Of a stretch of DNA of 64,000 bases, positions 1 through 64,000 are shown in pieces. The notes under the pieces were generated by a model, which did not search any database, was not told the DNA's origin, and worked only from the letters and a program-made list of their open reading frames with translations. Source of the DNA: an uncultured Methanomassiliicoccales archaeon (GTDB taxonomy: Archaea; Thermoplasmatota; Thermoplasmata; Methanomassiliicoccales; UBA472); contig OY968769.1 in the NCBI GenBank assembly GCA_963695345.1, positions 416,001 to 480,000 on the forward strand, written 5' to 3'. The first letter of the stretch is position 1; each line of letters begins with the position of its first letter. The translations under genes were made by a program, and so were the position numbers.

Positions 1-869
1 AACATGCGCCAGTTAGGGTTCTTCGAGAACACCTTTCGGAACAACGGGACCGCCTCATCGAAACGGCCAAGCCCAGCCATTGTGGCAGCGTGCCAGAACA
101 TTATCTCCTCGTTCCCTGGGAACTCACGCTCGGCCGCCTTGTATTTGGCCATCGCACCTTCGACCCTTCCGGCTTCAAGATCCCTGTCCGCTTCGTTCAT
201 GTGTTCGTAGGCCCGATGGACCCGGAGCAGCCTTCGAAGCTCTCTCAGCGGTTCCCCATGATCATCCACCCGGATATCGATCTTCCTGTCCCTCCATGGC
301 TCCCCGGTCGGACTCCCGGTCAGGACCAGCATGGCGGCGGACTGCTTTCCCCGGAAATCCCCTCCGGCCCCTTGGGCGGCATCGAGCGCCGCCATCATTC
401 GCTCGGCCAGGTCTCCCTTTCCGGCAAGGAACGCCTGAGACATGGCCGGCCAGACCTCCTTGTTCAACATCATGTTCGCTTGGACCGAGTGTGCATCCCC
501 GACGAAATGGCCACAAAAGGGTACGCATCCGCTTCCGGTGAATGAAGCCGCTATACCTTTCGAGCTCATCACCGCCAACTGCCTCACCGCACGCCCTTTG
601 TCGTTGCCAGTCAATTGCTCCACCACCCTATCGGGGAGATGACCTTCCCTGAGCAAGGCCAATCCCTCCGGTCCGTAGGATGGGTTCGTGAATGATTGGG
701 TGGCGATCATGCCTACTCCGGCTTCTCCCCAAAGGACCATTGTGCCGACAGAGAACCAGTGGGACTGCACCGCGCCTCCGATCTCGCCGGTCTCCGGGTC
801 ATGGGCAAGAATGGAGAAGGTATGGGCGAACGGACCTTTTGCCGGCCAAATCGAAGGATCCGGTCTCAT
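1..869 (-). CDS. DUF1028 (Ntn-hydrolase-like) protein with C-terminal TPR-like helices; 3' end runs off the window
   Basis: Not in the ORF track because it is open at the edge. Manual minus-strand translation from ATG 869 gives MRPDPSIWPAKGPFAHTFSILAHDPETGEIGGAVQSHWFSVG...VQANMML...GGDFRGKQSAAMLV...DIRVDDHGEPLRELRRL. These are typical DUF1028 motifs. Confidence 0.85.
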   Translation of the reverse strand, partial: MRPDPSIWPAKGPFAHTFSILAHDPETGEIGGAVQSHWFSVGTMVLWGEAGVGMIATQSFTNPSYGPEGLALLREGHLPDRVVEQLTGNDKGRAVRQLAVMSSKGIAASFTGSGCVPFCGHFVGDAHSVQANMMLNKEVWPAMSQAFLAGKGDLAERMMAALDAAQGAGGDFRGKQSAAMLVLTGSPTGEPWRDRKIDIRVDDHGEPLRELRRLLRVHRAYEHMNEADRDLEAGRVEGAMAKYKAAEREFPGNEEIMFWHAATMAGLGRFDEAVPLFRKVFSKNPNWRM

Positions 870-915
870 GAGCTAGAGGACAGGGCTCCATGGTTTTGAA
901 GCCTTCTATGTTGGC

Positions 916-2199
916 CTAGTATCTGAGAATCCGGCCCCTTAAGATCATCAGGGGGAAGATAACCCCAGCGACCATGGCGGCCGCGATGAAGAGGGTTTGA
1001 AGCCCCACCTGGACAGTACCGAGGAGTTCTGAGACGGTGACCGAGGACCCATGCTGTTCCATGGCGAAAACGCCCTCGATGAACTTGATCCCGAAATATC
1101 CCGGAATCATGGTCAGTGCCGCGGAGACGGAGATGACGATCTCTGGGACGCGCAAACGGGAGGCGAACAACAGCGCCAAGACCGTGATGAAGGACACCGA
1201 TATCAGGGTTGCCAATGCGATGTCCGCTCCTCCGTTCACCAGAATCAGGCGGGACGCTCTGCCGATCGCCCCGCATAAGGCACAGGCCAACAAGGGATAT
1301 CTTGGCGTATGGAACAGGGCTCCGAACCCGAAGGCGGCGATCGCTCCGAGCAGGGCGTCGTAGGCGATGCTGTCTGGCCATAAGAGGACGGGCACGAGCG
1401 GACCTTGAGTTGGGACGGGGAACAGAGCGATCGCGACGGTGGTGCCGAATGCAATGATCGCCAGGGTTACCACGACCATGATCAGGCGGGACAGGCCCAA
1501 CAGGTTGTGGTTCCTGACTATCTCGATGCCGCCATTTATGAACTGCACCCCGGGGATAAGGAATATGACCGATACGATCAGTGACACGTCGGTGGCGTTG
1601 GTCAGACCCAGACGGGCCAGCAGACAGGCGGATATGGCCCCGATCAGGGTAGCGGCGAGAACGTTGACGTAATAGTTCCATCCCCGCATGCCCATGGCCC
1701 GATAGACCAGGAAGGAGAGCGCGGTTGCCGGGAGCACCACCAGGACAGAGGACAGGTCACCCCCGTTCAGGAGGCCGAACGCGGCCATGGCGACCGACGC
1801 GACCGCCATCATCGACAGGATGCCTTTCGATCCGCGGTCCCGGTTCATCCGGTCCAGTTCCGCCCTGATCCTTATATGGTCCGTCTGGTAGGTGAGGGAA
1901 CGGAGCATTGAGCTGATTTCAGAAACGATCCCGTTGTCAATGGTACCGGTAGAAGGGACGGTGTCGATCTTTGTCCGGTATTCCGCACCCGCGACCGTCG
2001 TGACCATGATGGCGTCCGGATTAACCAGTATGCGGACGTCCCGGCCTCCGAGGTGACGGTTCAGGACCTGCATCGAATCGATGATCCGCTGGGCCGATGC
2101 ACCAAATCGGTAAAGTGTTCGACCCAGATACAGGAGCAGGTCGACCGTTTCATCCGGAGGTGCGGCGCATGTCACGGCGATCTCCTCGTTCCTTTCCAT
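916..2199 (-). CDS. ThrE-family threonine/serine exporter (fused ThrE + ThrE_2)
   Basis: Soluble N-terminus (LGRTLYRFGASAQRI), about 10 hydrophobic segments, and the repeated LIPG/MIPG motifs of ThrE. Confidence 0.85.
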   Translation of the reverse strand: MERNEEIAVTCAAPPDETVDLLLYLGRTLYRFGASAQRIIDSMQVLNRHLGGRDVRILVNPDAIMVTTVAGAEYRTKIDTVPSTGTIDNGIVSEISSMLRSLTYQTDHIRIRAELDRMNRDRGSKGILSMMAVASVAMAAFGLLNGGDLSSVLVVLPATALSFLVYRAMGMRGWNYYVNVLAATLIGAISACLLARLGLTNATDVSLIVSVIFLIPGVQFINGGIEIVRNHNLLGLSRLIMVVVTLAIIAFGTTVAIALFPVPTQGPLVPVLLWPDSIAYDALLGAIAAFGFGALFHTPRYPLLACALCGAIGRASRLILVNGGADIALATLISVSFITVLALLFASRLRVPEIVISVSAALTMIPGYFGIKFIEGVFAMEQHGSSVTVSELLGTVQVGLQTLFIAAAMVAGVIFPLMILRGRILRY

Positions 2200-2203
2200 C
2201 CTG

Positions 2204-2536
2204 TCACCCCATCTCGAACGGGGTGATTCGGAAGATGCGATGGGTTTCCTTGTCCGGGCCTATCCGGGCATAGATCCTCATGGAGCCGAACACGCCCTTC
2301 ATCACGATACAATGGGCAATGTCGATCGCCCTGAATAAGAACCGGTTCGGATATGTGACCACCGCTATGTCTCCAGCCAGCGCTCCCTGGTAGTAATTGA
2401 TGTGAAATCCCGGGGGGTCGGCCCTACAGGAGAATTGATTGTGATGATGACCGGGATACGACGCCTCGGTCCTCGCCCCATGGCGGCAGGTCCGGGCGTC
2501 ACTCTCAGCCCTCTGACCGAATGCGATATCCTCCAT
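2204..2536 (-). CDS. Hypothetical protein (~110 aa), possibly first gene of the ThrE/DUF1028 unit
   Basis: Ends 4 bp before the ThrE start on the same strand. No recognisable motif; start uncertain. Confidence 0.4.
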   Translation of the reverse strand: MEDIAFGQRAESDARTCRHGARTEASYPGHHHNQFSCRADPPGFHINYYQGALAGDIAVVTYPNRFLFRAIDIAHCIVMKGVFGSMRIYARIGPDKETHRIFRITPFEMG

Positions 2537-2694
2537 TCTGAACACCTGTGCATCCAACGAGTGCCATCTGATGATTAAATACCGTTGGATGCAGGCCCGA
2601 AACTGAGTAACGCCGCTATACATGCGTAGCACGGTCAACCGGTGGTCGTTCCATCCAGGGTCCGCAACGATAAGCTATAATATGCTATGAAAAT

Positions 2695-2790
2695 AATAGG
2701 GGGGTAGCGCGGGGGTTAGAACTACGGGGATCTTGGGGAAAGACCTTTTGGAGGACCCCCACGCCAATTCTACCTATTTTCTTCTCCTTA
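2695..2790 (+). ncRNA. Candidate small structured RNA
   Basis: Nested stems: AATAGG(2695-2700)/CCTATT(2773-2778) and GCGCGGGGGT(2707-2716)/ACCCCCACGC(2755-2764). TATAAT at 2676 upstream and a pyrimidine run downstream. Confidence 0.3.
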
Positions 2791-3075
2791 ATAACCGTTA
2801 CTATTTGAACATCCATAGGTCGCTCCAAATTACTGATTTATTATCACGAACGCATGCCGATTAATCAGTTCCTATCACAAATGTACATTTTTTTTCATAA
2901 ATAAGATGAATATGATGGATGGCGAGCGAACGTGGCCGGACAATGATAGGGAGTTCCTCATCATGATCGATGGATATCATTGCGTTGACTCCCACAGGCA
3001 TAATGAATCAAAAACACGGCCATTTTCTGTCCCCGTACGAAATAGCGCGGCTCTAGTCAAATGGATACGCTCAGC

Positions 3076-3870
3076 TCATCTGGAGCCGTAAGCGCGTGCA
3101 TGTCTCCAGGAATCATCAAACGGGCCCTTTCCCTCATAGATGCTCATATCAGTCCGACCGTGGATCCTGCGGTCCTCGCCCACTGGGCAGACCTTTATGC
3201 ATATTCCGCAAGGAGATATGCCTCGCCGGCTTAGGCTGGCGTTGTGCTCAGTACAGCGGGCCTTATCGATGATCTGCCCGGGATAGTCACCAGGTTCGAT
3301 GGCTCGGACCGGACAATGGTCAACGCACCTCATGCACCGCACGCAGAGCTGCTTTATCATCACGTTATCCGGCTCGAACTCCGCATCGGTGAGTATCGAG
3401 GCGAACCGGACCCTCGGACCATATCGTGTTGTCAATAACGTGTTGTTGACACCGAAAGTGCCCAGTCCCGCGAGGTAAGCGGCATGGCGATGGGAGAAGG
3501 CGGCGATCGGCCTTTCCCGGAGCACATCCAGACTGGCGTAGCCGTCGCGAGTTATCCCGACCGCCGAATGGCCCTCGTTATCGAGGAATAGGGCGATCCG
3601 ATAGGCGAATTGGTCCAGAAGACCGTTGATCGTCCTGTACTGCTCATGGTAGAGGATAGACGGGGTGGTCTCTAATATCGGCAGCAGAACCGGCAGTCCG
3701 ATGACGATTACGGTCTTGGTTCCCGGCATCACGCATCCAGGATAGAACTCTTGGGGCATCCATGGTCGGAAAGGAGGATCTTCCCAGCGGGCTGATGGGG
3801 CGAAACCGATCAATGGTATGCCCATCGATTTGGCCAGCAGGCCGATCCTCATTTTCAGTTCATCGTTCAA
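3076..3870 (-). CDS. QueG/reductive-dehalogenase-like 2x[4Fe-4S] protein (epoxyqueuosine reductase family)
   Basis: FSHRHAAYLAGLGTFGVNNTLLTTRYGPRVRFASILT; CVRCMRCVDHCP and C...CGICIKVCP. Confidence 0.8.
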   Translation of the reverse strand: MNDELKMRIGLLAKSMGIPLIGFAPSARWEDPPFRPWMPQEFYPGCVMPGTKTVIVIGLPVLLPILETTPSILYHEQYRTINGLLDQFAYRIALFLDNEGHSAVGITRDGYASLDVLRERPIAAFSHRHAAYLAGLGTFGVNNTLLTTRYGPRVRFASILTDAEFEPDNVMIKQLCVRCMRCVDHCPVRAIEPGDYPGQIIDKARCTEHNASLSRRGISPCGICIKVCPVGEDRRIHGRTDMSIYEGKGPFDDSWRHARAYGSR

Positions 3871-3920
3871 CCCAGCACCAGCGCCATAACTATCGTCCGC
3901 CTCATGAAAAATCTATCTGA

Positions 3921-5606
3921 TTATCCTCCGAACATCCAGCCGCCCTCAGGGACCTCGATCTCGAACCTGACGCCCATTCCCTCTATCCCGGTCTCGTTGA
4001 TGGTCATCCCGGTAATTCCCAGGATCTCCTTTGCCGCGTAAAGGCCCAGGCCAGTGTTGCTTCCGAAACCCATCTTGAAGATCTTGTCCTTGTCCTCTTG
4101 GCTGATCCCCATGCCGTCGTCCCGGTACACTATGACCTTGATGTTCCCCCGGTCCTCCACCTCCACCCAGATGGTGCTGACGTTTCCTCCGTGCCGTTGG
4201 GAGTTCTCCATGAGGTTGAAGAACATGCGTTCCAACATCAGGTCGGAGTAGACCTTGAGTCCCACTGTCTGGAAGTGATAGGTTATGGTCCGTGATGCCA
4301 ATGCCATCCTGGCCTTTTCCAGCACTTCTCCCAGTGCCTGCCATTCAGGAGCCTTCACGCCTAGGTTCTGGTATTCCTTGGCGAACTCGATCCCGTGCTG
4401 GATGGCCGAGACGGAGGCAACGATCTTGTCCATTATTTGATGGAGCTCCTCGTCGTCCCGGCGTTTTGAGGCGATGAGCTCTCCGTAGCCGTGGATGACC
4501 ATCAGCTGGTTCATGATGTCGTGGCGGGTTATGCTGGACATCAGGTTCAGTTTGGAATTGGCGGTCTTAAGCTCCCGCTGGTTCTTTCGTTCCTCGGTGA
4601 CATCCTTGAGCAGGATGAGGGTACCGGACTGCTCCTGACCATGATTGACGATCTTGGTGATGACGATATCCACGATCCTGTCCCCGAACGACCCCGGGAA
4701 GGTCAGCTCCTTTTTCACCGTCCCGGCATCGACCAGCTCATGGATCATTGGGACCACGTCGGCGAGCATCTTGCCGCTGATGGCCTTGCTCTCCAGCCCT
4801 AGCAACTCCTCGACGGCCGGGTTGGAATATATGATCTGTCTCCTATTGTCGATCACCAGGGTACCGTCCTTGATCGTCTGGATGACCGAGTCCAACACCA
4901 ATGGGGTCATGTCCAGTAGCTCATAACGGAACGACCCGTAGAAAAGCACCAGTATAGTGCCCAGGAAACCGGTGTCCAGCATGAAGCTCATCGGAAATTC
5001 TTCGGAGAAGGTGATTCCGATGAACAGAGCCAACATGGGAAACCCGACCGCTCCCAGGATTACCATCACCTGCTTGCGGTGGTGCCGGCTGCGGCTGAAC
5101 AGCCCCTGGGCCACCAAGGTCACCCCTGATACCATTATGAAAACGAAGAACACCACCAACAACCAGAAACCGATCCCGTAGGAATAGGTAAGGCCGTTTA
5201 TCGCGCCAAAGAACTGCTGGCTGCCCAAGTTGGCATAGAACGCATGGGTGGAATCGTTGGTCCAGAGCAGCACCAGCAGGGTGGCGGGGACCAGGAACAG
5301 CAGGAACATCCTCCGGCGATCCAGCATATCGTTCCTTCCCAGATAGGAGACGATGAAGATCAGGAACAATGATGGCAATATGATGAAGACGGACATTTCC
5401 AGAAGATTCCAGGCTGCCATCGTCCCCCTGTCCGGGGACAGGATCTCGCCCAAGTACCCGACGGTGAACATTACGATAGCGCCCATCAAGAAGATGAAAG
5501 GTGCTCTGATGGGCCGTGTGCGAGAGGTCCACTCCAGAGCCACCAGCGTCATCGCCACGGTGACGGTGATCCATACCGGTAAGGTAAGAACAAAGGTAAG
5601 GTCCAC
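3921..5606 (-). CDS. Sensor histidine kinase, HisKA_7TM + PAS + HisKA/HATPase
   Basis: 7 hydrophobic segments with LLWTND, a PAS domain, H-box TRHDIMNQL, N-box NLMENSQRHG, DDGMGI and GLGL. Confidence 0.9.
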   Translation of the reverse strand: MDLTFVLTLPVWITVTVAMTLVALEWTSRTRPIRAPFIFLMGAIVMFTVGYLGEILSPDRGTMAAWNLLEMSVFIILPSLFLIFIVSYLGRNDMLDRRRMFLLFLVPATLLVLLWTNDSTHAFYANLGSQQFFGAINGLTYSYGIGFWLLVVFFVFIMVSGVTLVAQGLFSRSRHHRKQVMVILGAVGFPMLALFIGITFSEEFPMSFMLDTGFLGTILVLFYGSFRYELLDMTPLVLDSVIQTIKDGTLVIDNRRQIIYSNPAVEELLGLESKAISGKMLADVVPMIHELVDAGTVKKELTFPGSFGDRIVDIVITKIVNHGQEQSGTLILLKDVTEERKNQRELKTANSKLNLMSSITRHDIMNQLMVIHGYGELIASKRRDDEELHQIMDKIVASVSAIQHGIEFAKEYQNLGVKAPEWQALGEVLEKARMALASRTITYHFQTVGLKVYSDLMLERMFFNLMENSQRHGGNVSTIWVEVEDRGNIKVIVYRDDGMGISQEDKDKIFKMGFGSNTGLGLYAAKEILGITGMTINETGIEGMGVRFEIEVPEGGWMFGG

Positions 5607-5677
5607 GTCCGATTTGAGGAGCTATCTGGTATAATAATTGAATGCGGTTTCTCACACAATGTGAAAGAAATGAAGTC

Positions 5678-7357
5678 CTACCGGAACCTCCACCCTCCTT
5701 TTGGAACGGTCAGGACGAAACGTACCCCGCTTCCAGCCCGACCCCGTTCAGATATGGATATGTCGGTAATCGCCAGGATCTGCTTCGATATCAGGAGCCC
5801 GATCCTGGTGTTTTCTGGGGAATCCCGAAAGATGTCGGCCTTTCGCTCCAGCGGTATGCCCACCCCATCGTCCTCATATACGATGTTCAGGTCCGAACCG
5901 TTGACCTCCGAACTGATGGTTATCGTCTGGACCCCCTGACCGTGCTTGGCCGAGTTGTGGATGAGATTGTGGAAGACCTTTTCCAGCATTCGGTCCGCGA
6001 ATATCTCCACATTCCCCACCTTAATGTCCACCTGAGATGGAGGTGAGGGACCTATGCTCCTTGCCCGGGCCAGGACCAGTTCCAGGTCCTGCCATTCCGG
6101 CTCTTTCACACCCAGGTCCTGGTATTCCCTGGTGAACAGCACCTGCTTCTCTATTGCGGCGGCCGAAGCGGTCATGGTGCTTACGTATTTGGCAACGTCC
6201 GACTGCTTGACCTCTCCCATCTTGATCAGGTCACCGTAGCCCCTTATGACCGAGAGTTGGTTCAGGATGTCGTGCCTCGTGATGTTGGAGAGCAGCATGA
6301 GCTTGGAGTTGGCGGTCCTCAGGGCTTCCGAGGTCCTCTTCTCCTCCGTGACATCCCTCAGGACCAACAATCTACCGGTGGGCATACCGGACCCGTTCCT
6401 GATGGTGGATGCCCGGACGTCATAATAGCACTTCTCGACCCCGGTCTTCTGGACCAACAGCTCCGCCTTCCCGTCCTCAAGGGTCTCGAGGGCATCGGAC
6501 AGGAATGGAAGGGAATGTGACAATGACCTGCCCATCCCTTCCTGTGAGCCGCTGCCGATGATGCTCCGGGCTGGCAGGTTCAAAAAGACGATCCGCCCTT
6601 TGATGTCCAGGACGATCGTGCCGTCATGAATGTTGGATACCATGGCATCAAAGGTGACTGGGTTGATCTCGAACATCTCGAACCGGAAGGTGCAGATGAA
6701 AATGATTATGCTGGTGACCATGAAACCAACGGTCAGGATGTAGCTTGTGGGCAGATGGAATATGTTCGTGAATCCGAGCAGGATGGCCACGGTCGGTATG
6801 GCACCGGCCAGTATGACACCGAACAGCTGGTACCGCTGGGTGTTATACGCGGTCCCCAATGATCTCAGGCACAGGGCGATCGCCGCGATGACCAGGACGA
6901 TGGTGTATACCATGTGCATCCAGAACCAAGGCCCGTAGGTGACGGCCATCACTGTACCGTCGCCCCAACCTGTGGAGGATACGCTGGTGTAGACCAGATG
7001 ATGCAGGTCGTTCGTCCAAAGCAGCGACAGGGTCGCCAATGGGATGAGGGAGAGGAGGACGACCCTCCTGATGCTGAGCCATTTGTCCATTCCCACGTAA
7101 CCGATTATCAGCACCAGGTAGAGCGTGGCGGCGAACACCGCGTAGATGTACTCGATATTGTTCCAGAATATCATCTCAGCCAGGTCCCTGCTGGACATCT
7201 CCAGGCTGAAACCCATGGTGGCTAGGATTATCCCGGCCATGGAAAGAATGAAAGGCCATTTGATCGGAAGGGTGCTCTTGGAGGCAGAGAATGCCAGAAT
7301 GAAACAGATCATCACCGTTGCTATGAGAGGCAAGGTGAGGAGGAATCCGAGCGCCAT
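5678..7357 (-). CDS. Sensor histidine kinase, HisKA_7TM + PAS + HisKA/HATPase (tandem paralogue)
   Basis: LLWTNDLHH, H-box TRHDILNQL, NLIHNSAKHG, DDGVGI; same architecture as the neighbour. Confidence 0.9.
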   Translation of the reverse strand: MALGFLLTLPLIATVMICFILAFSASKSTLPIKWPFILSMAGIILATMGFSLEMSSRDLAEMIFWNNIEYIYAVFAATLYLVLIIGYVGMDKWLSIRRVVLLSLIPLATLSLLWTNDLHHLVYTSVSSTGWGDGTVMAVTYGPWFWMHMVYTIVLVIAAIALCLRSLGTAYNTQRYQLFGVILAGAIPTVAILLGFTNIFHLPTSYILTVGFMVTSIIIFICTFRFEMFEINPVTFDAMVSNIHDGTIVLDIKGRIVFLNLPARSIIGSGSQEGMGRSLSHSLPFLSDALETLEDGKAELLVQKTGVEKCYYDVRASTIRNGSGMPTGRLLVLRDVTEEKRTSEALRTANSKLMLLSNITRHDILNQLSVIRGYGDLIKMGEVKQSDVAKYVSTMTASAAAIEKQVLFTREYQDLGVKEPEWQDLELVLARARSIGPSPPSQVDIKVGNVEIFADRMLEKVFHNLIHNSAKHGQGVQTITISSEVNGSDLNIVYEDDGVGIPLERKADIFRDSPENTRIGLLISKQILAITDISISERGRAGSGVRFVLTVPKGGWRFR

Positions 7358-7446
7358 TGGACTGAAAATCGGCTAGACGGGATATAGCTTGATTCACCTG
7401 GTTATTGGCCGTGATATTCAGGAAACCGTCGGTCCTTGAATTGGGC

Positions 7447-8142
7447 TCAATCCCGCGGCTCCCAATTCGGGTCCTGCCATTCGCTGCCGGCCATTTCACG
7501 GCATTCCGCTATGATGGCATTCACCTGCTTATCGTGTCGGACCTCCTGGGCAAGGTCGGTGATGAGCTCATTGGTGTACCGACGGTGACAGGCAGGGCAC
7601 AGGGTCTTGAGATTCCCCGGATGGTCGGAACCCCCTCGGGAGCGGGGGATGATGTGATGGACCTCTAGCGACTCATATCTAGTACCGCCCTTGCCGTGCC
7701 TAAGGGTAGGATCATAGACCTTCATTCGGCCACGCTCGAAGTTCACTCCGCAATCCTGGCAGATGTACTTGTCCCGACGAAGCACTGCCGACTTGATCTT
7801 CGGCCAGAGGACCCGCCTGACCAGGTCTGAGGTGTCTGGAGCATAAGGCTGCTGAGTGGTGCCGGTGAGGAAGAACTTGCGCAATCCCGGCAGATCCGAC
7901 CGCATCTGCTTCAGTACCTGCTTGGTCGATGACCATGCTTCGCAGATCATGCGGGAATTTGAGTCCGGTCGGTGTCGATGGCCGCAATGGGGGCAGACGA
8001 CCATGGCCTTCTTGGTCACCTTCGCCGCCACTGCCGAGCGAAAAGGACAGATAGCGGCCAGTTCCGGACCGCAGAGGACGGGCCGGGTCTCATCGCCCCC
8101 ATGGAAGACCAACGAGGGTATGGAGTTCTCGGGGTCGGCCAT
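7447..8142 (-). CDS. HNH endonuclease family protein with N-terminal Cys motifs
   Basis: VLRRDKYICQDCG...LEVHHIIPRSRGGSDHPGNLKTLCPACH; extra CPHCGHRH. Start placed at MADPEN. Confidence 0.85.
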   Translation of the reverse strand: MADPENSIPSLVFHGGDETRPVLCGPELAAICPFRSAVAAKVTKKAMVVCPHCGHRHRPDSNSRMICEAWSSTKQVLKQMRSDLPGLRKFFLTGTTQQPYAPDTSDLVRRVLWPKIKSAVLRRDKYICQDCGVNFERGRMKVYDPTLRHGKGGTRYESLEVHHIIPRSRGGSDHPGNLKTLCPACHRRYTNELITDLAQEVRHDKQVNAIIAECREMAGSEWQDPNWEPRD

Positions 8143-8326
8143 CCGCTTGGTTTTCAGGAGGCAATAGCTGCTCTCGGCCCCGGTCAGGCGAAAATGGCAT
8201 ACCATTTCGGACTTCTCCATCCTTTCGGCTCTGAAGATACTGGGCACATAATAACATTTTCTGGGAGTTCTTCCGATGCCAACGATTATCTACCTCAGAA
8301 AGCCCTTGAATAATTGGCGACATGAA

Positions 8327-9676
8327 ATGGGCGAATGGGACTGGCAATTGTATCCAGAAACGGATGAGTTCGTTTCCGGATTGATCGGGTCCTTCATGGA
8401 CGGGAACGGTCACGCCGATGTGCTCCGAAGTGAGATAGAGAATACCAGCTCTACCCGGTTCATTGATTGGGTGGATAGCATGGAAATCCCTGAGGAGGAC
8501 ATTGGTGCTGAGGACCTTGAGCGGATAGGATACGTCAAGGACTCAAGTAAGAGTGTCGATGGAACCGTCTTCAACCATCCCGGTTCGTCCTTTCCGATCA
8601 TTTTGCGGACCGACCGGTCATACCGGCTGTCCATCGGTGTGGACCTAATGGAACGGTTCTTGGATATGAGTGGTTATTCCAACAAAAAGACAGAGGGAGA
8701 ACCCAACGCCCCTCTGCGGAAGGTCGAGTTGAACCGGGAAGGGACCTGTTCCTTCTTCGCGCTGGAGCGGCATGGCGGTCGAACATTCGATGTCGAACCG
8801 GCAACAGACATCGATGAATACGAATCGGCATTGAAGTGCCTCGCCGCCCGGAAAAGGGTCATCTCGGATGATCGAGAAGGCATGGATGACCTGAAGGCCC
8901 AGATCGAGATCTTGGGAGACAGCCTGGAAAGATCCCGCCTGGCAGACGCCTTCTTCCGTGTCGAGAGGGACTATTGGCGATCCAGGAACCGGGCTGGAGC
9001 GGTGCAGTTCGGGCGGCAGGATCGGTTGGGGTTGGGCTGGGGCAATCACGACCATCACACCTTCCGATGTTCCAGGGAGAATTTCGCAGACGCCATCGGC
9101 ATCTTCGGGATGATGGGCATGGCCCGCCGCGAGCGTTTCTTCGCCGGGGCGGAGGCTGGATGGGGGGCACAGGTCATGGAACAACCGGATTCCGGCCTGG
9201 TCGTATTTGCAGACGTGGACCTGGGGCCGGATGAGGTCGGTTCAGATTTCACCAGAGAGAGATTGGAACCGTTGCAAAGGCTGGGCACGGTCGGGCTATG
9301 GGTTGGTCTGCATGGAGAAAGCCTCTTGGGATCTGGCATGCATCATCTTGCGTTAGGCTCCGACTTCCGGAGGATGCGCGAGGACCTGACGGCCCGAGAG
9401 GTGAATTCGATGGCTCCATTCTCAGAGTTCCAGTTCCTCAAGCAGTCGTTCACCGTGGCGGAGCATTGGATCCCGCCTAAGTGGAGGGTCGAACGCCTTT
9501 TGAGAGAAAGGCTCATCACCGATGAACAGTCGGCCAAGTTCATGAGGCTTGGAGCACTGGGGAGCCACTTGGAGACCATCCAAAGGGACCAGGGATTCAA
9601 GGGGTTCAATCAGAGCTCGGTGAGCGCCATCATTCGAATGACGAACCCATTGGACCGGCCGGCCATCGGAGCGTAG
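8327..9676 (+). CDS. Uncharacterised VOC-fold metalloenzyme with HPPD/HmaS-like C-terminal motifs
   Basis: NHDHHTFR, GMHHLAL, FLKQSFT and HLETIQRDQGFKGFN parallel HPPD motifs DH, GxQHIA, LLQIFT and FEIIQR..GFG. CDS confidence is high; function is inferred. Confidence 0.7.
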   Translation: MGEWDWQLYPETDEFVSGLIGSFMDGNGHADVLRSEIENTSSTRFIDWVDSMEIPEEDIGAEDLERIGYVKDSSKSVDGTVFNHPGSSFPIILRTDRSYRLSIGVDLMERFLDMSGYSNKKTEGEPNAPLRKVELNREGTCSFFALERHGGRTFDVEPATDIDEYESALKCLAARKRVISDDREGMDDLKAQIEILGDSLERSRLADAFFRVERDYWRSRNRAGAVQFGRQDRLGLGWGNHDHHTFRCSRENFADAIGIFGMMGMARRERFFAGAEAGWGAQVMEQPDSGLVVFADVDLGPDEVGSDFTRERLEPLQRLGTVGLWVGLHGESLLGSGMHHLALGSDFRRMREDLTAREVNSMAPFSEFQFLKQSFTVAEHWIPPKWRVERLLRERLITDEQSAKFMRLGALGSHLETIQRDQGFKGFNQSSVSAIIRMTNPLDRPAIGA

Positions 9677-9680
9677 GGAC

Positions 9681-11172
9681 ATGACCGAGGGTATCCTATC
9701 GATCAAGGGAAAAGTGATCACGGACGAGAGGCAGCTAGAGCGGTATGCCAGTGATCTGAGCCATTATTATATCAAACCAAAGATGGTGGCCATCCCTCTG
9801 GACGAGAACGACATCGTAGGAGCGGTGGATTTCGCCGTCGCTAACGGCATCGTCATAACACCAAGGGGCGCGGGGTCGAACCTGTCCGGCTCGGCAGTGG
9901 GCGAAGGCATGGTCATCCTGACCCGGGAGATGGACCGCTTGGTCGGAAGGGAGGACCACATATACTCATGCCAACCGGGCATGGTCTTCAACCAATTGGA
10001 CAAGCAGGCCAGGATGGACGGCTTTTTCATACCCTACGACCCTAGCTCGAGGGCTTTCTGCACCATCGGCGGAAATGTCGGGACCAGGGCCAGCGGCATC
10101 CGTTCCTTGAAGTATGGCAGCACGGACAACTGCCTGGATTCGATCCGGTTCATCAGTCCCGCGTTCGGTCTGGTGGATACCGCCAAAGAGCTCCCGAGCC
10201 CGCTCAAAGCGGGCACTGGAGGACATCACCGCACGTCTACGGGACGATGAGGAGATGCTTCTGCTCCTGGAGACCCGGGGCAACCTCAAATCCAGCAGCG
10301 GATATAACCTGGGTGCGTTCCTGGAAGAGAAGACCGTGAACCGGGTCGCCGCCCATCTGATGGTGGGTTCGGTGGGGACACTGGCGGTGTTCACGGAGGT
10401 GCGACTACGATTGCGGCCGCTTTACAAGAATAGGACGTTGTACCTGGTGTTCTTTGAATCTTTGTCAGAAGCCGTGCGGAAGATGCTTCCGGCCCGGGAG
10501 TTCGCACCTTCCGCCTTCGAAATGCTCGATTCGTTCGGGGTGAAGAACTTGGCCTCACTGGTGCAGGTGCCGACCGGGGCGAACGCGGTGATAATGATCG
10601 AGTTCGACGAAGACCTAAGTGAATCGGGCTCGAAGATGGCGGCATTGCTGAAGGACGTAGGACGCAAAGGCATGGTGTTCAATGACCAAGCGCTCATCGA
10701 GAGGATATGGAATGTCCGGGAGAGCAACCTGCTGCGCATCAAGCACGAGATAGAGCGACCAGAGCTCAAGTTCCTATCTTTCATAGATGATCTGGCCGTA
10801 CCTCCTGACCGATTGCCGGACCTGATAGAGAAGCTGAACACGATATTCAGGCAGGAGGGATTGCAGGTGATCATGTATGGCCATGTCGGAGAAGGCAACC
10901 TGCATGTCAGACCTTACATCCACAAGGACGGATGGGAAGAGGTCACCATACGCCTGGCGGAGAAATGCTTCCGGGTGGTGCTGGAGAATGACGGCACCAT
11001 CACCGGAGAGCACGGTTTGGGCCGCAACCGGTCAAAATACCTTTGTGACGAGTGGGGGAAGAAGGCCTGCGGTTATTTCCGCGAGATCAAGCAGATATTC
11101 GATCCGCAGGGACTGATGAACCCCGGGGTGGTGTTCACGGACAGCGATCTCACTGAACATCTCCGATTCTAG
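9681..11172 (+). CDS. FAD-linked oxidoreductase (GlcD/D-lactate/D-2-hydroxyglutarate dehydrogenase family); +1 frameshift near 10207
   Basis: PRGAGSNLSG, TIGGNVGTRASG, GYNL, GHVGEGNLH, GEHGLG, FDPQGLMNPG. The two ORFs join on removing one A from CTCAAAGCGG. Confidence 0.85.
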
Positions 11173-11251
11173 CGGTCAGGATATGTCAAGGAATTCTATT
11201 ATCAGACCCTGATAATGACGAGCGAAACTTATTAACCGCTGAATTCTTCGA

Positions 11252-11632
11252 ATGATAACGGAGAATCAGGTATTGCCGATTTCTGACCTTCTGAAAAGCC
11301 GTGCCAAGATCATATTCTTGGTTCTGATCATCGCCGGGGCAGCGGTTATTCTCTCGGCCCTGATACTGGCATTCACCATCGACACGAGCAATGTTATTGA
11401 CCTCTATGTCCTGGAATCGACCACCCTTAGCGTGGGCATGGTGATGCTGTGCATGGGCATCATCCTGATGAAGAACGGTGAGAACATTTTCGGAACCAGC
11501 GTCACCGAGATGGAAAAGCAGAGGATGCACGACGACATGCACCGACAGGTGATGTCGGAGATGCGCCTGTCACCGAAGGACGTGGAGATCCAGAAGTCGA
11601 TCGAAGAGTCGGACGACGAGCTGTTCAAATGA
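11252..11632 (+). CDS. Small hypothetical membrane protein (2 TM + acidic tail)
   Basis: Two hydrophobic stretches followed by a charged C-terminus; TTATTAA promoter-like element upstream. Confidence 0.6.
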   Translation: MITENQVLPISDLLKSRAKIIFLVLIIAGAAVILSALILAFTIDTSNVIDLYVLESTTLSVGMVMLCMGIILMKNGENIFGTSVTEMEKQRMHDDMHRQVMSEMRLSPKDVEIQKSIEESDDELFK

Positions 11633-11670
11633 TCCGGGATTTCCTGGTGACCGCTGTCAATGAGGCAGGA

Positions 11671-13005
11671 TCAGGAGCCCCTCCCCACGAAGACATTCTG
11701 ACCGGCAATATGCGAACCGAGCTCATCTGACGGTGCTCCGATCTTCTCCAGTATCTCCTTCGGATCGCTGTTTCGCAGGAAGAAATACAGCGTGGAATCG
11801 ATGATCTTGACCATGCTGATGCTGACGTCGAAATCGAACAGAGGAGGGTTTATCTGTTTCTTTATCTGGTACTTCGTTATCGTGTTCAGGAAGTTGCTCA
11901 TGTCGCTGGGACGGATGTCATCGGGCCGGTGGTGGATCTTCAATATCGCTTGCTGAATATCGGCTCTCTTGAATCCGTCCGTGATCTTGCTGAAATCGGA
12001 ATTCAATAGCACCACTAGGAAGTAGAAGGGTATGAACAGAGGAATGCGGTCGCTGGTCCTTCTCGAGGATTCGGCAAACGATTCCAGAGCCCGCAGATGC
12101 CGGGAAGAATAATCGTCCAGTTTCTTCTTGATCGCCTCATCCAGGTGCCAGCTCAGGATCTTGACCTTCTGCGGTGAGGTCTCAGTCACTCCGGCGCTCA
12201 TGCAGGAACGGTTGCACAGCTCTTGGAGCACCCCGATGCTGTCGAACGAATAATCGATGATATTCTTCTGGACATCGGAAAAATCGACGTTCAGGATCCT
12301 CGACCCTTTTTCAATGACCCGCTGGAAATCCGCGTTGTCCCAAGGCTCCACTGCCACCTCCACGACCCGGTCCTGCAGATCACCGTTGAATTGTATCAGA
12401 CGGTTCCTTTCACGCCATATGCCCAGGATCACAAATCGGATGCCCAGCTCCTGGAATATCCGAAGATCGTAGGCTAATTTTTCCTGGACCTCCTGAGCGA
12501 GATAATGGAAGTTCTCCAGGACGATGTATCTTTCGAAACCGATCTCGTTCAGTAGTTCGGCGACGTCTGCTGCCAGATTCAGGTTGTACTCGATGGTCCG
12601 GTATTCCTGCGTTCGGGACCTTTCTCCCCCTTTGGTGGACTCAACGCCCCCTCCTAGGTCCGCGAAGATGGGGATCTTGACCTTGGTGGATATTTTGGAA
12701 CTCACAGTACCGGAATCAGTGGTTTGTTCCGATGTTTCGGTCATGATCTGGACCCCGCTGTGGCGCAGTATCGATGCGTAAACGTCCCCCTTTTCGGTGT
12801 CCGGGGCGCACTGGTATACCAGTTGGGATTCAGGCTTCAGATGCTTGTTCAACAACGATGTCTTACCCTGTTTTGACGAACCATACACTATTACCTGTTT
12901 TCTTGATTCCAATGCCGCACGGAAGGATCCGTCCACTCCCTCCCGCTCGATGTAGGATTCGACGACCCCGCTTGAAACCCCGAACACATTCTGAGTCTTG
13001 CTCAT
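11671..13005 (-). CDS. Orphan P-loop NTPase (AAA/STAND-like), function unknown
   Basis: Walker A VIVYGSSKQGKTS; Walker B-like YIVLENFH; 444 aa. Confidence 0.75.
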   Translation of the reverse strand: MSKTQNVFGVSSGVVESYIEREGVDGSFRAALESRKQVIVYGSSKQGKTSLLNKHLKPESQLVYQCAPDTEKGDVYASILRHSGVQIMTETSEQTTDSGTVSSKISTKVKIPIFADLGGGVESTKGGERSRTQEYRTIEYNLNLAADVAELLNEIGFERYIVLENFHYLAQEVQEKLAYDLRIFQELGIRFVILGIWRERNRLIQFNGDLQDRVVEVAVEPWDNADFQRVIEKGSRILNVDFSDVQKNIIDYSFDSIGVLQELCNRSCMSAGVTETSPQKVKILSWHLDEAIKKKLDDYSSRHLRALESFAESSRRTSDRIPLFIPFYFLVVLLNSDFSKITDGFKRADIQQAILKIHHRPDDIRPSDMSNFLNTITKYQIKKQINPPLFDFDVSISMVKIIDSTLYFFLRNSDPKEILEKIGAPSDELGSHIAGQNVFVGRGS

Positions 13006-13255
13006 TTCCCCATCCGCGATATCATTGAATTGCAGACCTATTAATGATTATGAGAATCGAAAGATCGAATTGACCTCATGCAAGAAACAGACAAGGTCTG
13101 GGGAGTGTACGGTTGGCACCGGCATCCCTCGACTTGTTCCCGTCATTTCGGCTTTGAGATGCCCTAGCCCCATGTTCCACAACTTTCACCAGTACTGCCT
13201 GCCAGTCGAATCTACAAAGACAAAACTTTTTAAATGGAGGCGTAATGGCAGCGTC

Positions 13256-15051
13256 ATGATTATCCGGGCCGATTCAATATCACGCGCCTTCAACGCCAAG
13301 GAAGTGCTGCGTTCGGCCACTTTACAGATCAACGAAGGGGACCGGGTCGGACTTGTGGGCAGGAACGGGGCCGGCAAGACCACTCTCCTGAAGATCCTCA
13401 TGGGAGAGCTCAAGCCGGATACTGGAGAGCTCTCGATCCGGGCGAAGAGGATATGCTACCTCTCACAGTTCGCGCAGGAAGGAGGTCCAGATAAGGTGGA
13501 GGACCTCCTGAACAGCACCTCCACATTGACCCAGCAGGAGAAAAGGATGGCCGAGCTGGAGAGGATGATGGTCGAAGGCCCGGAGAGCGGCGGCATGGAC
13601 TGGGATTCGCTCATGGAGGAGTATAACTCCCTGCATGAGGAGATCGCCAAGTCCAGTTCCAAGGGAAGCGGGACCAAGACCAAGGAAGCACTAGAATCGG
13701 TGGGCCTGGATCACATGACCGAAGGCCTCATGTCGGAGATGAGCGGGGGCGAACGCACCAAAGCCCGGATCGCCCAGATACTCATGCAGGCAGGGGATGC
13801 GGACCTGATCATCCTGGACGAACCGACCAGCCACCTGGACATCGATACCGTCGAATGGCTTGAGGAATATCTCATGAACATCGGATCGGGGCTTCTGATC
13901 GTGTCCCACGACCGTTATTTCATGGACCGGGTCGCCAACCAGATCGTGGAGCTGGAAGAGGGCGTCACGAATCAATATTCAGGCAATTACACCCAGTTCG
14001 TGGAGAAGAAGGAACTGGAATATGAACGGCTCAAGATGGCGGCGGAAAAGTACAGCACGGAAAAGGACCGGCTGGAGAAGATGGCCGAGCAGCAGCACGC
14101 CAAGCTATGGTACAAATCCACGCACAAGGTGACGCTCAAGCGCATTGACCGCATGGACAAGGTGGACCCTCCCCGGGAAGAGCGCGACATCAAAATGAGG
14201 ATCGACAGCGCCAGCCGTGGAGGGCGGGAGGCCATTCGGGCTAAGGAACGTGACGGTGGAGCTGGGCGGCAGGAAGATCATCAACTCACTCGACCTGGAC
14301 ATCGAGGTGGGCGACAAGGTCGGCATCATCGGCCCCAACGGCTGCGGCAAGACCACACTGATCAGGGCCATCATGGGAGAGGTGGAACACTCGGGTGAAC
14401 TGTGGGTCGCTCCGGGCGCCAAGATCGGTTACTTCGCCCAGGGCCACGACCACCTGAATCCGGACATCAGCGCGGAACAGCAGTTGCTCCTTGACCTGGG
14501 CCCGGACGAGAAGCTGAAGGCCAGAAGCCTGCTTGCCAGGCAGATGATCACCGGCTACGACGCCAACCGTCCGATAAGGACGCTCTCCGGAGGGGAGAGG
14601 GCCAAGGTTGCGCTGGCCTCGCTAATCGCAGAACGCCGCAACCTTCTGGTGCTGGATGAGCCGACTAACTATCTGGACATTCCCTCCAAGAACGCGGTCG
14701 AGTCGGCGTTGGCGGAATATACCGGGACCATGGTGGTCGTTACCCATGACCGTTATTTCCTGGATGCCGTGTGCAACAAGATATGCGAGATAAGGGACGG
14801 CAAGGCAAAGGTCTTCCCCGGAACATATACCGAGATGAAGGGTTCGAAGACCTTCCACGAGGTAGTGGTGGAGGAGGCGGCGATTCTACAAGGTGGTGTC
14901 CTCGTTCACCGAATGGACCTCAAAGAGGACCTTCAAACCGGGGGATAAGGTATCGGTCGCCCCCAGCGAGATGCCTCTCTTCAAATGGGCCTTTGACAAC
15001 GGAAAGCTAAAAAAGGTCCAGGGCACGGAGAAGAAGAAAATCCAACAATGA
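13256..15051 (+). CDS. ABC-F family ribosome-associated ATPase; frameshifts near 14245 and 14884
   Basis: Two ABC domains (GRNGAGKT/MSGGE/LDEPTSHLD/SHDRYF and GPNGCGKT/LSGGE/LDEPTNYLD/THDRYF) with no TM domain. The corrected frame ends ...EKKKIQQ* at 15051. Confidence 0.88.
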
Positions 15052-15235
15052 GTCGATGTTGCCCCCGGCCCTGCAAAATATCTTTATTATCTAATCTATA
15101 TTTTTTAAATTCTGAACGGAATGGCATATCCATTCTCTGAATCTCAGAAGTTGCAATTAGGAGGGTACGCTTAAAATATCTAAAATCTGCTAATTTAGCC
15201 GAAGGTTCGGTCAGATCTTCAAGGTCAGGAATTGC

Positions 15236-18200
15236 ATGTTCGATATACTGGTCGTTGACGATGAAGAGGGCATTCTCGAGGCGACGAAAGAGTATCTTGA
15301 CCTTTCTGGCAGCTTCAGGATAGACACTGCCACCTCCGCAAAGGAGGGACTGAACCTGATCGCCCGTAAGCAATACGACGTGATCGTTTCCGACTATCAG
15401 ATGGCGGAGATGAACGGGATCGAGTTCCTCAAGATACTGAGGAAGGGCGGTGACCGAATCCCGTTCATCCTTTTCGCTGGGCATGCTGACAGAGAGGTGG
15501 CGTTCGAAGCGCTGAACTGCGGGGCCAACTTCCTCGTGATCAAGGGCGGGGAAGAGGATGAGACCAGCTTGGCCGAGCTGGTCATGGCCGTCAAGGCAAT
15601 GACCGAGCGGCGCATGGAAGAGATCGCCCTCAAGCGCAGTCTGGAAAGGTTCAAGCGGATCTATGGGGAACTGCCAGTTGGCATAGAGATATTCGACAAG
15701 GACGGAGTGCTTGCGGACCTGAACGACGCCGCGTTGTTCATATTGGGCATAACCGACCCGAATGAAGTGAAGGGGCTGAACATCTTCCGCGACCTGGAGC
15801 TTTCTGATGAGGCAAAGCGGAGGATCCGACGTGGAGAGTCGATAATCCATAGCTCGACCGTCGACCTGGAGCTATTGAAAAAGGTCCATGGGGTGAGATC
15901 GAAGCGTTCCGGGCTGATCTATGTAGAACGCATGATAACGCCGCTGGCCGGTATAGGGCCTTCCAACGACGGCTTCTTCATGCAGATCCGGGAGATCACG
16001 GAGAAGATGCACGAGGAGGCCCAATTGCGGTATCAGGCCTACCTTATGGAAAACGTGCGTGACGCTATCATCGCCACGGACAGCGATCATATCATCAATT
16101 CCTGGAACGCTGCCGCGGAAAGACTGTATGGATGGAGATCGGAAGAGGTCCTGGGCAAGAGCGCCAAAGAGATACTGCGGACCCACCGGACAACGGAAAC
16201 CCTGGATGACACATTCGGGCAATTGGAGTCGGCCTGCAGTATGGTCGGGGAGGTCCAGCAGAAACGAAAGGATGGCCTGGAGATCGATATGGAGATGACG
16301 GCCATCGCCCTAAAGAACCGCAATGGGCGGGTCACCGGTTATGTCGGCGTGTTCAGGGACATAGCCGAGAGGATAAAAGCCCGCAATGAGAGGGAACGAT
16401 CGTTCTCACTGCTCAAGGCCACACTGGAATCGACCGCGGACGGGATCCTCGTCATTGACATGGATGGAAGGATGACCGCCCACAACGACAAATTCCTGGA
16501 GATGTGGTGCATCCCGACCGAGGCAGTGGCAGCAGGGAAGGAGCTGGACATGAATAGCCTCATGGTCCGGCAGGTGCGGGACCCGATTGGATTCACATCG
16601 GTCATCGATCGATTGAAACTCCAGAACAACCACATAAGCCATGATGACGTGGAGCTGTTGGACGGGCGCATCTTTGAACGCTATTCCAGGCCTCAGAAGC
16701 TAGGCGAGAGGGTGGTCGGAAGGGTCTGGAGCTTCCGTGACGTGACGAAGAGAAGACGGGCTGAGGAAAGGCTCAGGGACTCGGAGGAGATGCTGCGCTC
16801 CATCTTGAACTACTCACCCGATGCCATCAATCTCATCGATATGGACGGGACCATCGTTGAATGCAATCCGAAGGCCCTCGAACTGACCGGTCTGAACAGC
16901 AAGGACGAGGTCATCGGCCATAACATGCTAGAAGCCATTTCACCCGATGAGCGGGAATGCATGATGGAGAACATCAAGGAGCTCATCGCGGCCGGCAACG
17001 CCAACCGCCTGGAGTACACGCTGGTGAAGTCCAACGGGGAGCCATATTTCGCCGAGGTGACCTCGTGGGCAGTGAAGGACAAGATGGGAGAACCGGCCCT
17101 CTTGGTATCGATGACCAAGGACATCACCGACCGGAAGAGGGCGGAAGAGGAACTCAAAAAGAGCCAGGACAGACTGCTCGCCGCCCAGCGTATCGCCCAC
17201 TTCGGATACTGGGAGTACGATCTGGAAACGGACCGGCTTTACCTATCCGATGAGGTCTTCGAGATCCTGGGATACCGTCCCCAGTCATTCGAGGCCACAT
17301 TCACCAAGTTCATACAGCATGTCCATCCGGACATGAGGGAACTCGTCAAGGGGGTCTTCCAGGAATCCGCCAGCGCGATCAGGGAGATCGATGCCGAGTT
17401 CCGCGCCCTGAAGGCGGACGGAACAGAGATATGGCTATATGACCGGTCGAAGCCGGTCATTGATACCTATGGAAAGCCGAAGATGCTCATCGGTACCCTG
17501 GCCGACATCACCGAACGCAAGCGCATAGAATCCAACATCCAACTGTCCAATCGGAAGCTGAACCTTCTCGGGGCGGTGACCCGCCATGACGTCCTGAACA
17601 TGCTGACCGTGCTCATGGGCAACATCGAGCTCGCCTCCTCCATATCGACGGACGAACGGTCCAAGAAGTACCTCAACCGGTCGAAGGACGCGGCCATGGT
17701 GATCCAGAAACAGATGGAGTACACCCGTTCCTACGAAAAGCTAGGTTCGAAAGGTTCCGACTGGATCAACGTGAGCAAGGTCCTGAGGTTCAACATGCCC
17801 CACCTGAACCTGAACGGCACCAAGGTGAACATGGAGATCGGGGACCTGGAGCTCTACGCCGACACCATGCTGGACAAGGCGCTCAGCAATGTGATGGAGA
17901 ATTCCGTGAGGCATGGGGAGAAGGTCAAGAACATCACCATACGCTGTCAGGAGGACGGGTGCGACCTGAGGCTTTACGTCGAGGACGACGGGATCGGCAT
18001 CGCCGAGGATGAGAAGGAGATGATCTTCCGGCGTGGCTACGGAAAGCACACTGGTCTCGGCCTCAATCTGACCAGGGAGATACTGGGAATCACCGGGATG
18101 ACCATCAAGGAAGTGGGAATGCCCGGTGAAGGCGCCCGCTTCGAGATCGGTATCCCAAGCGGCAAATTCCGCTTCCGTGGGACCGAATTGGCCGAAACCT

Positions 18201-18244
18201 CCTACGAGCTAATGGAAAAGTCCGGCCGGACATCCGGTTTCTGA
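15236..18244 (+). CDS. Hybrid receiver-multi-PAS histidine kinase
   Basis: N-terminal REC (VVDDE, VSDYQM), about 5 PAS/PAC repeats, TRHDVLN, ENSVRHG, DDGIGI, GLGL. Confidence 0.92.
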   Translation: MFDILVVDDEEGILEATKEYLDLSGSFRIDTATSAKEGLNLIARKQYDVIVSDYQMAEMNGIEFLKILRKGGDRIPFILFAGHADREVAFEALNCGANFLVIKGGEEDETSLAELVMAVKAMTERRMEEIALKRSLERFKRIYGELPVGIEIFDKDGVLADLNDAALFILGITDPNEVKGLNIFRDLELSDEAKRRIRRGESIIHSSTVDLELLKKVHGVRSKRSGLIYVERMITPLAGIGPSNDGFFMQIREITEKMHEEAQLRYQAYLMENVRDAIIATDSDHIINSWNAAAERLYGWRSEEVLGKSAKEILRTHRTTETLDDTFGQLESACSMVGEVQQKRKDGLEIDMEMTAIALKNRNGRVTGYVGVFRDIAERIKARNERERSFSLLKATLESTADGILVIDMDGRMTAHNDKFLEMWCIPTEAVAAGKELDMNSLMVRQVRDPIGFTSVIDRLKLQNNHISHDDVELLDGRIFERYSRPQKLGERVVGRVWSFRDVTKRRRAEERLRDSEEMLRSILNYSPDAINLIDMDGTIVECNPKALELTGLNSKDEVIGHNMLEAISPDERECMMENIKELIAAGNANRLEYTLVKSNGEPYFAEVTSWAVKDKMGEPALLVSMTKDITDRKRAEEELKKSQDRLLAAQRIAHFGYWEYDLETDRLYLSDEVFEILGYRPQSFEATFTKFIQHVHPDMRELVKGVFQESASAIREIDAEFRALKADGTEIWLYDRSKPVIDTYGKPKMLIGTLADITERKRIESNIQLSNRKLNLLGAVTRHDVLNMLTVLMGNIELASSISTDERSKKYLNRSKDAAMVIQKQMEYTRSYEKLGSKGSDWINVSKVLRFNMPHLNLNGTKVNMEIGDLELYADTMLDKALSNVMENSVRHGEKVKNITIRCQEDGCDLRLYVEDDGIGIAEDEKEMIFRRGYGKHTGLGLNLTREILGITGMTIKEVGMPGEGARFEIGIPSGKFRFRGTELAETSYELMEKSGRTSGF

Positions 18245-18252
18245 CCTTCCGT

Positions 18253-19215
18253 CTAAGGCAATAACGCGGTCCCGACGATCCGGAGCTTCCCACCTTCCAG
18301 CTGGGTCAAAACCGCCCTCGATCCGGGTGCGTGGATCACGCCCTTTTCCAGTGAGAGCGTCAGGATCGGTCTCTTCCAATCGTTTCCGTTTTCCACACCG
18401 ACCACCCGGGCCGGCAGGAATTGCATCCAGTGGCAAACATGAAGCACCATGCCCTCCTTGATCGCCGATGGCCAGTACTTGATCAGTTCGGCCTGTACCT
18501 TGAGCGAGACATCGACCTTGATCGTCTCATCGTTGGTCAGCACATAGCCCCGGTCCAATTCGTCCGCCTCGACGCCCTTCAGGGCCAGACCGACCCGGTC
18601 GCCCCGGTAGGCCACATCGAAATCGTCATCATGCTTCTGGATCGACCGGACCAAGGCCGATTTCGCCGTGGGAAGCACCTTCAGCGTCTCGTGCTTCTTC
18701 ACTCCACCATTGGCCACATATCCGAGGATGACCGTTCCCACTCCTTTGACGTTGAAATGGTGGTCGATCGGAATGGCCCCGACCTTGCTGGGCGCCGCGT
18801 CCGGCTGCATCTTGGCCGCCATGCCCAAGAGCATCTCCCTGATCTCCACGGGATTGTTCTCGATGAATTGGTACTTCTCCAGCCTGGTCCCCTTGATGAA
18901 CGGCGCGATCTTGTCCGCGGTGAGGTAGTTGCGCAGTATGAAAAAACCCTGGTCCACCCCGGCACAATCCAGCATGAGGATGCACTCGCCGAGCTGGGCG
19001 TTGATCTCATCGACCACGACCAGTGCCAGGTTGGCCATGGATACGGAATAGAACAGGGAGTTGATGCGCTCCGGATACTTTGTCGGCTCTATCAGGGTGA
19101 CCGTGTCCTGGTCCTTCTTTATGTCATAAAGAGTGATGTCGGTGGAAGTCCCCTTCTTGGCCAGGTCCTTGGCGTAATCGATCGGCCCGATCATAGCGAC
19201 ATTGAGGTTTCCCAT
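18253..19215 (-). CDS. SelB/EF-Tu-like protein (SelBL) with degenerate G domain
   Basis: IDHHFNVKGVGTVILG, VRSIQKHD and GDRVGLALKG (EF-Tu domain II). N-terminus has LAKKGTSTDI and no intact P-loop. Confidence 0.85.
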   Translation of the reverse strand: MGNLNVAMIGPIDYAKDLAKKGTSTDITLYDIKKDQDTVTLIEPTKYPERINSLFYSVSMANLALVVVDEINAQLGECILMLDCAGVDQGFFILRNYLTADKIAPFIKGTRLEKYQFIENNPVEIREMLLGMAAKMQPDAAPSKVGAIPIDHHFNVKGVGTVILGYVANGGVKKHETLKVLPTAKSALVRSIQKHDDDFDVAYRGDRVGLALKGVEADELDRGYVLTNDETIKVDVSLKVQAELIKYWPSAIKEGMVLHVCHWMQFLPARVVGVENGNDWKRPILTLSLEKGVIHAPGSRAVLTQLEGGKLRIVGTALLP

Positions 19216-19445
19216 GCTGGCGAATATAGCTGGTCATGATAAAAGCGTTTTCTAGATGAGAACAACCCTCACTTGGACCTTGGGAAATATTCTCGAGAGC
19301 GATGACAACGTCCTGAGTCCCCGTGCACCATGGCTTCCTCGGCTGTTCTGGGATACTGGCCTCATCAACCAATTGTATCAATCTCCTTGGTTCCGGTCAC
19401 CTGATGCGGTAAGTGCTGCCACGGGTGGCGATACTCGTTCCAGTC

Positions 19446-20963
19446 ATGTTTAATACAGGATTGACGAATGAAGATTGCATTGGAGATGACCCGTTGCTAG
19501 AAGAACTGGACCTTGACAGGGGCATGGGAGACAAGGAGTTCTCGAAGAGGATGGACCTGCTCAGGCCCAGATTGGGTGAGATGCTGCGCAAGGCCAGGGA
19601 TTCTAATCGCCCGGTCATGGTGGTCTTTGAGGGCTGGGACTCGACCTGCATGAGCAGGATCGTCAATGATTACATCCGTTGTCTGGACCCGAGAGGTTTC
19701 GATCTCCATGCCATTGGTGAGCCCACCGAAGAGGAGATGGACCATCCTTTCATGTGGCGCTTCATGGTCCGCACTCCGGAAAGGGGAAGGATGGGTATCT
19801 TCGACCAAAGCTGGTACTCCAGAACTCTAGAGGAGAGGCTTGGGCATAATGAGGATGCGGTGCCGCTGCGGTCTTTGGAGGAGATATTGTCATTCGAACG
19901 GGAGATGGCCGCTGACCACTGCACCATAATCAAGTATTTCCTGCACATGAGCAAGAAGGAGCACCGAAAAAGGCAGGAGAAGGTCCACAAAGGCGGAGCC
20001 AAGCGCTGCGTGCTTACCCGGGACACTCTAGACCATCACCGGGAATATGAAACGTTCCTTCCCATCGTCGAAGGCATGCTTGAAAGAACTTCCCGCCCCT
20101 ATGCTCCCTGGACGCCAGTGGAGGCAGAGGATGACAACTTCGCCTTGTGCAAAGTGATAGAGCACAGCATATCCGTTCTGGAGCGATCGACCGGAAATAG
20201 TGACGAAAACACCGCCCTGACCCGCAGCACTGGCAGATATCCGGTGAAGCCAATGTCGCTCAAGGACATAGACCTCTCGGTAACTGCTGACCCAGACGAA
20301 TACAAGGAAAAACTGAAGAAATACCAGGAGAAGGTGGCCGAGCTCCAATGCCAGATGGCCTCGGCAAAGGCCCCCATGGTCATCGCGTTCGAAGGGTGGG
20401 ACGCGGCTGGGAAAGGGGGCGCGATATTAAGGCTTACGGACAATCTGGACCCGAGAGGCTACCGGGTGGTCCCGATATTCGCCCCAAACGACATCGAATT
20501 GGCGCATCACTACCTGTGGCGTTTCCATACCAGACTGCCGAGGAATGGTCACATAGCCATATTCGATCGCACCTGGTACGGAAGAGTGCTGGTTGAACGC
20601 GTGGAAGGTTATGCTGAACCAGAGGTCTGGGAGAGGGCGTACACCGAGATCAACGAGATGGAGGAGATGCTGGCGGACTCCGGGACCGCCATGGTGAAGA
20701 TCTGGCTCCAGATAGATAAGGAAACCCAGTTGAAGCGATTCAAGGAAAGGGAGACCGAGGCGGACAAACAATGGAAGATCACTCCGGATGATTGGAGGAA
20801 CCGAGAGAAATGGGACCAGTACGAGGCCGCGGTCGAGGATATGCTCATGAGGACATCCACCAAGAAGGCGCCCTGGACCGTGGTGGAATCCAATGACAAG
20901 TACTATGCTAGGCTCAAAGTCCTCAGGACGGTCATCGAAGCGGCGGAGCATGTGCTGGAATGA
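19446..20963 (+). CDS. pap: Two-domain PPK2, polyphosphate:AMP phosphotransferase
   Basis: Two PPK2 domains; FEGWDAAGKGG, LDPRG, FDRTWYGRVLVERVEG, WKITPDDW. Start uncertain. Confidence 0.88.
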   Translation: MFNTGLTNEDCIGDDPLLEELDLDRGMGDKEFSKRMDLLRPRLGEMLRKARDSNRPVMVVFEGWDSTCMSRIVNDYIRCLDPRGFDLHAIGEPTEEEMDHPFMWRFMVRTPERGRMGIFDQSWYSRTLEERLGHNEDAVPLRSLEEILSFEREMAADHCTIIKYFLHMSKKEHRKRQEKVHKGGAKRCVLTRDTLDHHREYETFLPIVEGMLERTSRPYAPWTPVEAEDDNFALCKVIEHSISVLERSTGNSDENTALTRSTGRYPVKPMSLKDIDLSVTADPDEYKEKLKKYQEKVAELQCQMASAKAPMVIAFEGWDAAGKGGAILRLTDNLDPRGYRVVPIFAPNDIELAHHYLWRFHTRLPRNGHIAIFDRTWYGRVLVERVEGYAEPEVWERAYTEINEMEEMLADSGTAMVKIWLQIDKETQLKRFKERETEADKQWKITPDDWRNREKWDQYEAAVEDMLMRTSTKKAPWTVVESNDKYYARLKVLRTVIEAAEHVLE

Positions 20964-21122
20964 TATTCGCCAACCAAATAAACCCGATAATCACATGTTC
21001 GTTGGAATGATCGAATTCTGATTTTTTCGGTCATCCGAGGGGTTATTGAGCACGTTCGGATACTCCGACCGATTTCCGGCTCCCAACCGTAAGTATATCA
21101 TAGGTGGTCGTGTTGGTGGGCC

Positions 21123-21281
21123 ATGGCGCATAGCCCCGGCATAATGTTAGACAGTCAGGTAAAAGGACGATTCAGACCCGTTTATTGTCAAGAGAAGCGA
21201 GATGTCTGCCGGACCAAGAAGTGTCAATCGTATGACCCGCACAAACAGAAGTGCCTGCTCCTCAATATCGAGCTCAACTGA
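21123..21281 (+). CDS. Unannotated 52-aa Cys-rich small protein
   Basis: MAHSPGIMLDSQVKGRFRPVYCQEKRDVCRTKKCQSYDPHKQKCLLLNIELN*; TATA-like AAGTATAT near 21091 and GGTGG before the ATG. Confidence 0.5.
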   Translation: MAHSPGIMLDSQVKGRFRPVYCQEKRDVCRTKKCQSYDPHKQKCLLLNIELN

Positions 21282-21589
21282 TCGGCCAGATCAACCATTT
21301 GCGCCATCCCGGTGTTCTCTCGGATGTCGTGGATGAACACGGCCACCCGGCCATCCATTTTGTGACCCTTTCGTAGATCAGACCTAGGGCTCTTGTTACG
21401 GACATAAACCTCGATAACCGCCCAGGATATGGCCCCGATCAGGGATGCCCTTGTTTCGGCCCTTGGAAGAAGGAATAACCTTGATAATTTATTTCTCACT
21501 CCATTATTTATTTGTTAAATATCGAATATATTAAAAGAACCTTGAAATAATCGTGATGAGGATGTGAAATTGACCAGAGGCTGCCACAC

Positions 21590-21874
21590 ATGACAAGGAC
21601 GATCATTGATGTAGAACTGGGTAAGACATTTCATATCAAGGTGGAGGCCACACCTTCCACCGGTTACGTTTGGGCTCCAGTGTATGACAAGGAGTTCCTG
21701 AACTTGCTTGGCGAAGAGTTCGAGAGGACGTCGAATGCGATAGGAGGCGGTGGGATCCTCGAGTTCTCCTTTCTTGCTTTGAGAACCGGGAAGACCGACA
21801 TCGCACTCCAGTTGCGGCGCCCGTGGGAGGCGGACGTGGCCGAGACCCGATATTTTGAAATTGAAATCCTTTAA
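21590..21874 (+). CDS. Chagasin/I42 family cysteine protease inhibitor
   Basis: TPSTGYVW, IGGGG and RRPWE match the three I42 inhibitory loops. Confidence 0.85.
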   Translation: MTRTIIDVELGKTFHIKVEATPSTGYVWAPVYDKEFLNLLGEEFERTSNAIGGGGILEFSFLALRTGKTDIALQLRRPWEADVAETRYFEIEIL

Positions 21875-22795
21875 CCTTCCGGCGCTCACAATCCATTTTG
21901 GTCAAGCACGGTACAATGGAGATTACGCGCAAACACTACGAAACGCGACCGTTTCAAAACCTCATTGCGTTAACGATCGGGGGAGAGGCGCAGGCCTCTG
22001 AGACCTCCCAGTGATCAAACCACGATCTTGACCTGGGGGCACGGCCGGCGGTTGCAGTAAGTCACGTGGTGGTCCGGGTCGAGGATCATCTCGCTAGCCG
22101 GCCGCGCCATCAGCAATCAGTCTAGTTTGGTTAAACGCCTTTCGAGACAGTTATCAACGGGTGGAAAAACATAATCGATAATAAGGACCCAGGTCGAGGT
22201 ACGCCGTCGCCCCGGGAGGAGGGGTATAATGAGAAACGACGGCGCAATATGATTTAGCACGCCATATAATAAGATTCTTTCGCTCGTCACGATGGAGCAA
22301 GGTCGAAATCCACTGAAATGATCAAAAAGGTCCACGATAACCACCGCCATGAGAGAGCCTATTTATCATCTCGAGACAATGGAAATAACTTGTTTTCGAT
22401 CGAAAAAGGATATTTCAGGACCCCGCTTTCTCATCATCGGGGCGGGATTCTCTGCCAGTGTTTGGTAGGCAGGCCGGGAGAACATAGATGGCTAAATTTC
22501 TGTTGTCCGGCCATGCCTGATCATCTGAACCATATCCTGATTTGATATACCTACTTGACCGGTTCTTGTTTCTGATAATCATTGGTCAATAGAAATCACT
22601 GCTGGAGTGTTGGAGACATCAAGAAAAAGGGTCTGTGTCCCCTAGCACTTTCCCGTAACCCGCGCAGGTCTGATGCCGATGAGGAATGGACAATCCCGAT
22701 TGGCCCCCGGATAGGACGCCAGTAGGAGGAGACAAGCATAATCATATAAGGATGTGTCAATATCGGACAAATAGAAAAGAGAAAACGTGAATTTA

Positions 22796-24212
22796 ATGAC
22801 CGCGACTTTCGAATCACTAAACTTTGAACCGTACATCATGAAGGCCATTGAAAAGATGGGCTTCGAAGAACCGACCCCAGTGCAGGTTGAGACGATCCCC
22901 CTTCTAATGGAGGGAAAGGATGTCATGGCCCAGGCCCAAACCGGAACGGGCAAGACGGCAGCGTTCGGAATCCCGATATTGCAGAAACTTACCTGCGGCA
23001 GGAAGCCCTCGGCGCTCATTCTGGTCCCGACTAGGGAGCTGGGCGTGCAAGTGGCGGCTGAGATCAGCCGATTGGCGGAGTTCATGAAGGGGGTTAGCAT
23101 CCTTCCGATCTATGGAGGTCGCTCCCTGGACGAGCAGTTCCGTGCCCTGGAACGGGGGGTCGACATCGTGGTCGCCACTCCGGGCCGTCTGATGGACCAC
23201 ATGCAGAGGAAGACCATCGACCTCAGCGAGGTTCAGTTCCTCGTTCTCGATGAGGCCGACCGCATGCTTGACATGGGATTCATCGAAGACATCGATTATA
23301 TCCTGTCGAAGTTGCCCACAGCAGCGCCAGTCGATGCTGTTCTCGGCAACGATCCCGGAATCGGTCCGGAAGATCGCCGCCGAGCACATGCACGATCCGA
23401 TCAGGGTCATAGTCAGTGAGGACAAGCTGGTCCTTCCTTCCACCCGGCAGATCTATTTCAACATCGAGAGGAAGAACAAGATATGGGCGCTGTGCCGTGT
23501 GCTGGACAAGTACCAGCCTAAGGCCATGGTGTTCGCCCAGACGAAGATGATGGTCAACACCATCGAGCGGGTTCTGAAATCCTACGGCTATCCGGTGGCG
23601 TCCCTTCACGGCGATCTCACCCAGTCGAGGAGGGAGAAGGTGCTCGGCGACTTCCGCGCCGGGAAGATCCAGGTGTTGATCGCAACGGACGTGGCCGCCC
23701 GTGGTTTGGACATCGAGGACGTCACCCACGTTATCAACTTCGATATCCCCGAGGACCCTGAAGTGTACGTCCACCGCATCGGCAGGACTGGAAGGGCAGG
23801 GAAGGAAGGCGTCGCCATAACGTTCATCACCGCCCGTGAGATGTATCTCCTGAAGAAGATCAAGGAGTTCGGGGTCGTCGAGATGCTGGAAGAACCGGTC
23901 CCCGAGTCCGGCCAGAAGGACGTGGTCCGTAGGGTCGTCGATTTCGAAGCCTATTCGGACATTTTCGGCATGGTCAAGTTCCGGGTCTCCCTGGGGGAGA
24001 AAGACCATATCCGTTCGATCGATATCGTGGATATCCTGTCCCGGCGTCTCCGGGTGAACGAGATGTCGATCGGCAACATCGAGATCCACGATGAGTACAC
24101 CGAGGTGGAAGTGCATAAGGACGCGGCGTTAAAAGCGCTGACCGGTCTGAGGGCGATGGATATCAACGGAAAGAAGCTCCATGTGGACATGGTGCCGGTA
24201 AAGAACTTCTAG
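22796..24212 (+). CDS. deaD: DEAD-box RNA helicase with DbpA-type C-terminal domain; frameshift near 23320
   Basis: Q motif, AQTGTGKT, PTREL, TPGR, DEAD, SAT, ARGLD, HRIGRTGRAG. Confidence 0.92.
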
Positions 24213-24258
24213 TCGGTTCAAAAAAAGAAATCTTCAGGGGCATCCGGCCCCGTAAGGT

Positions 24259-25566
24259 TTACTTCTTCCATCCCGGGATGTTCACGTATTTCCTCCAGCC
24301 TTTCTGCTTGCCCGGCCTCTTTGGCATTCCGGTCAGGACTATATCCTTCTTGAACATGCTGACCGCGATGAACATGGTCACCGAGGCGAAGATCGCCTCG
24401 TAGACGATCCCGGCAATGACGATACCGCTGTTACCGAACATCAGGGAACGCATGGCGATCATCGGATGCGAGAACGGTATGGCGAACACCAGCGCCTGGC
24501 CTGCGGCCGGCAGCGTGTCGAAGTCGGCGAAGATCAGCACGAACATGGGGATCAGCGCCAGGAACGTGATAGGCATGGTCATCGTCTGCGCCGCCTTGTA
24601 GTTCTTGGTGAATATGCCCAGCAACATGCAGAGCGCCAGCGCCGAGATGAGCGCCAGGAACAGGGATATTCCGACCAGGATGTAGTCGAATATGCCCAGG
24701 CTGATACCGTACTTGCTCAGATCGACCGCCGAATTGGCGGTCAGCGAGTTCATGTAGTAGCCCATGCCGATCATGTAGATGACCGCCATGATGAGGCCGA
24801 CGATGGCCGCCCCGGCCAATTTTCCGACAACGATCGAAGAACGCCTTACTGGAAGGGTGAGCAGGGTCTCGAGGGTCTTGTTCTCCTTCTCGGTTCCCAT
24901 GGAGGTTATGACCATGCTGCCGGCCATGATGACCACCATGACGATGATCAGGGGGACGACGATGCCTTGTCCAACCATCACCGCCGATATTGACGCCGGG
25001 GATATCCCGCTCAACTCCCTGCCCTTGAACACGGTCGTTTCCGAGATATGCGTGGGGCTAAGTATGACAGCGGCGCTCAACTGGCTCTTCTGATCTATCA
25101 GGTAGGTCGATATGTTATGGTTCATCTGGGCCAGGGTCAGGCTGACGATCGAGGATTGCACTCCCTCGAGCGCTCCCGCCCCCTTCATCATCCAATAGAC
25201 CTGAACCAGTGCCGACTGGTTTGCGGAGATCCGTTGGCTGAAATTGGCGGGGAATATGATCAGGGCCGCCCCATTGTCCGACTGTATCTTGCTCAATCCT
25301 TCCTGTACCTTCGAAACATCCGTCCCATTGTACGAGAAGATGATCCTCGAGGTCCCATTAAGCGACGAAAAGGCTATGCCGGAGAGATCGGACTGGCCCT
25401 GGTCGATGACCCCGATGACCGGTTTCTCCTGGAGGCTCTTCTGAGTGCCGCCGATGACGCCACCCAAGGAAGCGAATATCACCGCCATGATGATGATCGG
25501 TATCAACGTGGCGGGCGTCAGCAGCTCCTTGACCTCCTTCTTGATGATGTTGCCCAGGCTGCTCAT
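24259..25566 (-). CDS. ABC-2 type exporter permease (NatB-like)
   Basis: EKENKTLETLLTLP, 6 TM segments, extracellular domain; overlaps the ATPase stop. Confidence 0.88.
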   Translation of the reverse strand: MSSLGNIIKKEVKELLTPATLIPIIIMAVIFASLGGVIGGTQKSLQEKPVIGVIDQGQSDLSGIAFSSLNGTSRIIFSYNGTDVSKVQEGLSKIQSDNGAALIIFPANFSQRISANQSALVQVYWMMKGAGALEGVQSSIVSLTLAQMNHNISTYLIDQKSQLSAAVILSPTHISETTVFKGRELSGISPASISAVMVGQGIVVPLIIVMVVIMAGSMVITSMGTEKENKTLETLLTLPVRRSSIVVGKLAGAAIVGLIMAVIYMIGMGYYMNSLTANSAVDLSKYGISLGIFDYILVGISLFLALISALALCMLLGIFTKNYKAAQTMTMPITFLALIPMFVLIFADFDTLPAAGQALVFAIPFSHPMIAMRSLMFGNSGIVIAGIVYEAIFASVTMFIAVSMFKKDIVLTGMPKRPGKQKGWRKYVNIPGWKK

Positions 25567-26312
25567 TGTACCGCCCTCACGAAGACTTCCTCGATGTTGG
25601 TCACGTCGTATTTCTTCTTCAGTTCGGCGGGTGTCCCCATCTCAATTATCTTCCCATCGTTTATGAGCGCGATCCGGTCGCACATGAGCTCCACCTCAAG
25701 CATGTTATGTGACGAGAGCAGGACCGTCGTCCCTTCCTTCACCGTCTCCCTCACGGTGCGCCTGACCTCCTGTGCGTTCAGCACGTCCAGGCCGGATGTC
25801 AGCTCGTCGAGTATGGCCACCTTGGGGCTGATCATCAGCGCCCTCGCCACCAGCAGTCGCCGGGCCATGCCCTTGCTGTAGGTCTCGACCTTGTCATCGA
25901 TCCTCTCGTCCAGCCGGGCTATCTTCAGTCCGCGTCCGACCATATTCTTCTGCTCGGCGCTCTCCCCGAAGAAGGCGGCGATGAACTCCAGGTAATCCCG
26001 TCCGGTGAGGTTCTTGTATGCCCCTGCATCCTCCGGAAGGTAGCTGATGATCTTCCTCACCTCATCGGCCTTCGTGGCCAGGTCATTACCGTAGACCTTG
26101 ATCGAGCCGGACGTGATCTCCAGAAGCGTGGCGAGGATCCTCAGGGTCGTGGTCTTTCCGGCCCCGTTCGGACCGATCAGACCGAAGACCTCCCCCTCGT
26201 TCACGTTGAATGATATTCCCTTGACGGCGGTTATCCCGCCATAGCTCTTGACGAGGTCTTTCACCTCAATCGCGTACATCTCTTTGCCCCCAGATGACCG
26301 GACATCGGTCAC
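25563..26312 (-). CDS. ABC exporter ATP-binding subunit (NatA-like)
   Basis: GPNGAGKT, YSKGM, LDELTSGLD, SSH; alternative start at 26279. Confidence 0.92.
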   Translation of the reverse strand: MTDVRSSGGKEMYAIEVKDLVKSYGGITAVKGISFNVNEGEVFGLIGPNGAGKTTTLRILATLLEITSGSIKVYGNDLATKADEVRKIISYLPEDAGAYKNLTGRDYLEFIAAFFGESAEQKNMVGRGLKIARLDERIDDKVETYSKGMARRLLVARALMISPKVAILDELTSGLDVLNAQEVRRTVRETVKEGTTVLLSSHNMLEVELMCDRIALINDGKIIEMGTPAELKKKYDVTNIEEVFVRAVQ

Positions 26313-26384
26313 ATTGGAATCGAAGCTAGTATGATTAATCTTTGCTAAGGGAATCCACGTCCAATATGTGTTCCCGAGCCGGGA

Positions 26385-26861
26385 TCATCTTATCCTTTCG
26401 ACCTTGCCCCGGTGGGTCGACACCATCTCTGCATGATGCCCCTCATCAACGGTAAGGTCATCGAGCGCTTTCATGAACAGCTCCTTCTTTCCCGGGAGCA
26501 GCAGTTCTTCCATATCAGCACCCTCCAGAGATTCCCGTATCAACGAGTAAGTGTCGAGCATCAGGACCTCGGTCTGATAGAGTTCGTCCATTATCTCCAG
26601 GTGCTCCTTGCCAGAAAAATTGAATCGGGTCGGAGATAGCGGGATCAGCTCCCCCGGGTTGGAGACGTTGACCATCTTGATCATGTCATTGATCATTCCT
26701 TTATGCTTGGCCGATTCGGCCAGCATCTTGAAGAGCATGCGGCGGAAATCACGGTCCTTGGTGACGAGATAGGCCTCCCATTGACCGACGGATTCGAATC
26801 CCTCCTCTATCTGCAAGGCCCGCTTGAGCAGTTCCGCCAGTTCGTCACCGTCGCTTATCAC
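26385..26861 (-). CDS. Ferritin-like (rubrerythrin-type) di-iron four-helix protein
   Basis: ALQIEE...ESAKH...QTEV...DEGHH, i.e. E/ExxH twice. Confidence 0.7.
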   Translation of the reverse strand: MISDGDELAELLKRALQIEEGFESVGQWEAYLVTKDRDFRRMLFKMLAESAKHKGMINDMIKMVNVSNPGELIPLSPTRFNFSGKEHLEIMDELYQTEVLMLDTYSLIRESLEGADMEELLLPGKKELFMKALDDLTVDEGHHAEMVSTHRGKVERIR

Positions 26862-27025
26862 GATAGACCGACGATAGAAGAATGACAGTGGTATAAGCAA
26901 TACCGGCTCTGATTATCCCGATATCTGGCGGACCGCGGTCGAACCTCCCCCGCTGTTCCGGAGCTTTTCCAGGTTCTGGTGGGAGATCGGAGAGTTGAGG
27001 ACACGACCCGTTCGGTCATGAACCA

Positions 27026-28147
27026 TCATGTCGGATACTCATCGGGAGAACGCGGGACTATCGTCCAGCTCTTCGTCCACCAATACACCAGCGAAGACAT
27101 CGTGATGGTGGCCATGATGATGACCGTCACCGACCACACCATCATCCCGAAATCGAGACCGATCACGAACCCGAATATCGTGGCGAGCGTGTTCGGAACC
27201 AGGAGTGCCGTTCCCAGCACGGTCATCCAGGTCAGCGCAAGTATCATTCGGTTGTTGATTGTCAGCAATTGATTGTTGTACAGGGCCTGAAGCACGTTCA
27301 TTCCGGAGACCAGCACCTCGGACATGTTCTCCGACAGCTCTACCTGGCGGGAAACGTTTTCGCTCATGAGGTTCAGCCTGCCCAATATCTTCTGTTTGTC
27401 ATCGATCAGTTCCGCGTCGCCATATCGGAGGGAGTTGATGACATCCAGAAGGTGCCACAATGTGCTCAGGTAGACTATGGTGGTATGCTTGACCTGGAAG
27501 ATCCGTTTCCCCACGTCCTTGACGTGGATGGTCATTTCCGAAAGCTCGTAGCCGACGGAGTCCGCATGGTCCTCGATGAAACGCAATTGGTCAAAATGAT
27601 CATTGCAGTTCTCATCCAACAGCCTTATCAGGAACATGGTCCTTTTTTCAGACAGGGTCAGCGAGGGGTTCATCTTGCTTAGGTAAGTGTCCGCGTAGCG
27701 CGAAAACTGCACCAGGTGGGATGCCGCCACTCCATGGATGGTGAGTATCAGGTTTTCCTTGACCAGGAAATAGCTCGGCTCTATCTCTGGTTCAGGCCGT
27801 TCCACCCTCACGGAAGGAATCCTCATGCCCAGCTCGGTCTCCAGGTCGACATACTCGGAAAGTTTGTCGGTCCTCAGCGAATCCATCAGCGACCTTGAGA
27901 AACCGAAGCCCAGGGCAACCTCCGCCGCATCCTCGATGTCCGATGCCGTGTGGTCCACCCAGGTGAACGATCCTCGGGCGGCCATGTCGATCGCCTTGGA
28001 CATGACCAGGTCATAGTGTTTGACGATGTTGCAGGAAGGCAGGACACTGACAATGATGGTGGCGGAAACGCCTGGCGTGGATCGGGTCCCGGTGACCCGG
28101 CACACATCCCCTATCGGGATCGATTCCCGAACCTCGTTCACATCCAT
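27026..28147 (-). CDS. CorA-family divalent cation transporter (paralogue 2)
   Basis: Large soluble domain plus two C-terminal TMs (NNRMILALTWMTVLGTALLVPNTLATIFG). Confidence 0.85.
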   Translation of the reverse strand: MDVNEVRESIPIGDVCRVTGTRSTPGVSATIIVSVLPSCNIVKHYDLVMSKAIDMAARGSFTWVDHTASDIEDAAEVALGFGFSRSLMDSLRTDKLSEYVDLETELGMRIPSVRVERPEPEIEPSYFLVKENLILTIHGVAASHLVQFSRYADTYLSKMNPSLTLSEKRTMFLIRLLDENCNDHFDQLRFIEDHADSVGYELSEMTIHVKDVGKRIFQVKHTTIVYLSTLWHLLDVINSLRYGDAELIDDKQKILGRLNLMSENVSRQVELSENMSEVLVSGMNVLQALYNNQLLTINNRMILALTWMTVLGTALLVPNTLATIFGFVIGLDFGMMVWSVTVIIMATITMSSLVYWWTKSWTIVPRSPDEYPT

Positions 28148-28170
28148 TCGATCAGTTCCGTGGTCTGCCA

Positions 28171-29268
28171 CTAGTTGACGTACTCGTCCGCCTTTTTCGG
28201 AAGGTTGACCCGCTTCTTCACCCACCAGTATGCCAGCAGCGTCGAGTTCACCGTGGCGATGGTGATGACCCCCAGGGTCCACACCAAGGTATGAATGTCA
28301 ACGTTAAGGGCGTAGCCGAAGATCGTGGCCAACGTGTTCGGTACCAGGACCGCCGTGCCCAATATCGTCAGCCAGGTCATGGTCAGCGACATCCGGTTGT
28401 TCAGGATCTGCAGCTGGTTGTTATACAGCGACTGCAGCACTTCGAGCCCGGATGCCAATACTTCGGACATATGCTCCGACAGTGATATCTGCCGGTTCAG
28501 GTCATCCGCCAGCAGACCGATCTTGCTCAGGACCTTCTGGTTGTCGGTGATGGTTTCGGCATCGCCGTAACGAAGCGAATTGACCACATCGAGGGTGCGC
28601 CACAGGGTGTTCAGGTAGGTGATCAGCGAATGTTTCATGCCGTAGATCTGTTTCCCTACCTGGGTTCGCGGCGAGCTCGGGTCGACCAGGACCTGGCTCA
28701 TCTCATCGGCCTGTTCCTCGATCTCCCTCAGCTGCTCGAAATTCCTGGTGTTGTTCTCGTCTATTATGCGGAAAAGGGTCATGGTGAGCTTGTCCTCGGC
28801 CGGCATGACATCGGGGAGCTTCTTGAGGTAGATGTCCGCGTATCGGGAGAACTGGACCAATCTTTGCACATCTTTGTCGTGGATCGTCAGGATCAGGTTC
28901 TTCTTGACCAGAATGAGCAGTGGATATACCATGAACTCGAGCCCTCTGACCCGGACGGCCGGGACCATGATGCCCAGTTCTGTCTCGCGGTCTTCGTATG
29001 CGGCGTAGTATCCATTCAACAGGGTGGGTACCAGGGACTCGCCGAAACCGTACATGGTCGCGACCGCCGTTCCATCCTTTTCCAGGTCGTCCACCCCACA
29101 GTTGAGCCAAGACAGCGATGACCCGTTAACGGTGGGGATGAACTCGCTGGGAGACTGACTTGAAGCTTTTACCGGACGATTACTTCCCAGGGGAATGGAA
29201 ACACAGATCACCCTGGCCATCCCCTTGCCGTTCTGCTCCGCCTCGGGTGCCCCGTTCACCGGTTTCAC
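28171..29268 (-). CDS. CorA-family divalent cation transporter (paralogue 1)
   Basis: NNRMSLTMTWLTILGTAVLVPNTLATIFG, LILTIH; clearly similar to the neighbour. Confidence 0.85.
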   Translation of the reverse strand: MKPVNGAPEAEQNGKGMARVICVSIPLGSNRPVKASSQSPSEFIPTVNGSSLSWLNCGVDDLEKDGTAVATMYGFGESLVPTLLNGYYAAYEDRETELGIMVPAVRVRGLEFMVYPLLILVKKNLILTIHDKDVQRLVQFSRYADIYLKKLPDVMPAEDKLTMTLFRIIDENNTRNFEQLREIEEQADEMSQVLVDPSSPRTQVGKQIYGMKHSLITYLNTLWRTLDVVNSLRYGDAETITDNQKVLSKIGLLADDLNRQISLSEHMSEVLASGLEVLQSLYNNQLQILNNRMSLTMTWLTILGTAVLVPNTLATIFGYALNVDIHTLVWTLGVITIATVNSTLLAYWWVKKRVNLPKKADEYVN

Positions 29269-29497
29269 CGGTGCGGCCTCGCCAGGTTTAGATCCGATCT
29301 TCCATTGACGTCCCTCCGCGTTTAAATATTAAAGCGACCTGGTATCCGGCAAGGACGATATACCCTTTTTGGAGAGATTCTCTTATATCCTGAGGATCGT
29401 CCAGGGACGCCACTCGAAAAATGGATGGAGAGCGTGTTTCGTACCTCGGCGGGACACCCGAACCCCCTCTGATCCGGATGGCATTTCAAAGGAGCCT

Positions 29498-30569
29498 TCA
29501 ATCCTCTCGGTACCGATATGAGATGTTGCAGCTTCCTTCTCTCGAGACCATGCAGGGCCCCATGGGGCGCTTCGGGTTGCATGCCCTGCCGAAGGCTGGA
29601 CATTCCTTCGATTCTATCAGTCCGCGCAGGACCTCGGCGCAGCGGCAGTTGCCCATCTCCTCCTCCACCACCGGAGCAGCGGCTATGATATCCTCATGGA
29701 CGATACGGGCGTTCTGCTGGTCGAACTCGGGACGAAGCTCGAGCGCGCTCTTCGGCAACACCGGGAAGCCGCGCCAGTTCTTGTCGACCGCCTCGAACAC
29801 GTCATCGAGCATCTTGATGGCGATAGGGTTCCCCTCGGGCCTGACGACCCGGGAATACTCGTTCTCCACCTCTGCCCGTGCCTTCCCGGATCTGGGTCAC
29901 CATCATGTACACCGTGACCAGGATGTCCAGGGGCTCGAACCCGGCGACCACCTGCGGCACGTGCATGTCTCGGGCGAACCTTTCGAAAGGCTTCGTCCCG
30001 ATGATGGTGGCCACGTGACCTGGCTGAATGAGGCCGTCGATCCGTACCTCGCCCATCCTGAAAAGCGCGTCCAATGCCGGGGGCAGGATCCGGTGGCAGC
30101 TCAGGAACGTGAGGTTCTTGGGAACACCGCTCAGGACCACCGAGGCGGTTGTCGGGCTGGTGGTCTCGAACCCGATCGACATGAATACGGCATTCTTGAC
30201 CTCGGGCGCTATCCGTAATGCGTCCTCGACGGAATACACCACCCGCACATCCGCCCCTTCCGCCTTGGCATCCGCGAGCGACCCGATCGGCGTCGGGACG
30301 GTGAGCATGTCCCCGAACACCGCGATGGTGACACCGTTCCTTGCCAGGGTGATGGCCTCCACCACCTCCTTTGTGGTGGTGACGCAGACCGGGCATCCCG
30401 GTCCCTGCCGGATGCGTACGCCCACACCCTTCAGCATCTCCTCCAGGCCGAACTTGACCAGGGTGTCCTGGTGCGTACCGCACACGTGCATGAACTGGAG
30501 GTCCAGGTCGTATTTGCCGAGATTCTCGATGATCTTCTTGGCCGTGGCTTCCTCTCTGAATCGGAACAT
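29498..30569 (-). CDS. hypD: Hydrogenase maturation protein HypD; frameshift near 29879
   Basis: MHVCGTH, GPGCPVC, IGFETT, PGHV, GFEP, ENEYSR, PMGPCMVSREGSC. Confidence 0.93.
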
Positions 30570-30943
30570 TATTTCTCCACCACCTTGATCGATGATATCC
30601 TGCAGCTCTTGCCCTTGGTCACCTTGACGCCGGCGCCGCATTTGGGACATGAGAGCTTGGGAATGTTGTTATGGAACGACTCGTCTACATAGTATTCGGC
30701 CGGACCGTTGAAACCGCAGGAGGGACATGATACCTCGGCCTTCTCGTCCTCGAAGACCAGCCTCGATCCTTCCAGGACCGTCTCCCTGGTCATGATCTCA
30801 TAGGCAAAGGCGAGCTGGTCCTTTCCCAGGTAGGTCATCTCCCCGACCACCAGGTTGACCTCCTCCACCTTCTCCACGTCATGCTTTGCCAGCTCCGCCA
30901 TCACCGCGTCGATGATGCCGGACATGACCGATACTTCGTGCAT
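30569..30943 (-). CDS. hypA: Hydrogenase nickel metallochaperone HypA
   Basis: MHEVS start, two CxxC motifs. Confidence 0.93.
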   Translation of the reverse strand: MHEVSVMSGIIDAVMAELAKHDVEKVEEVNLVVGEMTYLGKDQLAFAYEIMTRETVLEGSRLVFEDEKAEVSCPSCGFNGPAEYYVDESFHNNIPKLSCPKCGAGVKVTKGKSCRISSIKVVEK

Positions 30944-31324
30944 TGAAAAACCGAACGGGAAGGTCCTATTTATTTAGTTACTGGCGAAGAGCATGAGATT
31001 ACGATGGAAAGACCTGAGAAATCCCAGACGTCGCCTGGTTCGCACAGAACCATGGTCAGTTTGACCAACCTTGAACTGGTCGTGACCTTAGGGATTGTCA
31101 CTTAGTGTTCGACGACAGAGACTGACCTAGGTCACTTCCTCATGATCAAAAAGAGAGACCTGAAGCGAATGCAGGGCGCATCAGGAGGGAGCCGGTGACC
31201 TGCCGCCGATGGGCCGACATCGATACAAGATGGGGCAAATCAAGAAACCCGATTCCTATCTGGGCGATTAGGCCGAGGAACCTGAACAACGCTTTTATAT
31301 CTCTAGTCCAATACGAATGACGTA

Positions 31325-31612
31325 ATGCCAGAAGATGAGAGGACGCGCGGCGAGATAATGCTCGAATCCATCATAGAAGGCAAGAAGATGGAGGCCTATG
31401 TCGAGCACTGCACAAAGGACATGCACGTCTGCACGTTTTGCGGCACCATCGGTTACAAGAAGCAGCCCATGAGGCTTATCGGGAAGAAATGGCTCTGCAT
31501 CGACTGTCTCCGCCAGCTCAAGGAAACCATGGAGACGATGGACCAATGGGAAGCGGAACTGCAGCTCGAGAAAGAGATGTCCAAGAAGATCGATGAGACT
31601 CTCGGCCTATGA
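31325..31612 (+). CDS. Small zinc-finger/coiled-coil hypothetical protein
   Basis: CTFC...CIDC followed by an amphipathic helix; TTTTATAT box about 25 bp upstream. Confidence 0.75.
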   Translation: MPEDERTRGEIMLESIIEGKKMEAYVEHCTKDMHVCTFCGTIGYKKQPMRLIGKKWLCIDCLRQLKETMETMDQWEAELQLEKEMSKKIDETLGL

Positions 31613-31613
31613 T

Positions 31614-32294
31614 CTAGTTTCCACTTGTTTTACGCCTATCATCATCTGGTAAAGCAGAGAAATAGTCGCATTCCGATCTTACGGAGCATTTGTCACAGCG
31701 AGGGTTTCGGGGAAGACATATCCGTTGGCCGAATCGGATCATGATCGCGTTGATGTCGCACCACAGTTCCTTGGGAGCGATGTTCATGAGAGAGACCTCG
31801 GTCTCATCCGGCGAATCCGTGGCGACGATACCTATCCGATTGGATATCCTGTGGACATGGGTGTCAACGCAGATGGACGGTATTCCGAAGCCGTAGGACA
31901 GCACACAATTGGCGGTCTTCCGTCCCACCATGGGGAGGGTGAGCAGGACCTCGATATCGGAGGGTACCTTGTCGTTGAAATCCTGGTGCAGACGGCGACC
32001 AATTTCCTTTATCGCCTTGGCCTTGGCCTGAGGGAATCCGGCCGGGCGTACCAGTTCGATCAGCTCATCCAGGTCGGCCGAGGCGATCTCCGCCGGGGTA
32101 TCGAACCGGGAGAAGAGCGCCTTCGAAGCGGTGAAGGTGTTCTGGTCCCTGGTACGTTGGGACAGGACGGTAGAGATCAACACATGGAAGGGGTCCCGGG
32201 CCCAGACCACATCGATGTGCTCCATCGCTCCTGGATACGCCTCGTCCGCCACCTGCCCCTTCATCATGGTCAGCAAAGACCTAATTCGTTTCAT
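31614..32294 (-). CDS. nth: Endonuclease III
   Basis: LISTVLSQRT, HhH motif LPMVGRKTA, VDTHVHR, CLPRNPRCDKC...C. Confidence 0.93.
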   Translation of the reverse strand: MKRIRSLLTMMKGQVADEAYPGAMEHIDVVWARDPFHVLISTVLSQRTRDQNTFTASKALFSRFDTPAEIASADLDELIELVRPAGFPQAKAKAIKEIGRRLHQDFNDKVPSDIEVLLTLPMVGRKTANCVLSYGFGIPSICVDTHVHRISNRIGIVATDSPDETEVSLMNIAPKELWCDINAIMIRFGQRICLPRNPRCDKCSVRSECDYFSALPDDDRRKTSGN

Positions 32295-33570
32295 GAGCGC
32301 CCCACCACCGTTTTGCCTCTCCCACGGTGTATAACGAACCTCCGACGATCACCGTATCGCCCTCTGCTGACCTTTCCAAAGCCATGGCCAGCGCCCCCCC
32401 GACATCGTGGCTTACAGAGACATCTGCGCAGAAGTGCGCCATGACCTCCTGGACGTGCTCGGCCGGGAACGCCCTTTCGGTGTTCGGCATGGTGGCGATG
32501 ACCGAGTCAGCGACCTTGCCGAACTGGCAGGAAATGCCCTCCAGGTCCTTGTCGTTGAGCACGCCCAGGACTACGATCGTGTGTCCCTGCCTGATCTTCA
32601 TGATCTCTTGCACCGCCACCTTCGCCCCTTCGGGAGTATGGCTGACGTCGAAGATGACCAATGGCCTGTCCCGCACCACCTCCAGGCGACCGGGCCACAC
32701 CACCTGGGACAGTCCGAGGGCGATGGACCCCTCGGTGATCCTGAGCCCTTTCTTTCTCAATTCCAAGGCGGCCTCGCATGCCATCGCGGCGTTCGATGCC
32801 TGGTAGTCTCCCAGGAGGGGGACCTGCACCACCCGGCCTATGGACGGCAAATGAACCGCGACACCGGAACGATCGCCGCTGACCAACTGGAATCTGAAGT
32901 CGGCGCCCAGCCTCGACAGGCAAGCCCCCTTGTCCCGGGCGATCGAATCCAGGACCTTCAGGACCACTGGGTCGTCCTCGGCGGTAATGACCATTACGGA
33001 CGGCTTGATGATGCCCGCCTTCTCGTAGGCTATCTTGGCCACCGTGTCTCCCAGGTATTGGACATGCTCCTTGCTGATACGAGTGATGACGCACACGTCC
33101 GGAGCTAGGACATTGGTCGCGTCCAGGCGGCCCCCCAAGCCGACCTCGATGACCGCTGCCTCCACTCCCTTCCTGGCAAAGTACAGGAATGCGATGGCGG
33201 TGGTGACCTCGAAGAACGTCAGCGACCCGCCCTCAGCGTCAACGGACCGTTCCCCCGCGCTGCGGACCTCGCCCGCCAGGGCGACTACGTCGGCCTCCGG
33301 GATCATCTGCCCGTCCACCATGATACGCTCCCGGAAATCCACCAGATGAGGTGAGGTATAGAGTCCGGTACGGAGCCCTGACGCCTGCAGGATGGATGCG
33401 GTCATGGCGCAGACGGAGCCTTTTCCATTGGTCCCGGCGACGTGAACGGAACGGAACGAGGACTGCGGATCCCCCAGGTCATGCAGAAGCCGTCTGATCC
33501 GACCTAGGCCGAGCTTGATGCCCATGTTCTCCAGGCCGAAGAGCCAGTCCAAGGTCTCCTGGTATTCCAT
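32281..33570 (-). CDS. folC: Folylpolyglutamate synthase/dihydrofolate synthase
   Basis: HVAGTNGKGS, YTSPHL, EVGLGGRLDATN, WPGRLE, GSLY. Confidence 0.95.
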   Translation of the reverse strand: MEYQETLDWLFGLENMGIKLGLGRIRRLLHDLGDPQSSFRSVHVAGTNGKGSVCAMTASILQASGLRTGLYTSPHLVDFRERIMVDGQMIPEADVVALAGEVRSAGERSVDAEGGSLTFFEVTTAIAFLYFARKGVEAAVIEVGLGGRLDATNVLAPDVCVITRISKEHVQYLGDTVAKIAYEKAGIIKPSVMVITAEDDPVVLKVLDSIARDKGACLSRLGADFRFQLVSGDRSGVAVHLPSIGRVVQVPLLGDYQASNAAMACEAALELRKKGLRITEGSIALGLSQVVWPGRLEVVRDRPLVIFDVSHTPEGAKVAVQEIMKIRQGHTIVVLGVLNDKDLEGISCQFGKVADSVIATMPNTERAFPAEHVQEVMAHFCADVSVSHDVGGALAMALERSAEGDTVIVGGSLYTVGEAKRWWGAHETN

Positions 33571-33599
33571 GTTCCCGGTTACATCGGCGAATGGTTTAA

Positions 33600-34373
33600 T
33601 CATTGCTCTTCCGCGAGCCTGTTCACCATCTCGCCCAGCGTCAGCCCGTCGCGTTTGGCCATCCTCTTCATGGCGTTCATGATGCCCGAGCCGTATTGCG
33701 CCGCCTTCTTCTTCCTATCGGCGATCGGTCCCAGCCCCAGCGCCCGGCCGACATCGCGCAGGATGGCCTTGTTCTCATCGCCGCGCAGGAGCATTTCCAG
33801 CGGCAGATCGAGGGACATCCGGACCACTTCCGGGTCCAGGAAAGGATGGAATAGTGTCTTTCCGAACGATCCCGCAGCCTGTTTCTCTGCTTTCATGCCA
33901 TGGACGAGCAGCGCCTCCAGGTCATGTCCCATGGAAGCCCTCATCCCCTTTTCCTCCATGGAGCGGTAACGGGAGTAACCGGCGTAAAGCTCGTCCGCTC
34001 CCTGGCCGCACATCAGCAGGTCCTCCGCCGCGACGCCTAGCACAAGAAAGAGAGGCATCTCGAACGACAGGGTAAGCGGGGACGTCCCGAAGAAAGGTAC
34101 CATGCCTTTGATGGCCTGACGTATCTCATCCTCGCCTACGACCAGACCCACCCAGTCCAGACCCAGCCCTTCCGCGGTGCTCTTGGCCACCGTCAGGTCG
34201 CTGGCGCCTTCGATGCCTACCGTGTACAGCGTGGTCCGAGAATGGCGCGCCACCAAGGCAGCGACCACACTGCTGTCGATCCCTCCGGAGAAGAGGACCC
34301 CCGTGGTCCCGGTGGATATCTTTTCACGCACCGCCTCGTCCAAGGTGCTTAGTAATTGGTCGATCCGGTTCAC
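33600..34373 (-). CDS. Asparagine synthase C-terminal-domain protein (no glutaminase domain)
   Basis: FSGGIDSS, GQGADELYAGY, PFLD, RKKKAAQYGSG. Confidence 0.85.
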   Translation of the reverse strand: MNRIDQLLSTLDEAVREKISTGTTGVLFSGGIDSSVVAALVARHSRTTLYTVGIEGASDLTVAKSTAEGLGLDWVGLVVGEDEIRQAIKGMVPFFGTSPLTLSFEMPLFLVLGVAAEDLLMCGQGADELYAGYSRYRSMEEKGMRASMGHDLEALLVHGMKAEKQAAGSFGKTLFHPFLDPEVVRMSLDLPLEMLLRGDENKAILRDVGRALGLGPIADRKKKAAQYGSGIMNAMKRMAKRDGLTLGEMVNRLAEEQ

Positions 34374-34465
34374 GCCCGAAGGAAGGCATTCGGGCCTATT
34401 TCACGTATGTCATGCCGGCGCACGAAAGGATTATGGCAAGTAACACTATTTGACACGGGAGTAAC

Positions 34466-34918
34466 ATGGAAAACGTGACCAGGATCGGGGTATCCCTTGA
34501 ACCGGAGCTTCTGGAGAAGTTCGATAAACTGATCGAGGGGAAGGGCTACACCACCCGTTCCGAGGCCATCCGGGACCTGATCCGGGAGGAACTGGTCAAG
34601 GACATCGTGAAGGACGACAATGCCATGGTATTCGGCACCATCACCCTGATCTACGAGCATCACAAAGGCAGTGTGAAGGAGGAGCTCATGGACATCCAGC
34701 ATGCGCATCATACCAGCATCTCTTCGTCGATCCATGTCCATCTCAATCTGGAGCAATGCCTTGAGGTGCTGATCGTTTCCGGTTCGGTCAGGGACATCAA
34801 GCACCTATCAGACGAGATAGGCAGCGTGCGGGGAGTCATGCATATGGAACCGGTCATGATCTCCGGTTCCCTCGGTGGGCACAGCCATCATCAGGGCCAG
34901 GAACAGCATACCCATTGA
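34466..34918 (+). CDS. nikR: Nickel-responsive regulator NikR with His-rich tail
   Basis: RIGVSL ribbon-helix-helix, RSEAIRDLIR, YEHH, HVHL...CLEV. Confidence 0.95.
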   Translation: MENVTRIGVSLEPELLEKFDKLIEGKGYTTRSEAIRDLIREELVKDIVKDDNAMVFGTITLIYEHHKGSVKEELMDIQHAHHTSISSSIHVHLNLEQCLEVLIVSGSVRDIKHLSDEIGSVRGVMHMEPVMISGSLGGHSHHQGQEQHTH

Positions 34919-35051
34919 GGACGTTCCGTGGTCCGGTCGGTCTCCGAGCAGGACCTCTGGCGCTGGCTATCCAGTCGGAATGGAACCGCTGGAAATCGGC
35001 AGCCAGTTTACCATACTTTCTTATAAGAGATACCTTGTTTGTGCGGTCCGG

Positions 35052-37487
35052 ATGAAGATACTAGTAATCTCTGAGAAGTCGAACGCTGCCGCCAGGATAT
35101 CCTATATTCTTTCCAACGCTTCGACCAAGAGGAAGAATATGGGCGGTGTCCAGGTTTTCGAGTTCAACAGAGAAGGGGACGAGTACTGGGTGGTAGGTCT
35201 CCGGGGTCACATCATCGAGATCGACTACCCTGAGGAGTTCAACGACTGGAATGCGGTCGACCCCAAGAAATTGGTCTATGCGGTCCCGGAAAAGCGGGTC
35301 ATGGCCAAGAACATAATCGCGATATTGACGGACCTGGGCAAGGTCGCCGACCAGATCATCATAGCGACCGACTATGACCGGGAAGGGGAGCTCATCGGAC
35401 TGGAGACCGTGCACCTTCTGGGCGTGGACATGTCCAAGGTCAAACGTTCCAAGTTCTCCGCCTTCACCAAGGTCGAGATCGAGAACGCGTTCAGCAACCT
35501 CACCGATCCGGATGAGAAGCTGGCCAAGGCGGCCGAATCAAGACAGTACATCGATCTTGCCTGGGGAGCGGCATTGACCCGGTTCATCTCACTGAACTCC
35601 GGTCAGGTCGGGTCCAATTTCCTCTCCGTCGGCCGGGTCCAGAGCCCTACCTTGTCGCTCATCGTCGACCGCCACCGGGAGATAACCAGCTTCGTTCCCG
35701 AACCATACTGGAACGTCACTGCCAATTTCTTCAAGGAGACGGCCTTCGGAGGCGTGCACCAGAAGAACCCGTTCAAGTCCGAGGCGGACGCGAACGCCGC
35801 GCTTGCCAAGATCAAGGACGCCAAGGTCGGAACGGTGGAGAAGTTCGAGAAAAAGGAGAAGGACGAGTACCCGCCCGCCCCGTTCAACACCACCATGATG
35901 ATGGCGGAGGCCAACAAGATGGGCATTTCGCCTTCGATGGCGATGAAATTGGCCGAGGACCTCTACACATCTGGTTACATATCATACCCGAGGACGGACA
36001 ATACCGTCTATCCCCGGTCATTGTCGCTGAAGACGATATTGGAGAAGCTCAAGGAATCTCCCTTCAAGTCCGAGGCCGAGGAGATATTGAGGCAGGAATC
36101 GATCCGACCGTCCAGGGGCAAGATCGAGACCACCGACCACCCTCCGATCTATCCCACCGAGGCAGCCTCCCCGGACAAGGTCAAGGGAGAGAAGTGGAAG
36201 CTATACGAGCTCATCGTTCGCCGTTTCTTCGCCACCGTCGCGCCCGCCGCCAGGTCCGAAGGGATCGATGTGACCATCAAGGTGGAGGGCGAACCGTTCG
36301 ACTCCAAGGGCTACCGCATCCTGTTCGAGGGATGGAGGAAATACTATCCTTACTGGCGGGTCACGGAGGTCCTGCTTCCGGCAATGGCTCCGGGAACCGA
36401 GGTCGAGGCCAAGGGCTTTGACGTCGAGACCAAGGAGACCCAACCACCGCGCCGCTACTCCCAGGGCACCCTCCTTCAGGAGATGGAGAAACTGGGCCTG
36501 GGCACCAAGTCGACCAGGCATGACATTATCCAGAAGCTCTACGACCGGAAGTATGCCGTGGGCAACGACCTTATCCCGACCCAGTCCGGGATCGCCGTCG
36601 CCAGCGCCTTGGAGAAGCATGCCAAGATCGTCACCGAGAGCAAGATGACGGCCCACCTGGAACAGGACATGGAGAACATCGCCAATGGCAGCACGACGCT
36701 GCCGGAGGTGGTCGAGGAATCCCAGGACATGCTCTCCGACATCCTCGAGGTGATGGACAAGAACAAGCAGGGCATCGGTGACGAGATAAGGCAGGCCCTC
36801 CATGAGCAGAGCTTCATCGGCCTGTGCCCCGCGTGCGGCGGGAACCTCAGGGTCCTCCGCAGCAGGAAGGGGGCAGAGTTCATCGGATGTTCCGGGTATC
36901 CGGAATGCAAGAAGGCGTTCCCGAAACCCAGGGGAGCGTTGGTCCAGACGACCGATCAGCTTTGCGATGTCTGCAAACTGCCCAAGGTGAGGGTCATCCG
37001 GAGGGGCAGTCCGCCGGCGGTCATCTGCATCGATCCCGAGTGCGAGAGCAACCGTGACACCACCACGGTAGGCCAATGTCCTGATTGCGGGAAAGACCTC
37101 AGAATTCTCTATTCACGCTTCGGAAAGAGGTTCATCGGCTGTTCTGGATACCCGAACTGCAAGCGGACCTATCCTCTGCCCCAGCTTGGAACGGTCTACT
37201 CGACCGGCACCAAGTGCGAGGTCTGCGGAGCTCCGGTGATGGGGGTCAAAGGCGCCCGGTCATGGCAGTTCTGCGCGAACATGGAGTGTACCTCCAACAA
37301 GCGGGCGAAGAAGGAAGGGGAAGAGCCAAAGAAGACCGCGGCCAAGAAGGCGGCGAAGAAGGCACCGGCCAAAAAGAAGGCCGTAGCCGCGGATGAAGAA
37401 GCTCCCGCAAAGAAGACGGCGGTCAAGAAGGCGGCGAAGAAGGCACCGGCCAAAAAGAAGGCAAAGCCGGAAAAGAAGCCCGAGTGA
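35052..37487 (+). CDS. topA: DNA topoisomerase I (type IA) with Zn ribbons and Lys/Ala-rich tail
   Basis: ISEK, ATDYDREGE, SVGRVQSP, ISYPRTD, GLGTKSTR, repeated FIGCSGYP. Confidence 0.96.
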   Translation: MKILVISEKSNAAARISYILSNASTKRKNMGGVQVFEFNREGDEYWVVGLRGHIIEIDYPEEFNDWNAVDPKKLVYAVPEKRVMAKNIIAILTDLGKVADQIIIATDYDREGELIGLETVHLLGVDMSKVKRSKFSAFTKVEIENAFSNLTDPDEKLAKAAESRQYIDLAWGAALTRFISLNSGQVGSNFLSVGRVQSPTLSLIVDRHREITSFVPEPYWNVTANFFKETAFGGVHQKNPFKSEADANAALAKIKDAKVGTVEKFEKKEKDEYPPAPFNTTMMMAEANKMGISPSMAMKLAEDLYTSGYISYPRTDNTVYPRSLSLKTILEKLKESPFKSEAEEILRQESIRPSRGKIETTDHPPIYPTEAASPDKVKGEKWKLYELIVRRFFATVAPAARSEGIDVTIKVEGEPFDSKGYRILFEGWRKYYPYWRVTEVLLPAMAPGTEVEAKGFDVETKETQPPRRYSQGTLLQEMEKLGLGTKSTRHDIIQKLYDRKYAVGNDLIPTQSGIAVASALEKHAKIVTESKMTAHLEQDMENIANGSTTLPEVVEESQDMLSDILEVMDKNKQGIGDEIRQALHEQSFIGLCPACGGNLRVLRSRKGAEFIGCSGYPECKKAFPKPRGALVQTTDQLCDVCKLPKVRVIRRGSPPAVICIDPECESNRDTTTVGQCPDCGKDLRILYSRFGKRFIGCSGYPNCKRTYPLPQLGTVYSTGTKCEVCGAPVMGVKGARSWQFCANMECTSNKRAKKEGEEPKKTAAKKAAKKAPAKKKAVAADEEAPAKKTAVKKAAKKAPAKKKAKPEKKPE
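37329..37462 (+). repeat. 53-bp direct repeat (37329-37381 / 37410-37462) encoding KKTA(A/V)KKAAKKAPAKKKA
   Basis: 51 of 53 positions identical by direct comparison. Confidence 0.9.
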
Positions 37488-37497
37488 TCTCGTCCGT

Positions 37498-37923
37498 TCA
37501 GTGCTTGTGGTCGCCCGAGCAGGCTTCGTGGTCGTGTTCGTCCAGGTCCTCGACGGTGACCCTCGACACATCCCTGAACCCGGTCAGCACCGCTTTTTCG
37601 ACGATGTCCTCGATGGTCTGTTTGTCCAGACCGTACTGCAGAACGTTCAGCACGATCTCCAGCTTGTCGGACGCGACGGCGAAGGAATTGGAACAACGGG
37701 CCTTTCCATCTGGCGTGGTAACCGAACAGGCGATGTGCAGACCCTCTCCGACCTCTGCGATGCATTTGATGTGCCCGATCAGCCTGGTCCCGGCCTTTAC
37801 GCAATCCAATGCGACCCGGGTCAGCAGCGATTCCACCATATTCTGCATCTGGACAGGCTCGATCCTCTGCTTGAAGGTCACGTGTACCTTGGCGGCGCAG
37901 GCCGCGAAGTCCTCCGCCATCAT
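37498..37923 (-). CDS. Hypothetical partner of CobW-type GTPase (GHIK motif, His/acidic tail)
   Basis: IGHIKC; C-terminal DEHDHEACSGDHKH; overlaps the GTPase stop. Confidence 0.75.
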   Translation of the reverse strand: MMAEDFAACAAKVHVTFKQRIEPVQMQNMVESLLTRVALDCVKAGTRLIGHIKCIAEVGEGLHIACSVTTPDGKARCSNSFAVASDKLEIVLNVLQYGLDKQTIEDIVEKAVLTGFRDVSRVTVEDLDEHDHEACSGDHKH

Positions 37924-38519
37924 GGGCCCACCATCGCTTTGACGACCTGGTCCAGGTTCTCTCCGGTGACCGCCGACACCGAAATCGTTCTTTTCCGGAT
38001 ATCCAGTTCCGCTAGAATGTTCATGACCACCTGAACCGCCTCAGGTCCTGATTCGTCTATCTTGTTAATGACGATGATGTCCGCGGCATTGAGCTGGTTC
38101 TTGATCGGAATGGTCAAGGCATTGAGTATCAACGGAAATCGAACCGCGTCGACCACGACGATGATGCGTATCGGTTCGACCTTCGGGCCGCGGTACATCT
38201 TCATGGTGTCGATGATCTTCGCCGGATCGGCGATCCCGGTCGGTTCGACCAGGATCAGATCGGGCTTGAGATTGATGGCCACCGTGTTTACCGTTTCCAG
38301 GAAATCCGAACCCAATGTGCAGCAGATACAACCGCTCGGCATGTCCTGGACCTCCAGTCCATATTTCTTCATGACGGCGCCATCGATTCCGATCTTGCCG
38401 AAATCATTGACAATGACCACCACTTTCTTTTTGGTGGTCTCGATGTACTTACCGATCGTCGCCAGGATCATGGTGGTCTTGCCAGAACCGAGAAAACCGG
38501 ATACGACTAACATGTCCAT
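37920..38519 (-). CDS. CobW/HypB/UreG (G3E) metallochaperone GTPase
   Basis: GFLGSGKTT, VNDFG, GCICC, EPTG, NKID, SAVTG. Confidence 0.9.
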   Translation of the reverse strand: MDMLVVSGFLGSGKTTMILATIGKYIETTKKKVVVIVNDFGKIGIDGAVMKKYGLEVQDMPSGCICCTLGSDFLETVNTVAINLKPDLILVEPTGIADPAKIIDTMKMYRGPKVEPIRIIVVVDAVRFPLILNALTIPIKNQLNAADIIVINKIDESGPEAVQVVMNILAELDIRKRTISVSAVTGENLDQVVKAMVGP

Positions 38520-38642
38520 GAATATGACTCCCTTTGCGTTACCGGGTCGGTTGCTATCCGATGAGGCATATATAAAAGTAGGGCGATATGGGCCCGGGGA
38601 CCTCGAACAGAAGTAGGTGGCCACCCGGAACAATATGATGGT

Positions 38643-38891
38643 TTAGAACAGATTTATGACCATTCTAAGGGTTTTTCCGAAGGTGGGGTCACCACTCTCT
38701 TCTTCTTTGATCCCGGTGAAGGCGATGTCTTCTTCCTCTTTTTCTCGGGCGATTCGGGCATTGCGACATTTTCTGCACTCGACCGTCTTCCCGAGCTTGT
38801 GCTTGATCCCCACCACTGACCGGTCAAGCTCGGTCACTGCACCGCATGAGCACAGGATGCGCGACGTCTCAACCTGTTCGACAATGAGCAT
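38643..38891 (-). CDS. Small zinc-ribbon hypothetical protein
   Basis: CSCG...CRKCRN; start placed at MLIVEQ. Confidence 0.6.
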   Translation of the reverse strand: MLIVEQVETSRILCSCGAVTELDRSVVGIKHKLGKTVECRKCRNARIAREKEEEDIAFTGIKEEESGDPTFGKTLRMVINLF

Positions 38892-39376
38892 GCCAGAAGG
38901 CTCAGACGTTAGAGTCTTACATCTGATTGCGGGCATGAATTCATCCCTTCTCCCCAGGATCCCAAATTTTGGTTCGATCTTGTCAGCCCCGTGACCGAAC
39001 GCAGCCTCCGCTAGTTGAACATTATACAACCTATCCCTCCCCACTCAGAAATCAACCATCGGCCATCCGCTTCGCCCACAAGCTACTGGACAGCAGGAAA
39101 TATTGGTTACATCCCGAGTGAAAAACACTAACACTTCAGTATCGTATTAAACGTTTCGCACCTTGTATTAATGACGTATGCCAGATGTCTGACAGACCTT
39201 ATTTTTTCCGACCATAAGGCAAGTGCGTTAAGCCCTTGCCGGAAATGCTGGAAAAGCCCTCGACATGCATCGAATGGCACCCTTGAACTGTTCCGTTCCG
39301 TTTTATGCCTCGAGAGATAAATTGTAGCCCGCGTCATATGCCTTGGCAGCAATTTGGCAGACACTTTTTTTCGGTC

Positions 39377-39820
39377 CTACTCATCCTTTATGGTGGCGAA
39401 GCAGGCGCAGGTGAGAGTCTTGCCGACTCCGTCCATCTGCCTCATCTTGTCGATGACCAGCGAACCTATGCTCTCCATCGATTGACCCCTCACCTTCATC
39501 AGGATGTCGTGCTCCCCGGAGATCAGGTGTACCTCGTGCACCCCTTCCAAGGCGGCGATCTTCAAGCGCCAGCTCCCTCTGGGACATCTTGCTGTTCGGA
39601 AGGAAGGACATCAGGATGAAAGCGGTTATGGGCTCACCCAGCTTGGAAAAATCAGGGACCACGGTGAAGCCCTTGATGATTCCTTTCTCGGACATCCTCC
39701 TGATCCTTTCGTGCACGGTCGCCCTAGGTATCTCCAGGTCCTTGAAGCGATCGCCTTGGTGCTCCGTCTGGCATCCTTCTGGAGCTCTCTCAGGATGGAT
39801 TTGTCCTTATCGTCGAGCAT
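39377..39820 (-). CDS. Lrp/AsnC transcriptional regulator; frameshifts near 39745 and 39563
   Basis: MLDDKDKSILRELQKDAR...VHERIRRMSEKGIIKGFT...EVHLISGEHD, spread over three frames. Confidence 0.88.
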
Positions 39821-39903
39821 ACAACGGTATTATAAATGAGTCTGTTAAGGATTGTCCTCGATCCTGCCGTACTCACGAAGATGTCAAAAAATTACCGGGA
39901 CTG

Positions 39904-40325
39904 TCAGGGTGAGATGACCTCTACGTCCATCGGTATGCCCGCCTTCACGCTCTGGGAGACGATGCAGAAGTCCTCGAATATCTCCTGGCAGAGCTTCAGT
40001 TTGGACGGATCGGACAATTCTGGGTGGAGGATGACCTTGATGTGGGTTATCCTCAGGCGACCGCGTTCGTTCCTCTCCATCCTGCTGAACACCTCGGCGC
40101 TGAGGGACAGCATCTCGGTATGGGTCCTCCGCACGCAGAAGGACAGGCTTTCGCACAGGCAGTTTCCGACCGCCGCCGCCAGGAACTTACCGGCGTTGGG
40201 GTACAGTCGCCAGTGCCCAGAGGCTTTGGCTCGTCCATGAATATCTCCTGCGCGCTGTTCATGTCGATGCGGAACCGGTAACCTTCCACCATCTCCATGC
40301 TGACCTTGAACGTCTCCTCCTCCAT
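39904..40325 (-). CDS. OsmC/Ohr family protein; frameshift near 40205
   Basis: MDEPKPLG, corrected YPNAGKFLAAAVGNCLC, FCIVSQSV. Confidence 0.85.
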
Positions 40326-40329
40326 GTGG

Positions 40330-41524
40330 TCACTTCTCCAGTTCCATGCGCTCGATCTGCTTCAGGACCCTTGACCGGATCTCCTTGGGATGGAGCTGGC
40401 GGGCTGACCCTCTTGCCCTTGTCCAGCAGTTTGACCTCGGCCAACCTCATCTCCCGTTGACAGTGTGGGCAGATCGGTATCTCGTCCTCGGAACGGGAGA
40501 CTCCGAACTCGAAGCAGTTCTCGCACCTGAAGGCGAACTTGCGGCCTCCGAACTTGCCCCGTTTGGCAACGTTCTTGCCCTCCTTCTCGACGATGTCCAT
40601 GGCGAAGTCGATGGTCGGAGCGTTGCTGATGCTGGTTCCGACTCCGAATCCGTCCGCACCTGCCTTGGACAGTTCGTTGATTGTGCGGTCGCAGAGCCCG
40701 CCAGAGACGATGATCTTGACCCCCTTGTAGCCTCGGGAGTCCATCTCCCAGCGCACCTCGCGTATGATGTCCGGGAAATTCCCCCGTCTCGACCCAGGTG
40801 TGTCCAGCCGGACGGCGAACAGGTCCTTGATGGTCTCACAGGCCATGATCGCCTCGAACTTCTCGTCACAGTAGGTGTCGACCAGCGCCACCCGCGGGAC
40901 CTCCGGCTCAACGACCTCATCGAACGCCTTGAATGCCTGGCGCTGATCGCCGATCATTATGACCAGGGCATGGGGCATGGTGCCGGATGGCTCCTGCTCC
41001 ACGGTCTCCGCCCCGATGATGGACGATACCGCGTCGCAACCCCCGATGTACGAGGAACGGTCGATGACCGGGGCGATGGCCGGGTGCATGCGGCGCACAC
41101 CGAACGACAGGACCATCTTGCCTTCGGCCGCTATCTTGCAGCGCGATGACATGGTAGCCACGCCGCTGGCGAAGCACATGAACCCCAGGGCCGGCGACTC
41201 GTATGGGCAGTATTCCCCGTAGGGCCCTTCCAGTTTCATGACCGGTACCTTGACCCCGTCGAAGCTGCGGGACCGGAATATCGTTCCCTCCGGAATGCCA
41301 ACCAGGTCTACGTTCTTGCCCTCGAAGAGCCTGATCACCTCCTCGGAACCGCAGAACACGCCCCAAGGCCAGGAGTCGGGCAGAGAGGCCACCGTGAACT
41401 CCGACAGCGTGTCGACCCCGAGAAGGCCTCGCTCCCGGAGGACCTGCATGGTCCTCTCGAAGTAAATGTCGGTCGTCCTGCCATCGGCAATGTCCTCGTC
41501 AGATGCCCCGAAGAACTTACCCAA
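40330..41524 (-). CDS. pncB: Nicotinate phosphoribosyltransferase; frameshift near C-terminus (~40400)
   Basis: TDIYF, SFGVRR, GTMPH, VDTY, VRLDTP, VSGG, GVGT. Confidence 0.92.
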
Positions 41525-41608
41525 TTTCCCGCCTCCCTGACCCGAACGGTATCTGACTAAAGAAATGTTCTGGCAGGAAAAATGGAATAAAGGGTTTGCG
41601 GACCCGCT

Positions 41609-42891
<1,283 letters not shown>

Positions 42892-42935
42892 CGGGATCTC
42901 TCCTTACGCAGGAACTGACCCCGAAGCATGGTAGA

Positions 42936-43914
42936 TTACCTAATAGGTTTCGCCTGGTCATCGCCGGTGGTATCGATGATCTCCATGTTGCGTTCGAGGA
43001 GGGCCATCTCCCTGACGCTCAGGGTCCGAGGGTCGACGGAGATGATCAGGGTGGACTTGTACTCCATGACCGCCTCGACGATATGATGCATCATCCTGAG
43101 CACCTTCTCGAAGTCGTTGTTGACGATCAGGAACTCGATCCCGTCTATTATGACGACCGACTCCCCGGATTTCTCCACAAATCGTATGATCGTGTCGGAT
43201 AGGATGCCGATGTTCGTCGGGTTGACGTAGACCTTGCCCAGCTGGTTCGACAGCCATATTATGGGGGTCTTTTCGATCTTCCAGGTGGTCCGGATAGTGG
43301 TCGGATGCTGTCTGGTGACGCAAAGTCCCTGTATGTTATGGGTGACCTGGTCGACGAAGATCTCGAAGGACCTCTCCGGCTTGGATTCCTTGACCACATA
43401 GCCGAAACCTTTTCTCAGCTCATACTGCTTGGCGGACCGCTTGGCCTTCTCCATTCCGGCCGGCGGCGAGCGAGTGGGGACCATCTTGGAGAACATCTTG
43501 GACAGTCCGCTCTGCTTCTTCACTTCCGGCTCGATGACGATCTGGGAGGGAGTCTCCAATACCGCCTTCAGACCTTTCCGTGAGCTCCAGGTTGTTGAAT
43601 GGCTTGCGGATGTAGCCGGAAACCACATCCTGTAGCCCGAAAATGTCGGTACCGATCTCGGTGGTGGCCGTCAGCATCATCACCTTGAGCTTCTCGGTCG
43701 CCCCGACCTCCTTCAGCTTCCTCAGCACCGTCCATCCGTCCATGTCAGGCATGTTGATGTCCAACAGGACCAGGTCCGGCTGCTCGGAGGCCACCTTATC
43801 AAGGCAGTCCTTACCTCCAGTGGCTGTAATCGGGATGTAACCGGCCGAAGAAACCAGCTCGGACACAATCTCCTGAATTGCCGGATTGTCATCGACTATC
43901 AGGACTTTCTTCAC
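42936..43914 (-). CDS. Response regulator receiver-DUF835 fusion; frameshift near 43578
   Basis: IVDDN, LLDINMP, MLTA and KPF, followed by GLCVTRQHP...IIDGIEFLIVNNDF (DUF835). Confidence 0.85.
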
Positions 43915-44079
43915 AGTACCACCACTGCAGGCATCATGCAATCCTCTGAGATTGAATTGGACCCTAAAAACTTATCCTCTGAATAATCAGCTCAAACAAA
44001 ACAGAAGATATCAAAATGCGGTCGGGCATCTGACCGACCACAATTTCGTAAAAATGGAAAAGTGGTTGACGAAAGGCGA

Positions 44080-44229
44080 TTACGCCTTTCTTGATTCCTT
44101 AGCCTTCAGGCGAAGGTGATCGTATCCGCATTTCCTGCACCGGGTGGCCCGGGGGGCGTTCCTCGCGTAGCAGTTCATGCAGACCATCTTGTTAAGAAGC
44201 CTAGCATCAGCTTCCTTGAATCGTGCCAT
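44080..44229 (-). CDS. rpl40e: 50S ribosomal protein L40e
   Basis: Manual translation: [49 protein letters not shown]. Confidence 0.96.
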
Positions 44230-44294
44230 ATGAGTCCTCTCCGCCTTGAAACATAGAAGGAATATAAAAACGTTGGCAACGCCAAAGCCGTTCC

Positions 44295-45263
44295 CTAACG
44301 TTCACCCTTCGATTTGTCGCCCACTATGACCAGGTGCGCCAGGAGCGATTCTAGCTGAATGCGCTCGTTCGACCCCTCCACGATCCGGAACTCGATCTCC
44401 CCGGTCTTGTCGATGAGCATCACCTTGTCATAATCTGGAATGCTCAGGTCAAAGAATGAGCGGTGTATCTGCTTGATGATGTCCTCTCCGCTCAGGCCGT
44501 ATGTGAGCATGATCTCGTCCAGTTTGTTCCTGGCACCCACGAAATCCCCTGACAGCGCGGTCTCGATCATGGCCAGGACCTCGTCGGGCCGGGCGTTGCC
44601 GGTCGTCTGGTAGACCACCTCCAGTGTGACCTCGGTGCCTACGGCCGCCGCCACCTGCAGGGCATTGATCGACTTCCTCATGTCCCCTTCCCCGACGTGG
44701 ACCACCGCATCCAATGCCTCCTCGGTGATGGACACCTTCTCTTCCAGGGCGATTCGCCTCAGATATTCCTTGACATCCTCCGCCCTGAGGGGCTTGAACC
44801 GGAACACGGCGCAACGGGATTGGATCGGTTCGATGATCTTGGATGAATAATTACAGGAAAGGACGAAACGGCAGTTAGCCGAATACTTCTCCATAGTCCT
44901 TCTCAGGGCAGCTTGTGCGTCGGAGGTGAGCGCGTCCGCCTCGTCCAGGAAGATGATCTTGAATGAAGAACCGCCAATGGGCGAGGTCCTGGCGAAGTCC
45001 TTGATCTTTCCCCGGACCACGTCGATGCCCCTCTCGTCCGAGGCGTTCAATTCCACGAAGTTGTCCCGCCAGCTGCTCCCGAAGAGCTCTCGCGCCAAGG
45101 CCAGCGCCGATGTGGTCTTTCCGGTGCCAGCGGGACCAGCGAACATCAGATGGGGCAGGTTCCCGGATCGAGCGTAGGAGCGCAGCCTATCCACGATCTG
45201 GCTCTGCCCGACGATGTCGTCCAGCGTCTTAGGCCGGTACTTCTCGATCCATATCTCGTTCAT
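44295..45263 (-). CDS. rfcS: Replication factor C small subunit (no intein)
   Basis: [32 protein letters not shown]. Confidence 0.96.
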
Positions 45264-45436
45264 GGCTACCGATTCCAGCTAATGACAGCGGTCATGAAAA
45301 TACTTTGGGTTGGGGCGGCGGAAGTGGTCCATCGGTGAGGTTCGGCCTATATGCCGATGACCACCTGAATGGTCAATCATCGAGATGAAGGAGGAGTTAC
45401 GAACAAGATTATTAACCGGACCGCCTCTGAGCGTCC

Positions 45437-46369
45437 GTGGTCCGCTGCACGAAGTGCTCAGAAGATTCGGTAACGTTCATCCGTTACAATGGCAACAGCC
45501 TGTGCCCGACGCACTTCAGTGAATACGTGGAGAAGCGGATCAAGAAGGAGATACGATCGCAATTGGAGATCGGCCGCGGGAAGCACATAACCGTTGCCAT
45601 TTCTGGTGGTAAGGATAGCTCGGTCGCCTTGCACACCATGGCCATGATCCTGGGAGACCGGAGGGATGTCAGGCTGAGCGCGTTCACCGTGGACGAGGGC
45701 ATCGCCAGCTACCGCCCGGCAACCATGGAAAAGGTCATCCAGCTCACCAGAAGGCTGGGGATAGAGCATCACGTGATCAGCTTCCAGGATGAGGTGGGGA
45801 CGACCATGGACGAACTTGCCCCGATATCCGGTGACCAGTCGCCCTGTTCCTTTTGCGGGGTGTTCCGCCGGCGCTGCATGAACAAAGCGGCAAAAGAGCT
45901 CGGGGCGGACATCATAGCCACCGGCCACAACCTGGACGATACCGCGCAGAGCGTTCTGATGAACTTCATGCGGGGGGACGTCGAAAGGCTTGCCCGGCTG
46001 GGTCCGCACCTGCGCATCCAACCAGGCCTGGTACCGAGGATCGAACCGCTCCGGATGATACCGGAGAAGGAATCATACCTCTACGCGCTGCTGAACGACC
46101 TGGAATTCTCCGATGACGAGTGCCCGTACGCGGGGGGGGCACTTCGGAACGACTATCGGGCGATGATCGACGAGATGGAACAGAAGCACCCGGGGACCAA
46201 GTTCTCCATCGTGGCCAGCTATGACGCCATCCGCCCGATGCTGAGGGACCGTTTCCCTGCTTCCGAACTGGGACGATGCCGATGCGGCGAACCCACGTGC
46301 AACGAGCAGTGCATGGCCTGCGAGATGGTGGAGAGAGCCAGGAAAGTTCTGCAAAAGAAGAAGGGTTGA
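45437..46369 (+). CDS. TtuA/NcsA-type tRNA 2-thiolation protein
   Basis: N- and C-terminal Zn fingers, SGGKDS, CSFCGVFRR, GHNLDD, CPY. Confidence 0.9.
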   Translation: MVRCTKCSEDSVTFIRYNGNSLCPTHFSEYVEKRIKKEIRSQLEIGRGKHITVAISGGKDSSVALHTMAMILGDRRDVRLSAFTVDEGIASYRPATMEKVIQLTRRLGIEHHVISFQDEVGTTMDELAPISGDQSPCSFCGVFRRRCMNKAAKELGADIIATGHNLDDTAQSVLMNFMRGDVERLARLGPHLRIQPGLVPRIEPLRMIPEKESYLYALLNDLEFSDDECPYAGGALRNDYRAMIDEMEQKHPGTKFSIVASYDAIRPMLRDRFPASELGRCRCGEPTCNEQCMACEMVERARKVLQKKKG

Positions 46370-46396
46370 AAAGGGTTTGAAGGGTTTTCAGCGGGC

Positions 46397-47674
46397 TTAG
46401 ACGAGCTCGTGGAACTTGTACGCCTCTTCGCCCTCGCTCAGGCAGTACCTGATCTTGGTGAAGTTCTTTTTGAGCGCCTTGACATCATTCCTGACGGTCT
46501 CCGGCTTCTCCTTCTTCACCACGACGCGGTGGATGAAGCTGGCGACCTCCTTCATCTCGCTCTCCTTCATCCCCACGCGGGTGAGCTCCTGCATGCCCAG
46601 CCTTATGCCGCTGGGCCGGATCGATGATTCGTCACCAGGGAGCATGTTCTTGTTGCAGATGAGGTTGGCCGCTTCCATGTCCCTCGAGGCCTGGTCACCG
46701 CCGCCGTGCGCTCCCACGTTCACCGCGATGGTGTGCGATGCGGTGAAGCCTTTGTGCTCGCATAGGACATCGAATCCCAGCTCGTACATCGCCTGACCGA
46801 GTGCCTTCGCGTTCTTGCATATCTGGGCCGCGTATTGCTGACCGTAGATCTCCCACTCGGCCAAGGTGACGGCGAGGGCCGCCATCTCATGCAGGTGGTG
46901 CGACGACGTGACACCGGGGAAGACCGCCTTGTTCAGCCTCTTCTCCATCTCGTCGGTCACGTTTTCAGCGAGCAAGATACCGTGGTTAGGACCGGGGAAC
47001 GTCTTGTGCGTCGATGCGGAGATCAGGTTGGCCCCCTCATGCAGAGGGTCTTGGAACTGACCGCCGGCGATCAGGCCGAGGACGTGAGCCGCGTCATACC
47101 AAACGGTACATCCCACTTCATCGAACGTGTCCCTCAGCTCCTTAAGGGGGATCGGGAACAGGAAAAGCGACATGCCGAACTGCGCCACCTTCGGCCTGAC
47201 CTGTTCAAGGACCTTTCTGGTCCCATCGATGTCCAGGACCATGTCCTTGGTGTCGAACGGATAGGTTACCGTGTTCACCCCGCGGAACCCGGTGGCTCCG
47301 AACTTGGCGGTGGAGATATGCGCCCCATTGTCCAGCGAGGCGGTGGTGATCGTGTCGCCTGGCTCGGTCAACGCAAAGAGCGCGGCCATGTTGGCCACGG
47401 TGCCTGAGATAGGCCTGACGTCGGCGAACTTGCACTTGAAAATCCTCTGTGCCAGTTCCATGCACCTGATCTCGACCTTGTCAACGTAGATGTTGCCGCG
47501 GTAGTACCTCTTTCCGGGCATACCCTCCGCATAACGATCGGCGAAATCGGAAATCATCATCTCTTTTGCCAAAGGGCTCATGAGGTTCTCCGAGGCGATC
47601 ATTGGGATACACTCCTCGAACCACTTGTTATGCTCCTTGACCTGTTCAATAACCCAGTATGCATCTTCCTTCAT
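46397..47674 (-). CDS. glyA: Serine hydroxymethyltransferase
   Basis: IASEN, YAEG, DAAH, STHKTFPGP, SGIRLG. Confidence 0.95.
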   Translation of the reverse strand: MKEDAYWVIEQVKEHNKWFEECIPMIASENLMSPLAKEMMISDFADRYAEGMPGKRYYRGNIYVDKVEIRCMELAQRIFKCKFADVRPISGTVANMAALFALTEPGDTITTASLDNGAHISTAKFGATGFRGVNTVTYPFDTKDMVLDIDGTRKVLEQVRPKVAQFGMSLFLFPIPLKELRDTFDEVGCTVWYDAAHVLGLIAGGQFQDPLHEGANLISASTHKTFPGPNHGILLAENVTDEMEKRLNKAVFPGVTSSHHLHEMAALAVTLAEWEIYGQQYAAQICKNAKALGQAMYELGFDVLCEHKGFTASHTIAVNVGAHGGGDQASRDMEAANLICNKNMLPGDESSIRPSGIRLGMQELTRVGMKESEMKEVASFIHRVVVKKEKPETVRNDVKALKKNFTKIRYCLSEGEEAYKFHELV

Positions 47675-47767
47675 GCGGAGTCCCACAAGGACATTCATGA
47701 ACGTATTAAAAAAAGGTATTGCTGTTGGCTATGGGGTTGTTGAACCGGGCGGATGCCTACCGCCAGC

Positions 47768-48808
47768 TCATGTCCCGATCCGTTTCTTGAACTCGCCGAT
47801 GACATCCACCGGGGTCGGGTCCACGCCGCATAGCCTGGCCATGTAGTAGCTTACCAGGTCTCCCAGGATGAGCCCGTAGATGAGGTTCTCCATCAGGGTC
47901 TCCCCCTCCAACTGCACCACGATCGGGTCCAATCCCCTCTCGTTGAACATCTGGATCGTGACCTGGGTCATCTTCTTCACGGTGGGCTCCAGGGCGCTCG
48001 GGACTATGAACACGGGTTTCAGTTTGCTGACCTCGAAACCGCTCAGCCAGCCCACCATCTGGTTATGGTTCATCTCCGGGATCTCTCCGGAGAAGGCGAC
48101 CACCTTTGAGTTCTCACTTATCTGGTTCTGCCAACGCACACCAACGCTGCGGATCGAACGAGGACAATACACCGCCGGGACCTTCCCGAACAATGCCAGC
48201 GCGATCTTTTTGGCGGCGTTGTTCGATGTGGGCACGTCCGGGGCCAGCCTTTGCGCGGCAGAACGGGCGAACGGGATCACATCCTCGATTGCCTCCACCG
48301 GAGTGCAGGCGCCGGCCGCTTCCAGTATTACCGCGGCCGATCCGAGAAGATAGCCCAAGGCCGCCCTTGGCTGTATGCCAGCCGGAACGAGGATGAAAGG
48401 GAGACCGTGCTCCTTCGCCTTCCTGATCAACTCCCCGCCCGAGGAGACGCATACCGTCTTCAATTTCCTAGATAGGGAGTCCTCAAAGACATCCAGAGCC
48501 TCCTTGGTATTGCCGGAATAGCTGATGACGACGACCAATGTACTGCTGTCCACCCAGCTGGGCAGGGAAACGCTCCGGACCACTGTTACGTGCTTGTGGC
48601 AAATGGGGGCCAGATAGTCTACGATTATGTCACCGCACATTGCCGATCCGCCAATTCCGCAAAGGCAAATGCTGCTGACGCCAGACAGAGGCTGGACCTG
48701 GTAACCGATGGCCTCCTTGATGTTATTGACGAAGCCATTGATCTGGGATAACATGTCCATTCGGTCCCAGACGGAATAACTCTGGAGGTCGTCGAGCTTC
48801 TCTTCCAT
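47768..48808 (-). CDS. Bifunctional phosphoglucose/phosphomannose isomerase
   Basis: GIGGSA, SYSGNT, SSGG, PRAA, ENSK, PEMNHN. Confidence 0.92.
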   Translation of the reverse strand: MEEKLDDLQSYSVWDRMDMLSQINGFVNNIKEAIGYQVQPLSGVSSICLCGIGGSAMCGDIIVDYLAPICHKHVTVVRSVSLPSWVDSSTLVVVISYSGNTKEALDVFEDSLSRKLKTVCVSSGGELIRKAKEHGLPFILVPAGIQPRAALGYLLGSAAVILEAAGACTPVEAIEDVIPFARSAAQRLAPDVPTSNNAAKKIALALFGKVPAVYCPRSIRSVGVRWQNQISENSKVVAFSGEIPEMNHNQMVGWLSGFEVSKLKPVFIVPSALEPTVKKMTQVTIQMFNERGLDPIVVQLEGETLMENLIYGLILGDLVSYYMARLCGVDPTPVDVIGEFKKRIGT

Positions 48809-48968
48809 GGGACCGAATTCATTTCCTCGTACTATAAGCCTTTTAGCCATTTCCCGGAAGGAACCTCCGAATTCATCAACTGGAGGCTCGAAACACCAAC
48901 TAACCATTCCCCTTGTAGTTGCACAATGAATAATATCATACCCTCGATTCGTACCGACAAGTGAGAAC

Positions 48969-49677
48969 ATGAAAAGCACTGTGGAAGAAGCGTTGAAGGA
49001 CCTGCGCGCCGGAAAGATCGTGCTGGTCTTCGATTCAGATGACCGTGAGCGGGAGACCGACATGGTCGTGGCATCGGAGTTCGTAACGCCCAGTGTGATC
49101 ATGCAGATGCGCAAGGAGGCTGGAGGCCTTATCTGCACCGCCGCTCATGACGACATCAAGGAGAAGTTCGACCTGCCATTCCTGGTCGACGTCTTCTCAT
49201 GTTCCTCCAAATCCCACCCGGTCATGGATCTGCTGTCGCCAACTGACATCCCTTATGATACCAAGTCCGCATTTTCCATCACCATCAATCACCGAGCGAC
49301 ATTCACCGGGATAACCGATACCGACCGTGCCCTGACCATCTCGGAGTTCGCCAAGCTGGCAAAGCGCACTAAGGACATGACCGGATGAGAACGCCCGCGC
49401 CGAGTTCGGTAGGATGTTCCGGGCACCAGGCCACGTCCATCTCCTCAATGCCAGCAAGGAATTGCTGGTCAAGCGCTTTGGGCACACCGAGCTCTCCACC
49501 GCCCTGTTGGTGATGACGGGATTGACCCCGTCGGCCACGGTCTGCGAGATGATGGGCGACGACGGCAACGCTCTTTCAAAGGAAAAGGCTAAAGAATACG
49601 CTGAGAGGTTCGATCTCTGCTTCCTTGAAGGGAGACAGATCATCGACTCCTGGAAGAAGTGGGAGAAGCATAAATGA
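48969..49677 (+). CDS. ribB: 3,4-dihydroxy-2-butanone-4-phosphate synthase; +1 frameshift near 49384
   Basis: [37 protein letters not shown]. Confidence 0.93.
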
Positions 49678-50102
49678 CCAGAGTGATGGCCACAGGCGTC
49701 TTCGACATTCTGCATTCGGGGCATCTGAGGTATCTTCAGGAAGCAAAACTGCTCGGCGATGAGCTTGTGGTGGTCGTGGCTACCGATGCCACCGTCCGAA
49801 AGCAGAAGCACGAACCGATCACCCCGGAGAAGATGAGACTGGAACTGGTGGCCGCCTTGAAGCCGGTCGACCGGGCCTTCCTAGGGAAGGAGGGGGACAT
49901 GTTCGAGATCGTCAGGGAAGTGAACCCGGACATAATCGTCCTTGGCTATGACCAGGCATTCGACGAGGAGAAGCTCGAGGCGGAACTGGCCAAGCGAGGT
50001 CTGAAGGCCAGGGTGGTCCGACTGTCGAAGCACGGCGAGGACCTCAACGGGACCCGCAAGATCATCAAGAAGATCATCGACTGGTACTCCAATCAACAAT
50101 GA
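49674..50102 (+). CDS. ribL: Archaeal FAD synthase
   Basis: GVFDILHSGH, LGYDQ; position within the rib operon. Confidence 0.9.
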   Translation: MTRVMATGVFDILHSGHLRYLQEAKLLGDELVVVVATDATVRKQKHEPITPEKMRLELVAALKPVDRAFLGKEGDMFEIVREVNPDIIVLGYDQAFDEEKLEAELAKRGLKARVVRLSKHGEDLNGTRKIIKKIIDWYSNQQ

Positions 50103-50123
50103 AAAGTCCGAGGGGGAGAAGAA

Positions 50124-50594
<471 letters not shown>

Positions 50595-50598
<4 letters not shown>

Positions 50599-51014
50599 AG
50601 ATGAAGAAGTACAACATCGGAATAGTGGTATCGGAATTCAACTTCGACATAACCCAGATGATGCTGGAAAGGGCCAAGTCACACGCCGAGTTCCTGGAGG
50701 TGAACGTGGTCAAGGTCATCAAGGTCCCGGGCGTGTTCGACATGCCGTTGGCGATCAAGAAGATGTGCCTGGACAAGGGCATCGATGCGATCGTCACGCT
50801 GGGATGCGTCATCGAGGGCGAGACGGAGCACGACGAGATCGTCATCACCAACGCCGCCAGGAAGATCGCCGACCTATCGGTTGAGTATGGAAAGCCGGTC
50901 GCACTCGGCATCACCGGACCGGGCATGACCAGGCTGCAGGCGGAGGACCGCATCGAGAAGGGACGCGATGCGGTCGAGAGCGTCGTCAAGATGCTGAAGC
51001 GGCTCGAAGAGTGA
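50595..51014 (+). CDS. ribH: 6,7-dimethyl-8-ribityllumazine synthase
   Basis: IVVSEFN, VPGVFDMP, LGCVIEGETEHD, LGITGPG. Confidence 0.95.
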
Positions 51015-51027
51015 TCTTGAAACCTAT

Positions 51028-51174
51028 TTCCATCCCCTCCATAGTATGAGGCGGATGGAATGCCTCAGAGGTCGGAGCTAAGACCCAGTATGCATGATAC
51101 TGAAGGCCATACCAAATCCGTCATCCACAAGATCGACCCGAAACGACCAGAGTGGATGCGCATGGTATGCCTCA
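51028..51174. ncRNA. Multi-hairpin intergenic element (candidate structured RNA or bidirectional terminator)
   Basis: Five short stems, listed in the findings, between the convergent ribH and aminotransferase genes. Confidence 0.3.
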
Positions 51175-51288
51175 CCCTCCTTCTGTCTTCTTCAGAACAG
51201 GGTTTCCTTAGCTGAAGGCTGATAATTATTGGATGATAAAAATGATTTCAAGCCTTCGTCTTTCTTAACGAAGGCGTGAGGGTTTCGT

Positions 51289-52484
51289 TCATGCCACCTT
51301 GTTCATGTAGTCCTCGAGCTGGTCGAAGGCCCTTCCCAGGATCTCCTGGTCCGGCAGGAACACGGCCCTGAAGTGGCCCTTCCCGTAGATGGGGCAGAAA
51401 CCAGAGCCGGGAACGAACAGGACGTGCGCGTTGTGCAGCACGTCCAGAACGAACTCCTTGTCCGTCTTCCACTTCTTCGACTCGATCTTGGGGAAGATGT
51501 AGAACGCCCCCTGCGGCTTCTTGGTGCTGATGCCGGGGATCTCGTTGAACCGCTTGTAGGCGAAGTTCCGGCGGTCCTCCAGCTTGTCCATCATTCCCTT
51601 CAGGTGGTCCTTCGGGTGCCTCATCGCTTCGATGACCGCCATCTGGCATGGGGCGTTGGCGCTGAGCCGCAGCCGGAGCTGCTTATTGACCGCCTCCTTG
51701 ATCTCCTCCAGTTCTCCGGTCGGATCGCGGAAGACGGAATAGCCAAGCCTCCAGCCGGGCAGCAGGTCCACCTTGGAGAACCCGTTGACCAGGATCATCG
51801 GGACGTCCTTGGCCAGCGTGGCCGGCGAGTGATGCACTCCGCCGTCGTAGGTCATCAGGTCGTATATCTCGTCCGAGATCATGAACAGGTTGTACTCCCC
51901 GGCCAGGTCGGCCATCTGCTTCAGCACCTTGTCCGAGTAGAGTGCGCCGGTCGGGTTGTTCGGGTTGATGACCACGATGTACTTCGTGCTGCGGCGTGAT
52001 CTTCTTCCTCAGGTCGTCGATGTCCGGCTGCCAGTTCTCCTCTTCGATGGTGCGGTAGGATACCGGCACCCCGCCGAAGAACTTGGTGAACTCGATATAT
52101 GATGGATAGCTCGGACCGGGAGCCAGGACCTCGTCCCCGGACTCGATGGTGGCGGCGGTGATCATCTGGATGCGACTCGGTGACACCGTTGGTGACGATC
52201 ACGTCGTTCTCGTCGATGTCGATCTTGTTCTTCTTCCGCTCCTTATCGACGATGGCCCGCCTCAGCTCGAGGTTGCCCTCGGACTCCTCGTAACCGTTGT
52301 CGCATTTTTCCACGGCAGCGCAGAGGGCGTCCCTTACGTGCTTCGGGGTCCTGAAATCGAACTTATTTGGATCCCCGATGTGCAGCTTCAGGACCTCGAC
52401 CCCCTTCTTCTCCAGCTCCCTGGCCGGCAGAAGGATGTCGCGGATGGCGTATTCTATGCCCAGCGTGCGCTTCGTTGGCTTCAT
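51289..52484 (-). CDS. Class I/II PLP aminotransferase (AlaA-like); frameshifts near 52175 and 51990
   Basis: LHIGDP, INPNNPTG, SDEIY, GFSKVDLLPGWRLG. Confidence 0.9.
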
Positions 52485-52625
52485 GCTAATCGATGCCCAA
52501 ATTAATGTACTACTATTTCTAAGTTCGAGAATAGGTCATTGAATATGCTGGGCAGTTTTGCATCCCTGGAGCGAGCTATGTTCGCCGACGAGATGTTCCA
52601 ATTGAGAATACTTTAAAATACGGGT

Positions 52626-54577
52626 ATGAGGACTCGGCGGGACATGGGCATAGTCAGGCTTGGAGAGCTGCACCTCCGCTGGTGCAGACAGTGCAACGTG
52701 CCGGTCCTGGAATCCACGGAATGCGGCAATTGCCACGGAAGGACCGAACCGGTGAGCATAACACCGCCGGGCGACGTCAGGCCAGCCTTCGCCCATGACA
52801 TCGAATTCATGCGCTCCCTGGCGGAAAGGGACTTCGGACCTGGCTGCGGAAAGGCGCTCCTTCCGGAAGGCCGGATCGTCCTTCTGAACAAGGTCCCCGG
52901 GCTGGACCGGATGGAGGAGATCATCGTGGACGGCACGGTCATTGCCTCCGCCCGGTATGATCTCGGGTCCGGCTGGAAGATAATCCTCAGAGTGGCAGCT
53001 GCCAGGATGATGCAGGACGTCGCGTCCAAGGGCATAGTCGTCGCCGACGACGGGGCGGTCGCCCCGATACAGAAAAGCTCCAGCCTGATGGTGCCGGGAG
53101 TGGTGTCGGCGCTACCCGGGATCAAGAAGGGCGACGAGGTCATCGTGGTCGATTCCAGGCATTTCGCCTTTGCCACCGGAACCGCCAGGATGACCACCGA
53201 GGAGATGTCCCAGCTGGAAAAGGGGGCGGCGGTCAAGACCCGATGGGCGGACCTGCCGGCGGAAAATGTGCCTCGGACAGACCAACAGGACTGGGAGATG
53301 GTGATCAGGGCAAATTCTCCGGTGATGGAGCGCAGGATCTGGGACGCGATCAAGTTCATCAGGGAGACCACGGCGGAGTTCAAGGTCCCGGCGATAGTCT
53401 CCTTCTCCGGCGGAAAGGACAGCCTGGCAACGATGCTGTTGACCAAGGATGCCGGACTGGACCTGCCCGTCGTTCTTCATCGACACCGGGCTGGAGTTCC
53501 CGGAGACCGTTCAGTACGTCTACGATATCGCAGAACAGCTACAAACTGGAACTGATCGTGGAGCACGCGCCGGAACACGCGTTCTTCGGCAACCTCAACT
53601 ACTTCGGACCGCCCGGACGGGATTTCCGCTGGTGCTGCAAGACCAACAAGCTTGGCCCGACGGTGAAGGCCATCATGGAGCATTTCCCTGACGGTGTGCT
53701 GTCGTTCATCGGTCAGCGCAAATACGAGTCGGAGCAGAGGGCGGACAAGCCCCGCATCTGGCGGAACCCATGGACGCCGGGACAGATCGGGGCCTCGCCC
53801 ATCCAGCACTGGACGGCGCTGCATGTGTGGATCTACATCTTCATGCGCAAGGCGCCTTACAACCCCTGGTACGAGCACGGCCTGGACCGGATCGGCTGCT
53901 TCCTTTGCCCCGCCTCGGACCTGGCAGAGCTGGAACTGGTCAAGGAGGAATCGGTCCGTTCCAAGGAGTGGGACGCTTACCTCCACAGATACGCGGAATC
54001 GATCGGTCAGCCCAAGGAATGGGTGGAGCTGCGGATTGTGGCGCTGGAAGACGCATCCCCGCCTCGGTCAAGGAAGAGCTGGCCCGCACCGGCATAACCA
54101 TCCCGGAACGGCAGAGGAAAGAAATGGAGGAGACCGCCTCCAGGACTGCTGACCCTGAGGATGCAGGACGGTTTCTCGCCCTGTGTGCTTGGGTTTCAGC
54201 ATCGAGGGCGCGTTCTCCCGGAAGCTGGACCTGATGCAGGCCGCCAACCTTCTCAACATGGTCGGGGAGGTCACCGTGAACGAGGAGGAGGGCTGGTGTT
54301 CCATCGATGGACGTAACCGTCTTCGATGAGGGCGCGCTCATCGCCAAAGGGCAGTGACCAGAAGACGATAAGGGAAAAAGTGGAAAAGGTGCGCAGAGCG
54401 GTGGTCAAGGCCGAGGAATGCGTCGGTTGCGGGGTGTGTATCGCCAGATGCAAAGAGGGTGCACTTCGACTGGAGCGGGACCGGATTCACGTGATAGCCT
54501 TGAAATGCATCCATTGCGGTGGATGCATGGAACCCTGTCCAGCCATCAGCTTCGGCGACACCACCTTCGATTTTTGA
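52626..54577 (+). CDS. PAPS-reductase-family protein (Zn ribbon-PUA-PP loop-ferredoxin); several frameshifts
   Basis: WCRQCNVP, PUA domain, FSGGKDS, DTGLEFPET, RWCCKTNK, RIGCFLCP, terminal CVGCGVC/CIHCGGC. Confidence 0.88.
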
Positions 54578-54644
54578 ACGACACCCCCTTCCGATAAGAG
54601 GAAGGGGTGCGTCCACCGACGCAGTCCTCGTTTGCCCCCAGCGT

Positions 54645-55912
54645 TCAGCGCACGAAGTCGATATCGTCGTCGTTGCTGCTGCTGCCTCTGGGCTGCTGGT
54701 ACTGCTGAGGCGCCGGGGCTGGGCCCGTACTTGGGGGTGCCGCTCTCGGTGCCGGCTGGGTGTTCATTCCGCCCATTCCCCTGGCGTCGAGCATGTACTT
54801 GCTCTTGGCGCCGGTGACGATCAGCAGGATCTTGATGGTTCCCTCCAGCTCCGGGTCGATGGAACATCCCCATATGATCCGGGCCCTCTCGCTGACGGAC
54901 TGTGGTGACGATCTCGGCGGCCTTCTGGGCCTCTCCGACGGTCATGTCCGGTCCGCCGACGACACGGATCAACGCGCCCTTGGCCTGCCTTCAGGTCGAT
55001 CTCTCCCAGCATCGGGGAGGTGAGCGCCTCGTGCACCGCCGCCTTGACGCGGTCGTCCTCGTCCGTGTTGGCCTCGCCGATACCGACGAACGCCACACCG
55101 CCCTCGTTCATGACGGTCTGGATATCGGCGTAGTCCAGGTTGACCAGGCCGGGCTTGGTGATGATCTCGGTGAGTCCCTTGATGGTCTGCATCAGGACCT
55201 CATCGGCCACCTTGAACGCGGCGTCGACCGGCAGCTTCGGGACCAGCTCCAGCAGCTTGTCGTTCGGGACGACGATGGTGGTGTCGCAGACCTGCCTCAG
55301 CTTGTTGAGACCGGACAAGCGCGTTCTCCATGCGGACCGTGCCCTCGGCCTTGAAGGGAAGCGTGACGACACCGATGGTCAGCGCCCGGATCTGCTCCTT
55401 GGCGATGCTGGCGACGTAGTGTGCCGAGCCGGTGCCGGTGCCGCCGCCCATGCCTGCGGTGACGAAGACGATGTTCGCCCCGTTGAGGAAGTCCCTGATC
55501 TCGCTGTCGTTCTCGCGGGCGGACTGCCTCTCCGACCTCCGGTCTCGCGCCTGCGCCCAATCCCCTGGTCTTGGATCTTGCCGATGAGGATCTTCCTCGG
55601 GGCGCGGATGGTCAGCAGGTGCTTGGCGTCGGTGTTGATGGCGCAGAGCTGTGCCCCGCTTATGCCGGCGTCGACGCAGCGGTTGATGGTGTTGCAGCCG
55701 CCGCCGCCGCATCCGATGATCTTGATACAGACATCCAGCTGCGCGGCGATGCGGAGCAGTTCCTCGTCCGTTGCGCTCACTTGCGGCGCTGGTGCCGGTG
55801 CGGGCTGGGGCGCCGGTTGGACCGGGGCTGCCTGTTGGTTTCCTACACTTCCGTTTGCTGGCTGCTTGATTCCAGCGTTAGCTAGCGCTTCTTTTACCAA
55901 TGAACTTGGCAT
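54645..55912 (-). CDS. ftsZ: Cell division protein FtsZ; several frameshifts
   Basis: [43 protein letters not shown]-terminal DDIDFVR. Confidence 0.95.
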
Positions 55913-56029
55913 AAGTGCATCCCTCTCAATCTTAAACGTGATTCCATAATATAAATATTGCTAGGATAATTTACAAACTGGGTAGTGAGAAAAATGCGAA
56001 GTTTCGGATAATTCCTGGGGATAGGTGGG

Positions 56030-57184
56030 CTATTTCACCATGCGCATGACCACCTCAGGCCAAGTCACAAGAAGAACGCTAGGGTCGCGTTCCAACTCTC
56101 GGTAGTACTTCTGGTAGATATCCTCCGCGGCCATCGGAATGAGGTCGGAAATGAGCATCAGGGACACCAATCCAATGGTGTACACAGTGAAAAGAGCGGA
56201 AGGGTCCTGCATGGCGATGCGGGTATCGGCATTTTTCTCGTAGTAACTGGAGAACTCGTTAACCAGGAAACCGTGGAGCACTTTGAGCGAGGCGGACCGG
56301 GAATCGGTCAGCTTCGACATCGTGGTCATCTGAATGATCTCGCTCATCTTCTCGAACGCCCAGACATCCATTCCATTCAATTCGGACATCGGTATCTCCG
56401 GCCGCACCTTGATGTGCGTCCTTACAATGTCACCGATGAAAAGGAGCTCGTCGCGGATCTCGAGCTCCCGCATTCGATCATCGATCAAACCGATGGTGTA
56501 GTCGAATCTTCTATTGTGGCTGACGTTGAGAGCGGTCTTCAGGGACTCTTCGATCGAGGCCGTTGGCACACCCATCCGGTTAAGCTCGGGGATCGTCCTG
56601 AGCATCTCAGCCAGATAGTTCTTGAGGGTCTCCACGTTGCGGTATCGGAGCTTCACCAGCTCGAGGCAATGTGAGATATCCGCGATGGCCCTGACCGTTT
56701 CCCCCTCCAGGAAGGTGGTCTTGGTGGTGACCGCCAACCGCTCGATGTCGTCCACCGGTACATCCCTCTTGCGGGCGAATCCGATCAACATTATGGTCTC
56801 CTCATACAGTGCGGCATAAGGAGCTGCCTGCGGCCCCCAAAGGTCCTGGATGACGATTTTCACGCCTCGGCGTACGTCCCGGTTCATGTTCGAAACATTG
56901 TCGATGATCGCTTCCTTCCCCAGGGAGGTCTTTGATATCTCCTTGAGAAGGTTCTTGATCGACTCCTTCACCTTCTCATTGTCGCGGTCGTAGTAATGGA
57001 GAAGGACCGTCACCATCTGCTTCGGTTCGGTCTCTGCTGCCTTAAGCACTTTGGCCTCCGTCCTCTTCCTCTCCCCGGGAAAGATGGAAGCCAACGAATC
57101 AAAAAGCTCAGGATCCATCTTAGCTGCCTCCGATTCCGAGTCATCGGGACCGCTGAACAGGCTTTTGAAGGAGATCGGAGCCAT
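56030..57184 (-). CDS. Conserved-looking all-helical hypothetical protein (HEAT-like N-terminus possible)
   Basis: 384-aa intact ORF with host-like codon pattern; no recognised motif. Confidence 0.75.
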   Translation of the reverse strand: MAPISFKSLFSGPDDSESEAAKMDPELFDSLASIFPGERKRTEAKVLKAAETEPKQMVTVLLHYYDRDNEKVKESIKNLLKEISKTSLGKEAIIDNVSNMNRDVRRGVKIVIQDLWGPQAAPYAALYEETIMLIGFARKRDVPVDDIERLAVTTKTTFLEGETVRAIADISHCLELVKLRYRNVETLKNYLAEMLRTIPELNRMGVPTASIEESLKTALNVSHNRRFDYTIGLIDDRMRELEIRDELLFIGDIVRTHIKVRPEIPMSELNGMDVWAFEKMSEIIQMTTMSKLTDSRSASLKVLHGFLVNEFSSYYEKNADTRIAMQDPSALFTVYTIGLVSLMLISDLIPMAAEDIYQKYYRELERDPSVLLVTWPEVVMRMVK

Positions 57185-57227
57185 CGGAAGGATATATTCC
57201 CTCTCAGATTATATCGGTTTCCTCAGC

Positions 57228-57259
57228 CTATCGATTTTTGAAAATAAGCTATCGATTTT
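57228..57259. promoter_or_regulatory. 11-bp direct repeat CTATCGATTTT with 21-bp period; candidate operator
   Basis: Copies at 57228-57238 and 57249-57259 in a divergent promoter region. Confidence 0.45.
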
Positions 57260-57350
57260 CATATCTGGATATCACTGATTTCGTTTTCCGACATCAGGTC
57301 AAAAGATATATAATAACAGCTCGGCATATAATGCCAGACGGGTTGGCCAT

Positions 57351-57704
57351 ATGGCAGAGATTGCTCAATTCAATCTAGCGGTTGAACGCCTGCTAAAGAC
57401 ACAACATGTTGTGACGGTCTTCGTTTCATCGAGGGCCGGTGTTTTTGCCTATGGCGAAACGCCAAAGATGACCGACCGGGGAGTGTACGCCGCCATCACC
57501 TCGATGATGCTGGGAGCGGCGGAACAGATGGCCAGCGAGATGGACGAGATCCTCGACTTCGTCGTGCTGAGCATGAGCGAAAGAAAGCTTGTCGTTATCG
57601 GGGCGGGGCCGAAGCATTTGCTGGGGGTCCTGACCGACATGAGCGCGGAACCTGAGAAAATGGCAAAGACGGCGAGGGCCATCATGGCCGAAGCAATGGT
57701 CTAG
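57351..57704 (+). CDS. Roadblock/LC7 domain protein
   Basis: 117 aa; YAAITSMMLGAAEQMASEM helix followed by beta strands; GATATATAA box upstream. Confidence 0.85.
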   Translation: MAEIAQFNLAVERLLKTQHVVTVFVSSRAGVFAYGETPKMTDRGVYAAITSMMLGAAEQMASEMDEILDFVVLSMSERKLVVIGAGPKHLLGVLTDMSAEPEKMAKTARAIMAEAMV

Positions 57705-57705
57705 G

Positions 57706-58365
57706 TCACATCCTTTTCATTCCGCGACCGATCCACTCGGAAATGGCCTTTTTACCGTATCGGATCGTTGCCGGCACATCCCTGTCGGTGCCCCCCGTGG
57801 TGGATTTCCCCGAAATGAGCGCCTTCATGACCGAATCGACATCGGTGCAGCTGTCTGGAAATACCGTGTAGGATTTTCCCACCGTTTCCGGCTCATGCGA
57901 ATCGCTTCCGCCGGTGCGCGGTCTAGCCATTTTCTCGGCGAGCTTCACCGCCCTGCGGTTTCCCCCTCTCGTGGAACGGCCGTTCTGACACTCTATGGCG
58001 TCGAATCTCTGGCCGATCACGTTCGATTCCCCCAGGCCCGACCACACCCGATAGGGGTGGGCGGCAACGGCCACTCCGCCCTGGGCGTGAATGCGGTCGA
58101 TGGTATCCGCCACGGTCAGGTCCCTCGGTATTTCCTCGGAGACATTGAATGCCAAGATGTGCCCCTCCGCCGAGGAGACCTCGATTCCGGGAATGACCAG
58201 AAGGCCGCTCTTGATCGCCAGCGCCTCCTTTCCCCCGCGCGTCGAGTTGTGGTCCAATACCACCACCCCATCCATTCCTACTCTCTTGCAGGCGTCCAGT
58301 ATGTCCTGGGCTGAGCTGCACGAATCCCCGGAATAGACGGTGTGGACATGCATGTCGATTCTCAT
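57706..58365 (-). CDS. PHP-domain phosphoesterase
   Basis: DMHVHT, LDHN, PGIEVS, GH, AHP, GGSDSH. Confidence 0.92.
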   Translation of the reverse strand: MRIDMHVHTVYSGDSCSSAQDILDACKRVGMDGVVVLDHNSTRGGKEALAIKSGLLVIPGIEVSSAEGHILAFNVSEEIPRDLTVADTIDRIHAQGGVAVAAHPYRVWSGLGESNVIGQRFDAIECQNGRSTRGGNRRAVKLAEKMARPRTGGSDSHEPETVGKSYTVFPDSCTDVDSVMKALISGKSTTGGTDRDVPATIRYGKKAISEWIGRGMKRM

Positions 58366-60581
58366 TTGACCTGTGCCCCGTTCCCGATCTCACCGTCGAC
58401 CGTGATCACGACCCCCTTGGCGGTGGCCAAGGCCAGGGCCTCCTTCGCGTCGGATGACGGCAAAAGCACCACGACCTGCGCCGGAACGGCCGCCTTCTCG
58501 GGCAGCTTGACCGCCACTTTGTTGCCGATATCCACATTGCCATTCTCGACCGAACCGACCCGGATGATGAACTTCTTGAACTCATCGAAGGAGATCGACT
58601 TCTCCGAAAAGCCCATGCCTGAATCGACCGCCTCTCCCAATTCGGCGTCACCCGAAGGGGTCAGCACCAGGACCTTCCCGTCCTTCTCCGCCGCCAGCAT
58701 CATGCCGTGGGACTCCACTCCCCGAAGCTTCGCCGGTTCCAGGTTGGAGATGTAAACGACCTTCTTTCCGGTGAGCTGTTCCTTGGTGTAGTGGGCCTTA
58801 AGTCCCGCCACCAATTGAACCGGCTTTCCCGCATCCAGCTTGACCACGTATAGCTTCTCGGCGTTGGGGTGGTCTTCCACACTGATGACCTTGGCCACCC
58901 TCAGGTTGAGCTTGGTCATGGAGGCGAACGGATTCTCCACCGGTTTCTCCATGATGACCTTGGAGAACAACGGCTTCGGTTCCGCCAGCTTCGTCCCCGG
59001 CTGGAGCGGTACCTCGACCTGGGTCCAGGACCCCTGCCCCAGAGGAACGTCGTTGCCGAGCATCTTCCAGACCTTCTGGGAGCTGTTGGGCAAGTACGGC
59101 CATGCCAGTACCGCCAGGGCCTTGACGATCTCCATATTGAGGTTCAGAACCGATCCGCACTTCGCCTTGTCGCTCTTCAACAGTGCCCATGGCGCCACCG
59201 AATCGAAGAAACGGTTGCCGAACTGCGCCAGGTCCATGATCGACTTGAGCGCCCGTTTGAACTGGCAGGTGGACAGATAAAGGTCGACCTCGTCCCTCGC
59301 CAGGACAATGGCGTCGCGTACCTCCTGCCTCTCCTTCTCGGCATCCTCCGGTCTCATCTCCGGTATCTGTCCGAAGTTCTTCTGGGTGAAGGAGAGGACG
59401 CGGTGCACGTAGTTGCCGTAGGTGGCGACAAGCTCATTGTTCACCTTGGTCTCGAATTCCTCCCAGTTGAAGTCCGCGTCCCGCTGCTCCGGCATGTTTG
59501 CCCCGAGGAAGTATCGAACCACATCCGCGTCGAATTGCTTCAGGATGTCCTGGACATCGATGCCGATACCCCTGCTCTTGGAGAACTTCTCCCCCTGGAA
59601 GTTCAGGAACTCATTGGCGGGCACATCATATGGCAGGTTCAATCCTCCATAGCCCATCAGCATCGCCGGCCAGATTATGGTGTGGAAGGGGATGTTGTCC
59701 TTACCGATGAAATAGTATGATCTGACATCTGGATCCTCCCAGAACTCCCTCCAGTAGTCCGGTTTCCCGATGATCTTGGAGTACTCCTTGGAGGCGGACA
59801 GGTATCCGATGACCGCCTCGAACCAAACATAGATGACCTTCTCGTTCATGCCTGGCACTGGCACCGTCACTCCCCAGGACATGTCCCGGGTGATGGCCCG
59901 GTCCTTCAGCCCCGCCTCGAGCCAGTTCTGTGTGAACAGCTTCACGTTGGTGCGCCAATGTTCCTTTTCCTTGACCCATCGGATCAACGGCTGCTGGAAC
60001 GCCGATAGCTTGAGGAAATAGTGGTCGGTCTCCCTCAGTTCCGGGGTCGTCCCGCAAACGGTGCACCGGGGATTTCCGAGCTCGCCCGCCTCATAGGTGG
60101 CCCCGCATTTCTCACACTGGTCGCCCCGGGCGCGGTCATCCCCGCATTTCTTGCAGCGGCCCTCCACGTACCGATCGGGAAGGAACTTACCGCATTTGGG
60201 GCAATAATACTGCAGTGCGCCCTGCCGGTAGAGATAGCCGTGCTCCATCAGCTTGTTGAAGACGTCGTGGACCACATCGAAATGATTCTGCGTCGTGGTC
60301 TTTGTGAACAGGGAGAAGTTGATGCCGAGGTCTTCGATGGCCTTCTTGTTGATGCGATGGTAGCGCTCCGCCACCTCCTCCGGAGTGGTCTTCTCCTTCT
60401 CGGCCCTGACGGTGATGGGCGTTCCATGCATGTCCGAGCCGGACACCATGAGGACCTCATTTCCCTTGAGAGAGTGATATTTTGCGAATACATCAGGGGG
60501 CAGGAGGGATCCTGCCACATGTCCGAGATGAAGCGGGCTGTTGGCGTAGGGCCAAGCAACGCAGACCAGTACTTTTACCAT
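58362..60581 (-). CDS. metG: Methionyl-tRNA synthetase
   Basis: WPYAN..LHLGH, Zn knuckles, YVWFEA, GKDN, KFSKS, C-terminal Trbp111-like domains. Confidence 0.97.
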   Translation of the reverse strand: MVKVLVCVAWPYANSPLHLGHVAGSLLPPDVFAKYHSLKGNEVLMVSGSDMHGTPITVRAEKEKTTPEEVAERYHRINKKAIEDLGINFSLFTKTTTQNHFDVVHDVFNKLMEHGYLYRQGALQYYCPKCGKFLPDRYVEGRCKKCGDDRARGDQCEKCGATYEAGELGNPRCTVCGTTPELRETDHYFLKLSAFQQPLIRWVKEKEHWRTNVKLFTQNWLEAGLKDRAITRDMSWGVTVPVPGMNEKVIYVWFEAVIGYLSASKEYSKIIGKPDYWREFWEDPDVRSYYFIGKDNIPFHTIIWPAMLMGYGGLNLPYDVPANEFLNFQGEKFSKSRGIGIDVQDILKQFDADVVRYFLGANMPEQRDADFNWEEFETKVNNELVATYGNYVHRVLSFTQKNFGQIPEMRPEDAEKERQEVRDAIVLARDEVDLYLSTCQFKRALKSIMDLAQFGNRFFDSVAPWALLKSDKAKCGSVLNLNMEIVKALAVLAWPYLPNSSQKVWKMLGNDVPLGQGSWTQVEVPLQPGTKLAEPKPLFSKVIMEKPVENPFASMTKLNLRVAKVISVEDHPNAEKLYVVKLDAGKPVQLVAGLKAHYTKEQLTGKKVVYISNLEPAKLRGVESHGMMLAAEKDGKVLVLTPSGDAELGEAVDSGMGFSEKSISFDEFKKFIIRVGSVENGNVDIGNKVAVKLPEKAAVPAQVVVLLPSSDAKEALALATAKGVVITVDGEIGNGAQVK

Positions 60582-60791
60582 AATATCGAGGGTCAGAATG
60601 TCAGAACATCGATTTAAGCGTTCAGTGGGCCAGTTTGGGATTGGACGGTCCAAGTTTTCTCCCAAGAGGGAAAATGATGGCGGGCACTGCTCTATGAACT
60701 CCGGCTCTGGACGCACGACCTTCTCATCCCTTCCCGCCAACCACCGCTGTGATGGACAGCTTTTTATCAAGGTTCCATATTGCTGAGTACC

Positions 60792-62579
60792 ATGCGCATA
60801 GCTGCCGTCCTGAAGGACCGTTGCCAGACCAAGAAGTGCAATACCGAGTGCATCAAGTATTGCCCCAAGGTCAGGACCGGGGTCCAGGCAATCTGGCTCA
60901 ACGATTCATCCAAGGCCGAGATATCGGAGGAGCTGTGCGTTGGCTGCGGAATATGCGTTCACAAATGCCCTTTCACCGCCATCAAGATCATCGGTCTGCC
61001 GGACGAACTGAAGGAGGACATGGTGCACCAGTACGGGGAGAACGCCTTCCGGCTCTACCGGTTGCCCACCCCCAAGACCGGACAGGTTACTGGTATCCTT
61101 GGTCCGAACGGAATCGGCAAATCCACATCATTCAAGCTGCTTTCCGGCGAGATCGTTCCCAATCTCGGCCGCTTCGATAACCCTCCATCTAAGGAAGAAG
61201 TGCTGGCCCATTTTGCGGGGACCGAACTGCATGACTATCTGGTCAAGGTCTACACCAAGGGTTTCAAGACATCGATGAAACCGCAGTATGTGGACAAACT
61301 GCCCTCGGTGGTCAAAGGACCGGTGCGCGACCTTCTTTCCAAGGTCCAGGAAAGAATGAAACTGGACGAGGCGGTCAAGCTTCTGGAGCTGGAAGAGGCG
61401 ATAACCCGCAATATGACCGAACTATCCGGCGGTGAGCTTCAGCGCGTGGCCATCGCCGCCACCATCATGAAGGACTCGGACATCTATTTCTTCGACGAAC
61501 CATCGTCCTATCTGGACATCTACCAGAGGATGAAGGTGGCGAGGATCATCGAGAAGCTGGCCGAGGAGAAGATGGTGATCGTCATCGAGCACGATCTGGC
61601 CATACTCGACTTCCTGGCGGACAATGTCTATCTGGTCTTCGGCTCCGAGGGGGCCTACGGCATATTCGCTCAGCCGCGTCAGGTCCGCTCCGCGATCAAC
61701 GTCTATCTGGACGGGTACGCGAAAGAGGAGAACATCCGGTTCCGGGACACCCCGATCCGGTTCGAATCGCACCCGCCCCGCGAATCCTTCCAGTCCATGA
61801 ATCTCCTGGAATATCCTGGGCTGGAGATGGCCTACCCCACGTTCAAGCTCAAGGTGGACCCTGGCTCCATCAAGGTGGGAGAGACCGTGGGCATCGTCGG
61901 TCCCAATGGCATAGGAAAGACGACTTTCGTGAAAATGCTGGCCGGAGTGGCCGAACCGACCTCCGGGAAGGTGGAGCAACAGGTGAAGGTGAGCTATAAG
62001 CCGCAGTACATCTCCCCGGACTTCGACGGATCGGTCTCGGACCTGTTCAACACCTACGTCAAGGACTTCTTCGAGTCCGGGTTCTTCCAGACCGAGATCC
62101 AGCACCCGCTGACGCTGAAGCCGTTGCTGGAGAAGAACGTCAAGAACCTCTCCGGAGGTGAGCTCCAGAGGACGGCCATCGCACTGTGCCTGGCACGAGA
62201 GGCGGACATCTACCTGCTGGACGAACCCTCGGCCTACCTGGATTCCAACCAGAGGATGGAGGCGGCCAAGACCATCCGCCGGGTCATGGAGAAGAAGGGC
62301 CGGTCAGCGATGGTCGTTGACCATGACATATATTTCCTGGACATGGTGTCCGATTCGATGATGGTGTTCGACGGCGTCCCCGGACAGAGCGGCCACGGAA
62401 AGGGGCCTTTCGACATGCGCGGGGGCATGAACATGTTCCTCCAGCAGGTGGATGTGACGTTCCGGCGCGACAATGACACGAACCGTCCCAGGATCAATAA
62501 ACCTGGTTCCAGGCTGGATAGGGAGCAGAAGTCTGCCGGGGAGTACTATTACTTCAAGGAACTGCAGAAAAAGGATTGA
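60792..62579 (+). CDS. ABCE1/RLI ribosome recycling ATPase
   Basis: N-terminal 2x[4Fe-4S] Cys pattern, two ABC domains, TFRRD...RPRINK. Confidence 0.96.
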   Translation: MRIAAVLKDRCQTKKCNTECIKYCPKVRTGVQAIWLNDSSKAEISEELCVGCGICVHKCPFTAIKIIGLPDELKEDMVHQYGENAFRLYRLPTPKTGQVTGILGPNGIGKSTSFKLLSGEIVPNLGRFDNPPSKEEVLAHFAGTELHDYLVKVYTKGFKTSMKPQYVDKLPSVVKGPVRDLLSKVQERMKLDEAVKLLELEEAITRNMTELSGGELQRVAIAATIMKDSDIYFFDEPSSYLDIYQRMKVARIIEKLAEEKMVIVIEHDLAILDFLADNVYLVFGSEGAYGIFAQPRQVRSAINVYLDGYAKEENIRFRDTPIRFESHPPRESFQSMNLLEYPGLEMAYPTFKLKVDPGSIKVGETVGIVGPNGIGKTTFVKMLAGVAEPTSGKVEQQVKVSYKPQYISPDFDGSVSDLFNTYVKDFFESGFFQTEIQHPLTLKPLLEKNVKNLSGGELQRTAIALCLAREADIYLLDEPSAYLDSNQRMEAAKTIRRVMEKKGRSAMVVDHDIYFLDMVSDSMMVFDGVPGQSGHGKGPFDMRGGMNMFLQQVDVTFRRDNDTNRPRINKPGSRLDREQKSAGEYYYFKELQKKD

Positions 62580-62606
62580 ACAGGGCCGGAGATATATCCG
62601 ACCGCC

Positions 62607-63245
62607 TCAGTCGACCTTGCAGTATTCTTCCCTGGCTTTCAGCCTCTTTCTCCTGCGTAGGTACCACCATGCCACCAAGACCCCGAAGGCGACCACGATA
62701 AGGATGTCCGCCTGCCTGAACCAGACCTCTAAGGTATCCCAGTTCTCGCCCAGAGCGTAACCGACATACGCCAATGCCAGGCACCAGATGGCCGACCCCA
62801 ATGTCGTCAGGATGACGAACTTCTTGAAATCCATCCGGGCCATCCCGGCCGGGAGGGAGATGAAAGTGCGGACGATGGGCATGACCCTGGTCAAGAATAT
62901 CATCACGGTACCGTATTTCTTGAACCATCTCTCTGTAGCATCCAGATGGCCCTCGTTCAGGAAGATGTACTTGCCGTACTTGCATATGAATGGCCTGCCT
63001 CCCTTCATTCCCGCCCAATAGGCCAGCATTGAGCCGGCGGTGCAACCGAACGTTCCAGCCAAGCCGACGATGATCCAGTCCATCTTGCCCTCGAAGGCCA
63101 GCCATCCCCCGAAAGGAAGGATGACCTCACTGGGTATGGGTATGCACATGCTCTCCAGGGCCATGAGCAAGAATATTCCGCCATAGCCACCGAGTTCGAT
63201 GAGCTGCTTGACCAGCTCTATCCCCCATTCGATTATTCCCATCAT
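62607..63245 (-). CDS. DedA family membrane protein
   Basis: LESMCIPIPSE, RVMPIVRTFISLPAG. Confidence 0.93.
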   Translation of the reverse strand: MMGIIEWGIELVKQLIELGGYGGIFLLMALESMCIPIPSEVILPFGGWLAFEGKMDWIIVGLAGTFGCTAGSMLAYWAGMKGGRPFICKYGKYIFLNEGHLDATERWFKKYGTVMIFLTRVMPIVRTFISLPAGMARMDFKKFVILTTLGSAIWCLALAYVGYALGENWDTLEVWFRQADILIVVAFGVLVAWWYLRRRKRLKAREEYCKVD

Positions 63246-63363
63246 TCAGGGCAACAAAGAGGGCACGTATAAACATATGCGATTGATTTCTGAGGGACCT
63301 TTGAAGGAACGAAACACAGCAAACGATAGATATCCGTTCGTGCAATAATCGCCGGGAGAGCAT

Positions 63364-64000
63364 ATGGAAGCAGTCAAGATAGCAGACGACATCTATTGGG
63401 TGGGGGCCATCGACTGGAACTCGAGGAATTTCCATGGATATGATACGCCTCGGGGAACATCATACAATTCGTTCCTGATCCTGGACGAGCACCCGACCCT
63501 GATCGATGCCGTCAAGGCACCGTTCTTCTCCCAACTGGCCCAAAGGATCAGGTCGGTCATCGATCCGCGCAAGATCGAGTACATCATCTCCAACCACTCA
63601 GAACCGGACCACGCCTCCGGCCTCAGGATGGCGCAGGCCCTCACGGGCGGGGCCAAGGTCTTCTGCTCCAAGATGGGGAAAGAGGACCTGAGGATGAACT
63701 TCGGGGAGATGGACGTGACCGTGGTCGAGGACGGCTCTGAGATGAGCATCGGCAAGCACACCCTCAGGTTCGTCTATACACAGATGGTGCACTGGCCGGA
63801 CTCCATGATGACCTATGTCCCGGAAAAGGGGATACTGTTCTCTATGGACGCTTTCGGACAGCACTTCGCCTCGTCGAAGCGTTTCGACGATGAGGTGGAT
63901 GAGGGCGTCCTGTTCGAAGAGGCGGAGATCTACTATGCCAACATCATCATGCCTTACGGGCCTCAGGTGATAAAGGCGCTAGATAGGTTGAAGGAACTCG
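63364..64000 (+). CDS. fprA: FprA-type flavodiiron protein; 3' end runs off the window
   Basis: Manual translation: MEAVKIADDIYWVGAIDW...GTSYNSFLI...NHSEPDHASG...HWPDSM...DAFGQH. Confidence 0.93.
   Translation, partial: MEAVKIADDIYWVGAIDWNSRNFHGYDTPRGTSYNSFLILDEHPTLIDAVKAPFFSQLAQRIRSVIDPRKIEYIISNHSEPDHASGLRMAQALTGGAKVFCSKMGKEDLRMNFGEMDVTVVEDGSEMSIGKHTLRFVYTQMVHWPDSMMTYVPEKGILFSMDAFGQHFASSKRFDDEVDEGVLFEEAEIYYANIIMPYGPQVIKALDRLKEL

Follow-up and report, generated by a model that had tools for sequence, protein, structure and literature searches.

What would an enzyme of an oxygen-consuming type do in a methanogen? The window, the 64,000-nucleotide stretch of Methanomassiliicoccales DNA analysed here, contains two plus-strand genes that raise this question. 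Gene 1 (8327..9676, stop codon included) encodes a VOC protein of 449 aa with two domains, a member of an HglS-like family that lacks annotation, and gene 2 (9681..11172) a FAD D-2-hydroxyacid dehydrogenase of the GlcD/LctD/D2HGDH family. The host genome encodes McrA (224 bits), which marks it as that of a methanogen, and neither cytochrome bd nor a haem-copper oxidase was found in it. The presence, in an organism living without oxygen, of a protein that folds like the O2-using lysine-catabolic enzyme HglS is puzzling. A reading made from the DNA sequence alone had suggested that the VOC enzyme makes a 2-hydroxy acid that the flavoenzyme then oxidises, and this is supported by the fold, the residue conservation and the dehydrogenase linkage described below. 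We propose, with a probability of about 0.5, that gene 1 encodes an HglS-like Fe(II) oxygenase converting 2-oxoadipate to D-2-hydroxyglutarate, from which the flavoenzyme regenerates 2-oxoglutarate.

The gene 1 stop codon (TAG, 9674-9676) is separated by a 4-bp gap from the next ATG, at 9681. In the ORF listing the open frame around gene 1 spans 8276..9676; judged from homologues and from the alignment of upstream regions, the true start is the ATG at 8327, giving 449 aa. The start codon at 8276 was rejected, the reading frame across the extension being broken in relatives. The extension coincides with a conserved, non-coding DNA motif, ATG..AACGATTATCTACC (8276..8294, plus strand), located 33-51 nt 5′ of the start codon. 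The AACGATTATCTACC part is invariant in 6/6 genomes of the genus, and the frame through it is not kept, five relatives having stops or frame changes. Some database proteins resemble the extension, a likeness that stems from the conserved DNA motif beneath it; the motif is a candidate operator or 5′ leader element. Within the divergent intergenic region, a TATA-like element, TAATA..ATTTT (8249..8260, plus strand), appears as invariant columns when six same-genus upstream regions are aligned, and it is the probable archaeal promoter of the gene pair. An Rfam search of the region upstream of the pair gave no match. The VOC and FAD genes are adjacent in all eight related methanogen genomes examined, and the synteny of a small membrane protein encoded at 11252..11632 is confined to the genus.

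The 449-aa gene 1, the 4-bp gap and the FAD gene that follows were borne out as first read, but the FAD gene does not form a single ORF. Its frame is split here over 9681..10250 and 10114..11172, and its span of 1492 nt is not divisible by three. Alignment with five same-genus relatives, all of which have intact 497-codon frames, places a single extra base in the interval 10197..10209 (plus strand); skipping it near 10209 gives 1491 nt with only a terminal stop, encoding 496 aa. Is the pair, then, a non-functional relic in this genome, with a real frameshift and a module in decay, whatever its original chemistry? The given window sequence, with the FAD gene in two frames, is what speaks for this, and we consider it very improbable. 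In the independent public run X1, a ~99%-identical contig (3455 nt, depth 8.2) lacks the extra base at 10209. Runs X2-X4 contributed only pieces of 151-176 nt, none covering 10209, and no RNA run was among the public runs listed. The frames are intact in all five relatives, and the predicted catalytic residues of gene 1 are all in place. In addition, the neighbouring ABC-F gene has two frame changes relative to a relative, within ~2 kb, and the host genome, though a single contig, is 85% complete compared with 93-99% for most relatives. Taken together, these observations suggest an indel-prone assembly, and the one-base frameshift in gene 2 is probably an assembly error.

The AlphaFold model of the whole gene 1 protein (pLDDT 88.2, pTM 0.89) predicts two tandem DUF1338-like VOC domains joined by a helical linker. 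The N-terminal domain (residues 1-157; 8327..8797, plus strand) gave a pLDDT of 90.0 when folded alone, and among 48,161 chains it matched at Z of at least 8 only 3lho (11.0), 3iuz (10.7) and 6w1k (10.1). At the position of the "DH" motif this lineage has DS, and the domain is probably non-catalytic. The linker (residues 158-235; 8798..9031, plus strand) has DSSP helices at 162-173, 182-197, 202-220 and 222-232, and its structural matches were generic helical ones only. The C-terminal domain (residues 236-449; 9032..9673, plus strand) is the proposed catalytic one. Its first module consists of strand 241-247, helix 253-262 and strands 266-272, 279-285 and 292-298, and its second of strand 340-344, helix 347-355 and strands 366-376 and 414-420; in the model these are the paired beta-alpha-beta-beta-beta modules of the VOC superfamily.

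Which VOC family is nearest? Foldseek ranked HmaS and HPPD best for the model (E 1e-9 to 1e-8, top 1.1e-9), and 117 of 1000 Foldseek-ranked chains scored Z of at least 8, all VOC proteins among the matches listed. In VIA-align, the C-terminal half matched five DUF1338/HglS structures (3lho, 3iuz, 2rjb, 6w1g and 6w1k) at Z 15.1-11.4. The best was 3iuz (Z 15.1; 214 aligned, rmsd 3.4), and 3lho (13.6), rice HglS 6w1k (13.1) and P. putida HglS 6w1g (11.8) were also matched, the last being level with HmaS (11.7); HPPD scored 11.1. Glyoxalases and methylmalonyl-CoA epimerases matched the model at Z 9-10. The VOC fold claimed by the sequence-only reading is upheld by the model and by both sets of top matches. 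HPPD gives way as nearest family to HglS/DUF1338, and the protein is modelled as two tandem domains of that kind.

The motifs of the C-terminal half are DHH (242-244), GMHHLAL (337-343), FLKQSFT (370-376) and LETIQRDQGFKGFN (415-428). Four fetched HPPDs carry IDHIVGN, GVQHVAL, YLLQLFT and FFEIIQRxGxxSFGKGNF in the same order, which is the order given in the earlier reading. Residues H243, R247, H339, H340, E416 and R420 are each invariant in 89/89 family members, the candidate His/His/Glu positions among them. The proposed metal ligands are His243 (9053-9055), His340 or His339 (9341-9346) and Glu416 (9572-9574), all on the plus strand; the model places them at the opening strand of both beta-alpha-beta-beta-beta modules and at the final strand. 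Arg247 (9065-9067, plus strand), four residues after His243, is the proposed binder of the substrate carboxylate, and Arg420 (9584-9586, plus strand) is a further invariant residue of the domain.

In DUF1338, too, H, R (His+4), NH and E-x3-R do not vary. According to the available text of PMC7286885, the metal ligands of HglS are His70, His226 and Glu294, and Arg74 holds the distal carboxylate of 2-oxoadipate (the FLO7 equivalent is Arg64). The same source describes the R74A mutant as dead, attributes a strict specificity for 2-oxoadipate to Arg74, and reports that HglS uses O2 stoichiometrically. Comparison by hhalign with 11 DUF1338 proteins aligned a sole stretch, HDHHTFR with dHGAiRT, containing the metal His and the His+4 Arg (non-significant, Prob 4%); against four HPPD proteins, the second His and the Glu motif aligned (non-significant, Prob 0.3%, E 0.24). 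These alignments were used for motif correspondence only. Further polar residues, D242, D296, D298, H414 and K425 among others, are invariant in the family and are left without explanation by the HglS model.

No family was returned for the gene 1 protein by Pfam (E<=0.01, and also E<=10), PF07063 with its gathering score of 25 bits included, or by NCBIfam, including the HPPD model TIGR01263. Searches of PDB sequences with phmmer and with a 30-sequence family profile gave nothing meaningful, and every ESM Atlas hit was an unnamed cluster labelled "hypothetical protein". At the level of sequence, no significant tie of the family to HglS or HPPD was seen. Since Pfam and NCBIfam are blind to the family, thousands of genomes label it "hypothetical". 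In the literature searched we found no description of it, in keeping with the earlier claim that the system is undescribed. The family is large, with 1031 cluster representatives (50% identity) at E<=1e-3, and 586 of 600 pattern matches among GTDB species genomes were confirmed as relatives. Archaeal and bacterial members share ~45% identity. The clade of gene 1 forms a separate branch (SH-aLRT 99) rich in anaerobes, including anammox bacteria, Bathyarchaeia and Patescibacteria. A six-frame search of the host genome with PF07063 gave no canonical HGLS, none of 20 other family-carrying genomes yielded one either, and TIGR01263 had no match in three family-carrying genomes. Among 151 Planctomycetota genomes, PF07063 occurs in 12 and the gene 1 family in 14; with too few carriers to judge mutual exclusion by, the two coincide in 2 genomes against ~1 expected by chance, and in both the gene 1 match is a divergent, shorter form.

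What do the neighbours of the homologues suggest? In the archaeal/anaerobe clade, the gene 1 homologue adjoins a D-2-hydroxyacid dehydrogenase in 24/39 loci. In the PVC-bacterial clade, lysine-catabolic genes lie beside it in 25/49 loci, compared with 2/39 in gene 1's own clade. In a set of 81 loci, LAT, P6C dehydrogenase or a saccharopine-dehydrogenase-like gene occurs within 4 kb at 27. A D-2-hydroxyacid dehydrogenase is present at 18, of the FAD type at 10 and of the NAD type at 8, and 43 loci have one or the other kind of gene. The proposed linkage of homologues to hydroxy-acid dehydrogenases is supported by these 18 loci and by the eight methanogen genomes. The neighbouring L-lysine 6-transaminase (LAT) scores 552 bits with TIGR03251 (cut-off 521) and the L-piperideine-6-carboxylate (P6C) dehydrogenase 806 bits with NF050084 (cut-off 730); one locus carries LAT, a FAD oxidase and the VOC gene together. 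In the archaeal clade no conserved third partner was found, the neighbours other than the dehydrogenase being heterogeneous. It is from the lysine-gene linkage of the bacterial clade that we judge 2-oxoadipate to be the likely substrate.

Gene 2 contains FAD_binding_4 (PF01565, 94.5 bits) and FAD-oxidase_C (PF02913, 160.9 bits) domains. Its best solved relatives are glycolate oxidase 9qgz (1.3e-44) and LctD (2.4e-38), followed by LDHD (7e-30) and D2HGDH (5.9e-27); in sequence, D-2-HGDH is thus more distant from it than glycolate oxidase or LctD. It falls under every equivalog cut-off (glcD, 82+136 bits against 567.9; YdiJ, 58+109 against 1350) and, at 496 aa, differs from YdiJ in having no Fe-S domain. 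The Zn/catalytic motifs GHxGxGNxH and EHGxG are kept as YGHVGEGNLH and GEHGLG; the roles of the His/His/Glu Zn site and of the catalytic His in FAD D-2-hydroxyacid dehydrogenases are treated in the available part of PMC7801405. The C5-carboxylate binders of D-2-HGDH are Lys401, Tyr432, Asn443 and Thr390; according to the same text, GlcD and D-LDH have small or hydrophobic residues where D-2-HGDH has Tyr432 and Asn443. In gene 2 the Arg386 equivalent and Tyr432 are kept, Arg occupies the Asn443 position, and Lys401 aligns with Phe in an indel-rich stretch. The VOC-linked FAD enzymes of the methanogen/Bathyarchaeota/Nitrospirota type similarly keep Tyr432 with Arg at the Asn443 position, and those of the Micrarchaeota type keep both Tyr432 and Asn443. 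Given the sub-cut-off scores, the missing Fe-S domain and the Lys401/Asn443 changes, the substrate of gene 2 is therefore not assignable from sequence. Enzymes of both the YdiJ and GlcD types oxidise D-2-hydroxyglutarate downstream of HglS, according to the parts of 10.1101/450254 and PMC9504171 available to us.

The fold, the residue invariance, the conserved operon and the links to dehydrogenase and lysine genes are what the analysis shows; which metal the gene 1 enzyme binds, what it acts on and makes, and whether it needs O2 are inferred. By mechanism the enzyme would belong with HglS, HmaS and HPPD, as a non-haem Fe(II) 2-His-1-Glu alpha-keto-acid oxygenase with catalysis confined to the C-terminal one of its two DUF1338-like domains. 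The 2-oxo-acid would chelate the metal held by His243, His340 (or His339) and Glu416, with its distal carboxylate gripped by Arg247, and O2 would drive first a decarboxylation and next a hydroxylation. Most probably the enzyme converts 2-oxoadipate + O2 to D-2-hydroxyglutarate + CO2. Gene 2, translationally coupled, would supply a FAD (probably Zn) dehydrogenase oxidising this product to 2-oxoglutarate. Coenzyme B synthesis includes a 2-oxoacid elongation route, a potential source of 2-oxoadipate, and it is this route, not lysine, that would feed the enzyme in this methanogen. The enzyme could then act only upon O2 intrusion.

Need the substrate be 2-oxoadipate? The same O2-dependent chemistry might serve, in the archaeal/anaerobe clade, a substrate of other chain length (2-oxopimelate or 2-oxosuberate supplied by coenzyme B elongation, or 2-oxoglutarate giving D-malate), in which case the pair would act as a one-carbon chain-shortening module for trimming or recycling elongated 2-oxoacids. 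This is unlikely in our judgement. Gene 1's well-separated clade is tied to dehydrogenases and not to lysine genes, and the host genome has neither LAT (158 bits against 520.8) nor P6C dehydrogenase (291 bits against 730) above cut-off. Arg247 implies a distal carboxylate only, and no particular chain length. Methanogens produce C6-C8 2-oxo-dicarboxylates, and at one Micrarchaeota locus the VOC gene follows Iso_dh and PrpD-family genes that could make a 2-oxo-dicarboxylate. On the other hand, the majority of the clade (Micrarchaeota, Bathyarchaeia, anammox bacteria) consists of non-methanogens with no need of coenzyme B. The pocket-candidate residues checked are the same in both clades (89/89), which favours one substrate, and the corresponding Arg makes HglS strictly 2-oxoadipate-specific in the account of PMC7286885.

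It may also be, as the sequence-only reading allowed, that O2 is not used at all. A thiol-independent glyoxalase-type isomerase could turn a 2-oxoaldehyde, such as methylglyoxal, into a D-2-hydroxy acid for oxidation by a neighbouring D-lactate-type dehydrogenase, or the enzyme could be an epimerase or isomerase of a hydroxy or oxo acid. We find this improbable, although it would suit the host and much of its clade, which are strict anaerobes. The partner families include D-lactate dehydrogenases (LctD, LDHD and the NAD-type PF02826), and a fourth ligand, in the manner of glyoxalase I and the epimerases, might come from the invariant acidic residues D296 and D298 in strand 4 of the first module. 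The structural scores point the other way, the oxygenase branch (DUF1338, HmaS, HPPD) at Z 11-15 exceeding the glyoxalases and epimerases at 9-10, as do the set and order of motifs, which are those of HPPD and HglS. The linkage to lysine catabolism in the bacterial clade has no glyoxalase logic, and the His+4 Arg is a substrate-binding feature of HglS in the text of PMC7286885. Moreover, where D-2-HGDH has Asn443 the FAD partners have a polar or charged residue, in contrast to D-LDH and GlcD (PMC7801405, in the part available). A different role with the oxygenase chemistry retained is distinctly unlikely, namely that in the strict-anaerobe clade (methanogens, anammox bacteria, Bathyarchaeia, DPANN and CPR) the pair serves not lysine catabolism but an O2-removing catalytic cycle that releases no reactive oxygen. 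Homocitrate-type (Aks) enzymes would elongate 2-oxoglutarate to 2-oxoadipate, the VOC enzyme would place both O2 atoms in D-2-hydroxyglutarate and CO2, and the flavoenzyme would restore 2-oxoglutarate, with acetyl-CoA burnt, in net terms, to detoxify O2.

If the HglS-like reading is right, the family would account for the conversion of 2-oxoadipate to 2-oxoglutarate during lysine catabolism in Planctomycetota, Verrucomicrobiota, Acidobacteriota and several archaeal phyla, and would constitute a third, two-domain lineage of alpha-keto-acid-dependent VOC oxygenases, between HglS and HPPD/HmaS. If turnover were O2-independent, the family would perform VOC chemistry not yet described. Either way, a methanogen in which no terminal oxidase was found would hold an operon for an O2-consuming enzyme, in oxygen defence or salvage of coenzyme B precursors, or for an O2-independent reaction.

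How does the family compare with the known systems? HglS/YdcJ/rice FLO7 (DUF1338, PF07063; 6w1g, 6w1h, 6w1k, 3iuz, 3lho, 2rjb) is the 2-oxoadipate dioxygenase-decarboxylase, or hydroxyglutarate synthase. It is the best structural match of both gene 1 domains and shares the ordered invariant His, Arg (His+4), second His and Glu-x3-Arg. The gene 1 family has a D-2-hydroxyacid dehydrogenase as its partner and a linkage to genes of lysine catabolism, as does P. putida HglS in the available text of PMC7286885. The gene 1 protein differs in having two DUF1338-like domains and a helical linker instead of one barrel, in a C-terminal motif (LExxQRxxGFKGFN) that resembles HPPD and not DUF1338, in its many added invariant polar residues and in its occurrence in strict anaerobes. 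Since HglS and FLO7 themselves share only ~15% identity (PMC7286885), a third, very divergent lineage is plausible. With HPPD and HmaS (2r5v, 3zgj, 1t47, 3isq) the gene 1 protein shares, in its model, the arrangement of two barrels, the N-terminal one probably without catalytic function and the C-terminal one the proposed site of catalysis, and it mirrors the HPPD motif order IDH / GxQHxA / LLQxFT / FExIQRxGxxxFGxGNF. Its His+4 residue, however, is Arg as in HglS, where HPPD has Asn (IDHIVGN), and its genomic context is one of lysine genes and hydroxy-acid dehydrogenases, not of tyrosine catabolism.

The product of the VOC gene, the first gene of the pair, belongs to a family that lacks annotation. 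No Pfam or NCBIfam model matches it, even at E ≤ 10, nor does any PDB sequence, whether the query is the single sequence or a 30-sequence profile. A word-index search for homologues scored 8000 candidates, 5522 of them with E ≤ 1e-3; among the 120 matches listed there is no Pfam domain, and the names, where given, are all "hypothetical protein". When 1.84 billion cluster representatives were searched exhaustively with a profile, 1031 matched at E ≤ 1e-3, of which 700 passed E ≤ 1e-10 and 272 passed E ≤ 1e-30. Among GTDB species genomes, at least 586 of at least 600 pattern matches encode a family homologue. The best 80 of these (at least 586) come from archaea (Micrarchaeota, Bathyarchaeia, Nanoarchaeota, Thorarchaeota) and bacteria (Patescibacteria, anammox and other Planctomycetota, Verrucomicrobiota, Acidobacteriota, Nitrospirota, Chlamydiales). 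Our literature search found no paper describing the family; the nearest papers concern HglS, D-2-hydroxyglutarate dehydrogenase (D-2-HGDH), and YdiJ, and the rest are unrelated. Some large Planctomycetota genomes have a divergent, shorter form of about 400 aa (G068:C1:8634796-8635908, G209:C1:4250988-4252073, G154:C68:59132-60217), which matches profile columns 8-382 at E ~1e-80 and apparently lacks the Glu-bearing C-terminus; two of these three genomes also carry a canonical HGLS (DUF1338) gene.

The open frame containing the VOC gene extends from 8276 to 9676 on the plus strand. Since homologues align from the ATG at 8327 onward, and the frame through the upstream 51 nt, with its DNA motif ATG..AACGATTATCTACC (8276-8294; invariant in six genomes of the genus), is broken in all five same-genus relatives, a start at 8276 is ruled out and the gene is 8327..9676, encoding 449 aa. 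Its TAG stop (9674-9676) is followed after 4 bp by the ATG of the FAD gene (9681..11172). The intergenic interval before the VOC gene contains, within 8249..8294 (+), a TATA-like block, TAATA..ATTTT, and the 14-nt block AACGATTATCTACC, both non-coding, invariant in the six genus genomes amid variable flanking sequence, and without an Rfam match. The two blocks may act as promoter and as operator or leader sequence for the pair.

Divergent from the VOC gene is a gene for an HNH endonuclease of 266 aa that carries zinc ribbons (7447..8247, minus strand; weak IscB-like HNH match, 45 bits), whose identity across the genus, 82-84%, exceeds the 62-68% of the VOC protein; a CAT at 8219-8221 is conserved and points to the ATG at 8221 as the endonuclease's true start. 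Further upstream are tandem HisKA_7TM-PAS-HATPase sensor kinases (3921..5606 and 5678..7357, minus strand), both with counterparts in related genomes, at about 70% identity for one and about 37% to the query kinase for the other. Downstream of the pair, a P-loop protein of 444 aa that matches AAA_22 and RexA weakly (11671..13005, minus strand) is found in only two of five same-genus relatives, at 86-88% identity, and may be a variable defence-type insertion between the pair and an ABC-F ATPase gene.

The AlphaFold2 model of the VOC protein, from a 30-sequence alignment, has a pLDDT of 88.2 and a pTM of 0.89. Foldseek against the PDB placed hydroxymandelate synthase (HmaS; E 1.1e-9) and HPPDs at the top, with low global TM scores. 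When VIA-align was run over the 1000 best Foldseek chains, DUF1338/HglS structures came first: 3iuz (Z 15.1, 214 aligned, rmsd 3.4), then 3lho (13.6) and rice HglS 6w1k (13.1). Pseudomonas putida HglS 6w1g (11.8), HmaS (11.7 and 11.3), YdcJ 2rjb (11.4; like 6w1g, of the DUF1338/HglS group), HPPD (about 11), and the glyoxalases and methylmalonyl-CoA epimerases (9-10) followed. All these matches span residues 198-446. Residues 1-235 were folded alone (pLDDT 90.0) and compared, without Foldseek, with 48,161 representative chains. Only three reached Z ≥ 8, all of them DUF1338 and all over residues 1-157: 3lho (11.0), 3iuz (10.7), and 6w1k (10.1). Because DUF1338 structures lead for both the C-terminal region and the N-domain, the predicted architecture is that of two tandem DUF1338-like VOC domains with a helical joining segment.

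Across 89 family sequences (81 loci and 8 relatives), H243, R247, H339, H340, E416, R420, and K425 are each present in all 89, H414 in 88, and H244 in 86. In the model, H243 and H340 lie on the first strands of the first and second βαβββ modules, respectively, and E416 on the last strand. Eleven DUF1338 proteins from Planctomycetota have invariant H65, R69 (His+4), N225-H226, and E297-x3-R301; in hhalign of the family against them, the single aligned stretch paired HDHHTFR and dHGAiRT (Prob 4%, E 0.01, not significant). The sequence-only reading had seen HPPD-like motifs in the protein, correctly, as four HPPDs have the counterparts IDHIVGN, GVQHVAL, YLLQLFT, and FFEIIQRxGxxSFGKGNF; here, hhalign paired GMHHLA with the second and LExxQRxxGFKGFN with the last (Prob 0.3%, not significant). 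Given that both profile comparisons are non-significant, the case for homology rests on structure.

For genomic context, ORFs were called within 4 kb at 81 loci and clustered, and counts were restricted to clustered ORFs of 250 aa or more. A lysine-catabolic gene is present at 27 loci, a D-2-hydroxyacid dehydrogenase at 18 (10 FAD-type and 8 NAD-type, the latter PF02826 + PF00389), and either at 43; for the 48 loci flanked by 3 kb or more on each side, the counts are 18, 14, and 30. The lysine-catabolic neighbours are L-piperideine-6-carboxylate dehydrogenase (NF050084, 806 bits, cut-off 730), L-lysine 6-transaminase (TIGR03251, 552 bits, cut-off 521), and a saccharopine-dehydrogenase-like gene (PF16653 + PF03435). 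At one locus, L052, the VOC gene occurs together with the transaminase and an FAD oxidase; at another, L046, the piperideine-carboxylate dehydrogenase accompanies an FAD oxidase. A maximum-likelihood tree of 88 sequences, leaving out one 374-aa fragment (L077), has two clades with SH-aLRT 99 each. We obtained the per-clade counts ourselves by combining the tree, the 81-locus context, and the host-relative loci. Clade I (39 rows: these methanogens, Bathyarchaeia, Micrarchaeota, Nanoarchaeota with Patescibacteria, Thorarchaeota, and anammox bacteria) has a D-2-hydroxyacid dehydrogenase neighbour in 24 and a lysine gene in 2; clade II (49 rows: Verrucomicrobiota, other Planctomycetota, Acidobacteriota, Nitrospirota, and others) has them in 2 and 25, respectively.

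Ten of 40 relatives of the host have the VOC gene, namely six of seven same-genus genomes and four of five in two other genera of the family (2/3 and 2/2); the search of the order's other families represented among these 40 did not find it. The FAD gene lies directly 3′ of it in all eight relatives examined. Loci from two other genera of the host's family have the order VOC-FAD-Pirin, the gene for Pirin (an Fe cupin) following immediately (L099:3519-4361, minus strand; L101:8835-9734, plus strand), an adjacency that may hint at a tie to redox or oxygen stress.

The FAD gene encodes FAD_binding_4 and FAD-oxidase_C domains, and the closest solved structures to its product are glycolate oxidase (1.3e-44) and LctD (2.4e-38), followed by LDHD (7e-30) and D-2-HGDH (5.9e-27). 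The enzyme retains the Zn and catalytic motifs together with the equivalent of Arg386. The residues that bind the C5 carboxylate in D-2-HGDH are Lys401, Thr390, Tyr432, and Asn443, positions at which GlcD and D-LDH have small or hydrophobic residues (PMC7801405). Lys401 pairs with a Phe in a gapped stretch of the alignment. The VOC-linked FAD enzymes of methanogens, Bathyarchaeota, and Nitrospirota read YGHxGxGNxHxR, with Tyr432 retained and Arg at 443, and those of Micrarchaeota read FGHxGxGNxHxN, with Asn443 retained. This residue pattern hints modestly at a dicarboxylate as the substrate.

We propose, as the most likely reading and with a probability of about 0.5, that the pair consists of an HglS-like oxygenase converting 2-oxoadipate to D-2-hydroxyglutarate and a D-2-hydroxyglutarate dehydrogenase. 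Canonical HglS (PF07063) was not found in the host genome, a single contig about 85% complete. The leading alternative, itself unlikely, keeps the oxygenase chemistry and supplies a different 2-oxo-dicarboxylate as substrate. The lysine-catabolic neighbours belong mostly to clade II, and the same genome yielded neither L-lysine 6-transaminase nor L-piperideine-6-carboxylate dehydrogenase above cut-off. A Micrarchaeota locus (L014:2657-8288, plus strand) has a tight same-strand series of Iso_dh, PrpD/MmgE, ComA, the VOC gene, and an NAD D-2-hydroxyacid dehydrogenase, of which Iso_dh and PrpD/MmgE could supply a 2-oxo-dicarboxylate to the VOC enzyme. We consider improbable an O2-independent VOC reaction, for example a glyoxalase-like isomerisation, a class whose structures score below those of DUF1338 in VIA-align. 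HglS consumes O2 stoichiometrically (PMC7286885), and the oxygen problem for an O2-using enzyme in this host is real: the suspicion that it is a strict anaerobe is supported by McrA (224 bits) and by the failure to find cytochrome bd or haem-copper oxidase in the ~85% complete genome.

That the module is decaying in the host genome seems very improbable. The FAD gene is indeed divided over two frames in the window (9681..10250 and 10114..11172), and in all five same-genus relatives it is an unbroken frame of 497 codons, alignment with which places one surplus base near 10197-10209. An independent public run provides a contig of 3455 nt (depth 8.2) that spans 9854-11300 with 10 substitutions and omits exactly one base, at 10209; without that base, the gene is 1491 nt with a terminal stop only and encodes 496 aa. 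The ABC-F gene (12998..14950, plus strand), a single unbroken ORF in the relative L094, undergoes two frame changes in the window, one following "...AIRAK" and one following "...EEAA", which with the FAD-gene frameshift gives three indels in about 6 kb and suggests an indel-prone assembly; the host's completeness is 85%, most relatives reaching 93-99%. On these four lines, we interpret the frameshift as an indel of the assembly, a strain-specific mutation being less likely.

With the pair taken as an HglS-like oxygenase and its dehydrogenase, the closest known system is HglS itself, whose metal ligands are His70, His226, and Glu294 and whose Arg74 makes a salt bridge to 2-oxoadipate's distal carboxylate, R74A being inactive; identity between HglS and rice FLO7 is only about 15% (PMC7286885). 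The tandem-domain build of the VOC protein, in turn, is reminiscent of HPPD and HmaS, which are laid out as two barrels.
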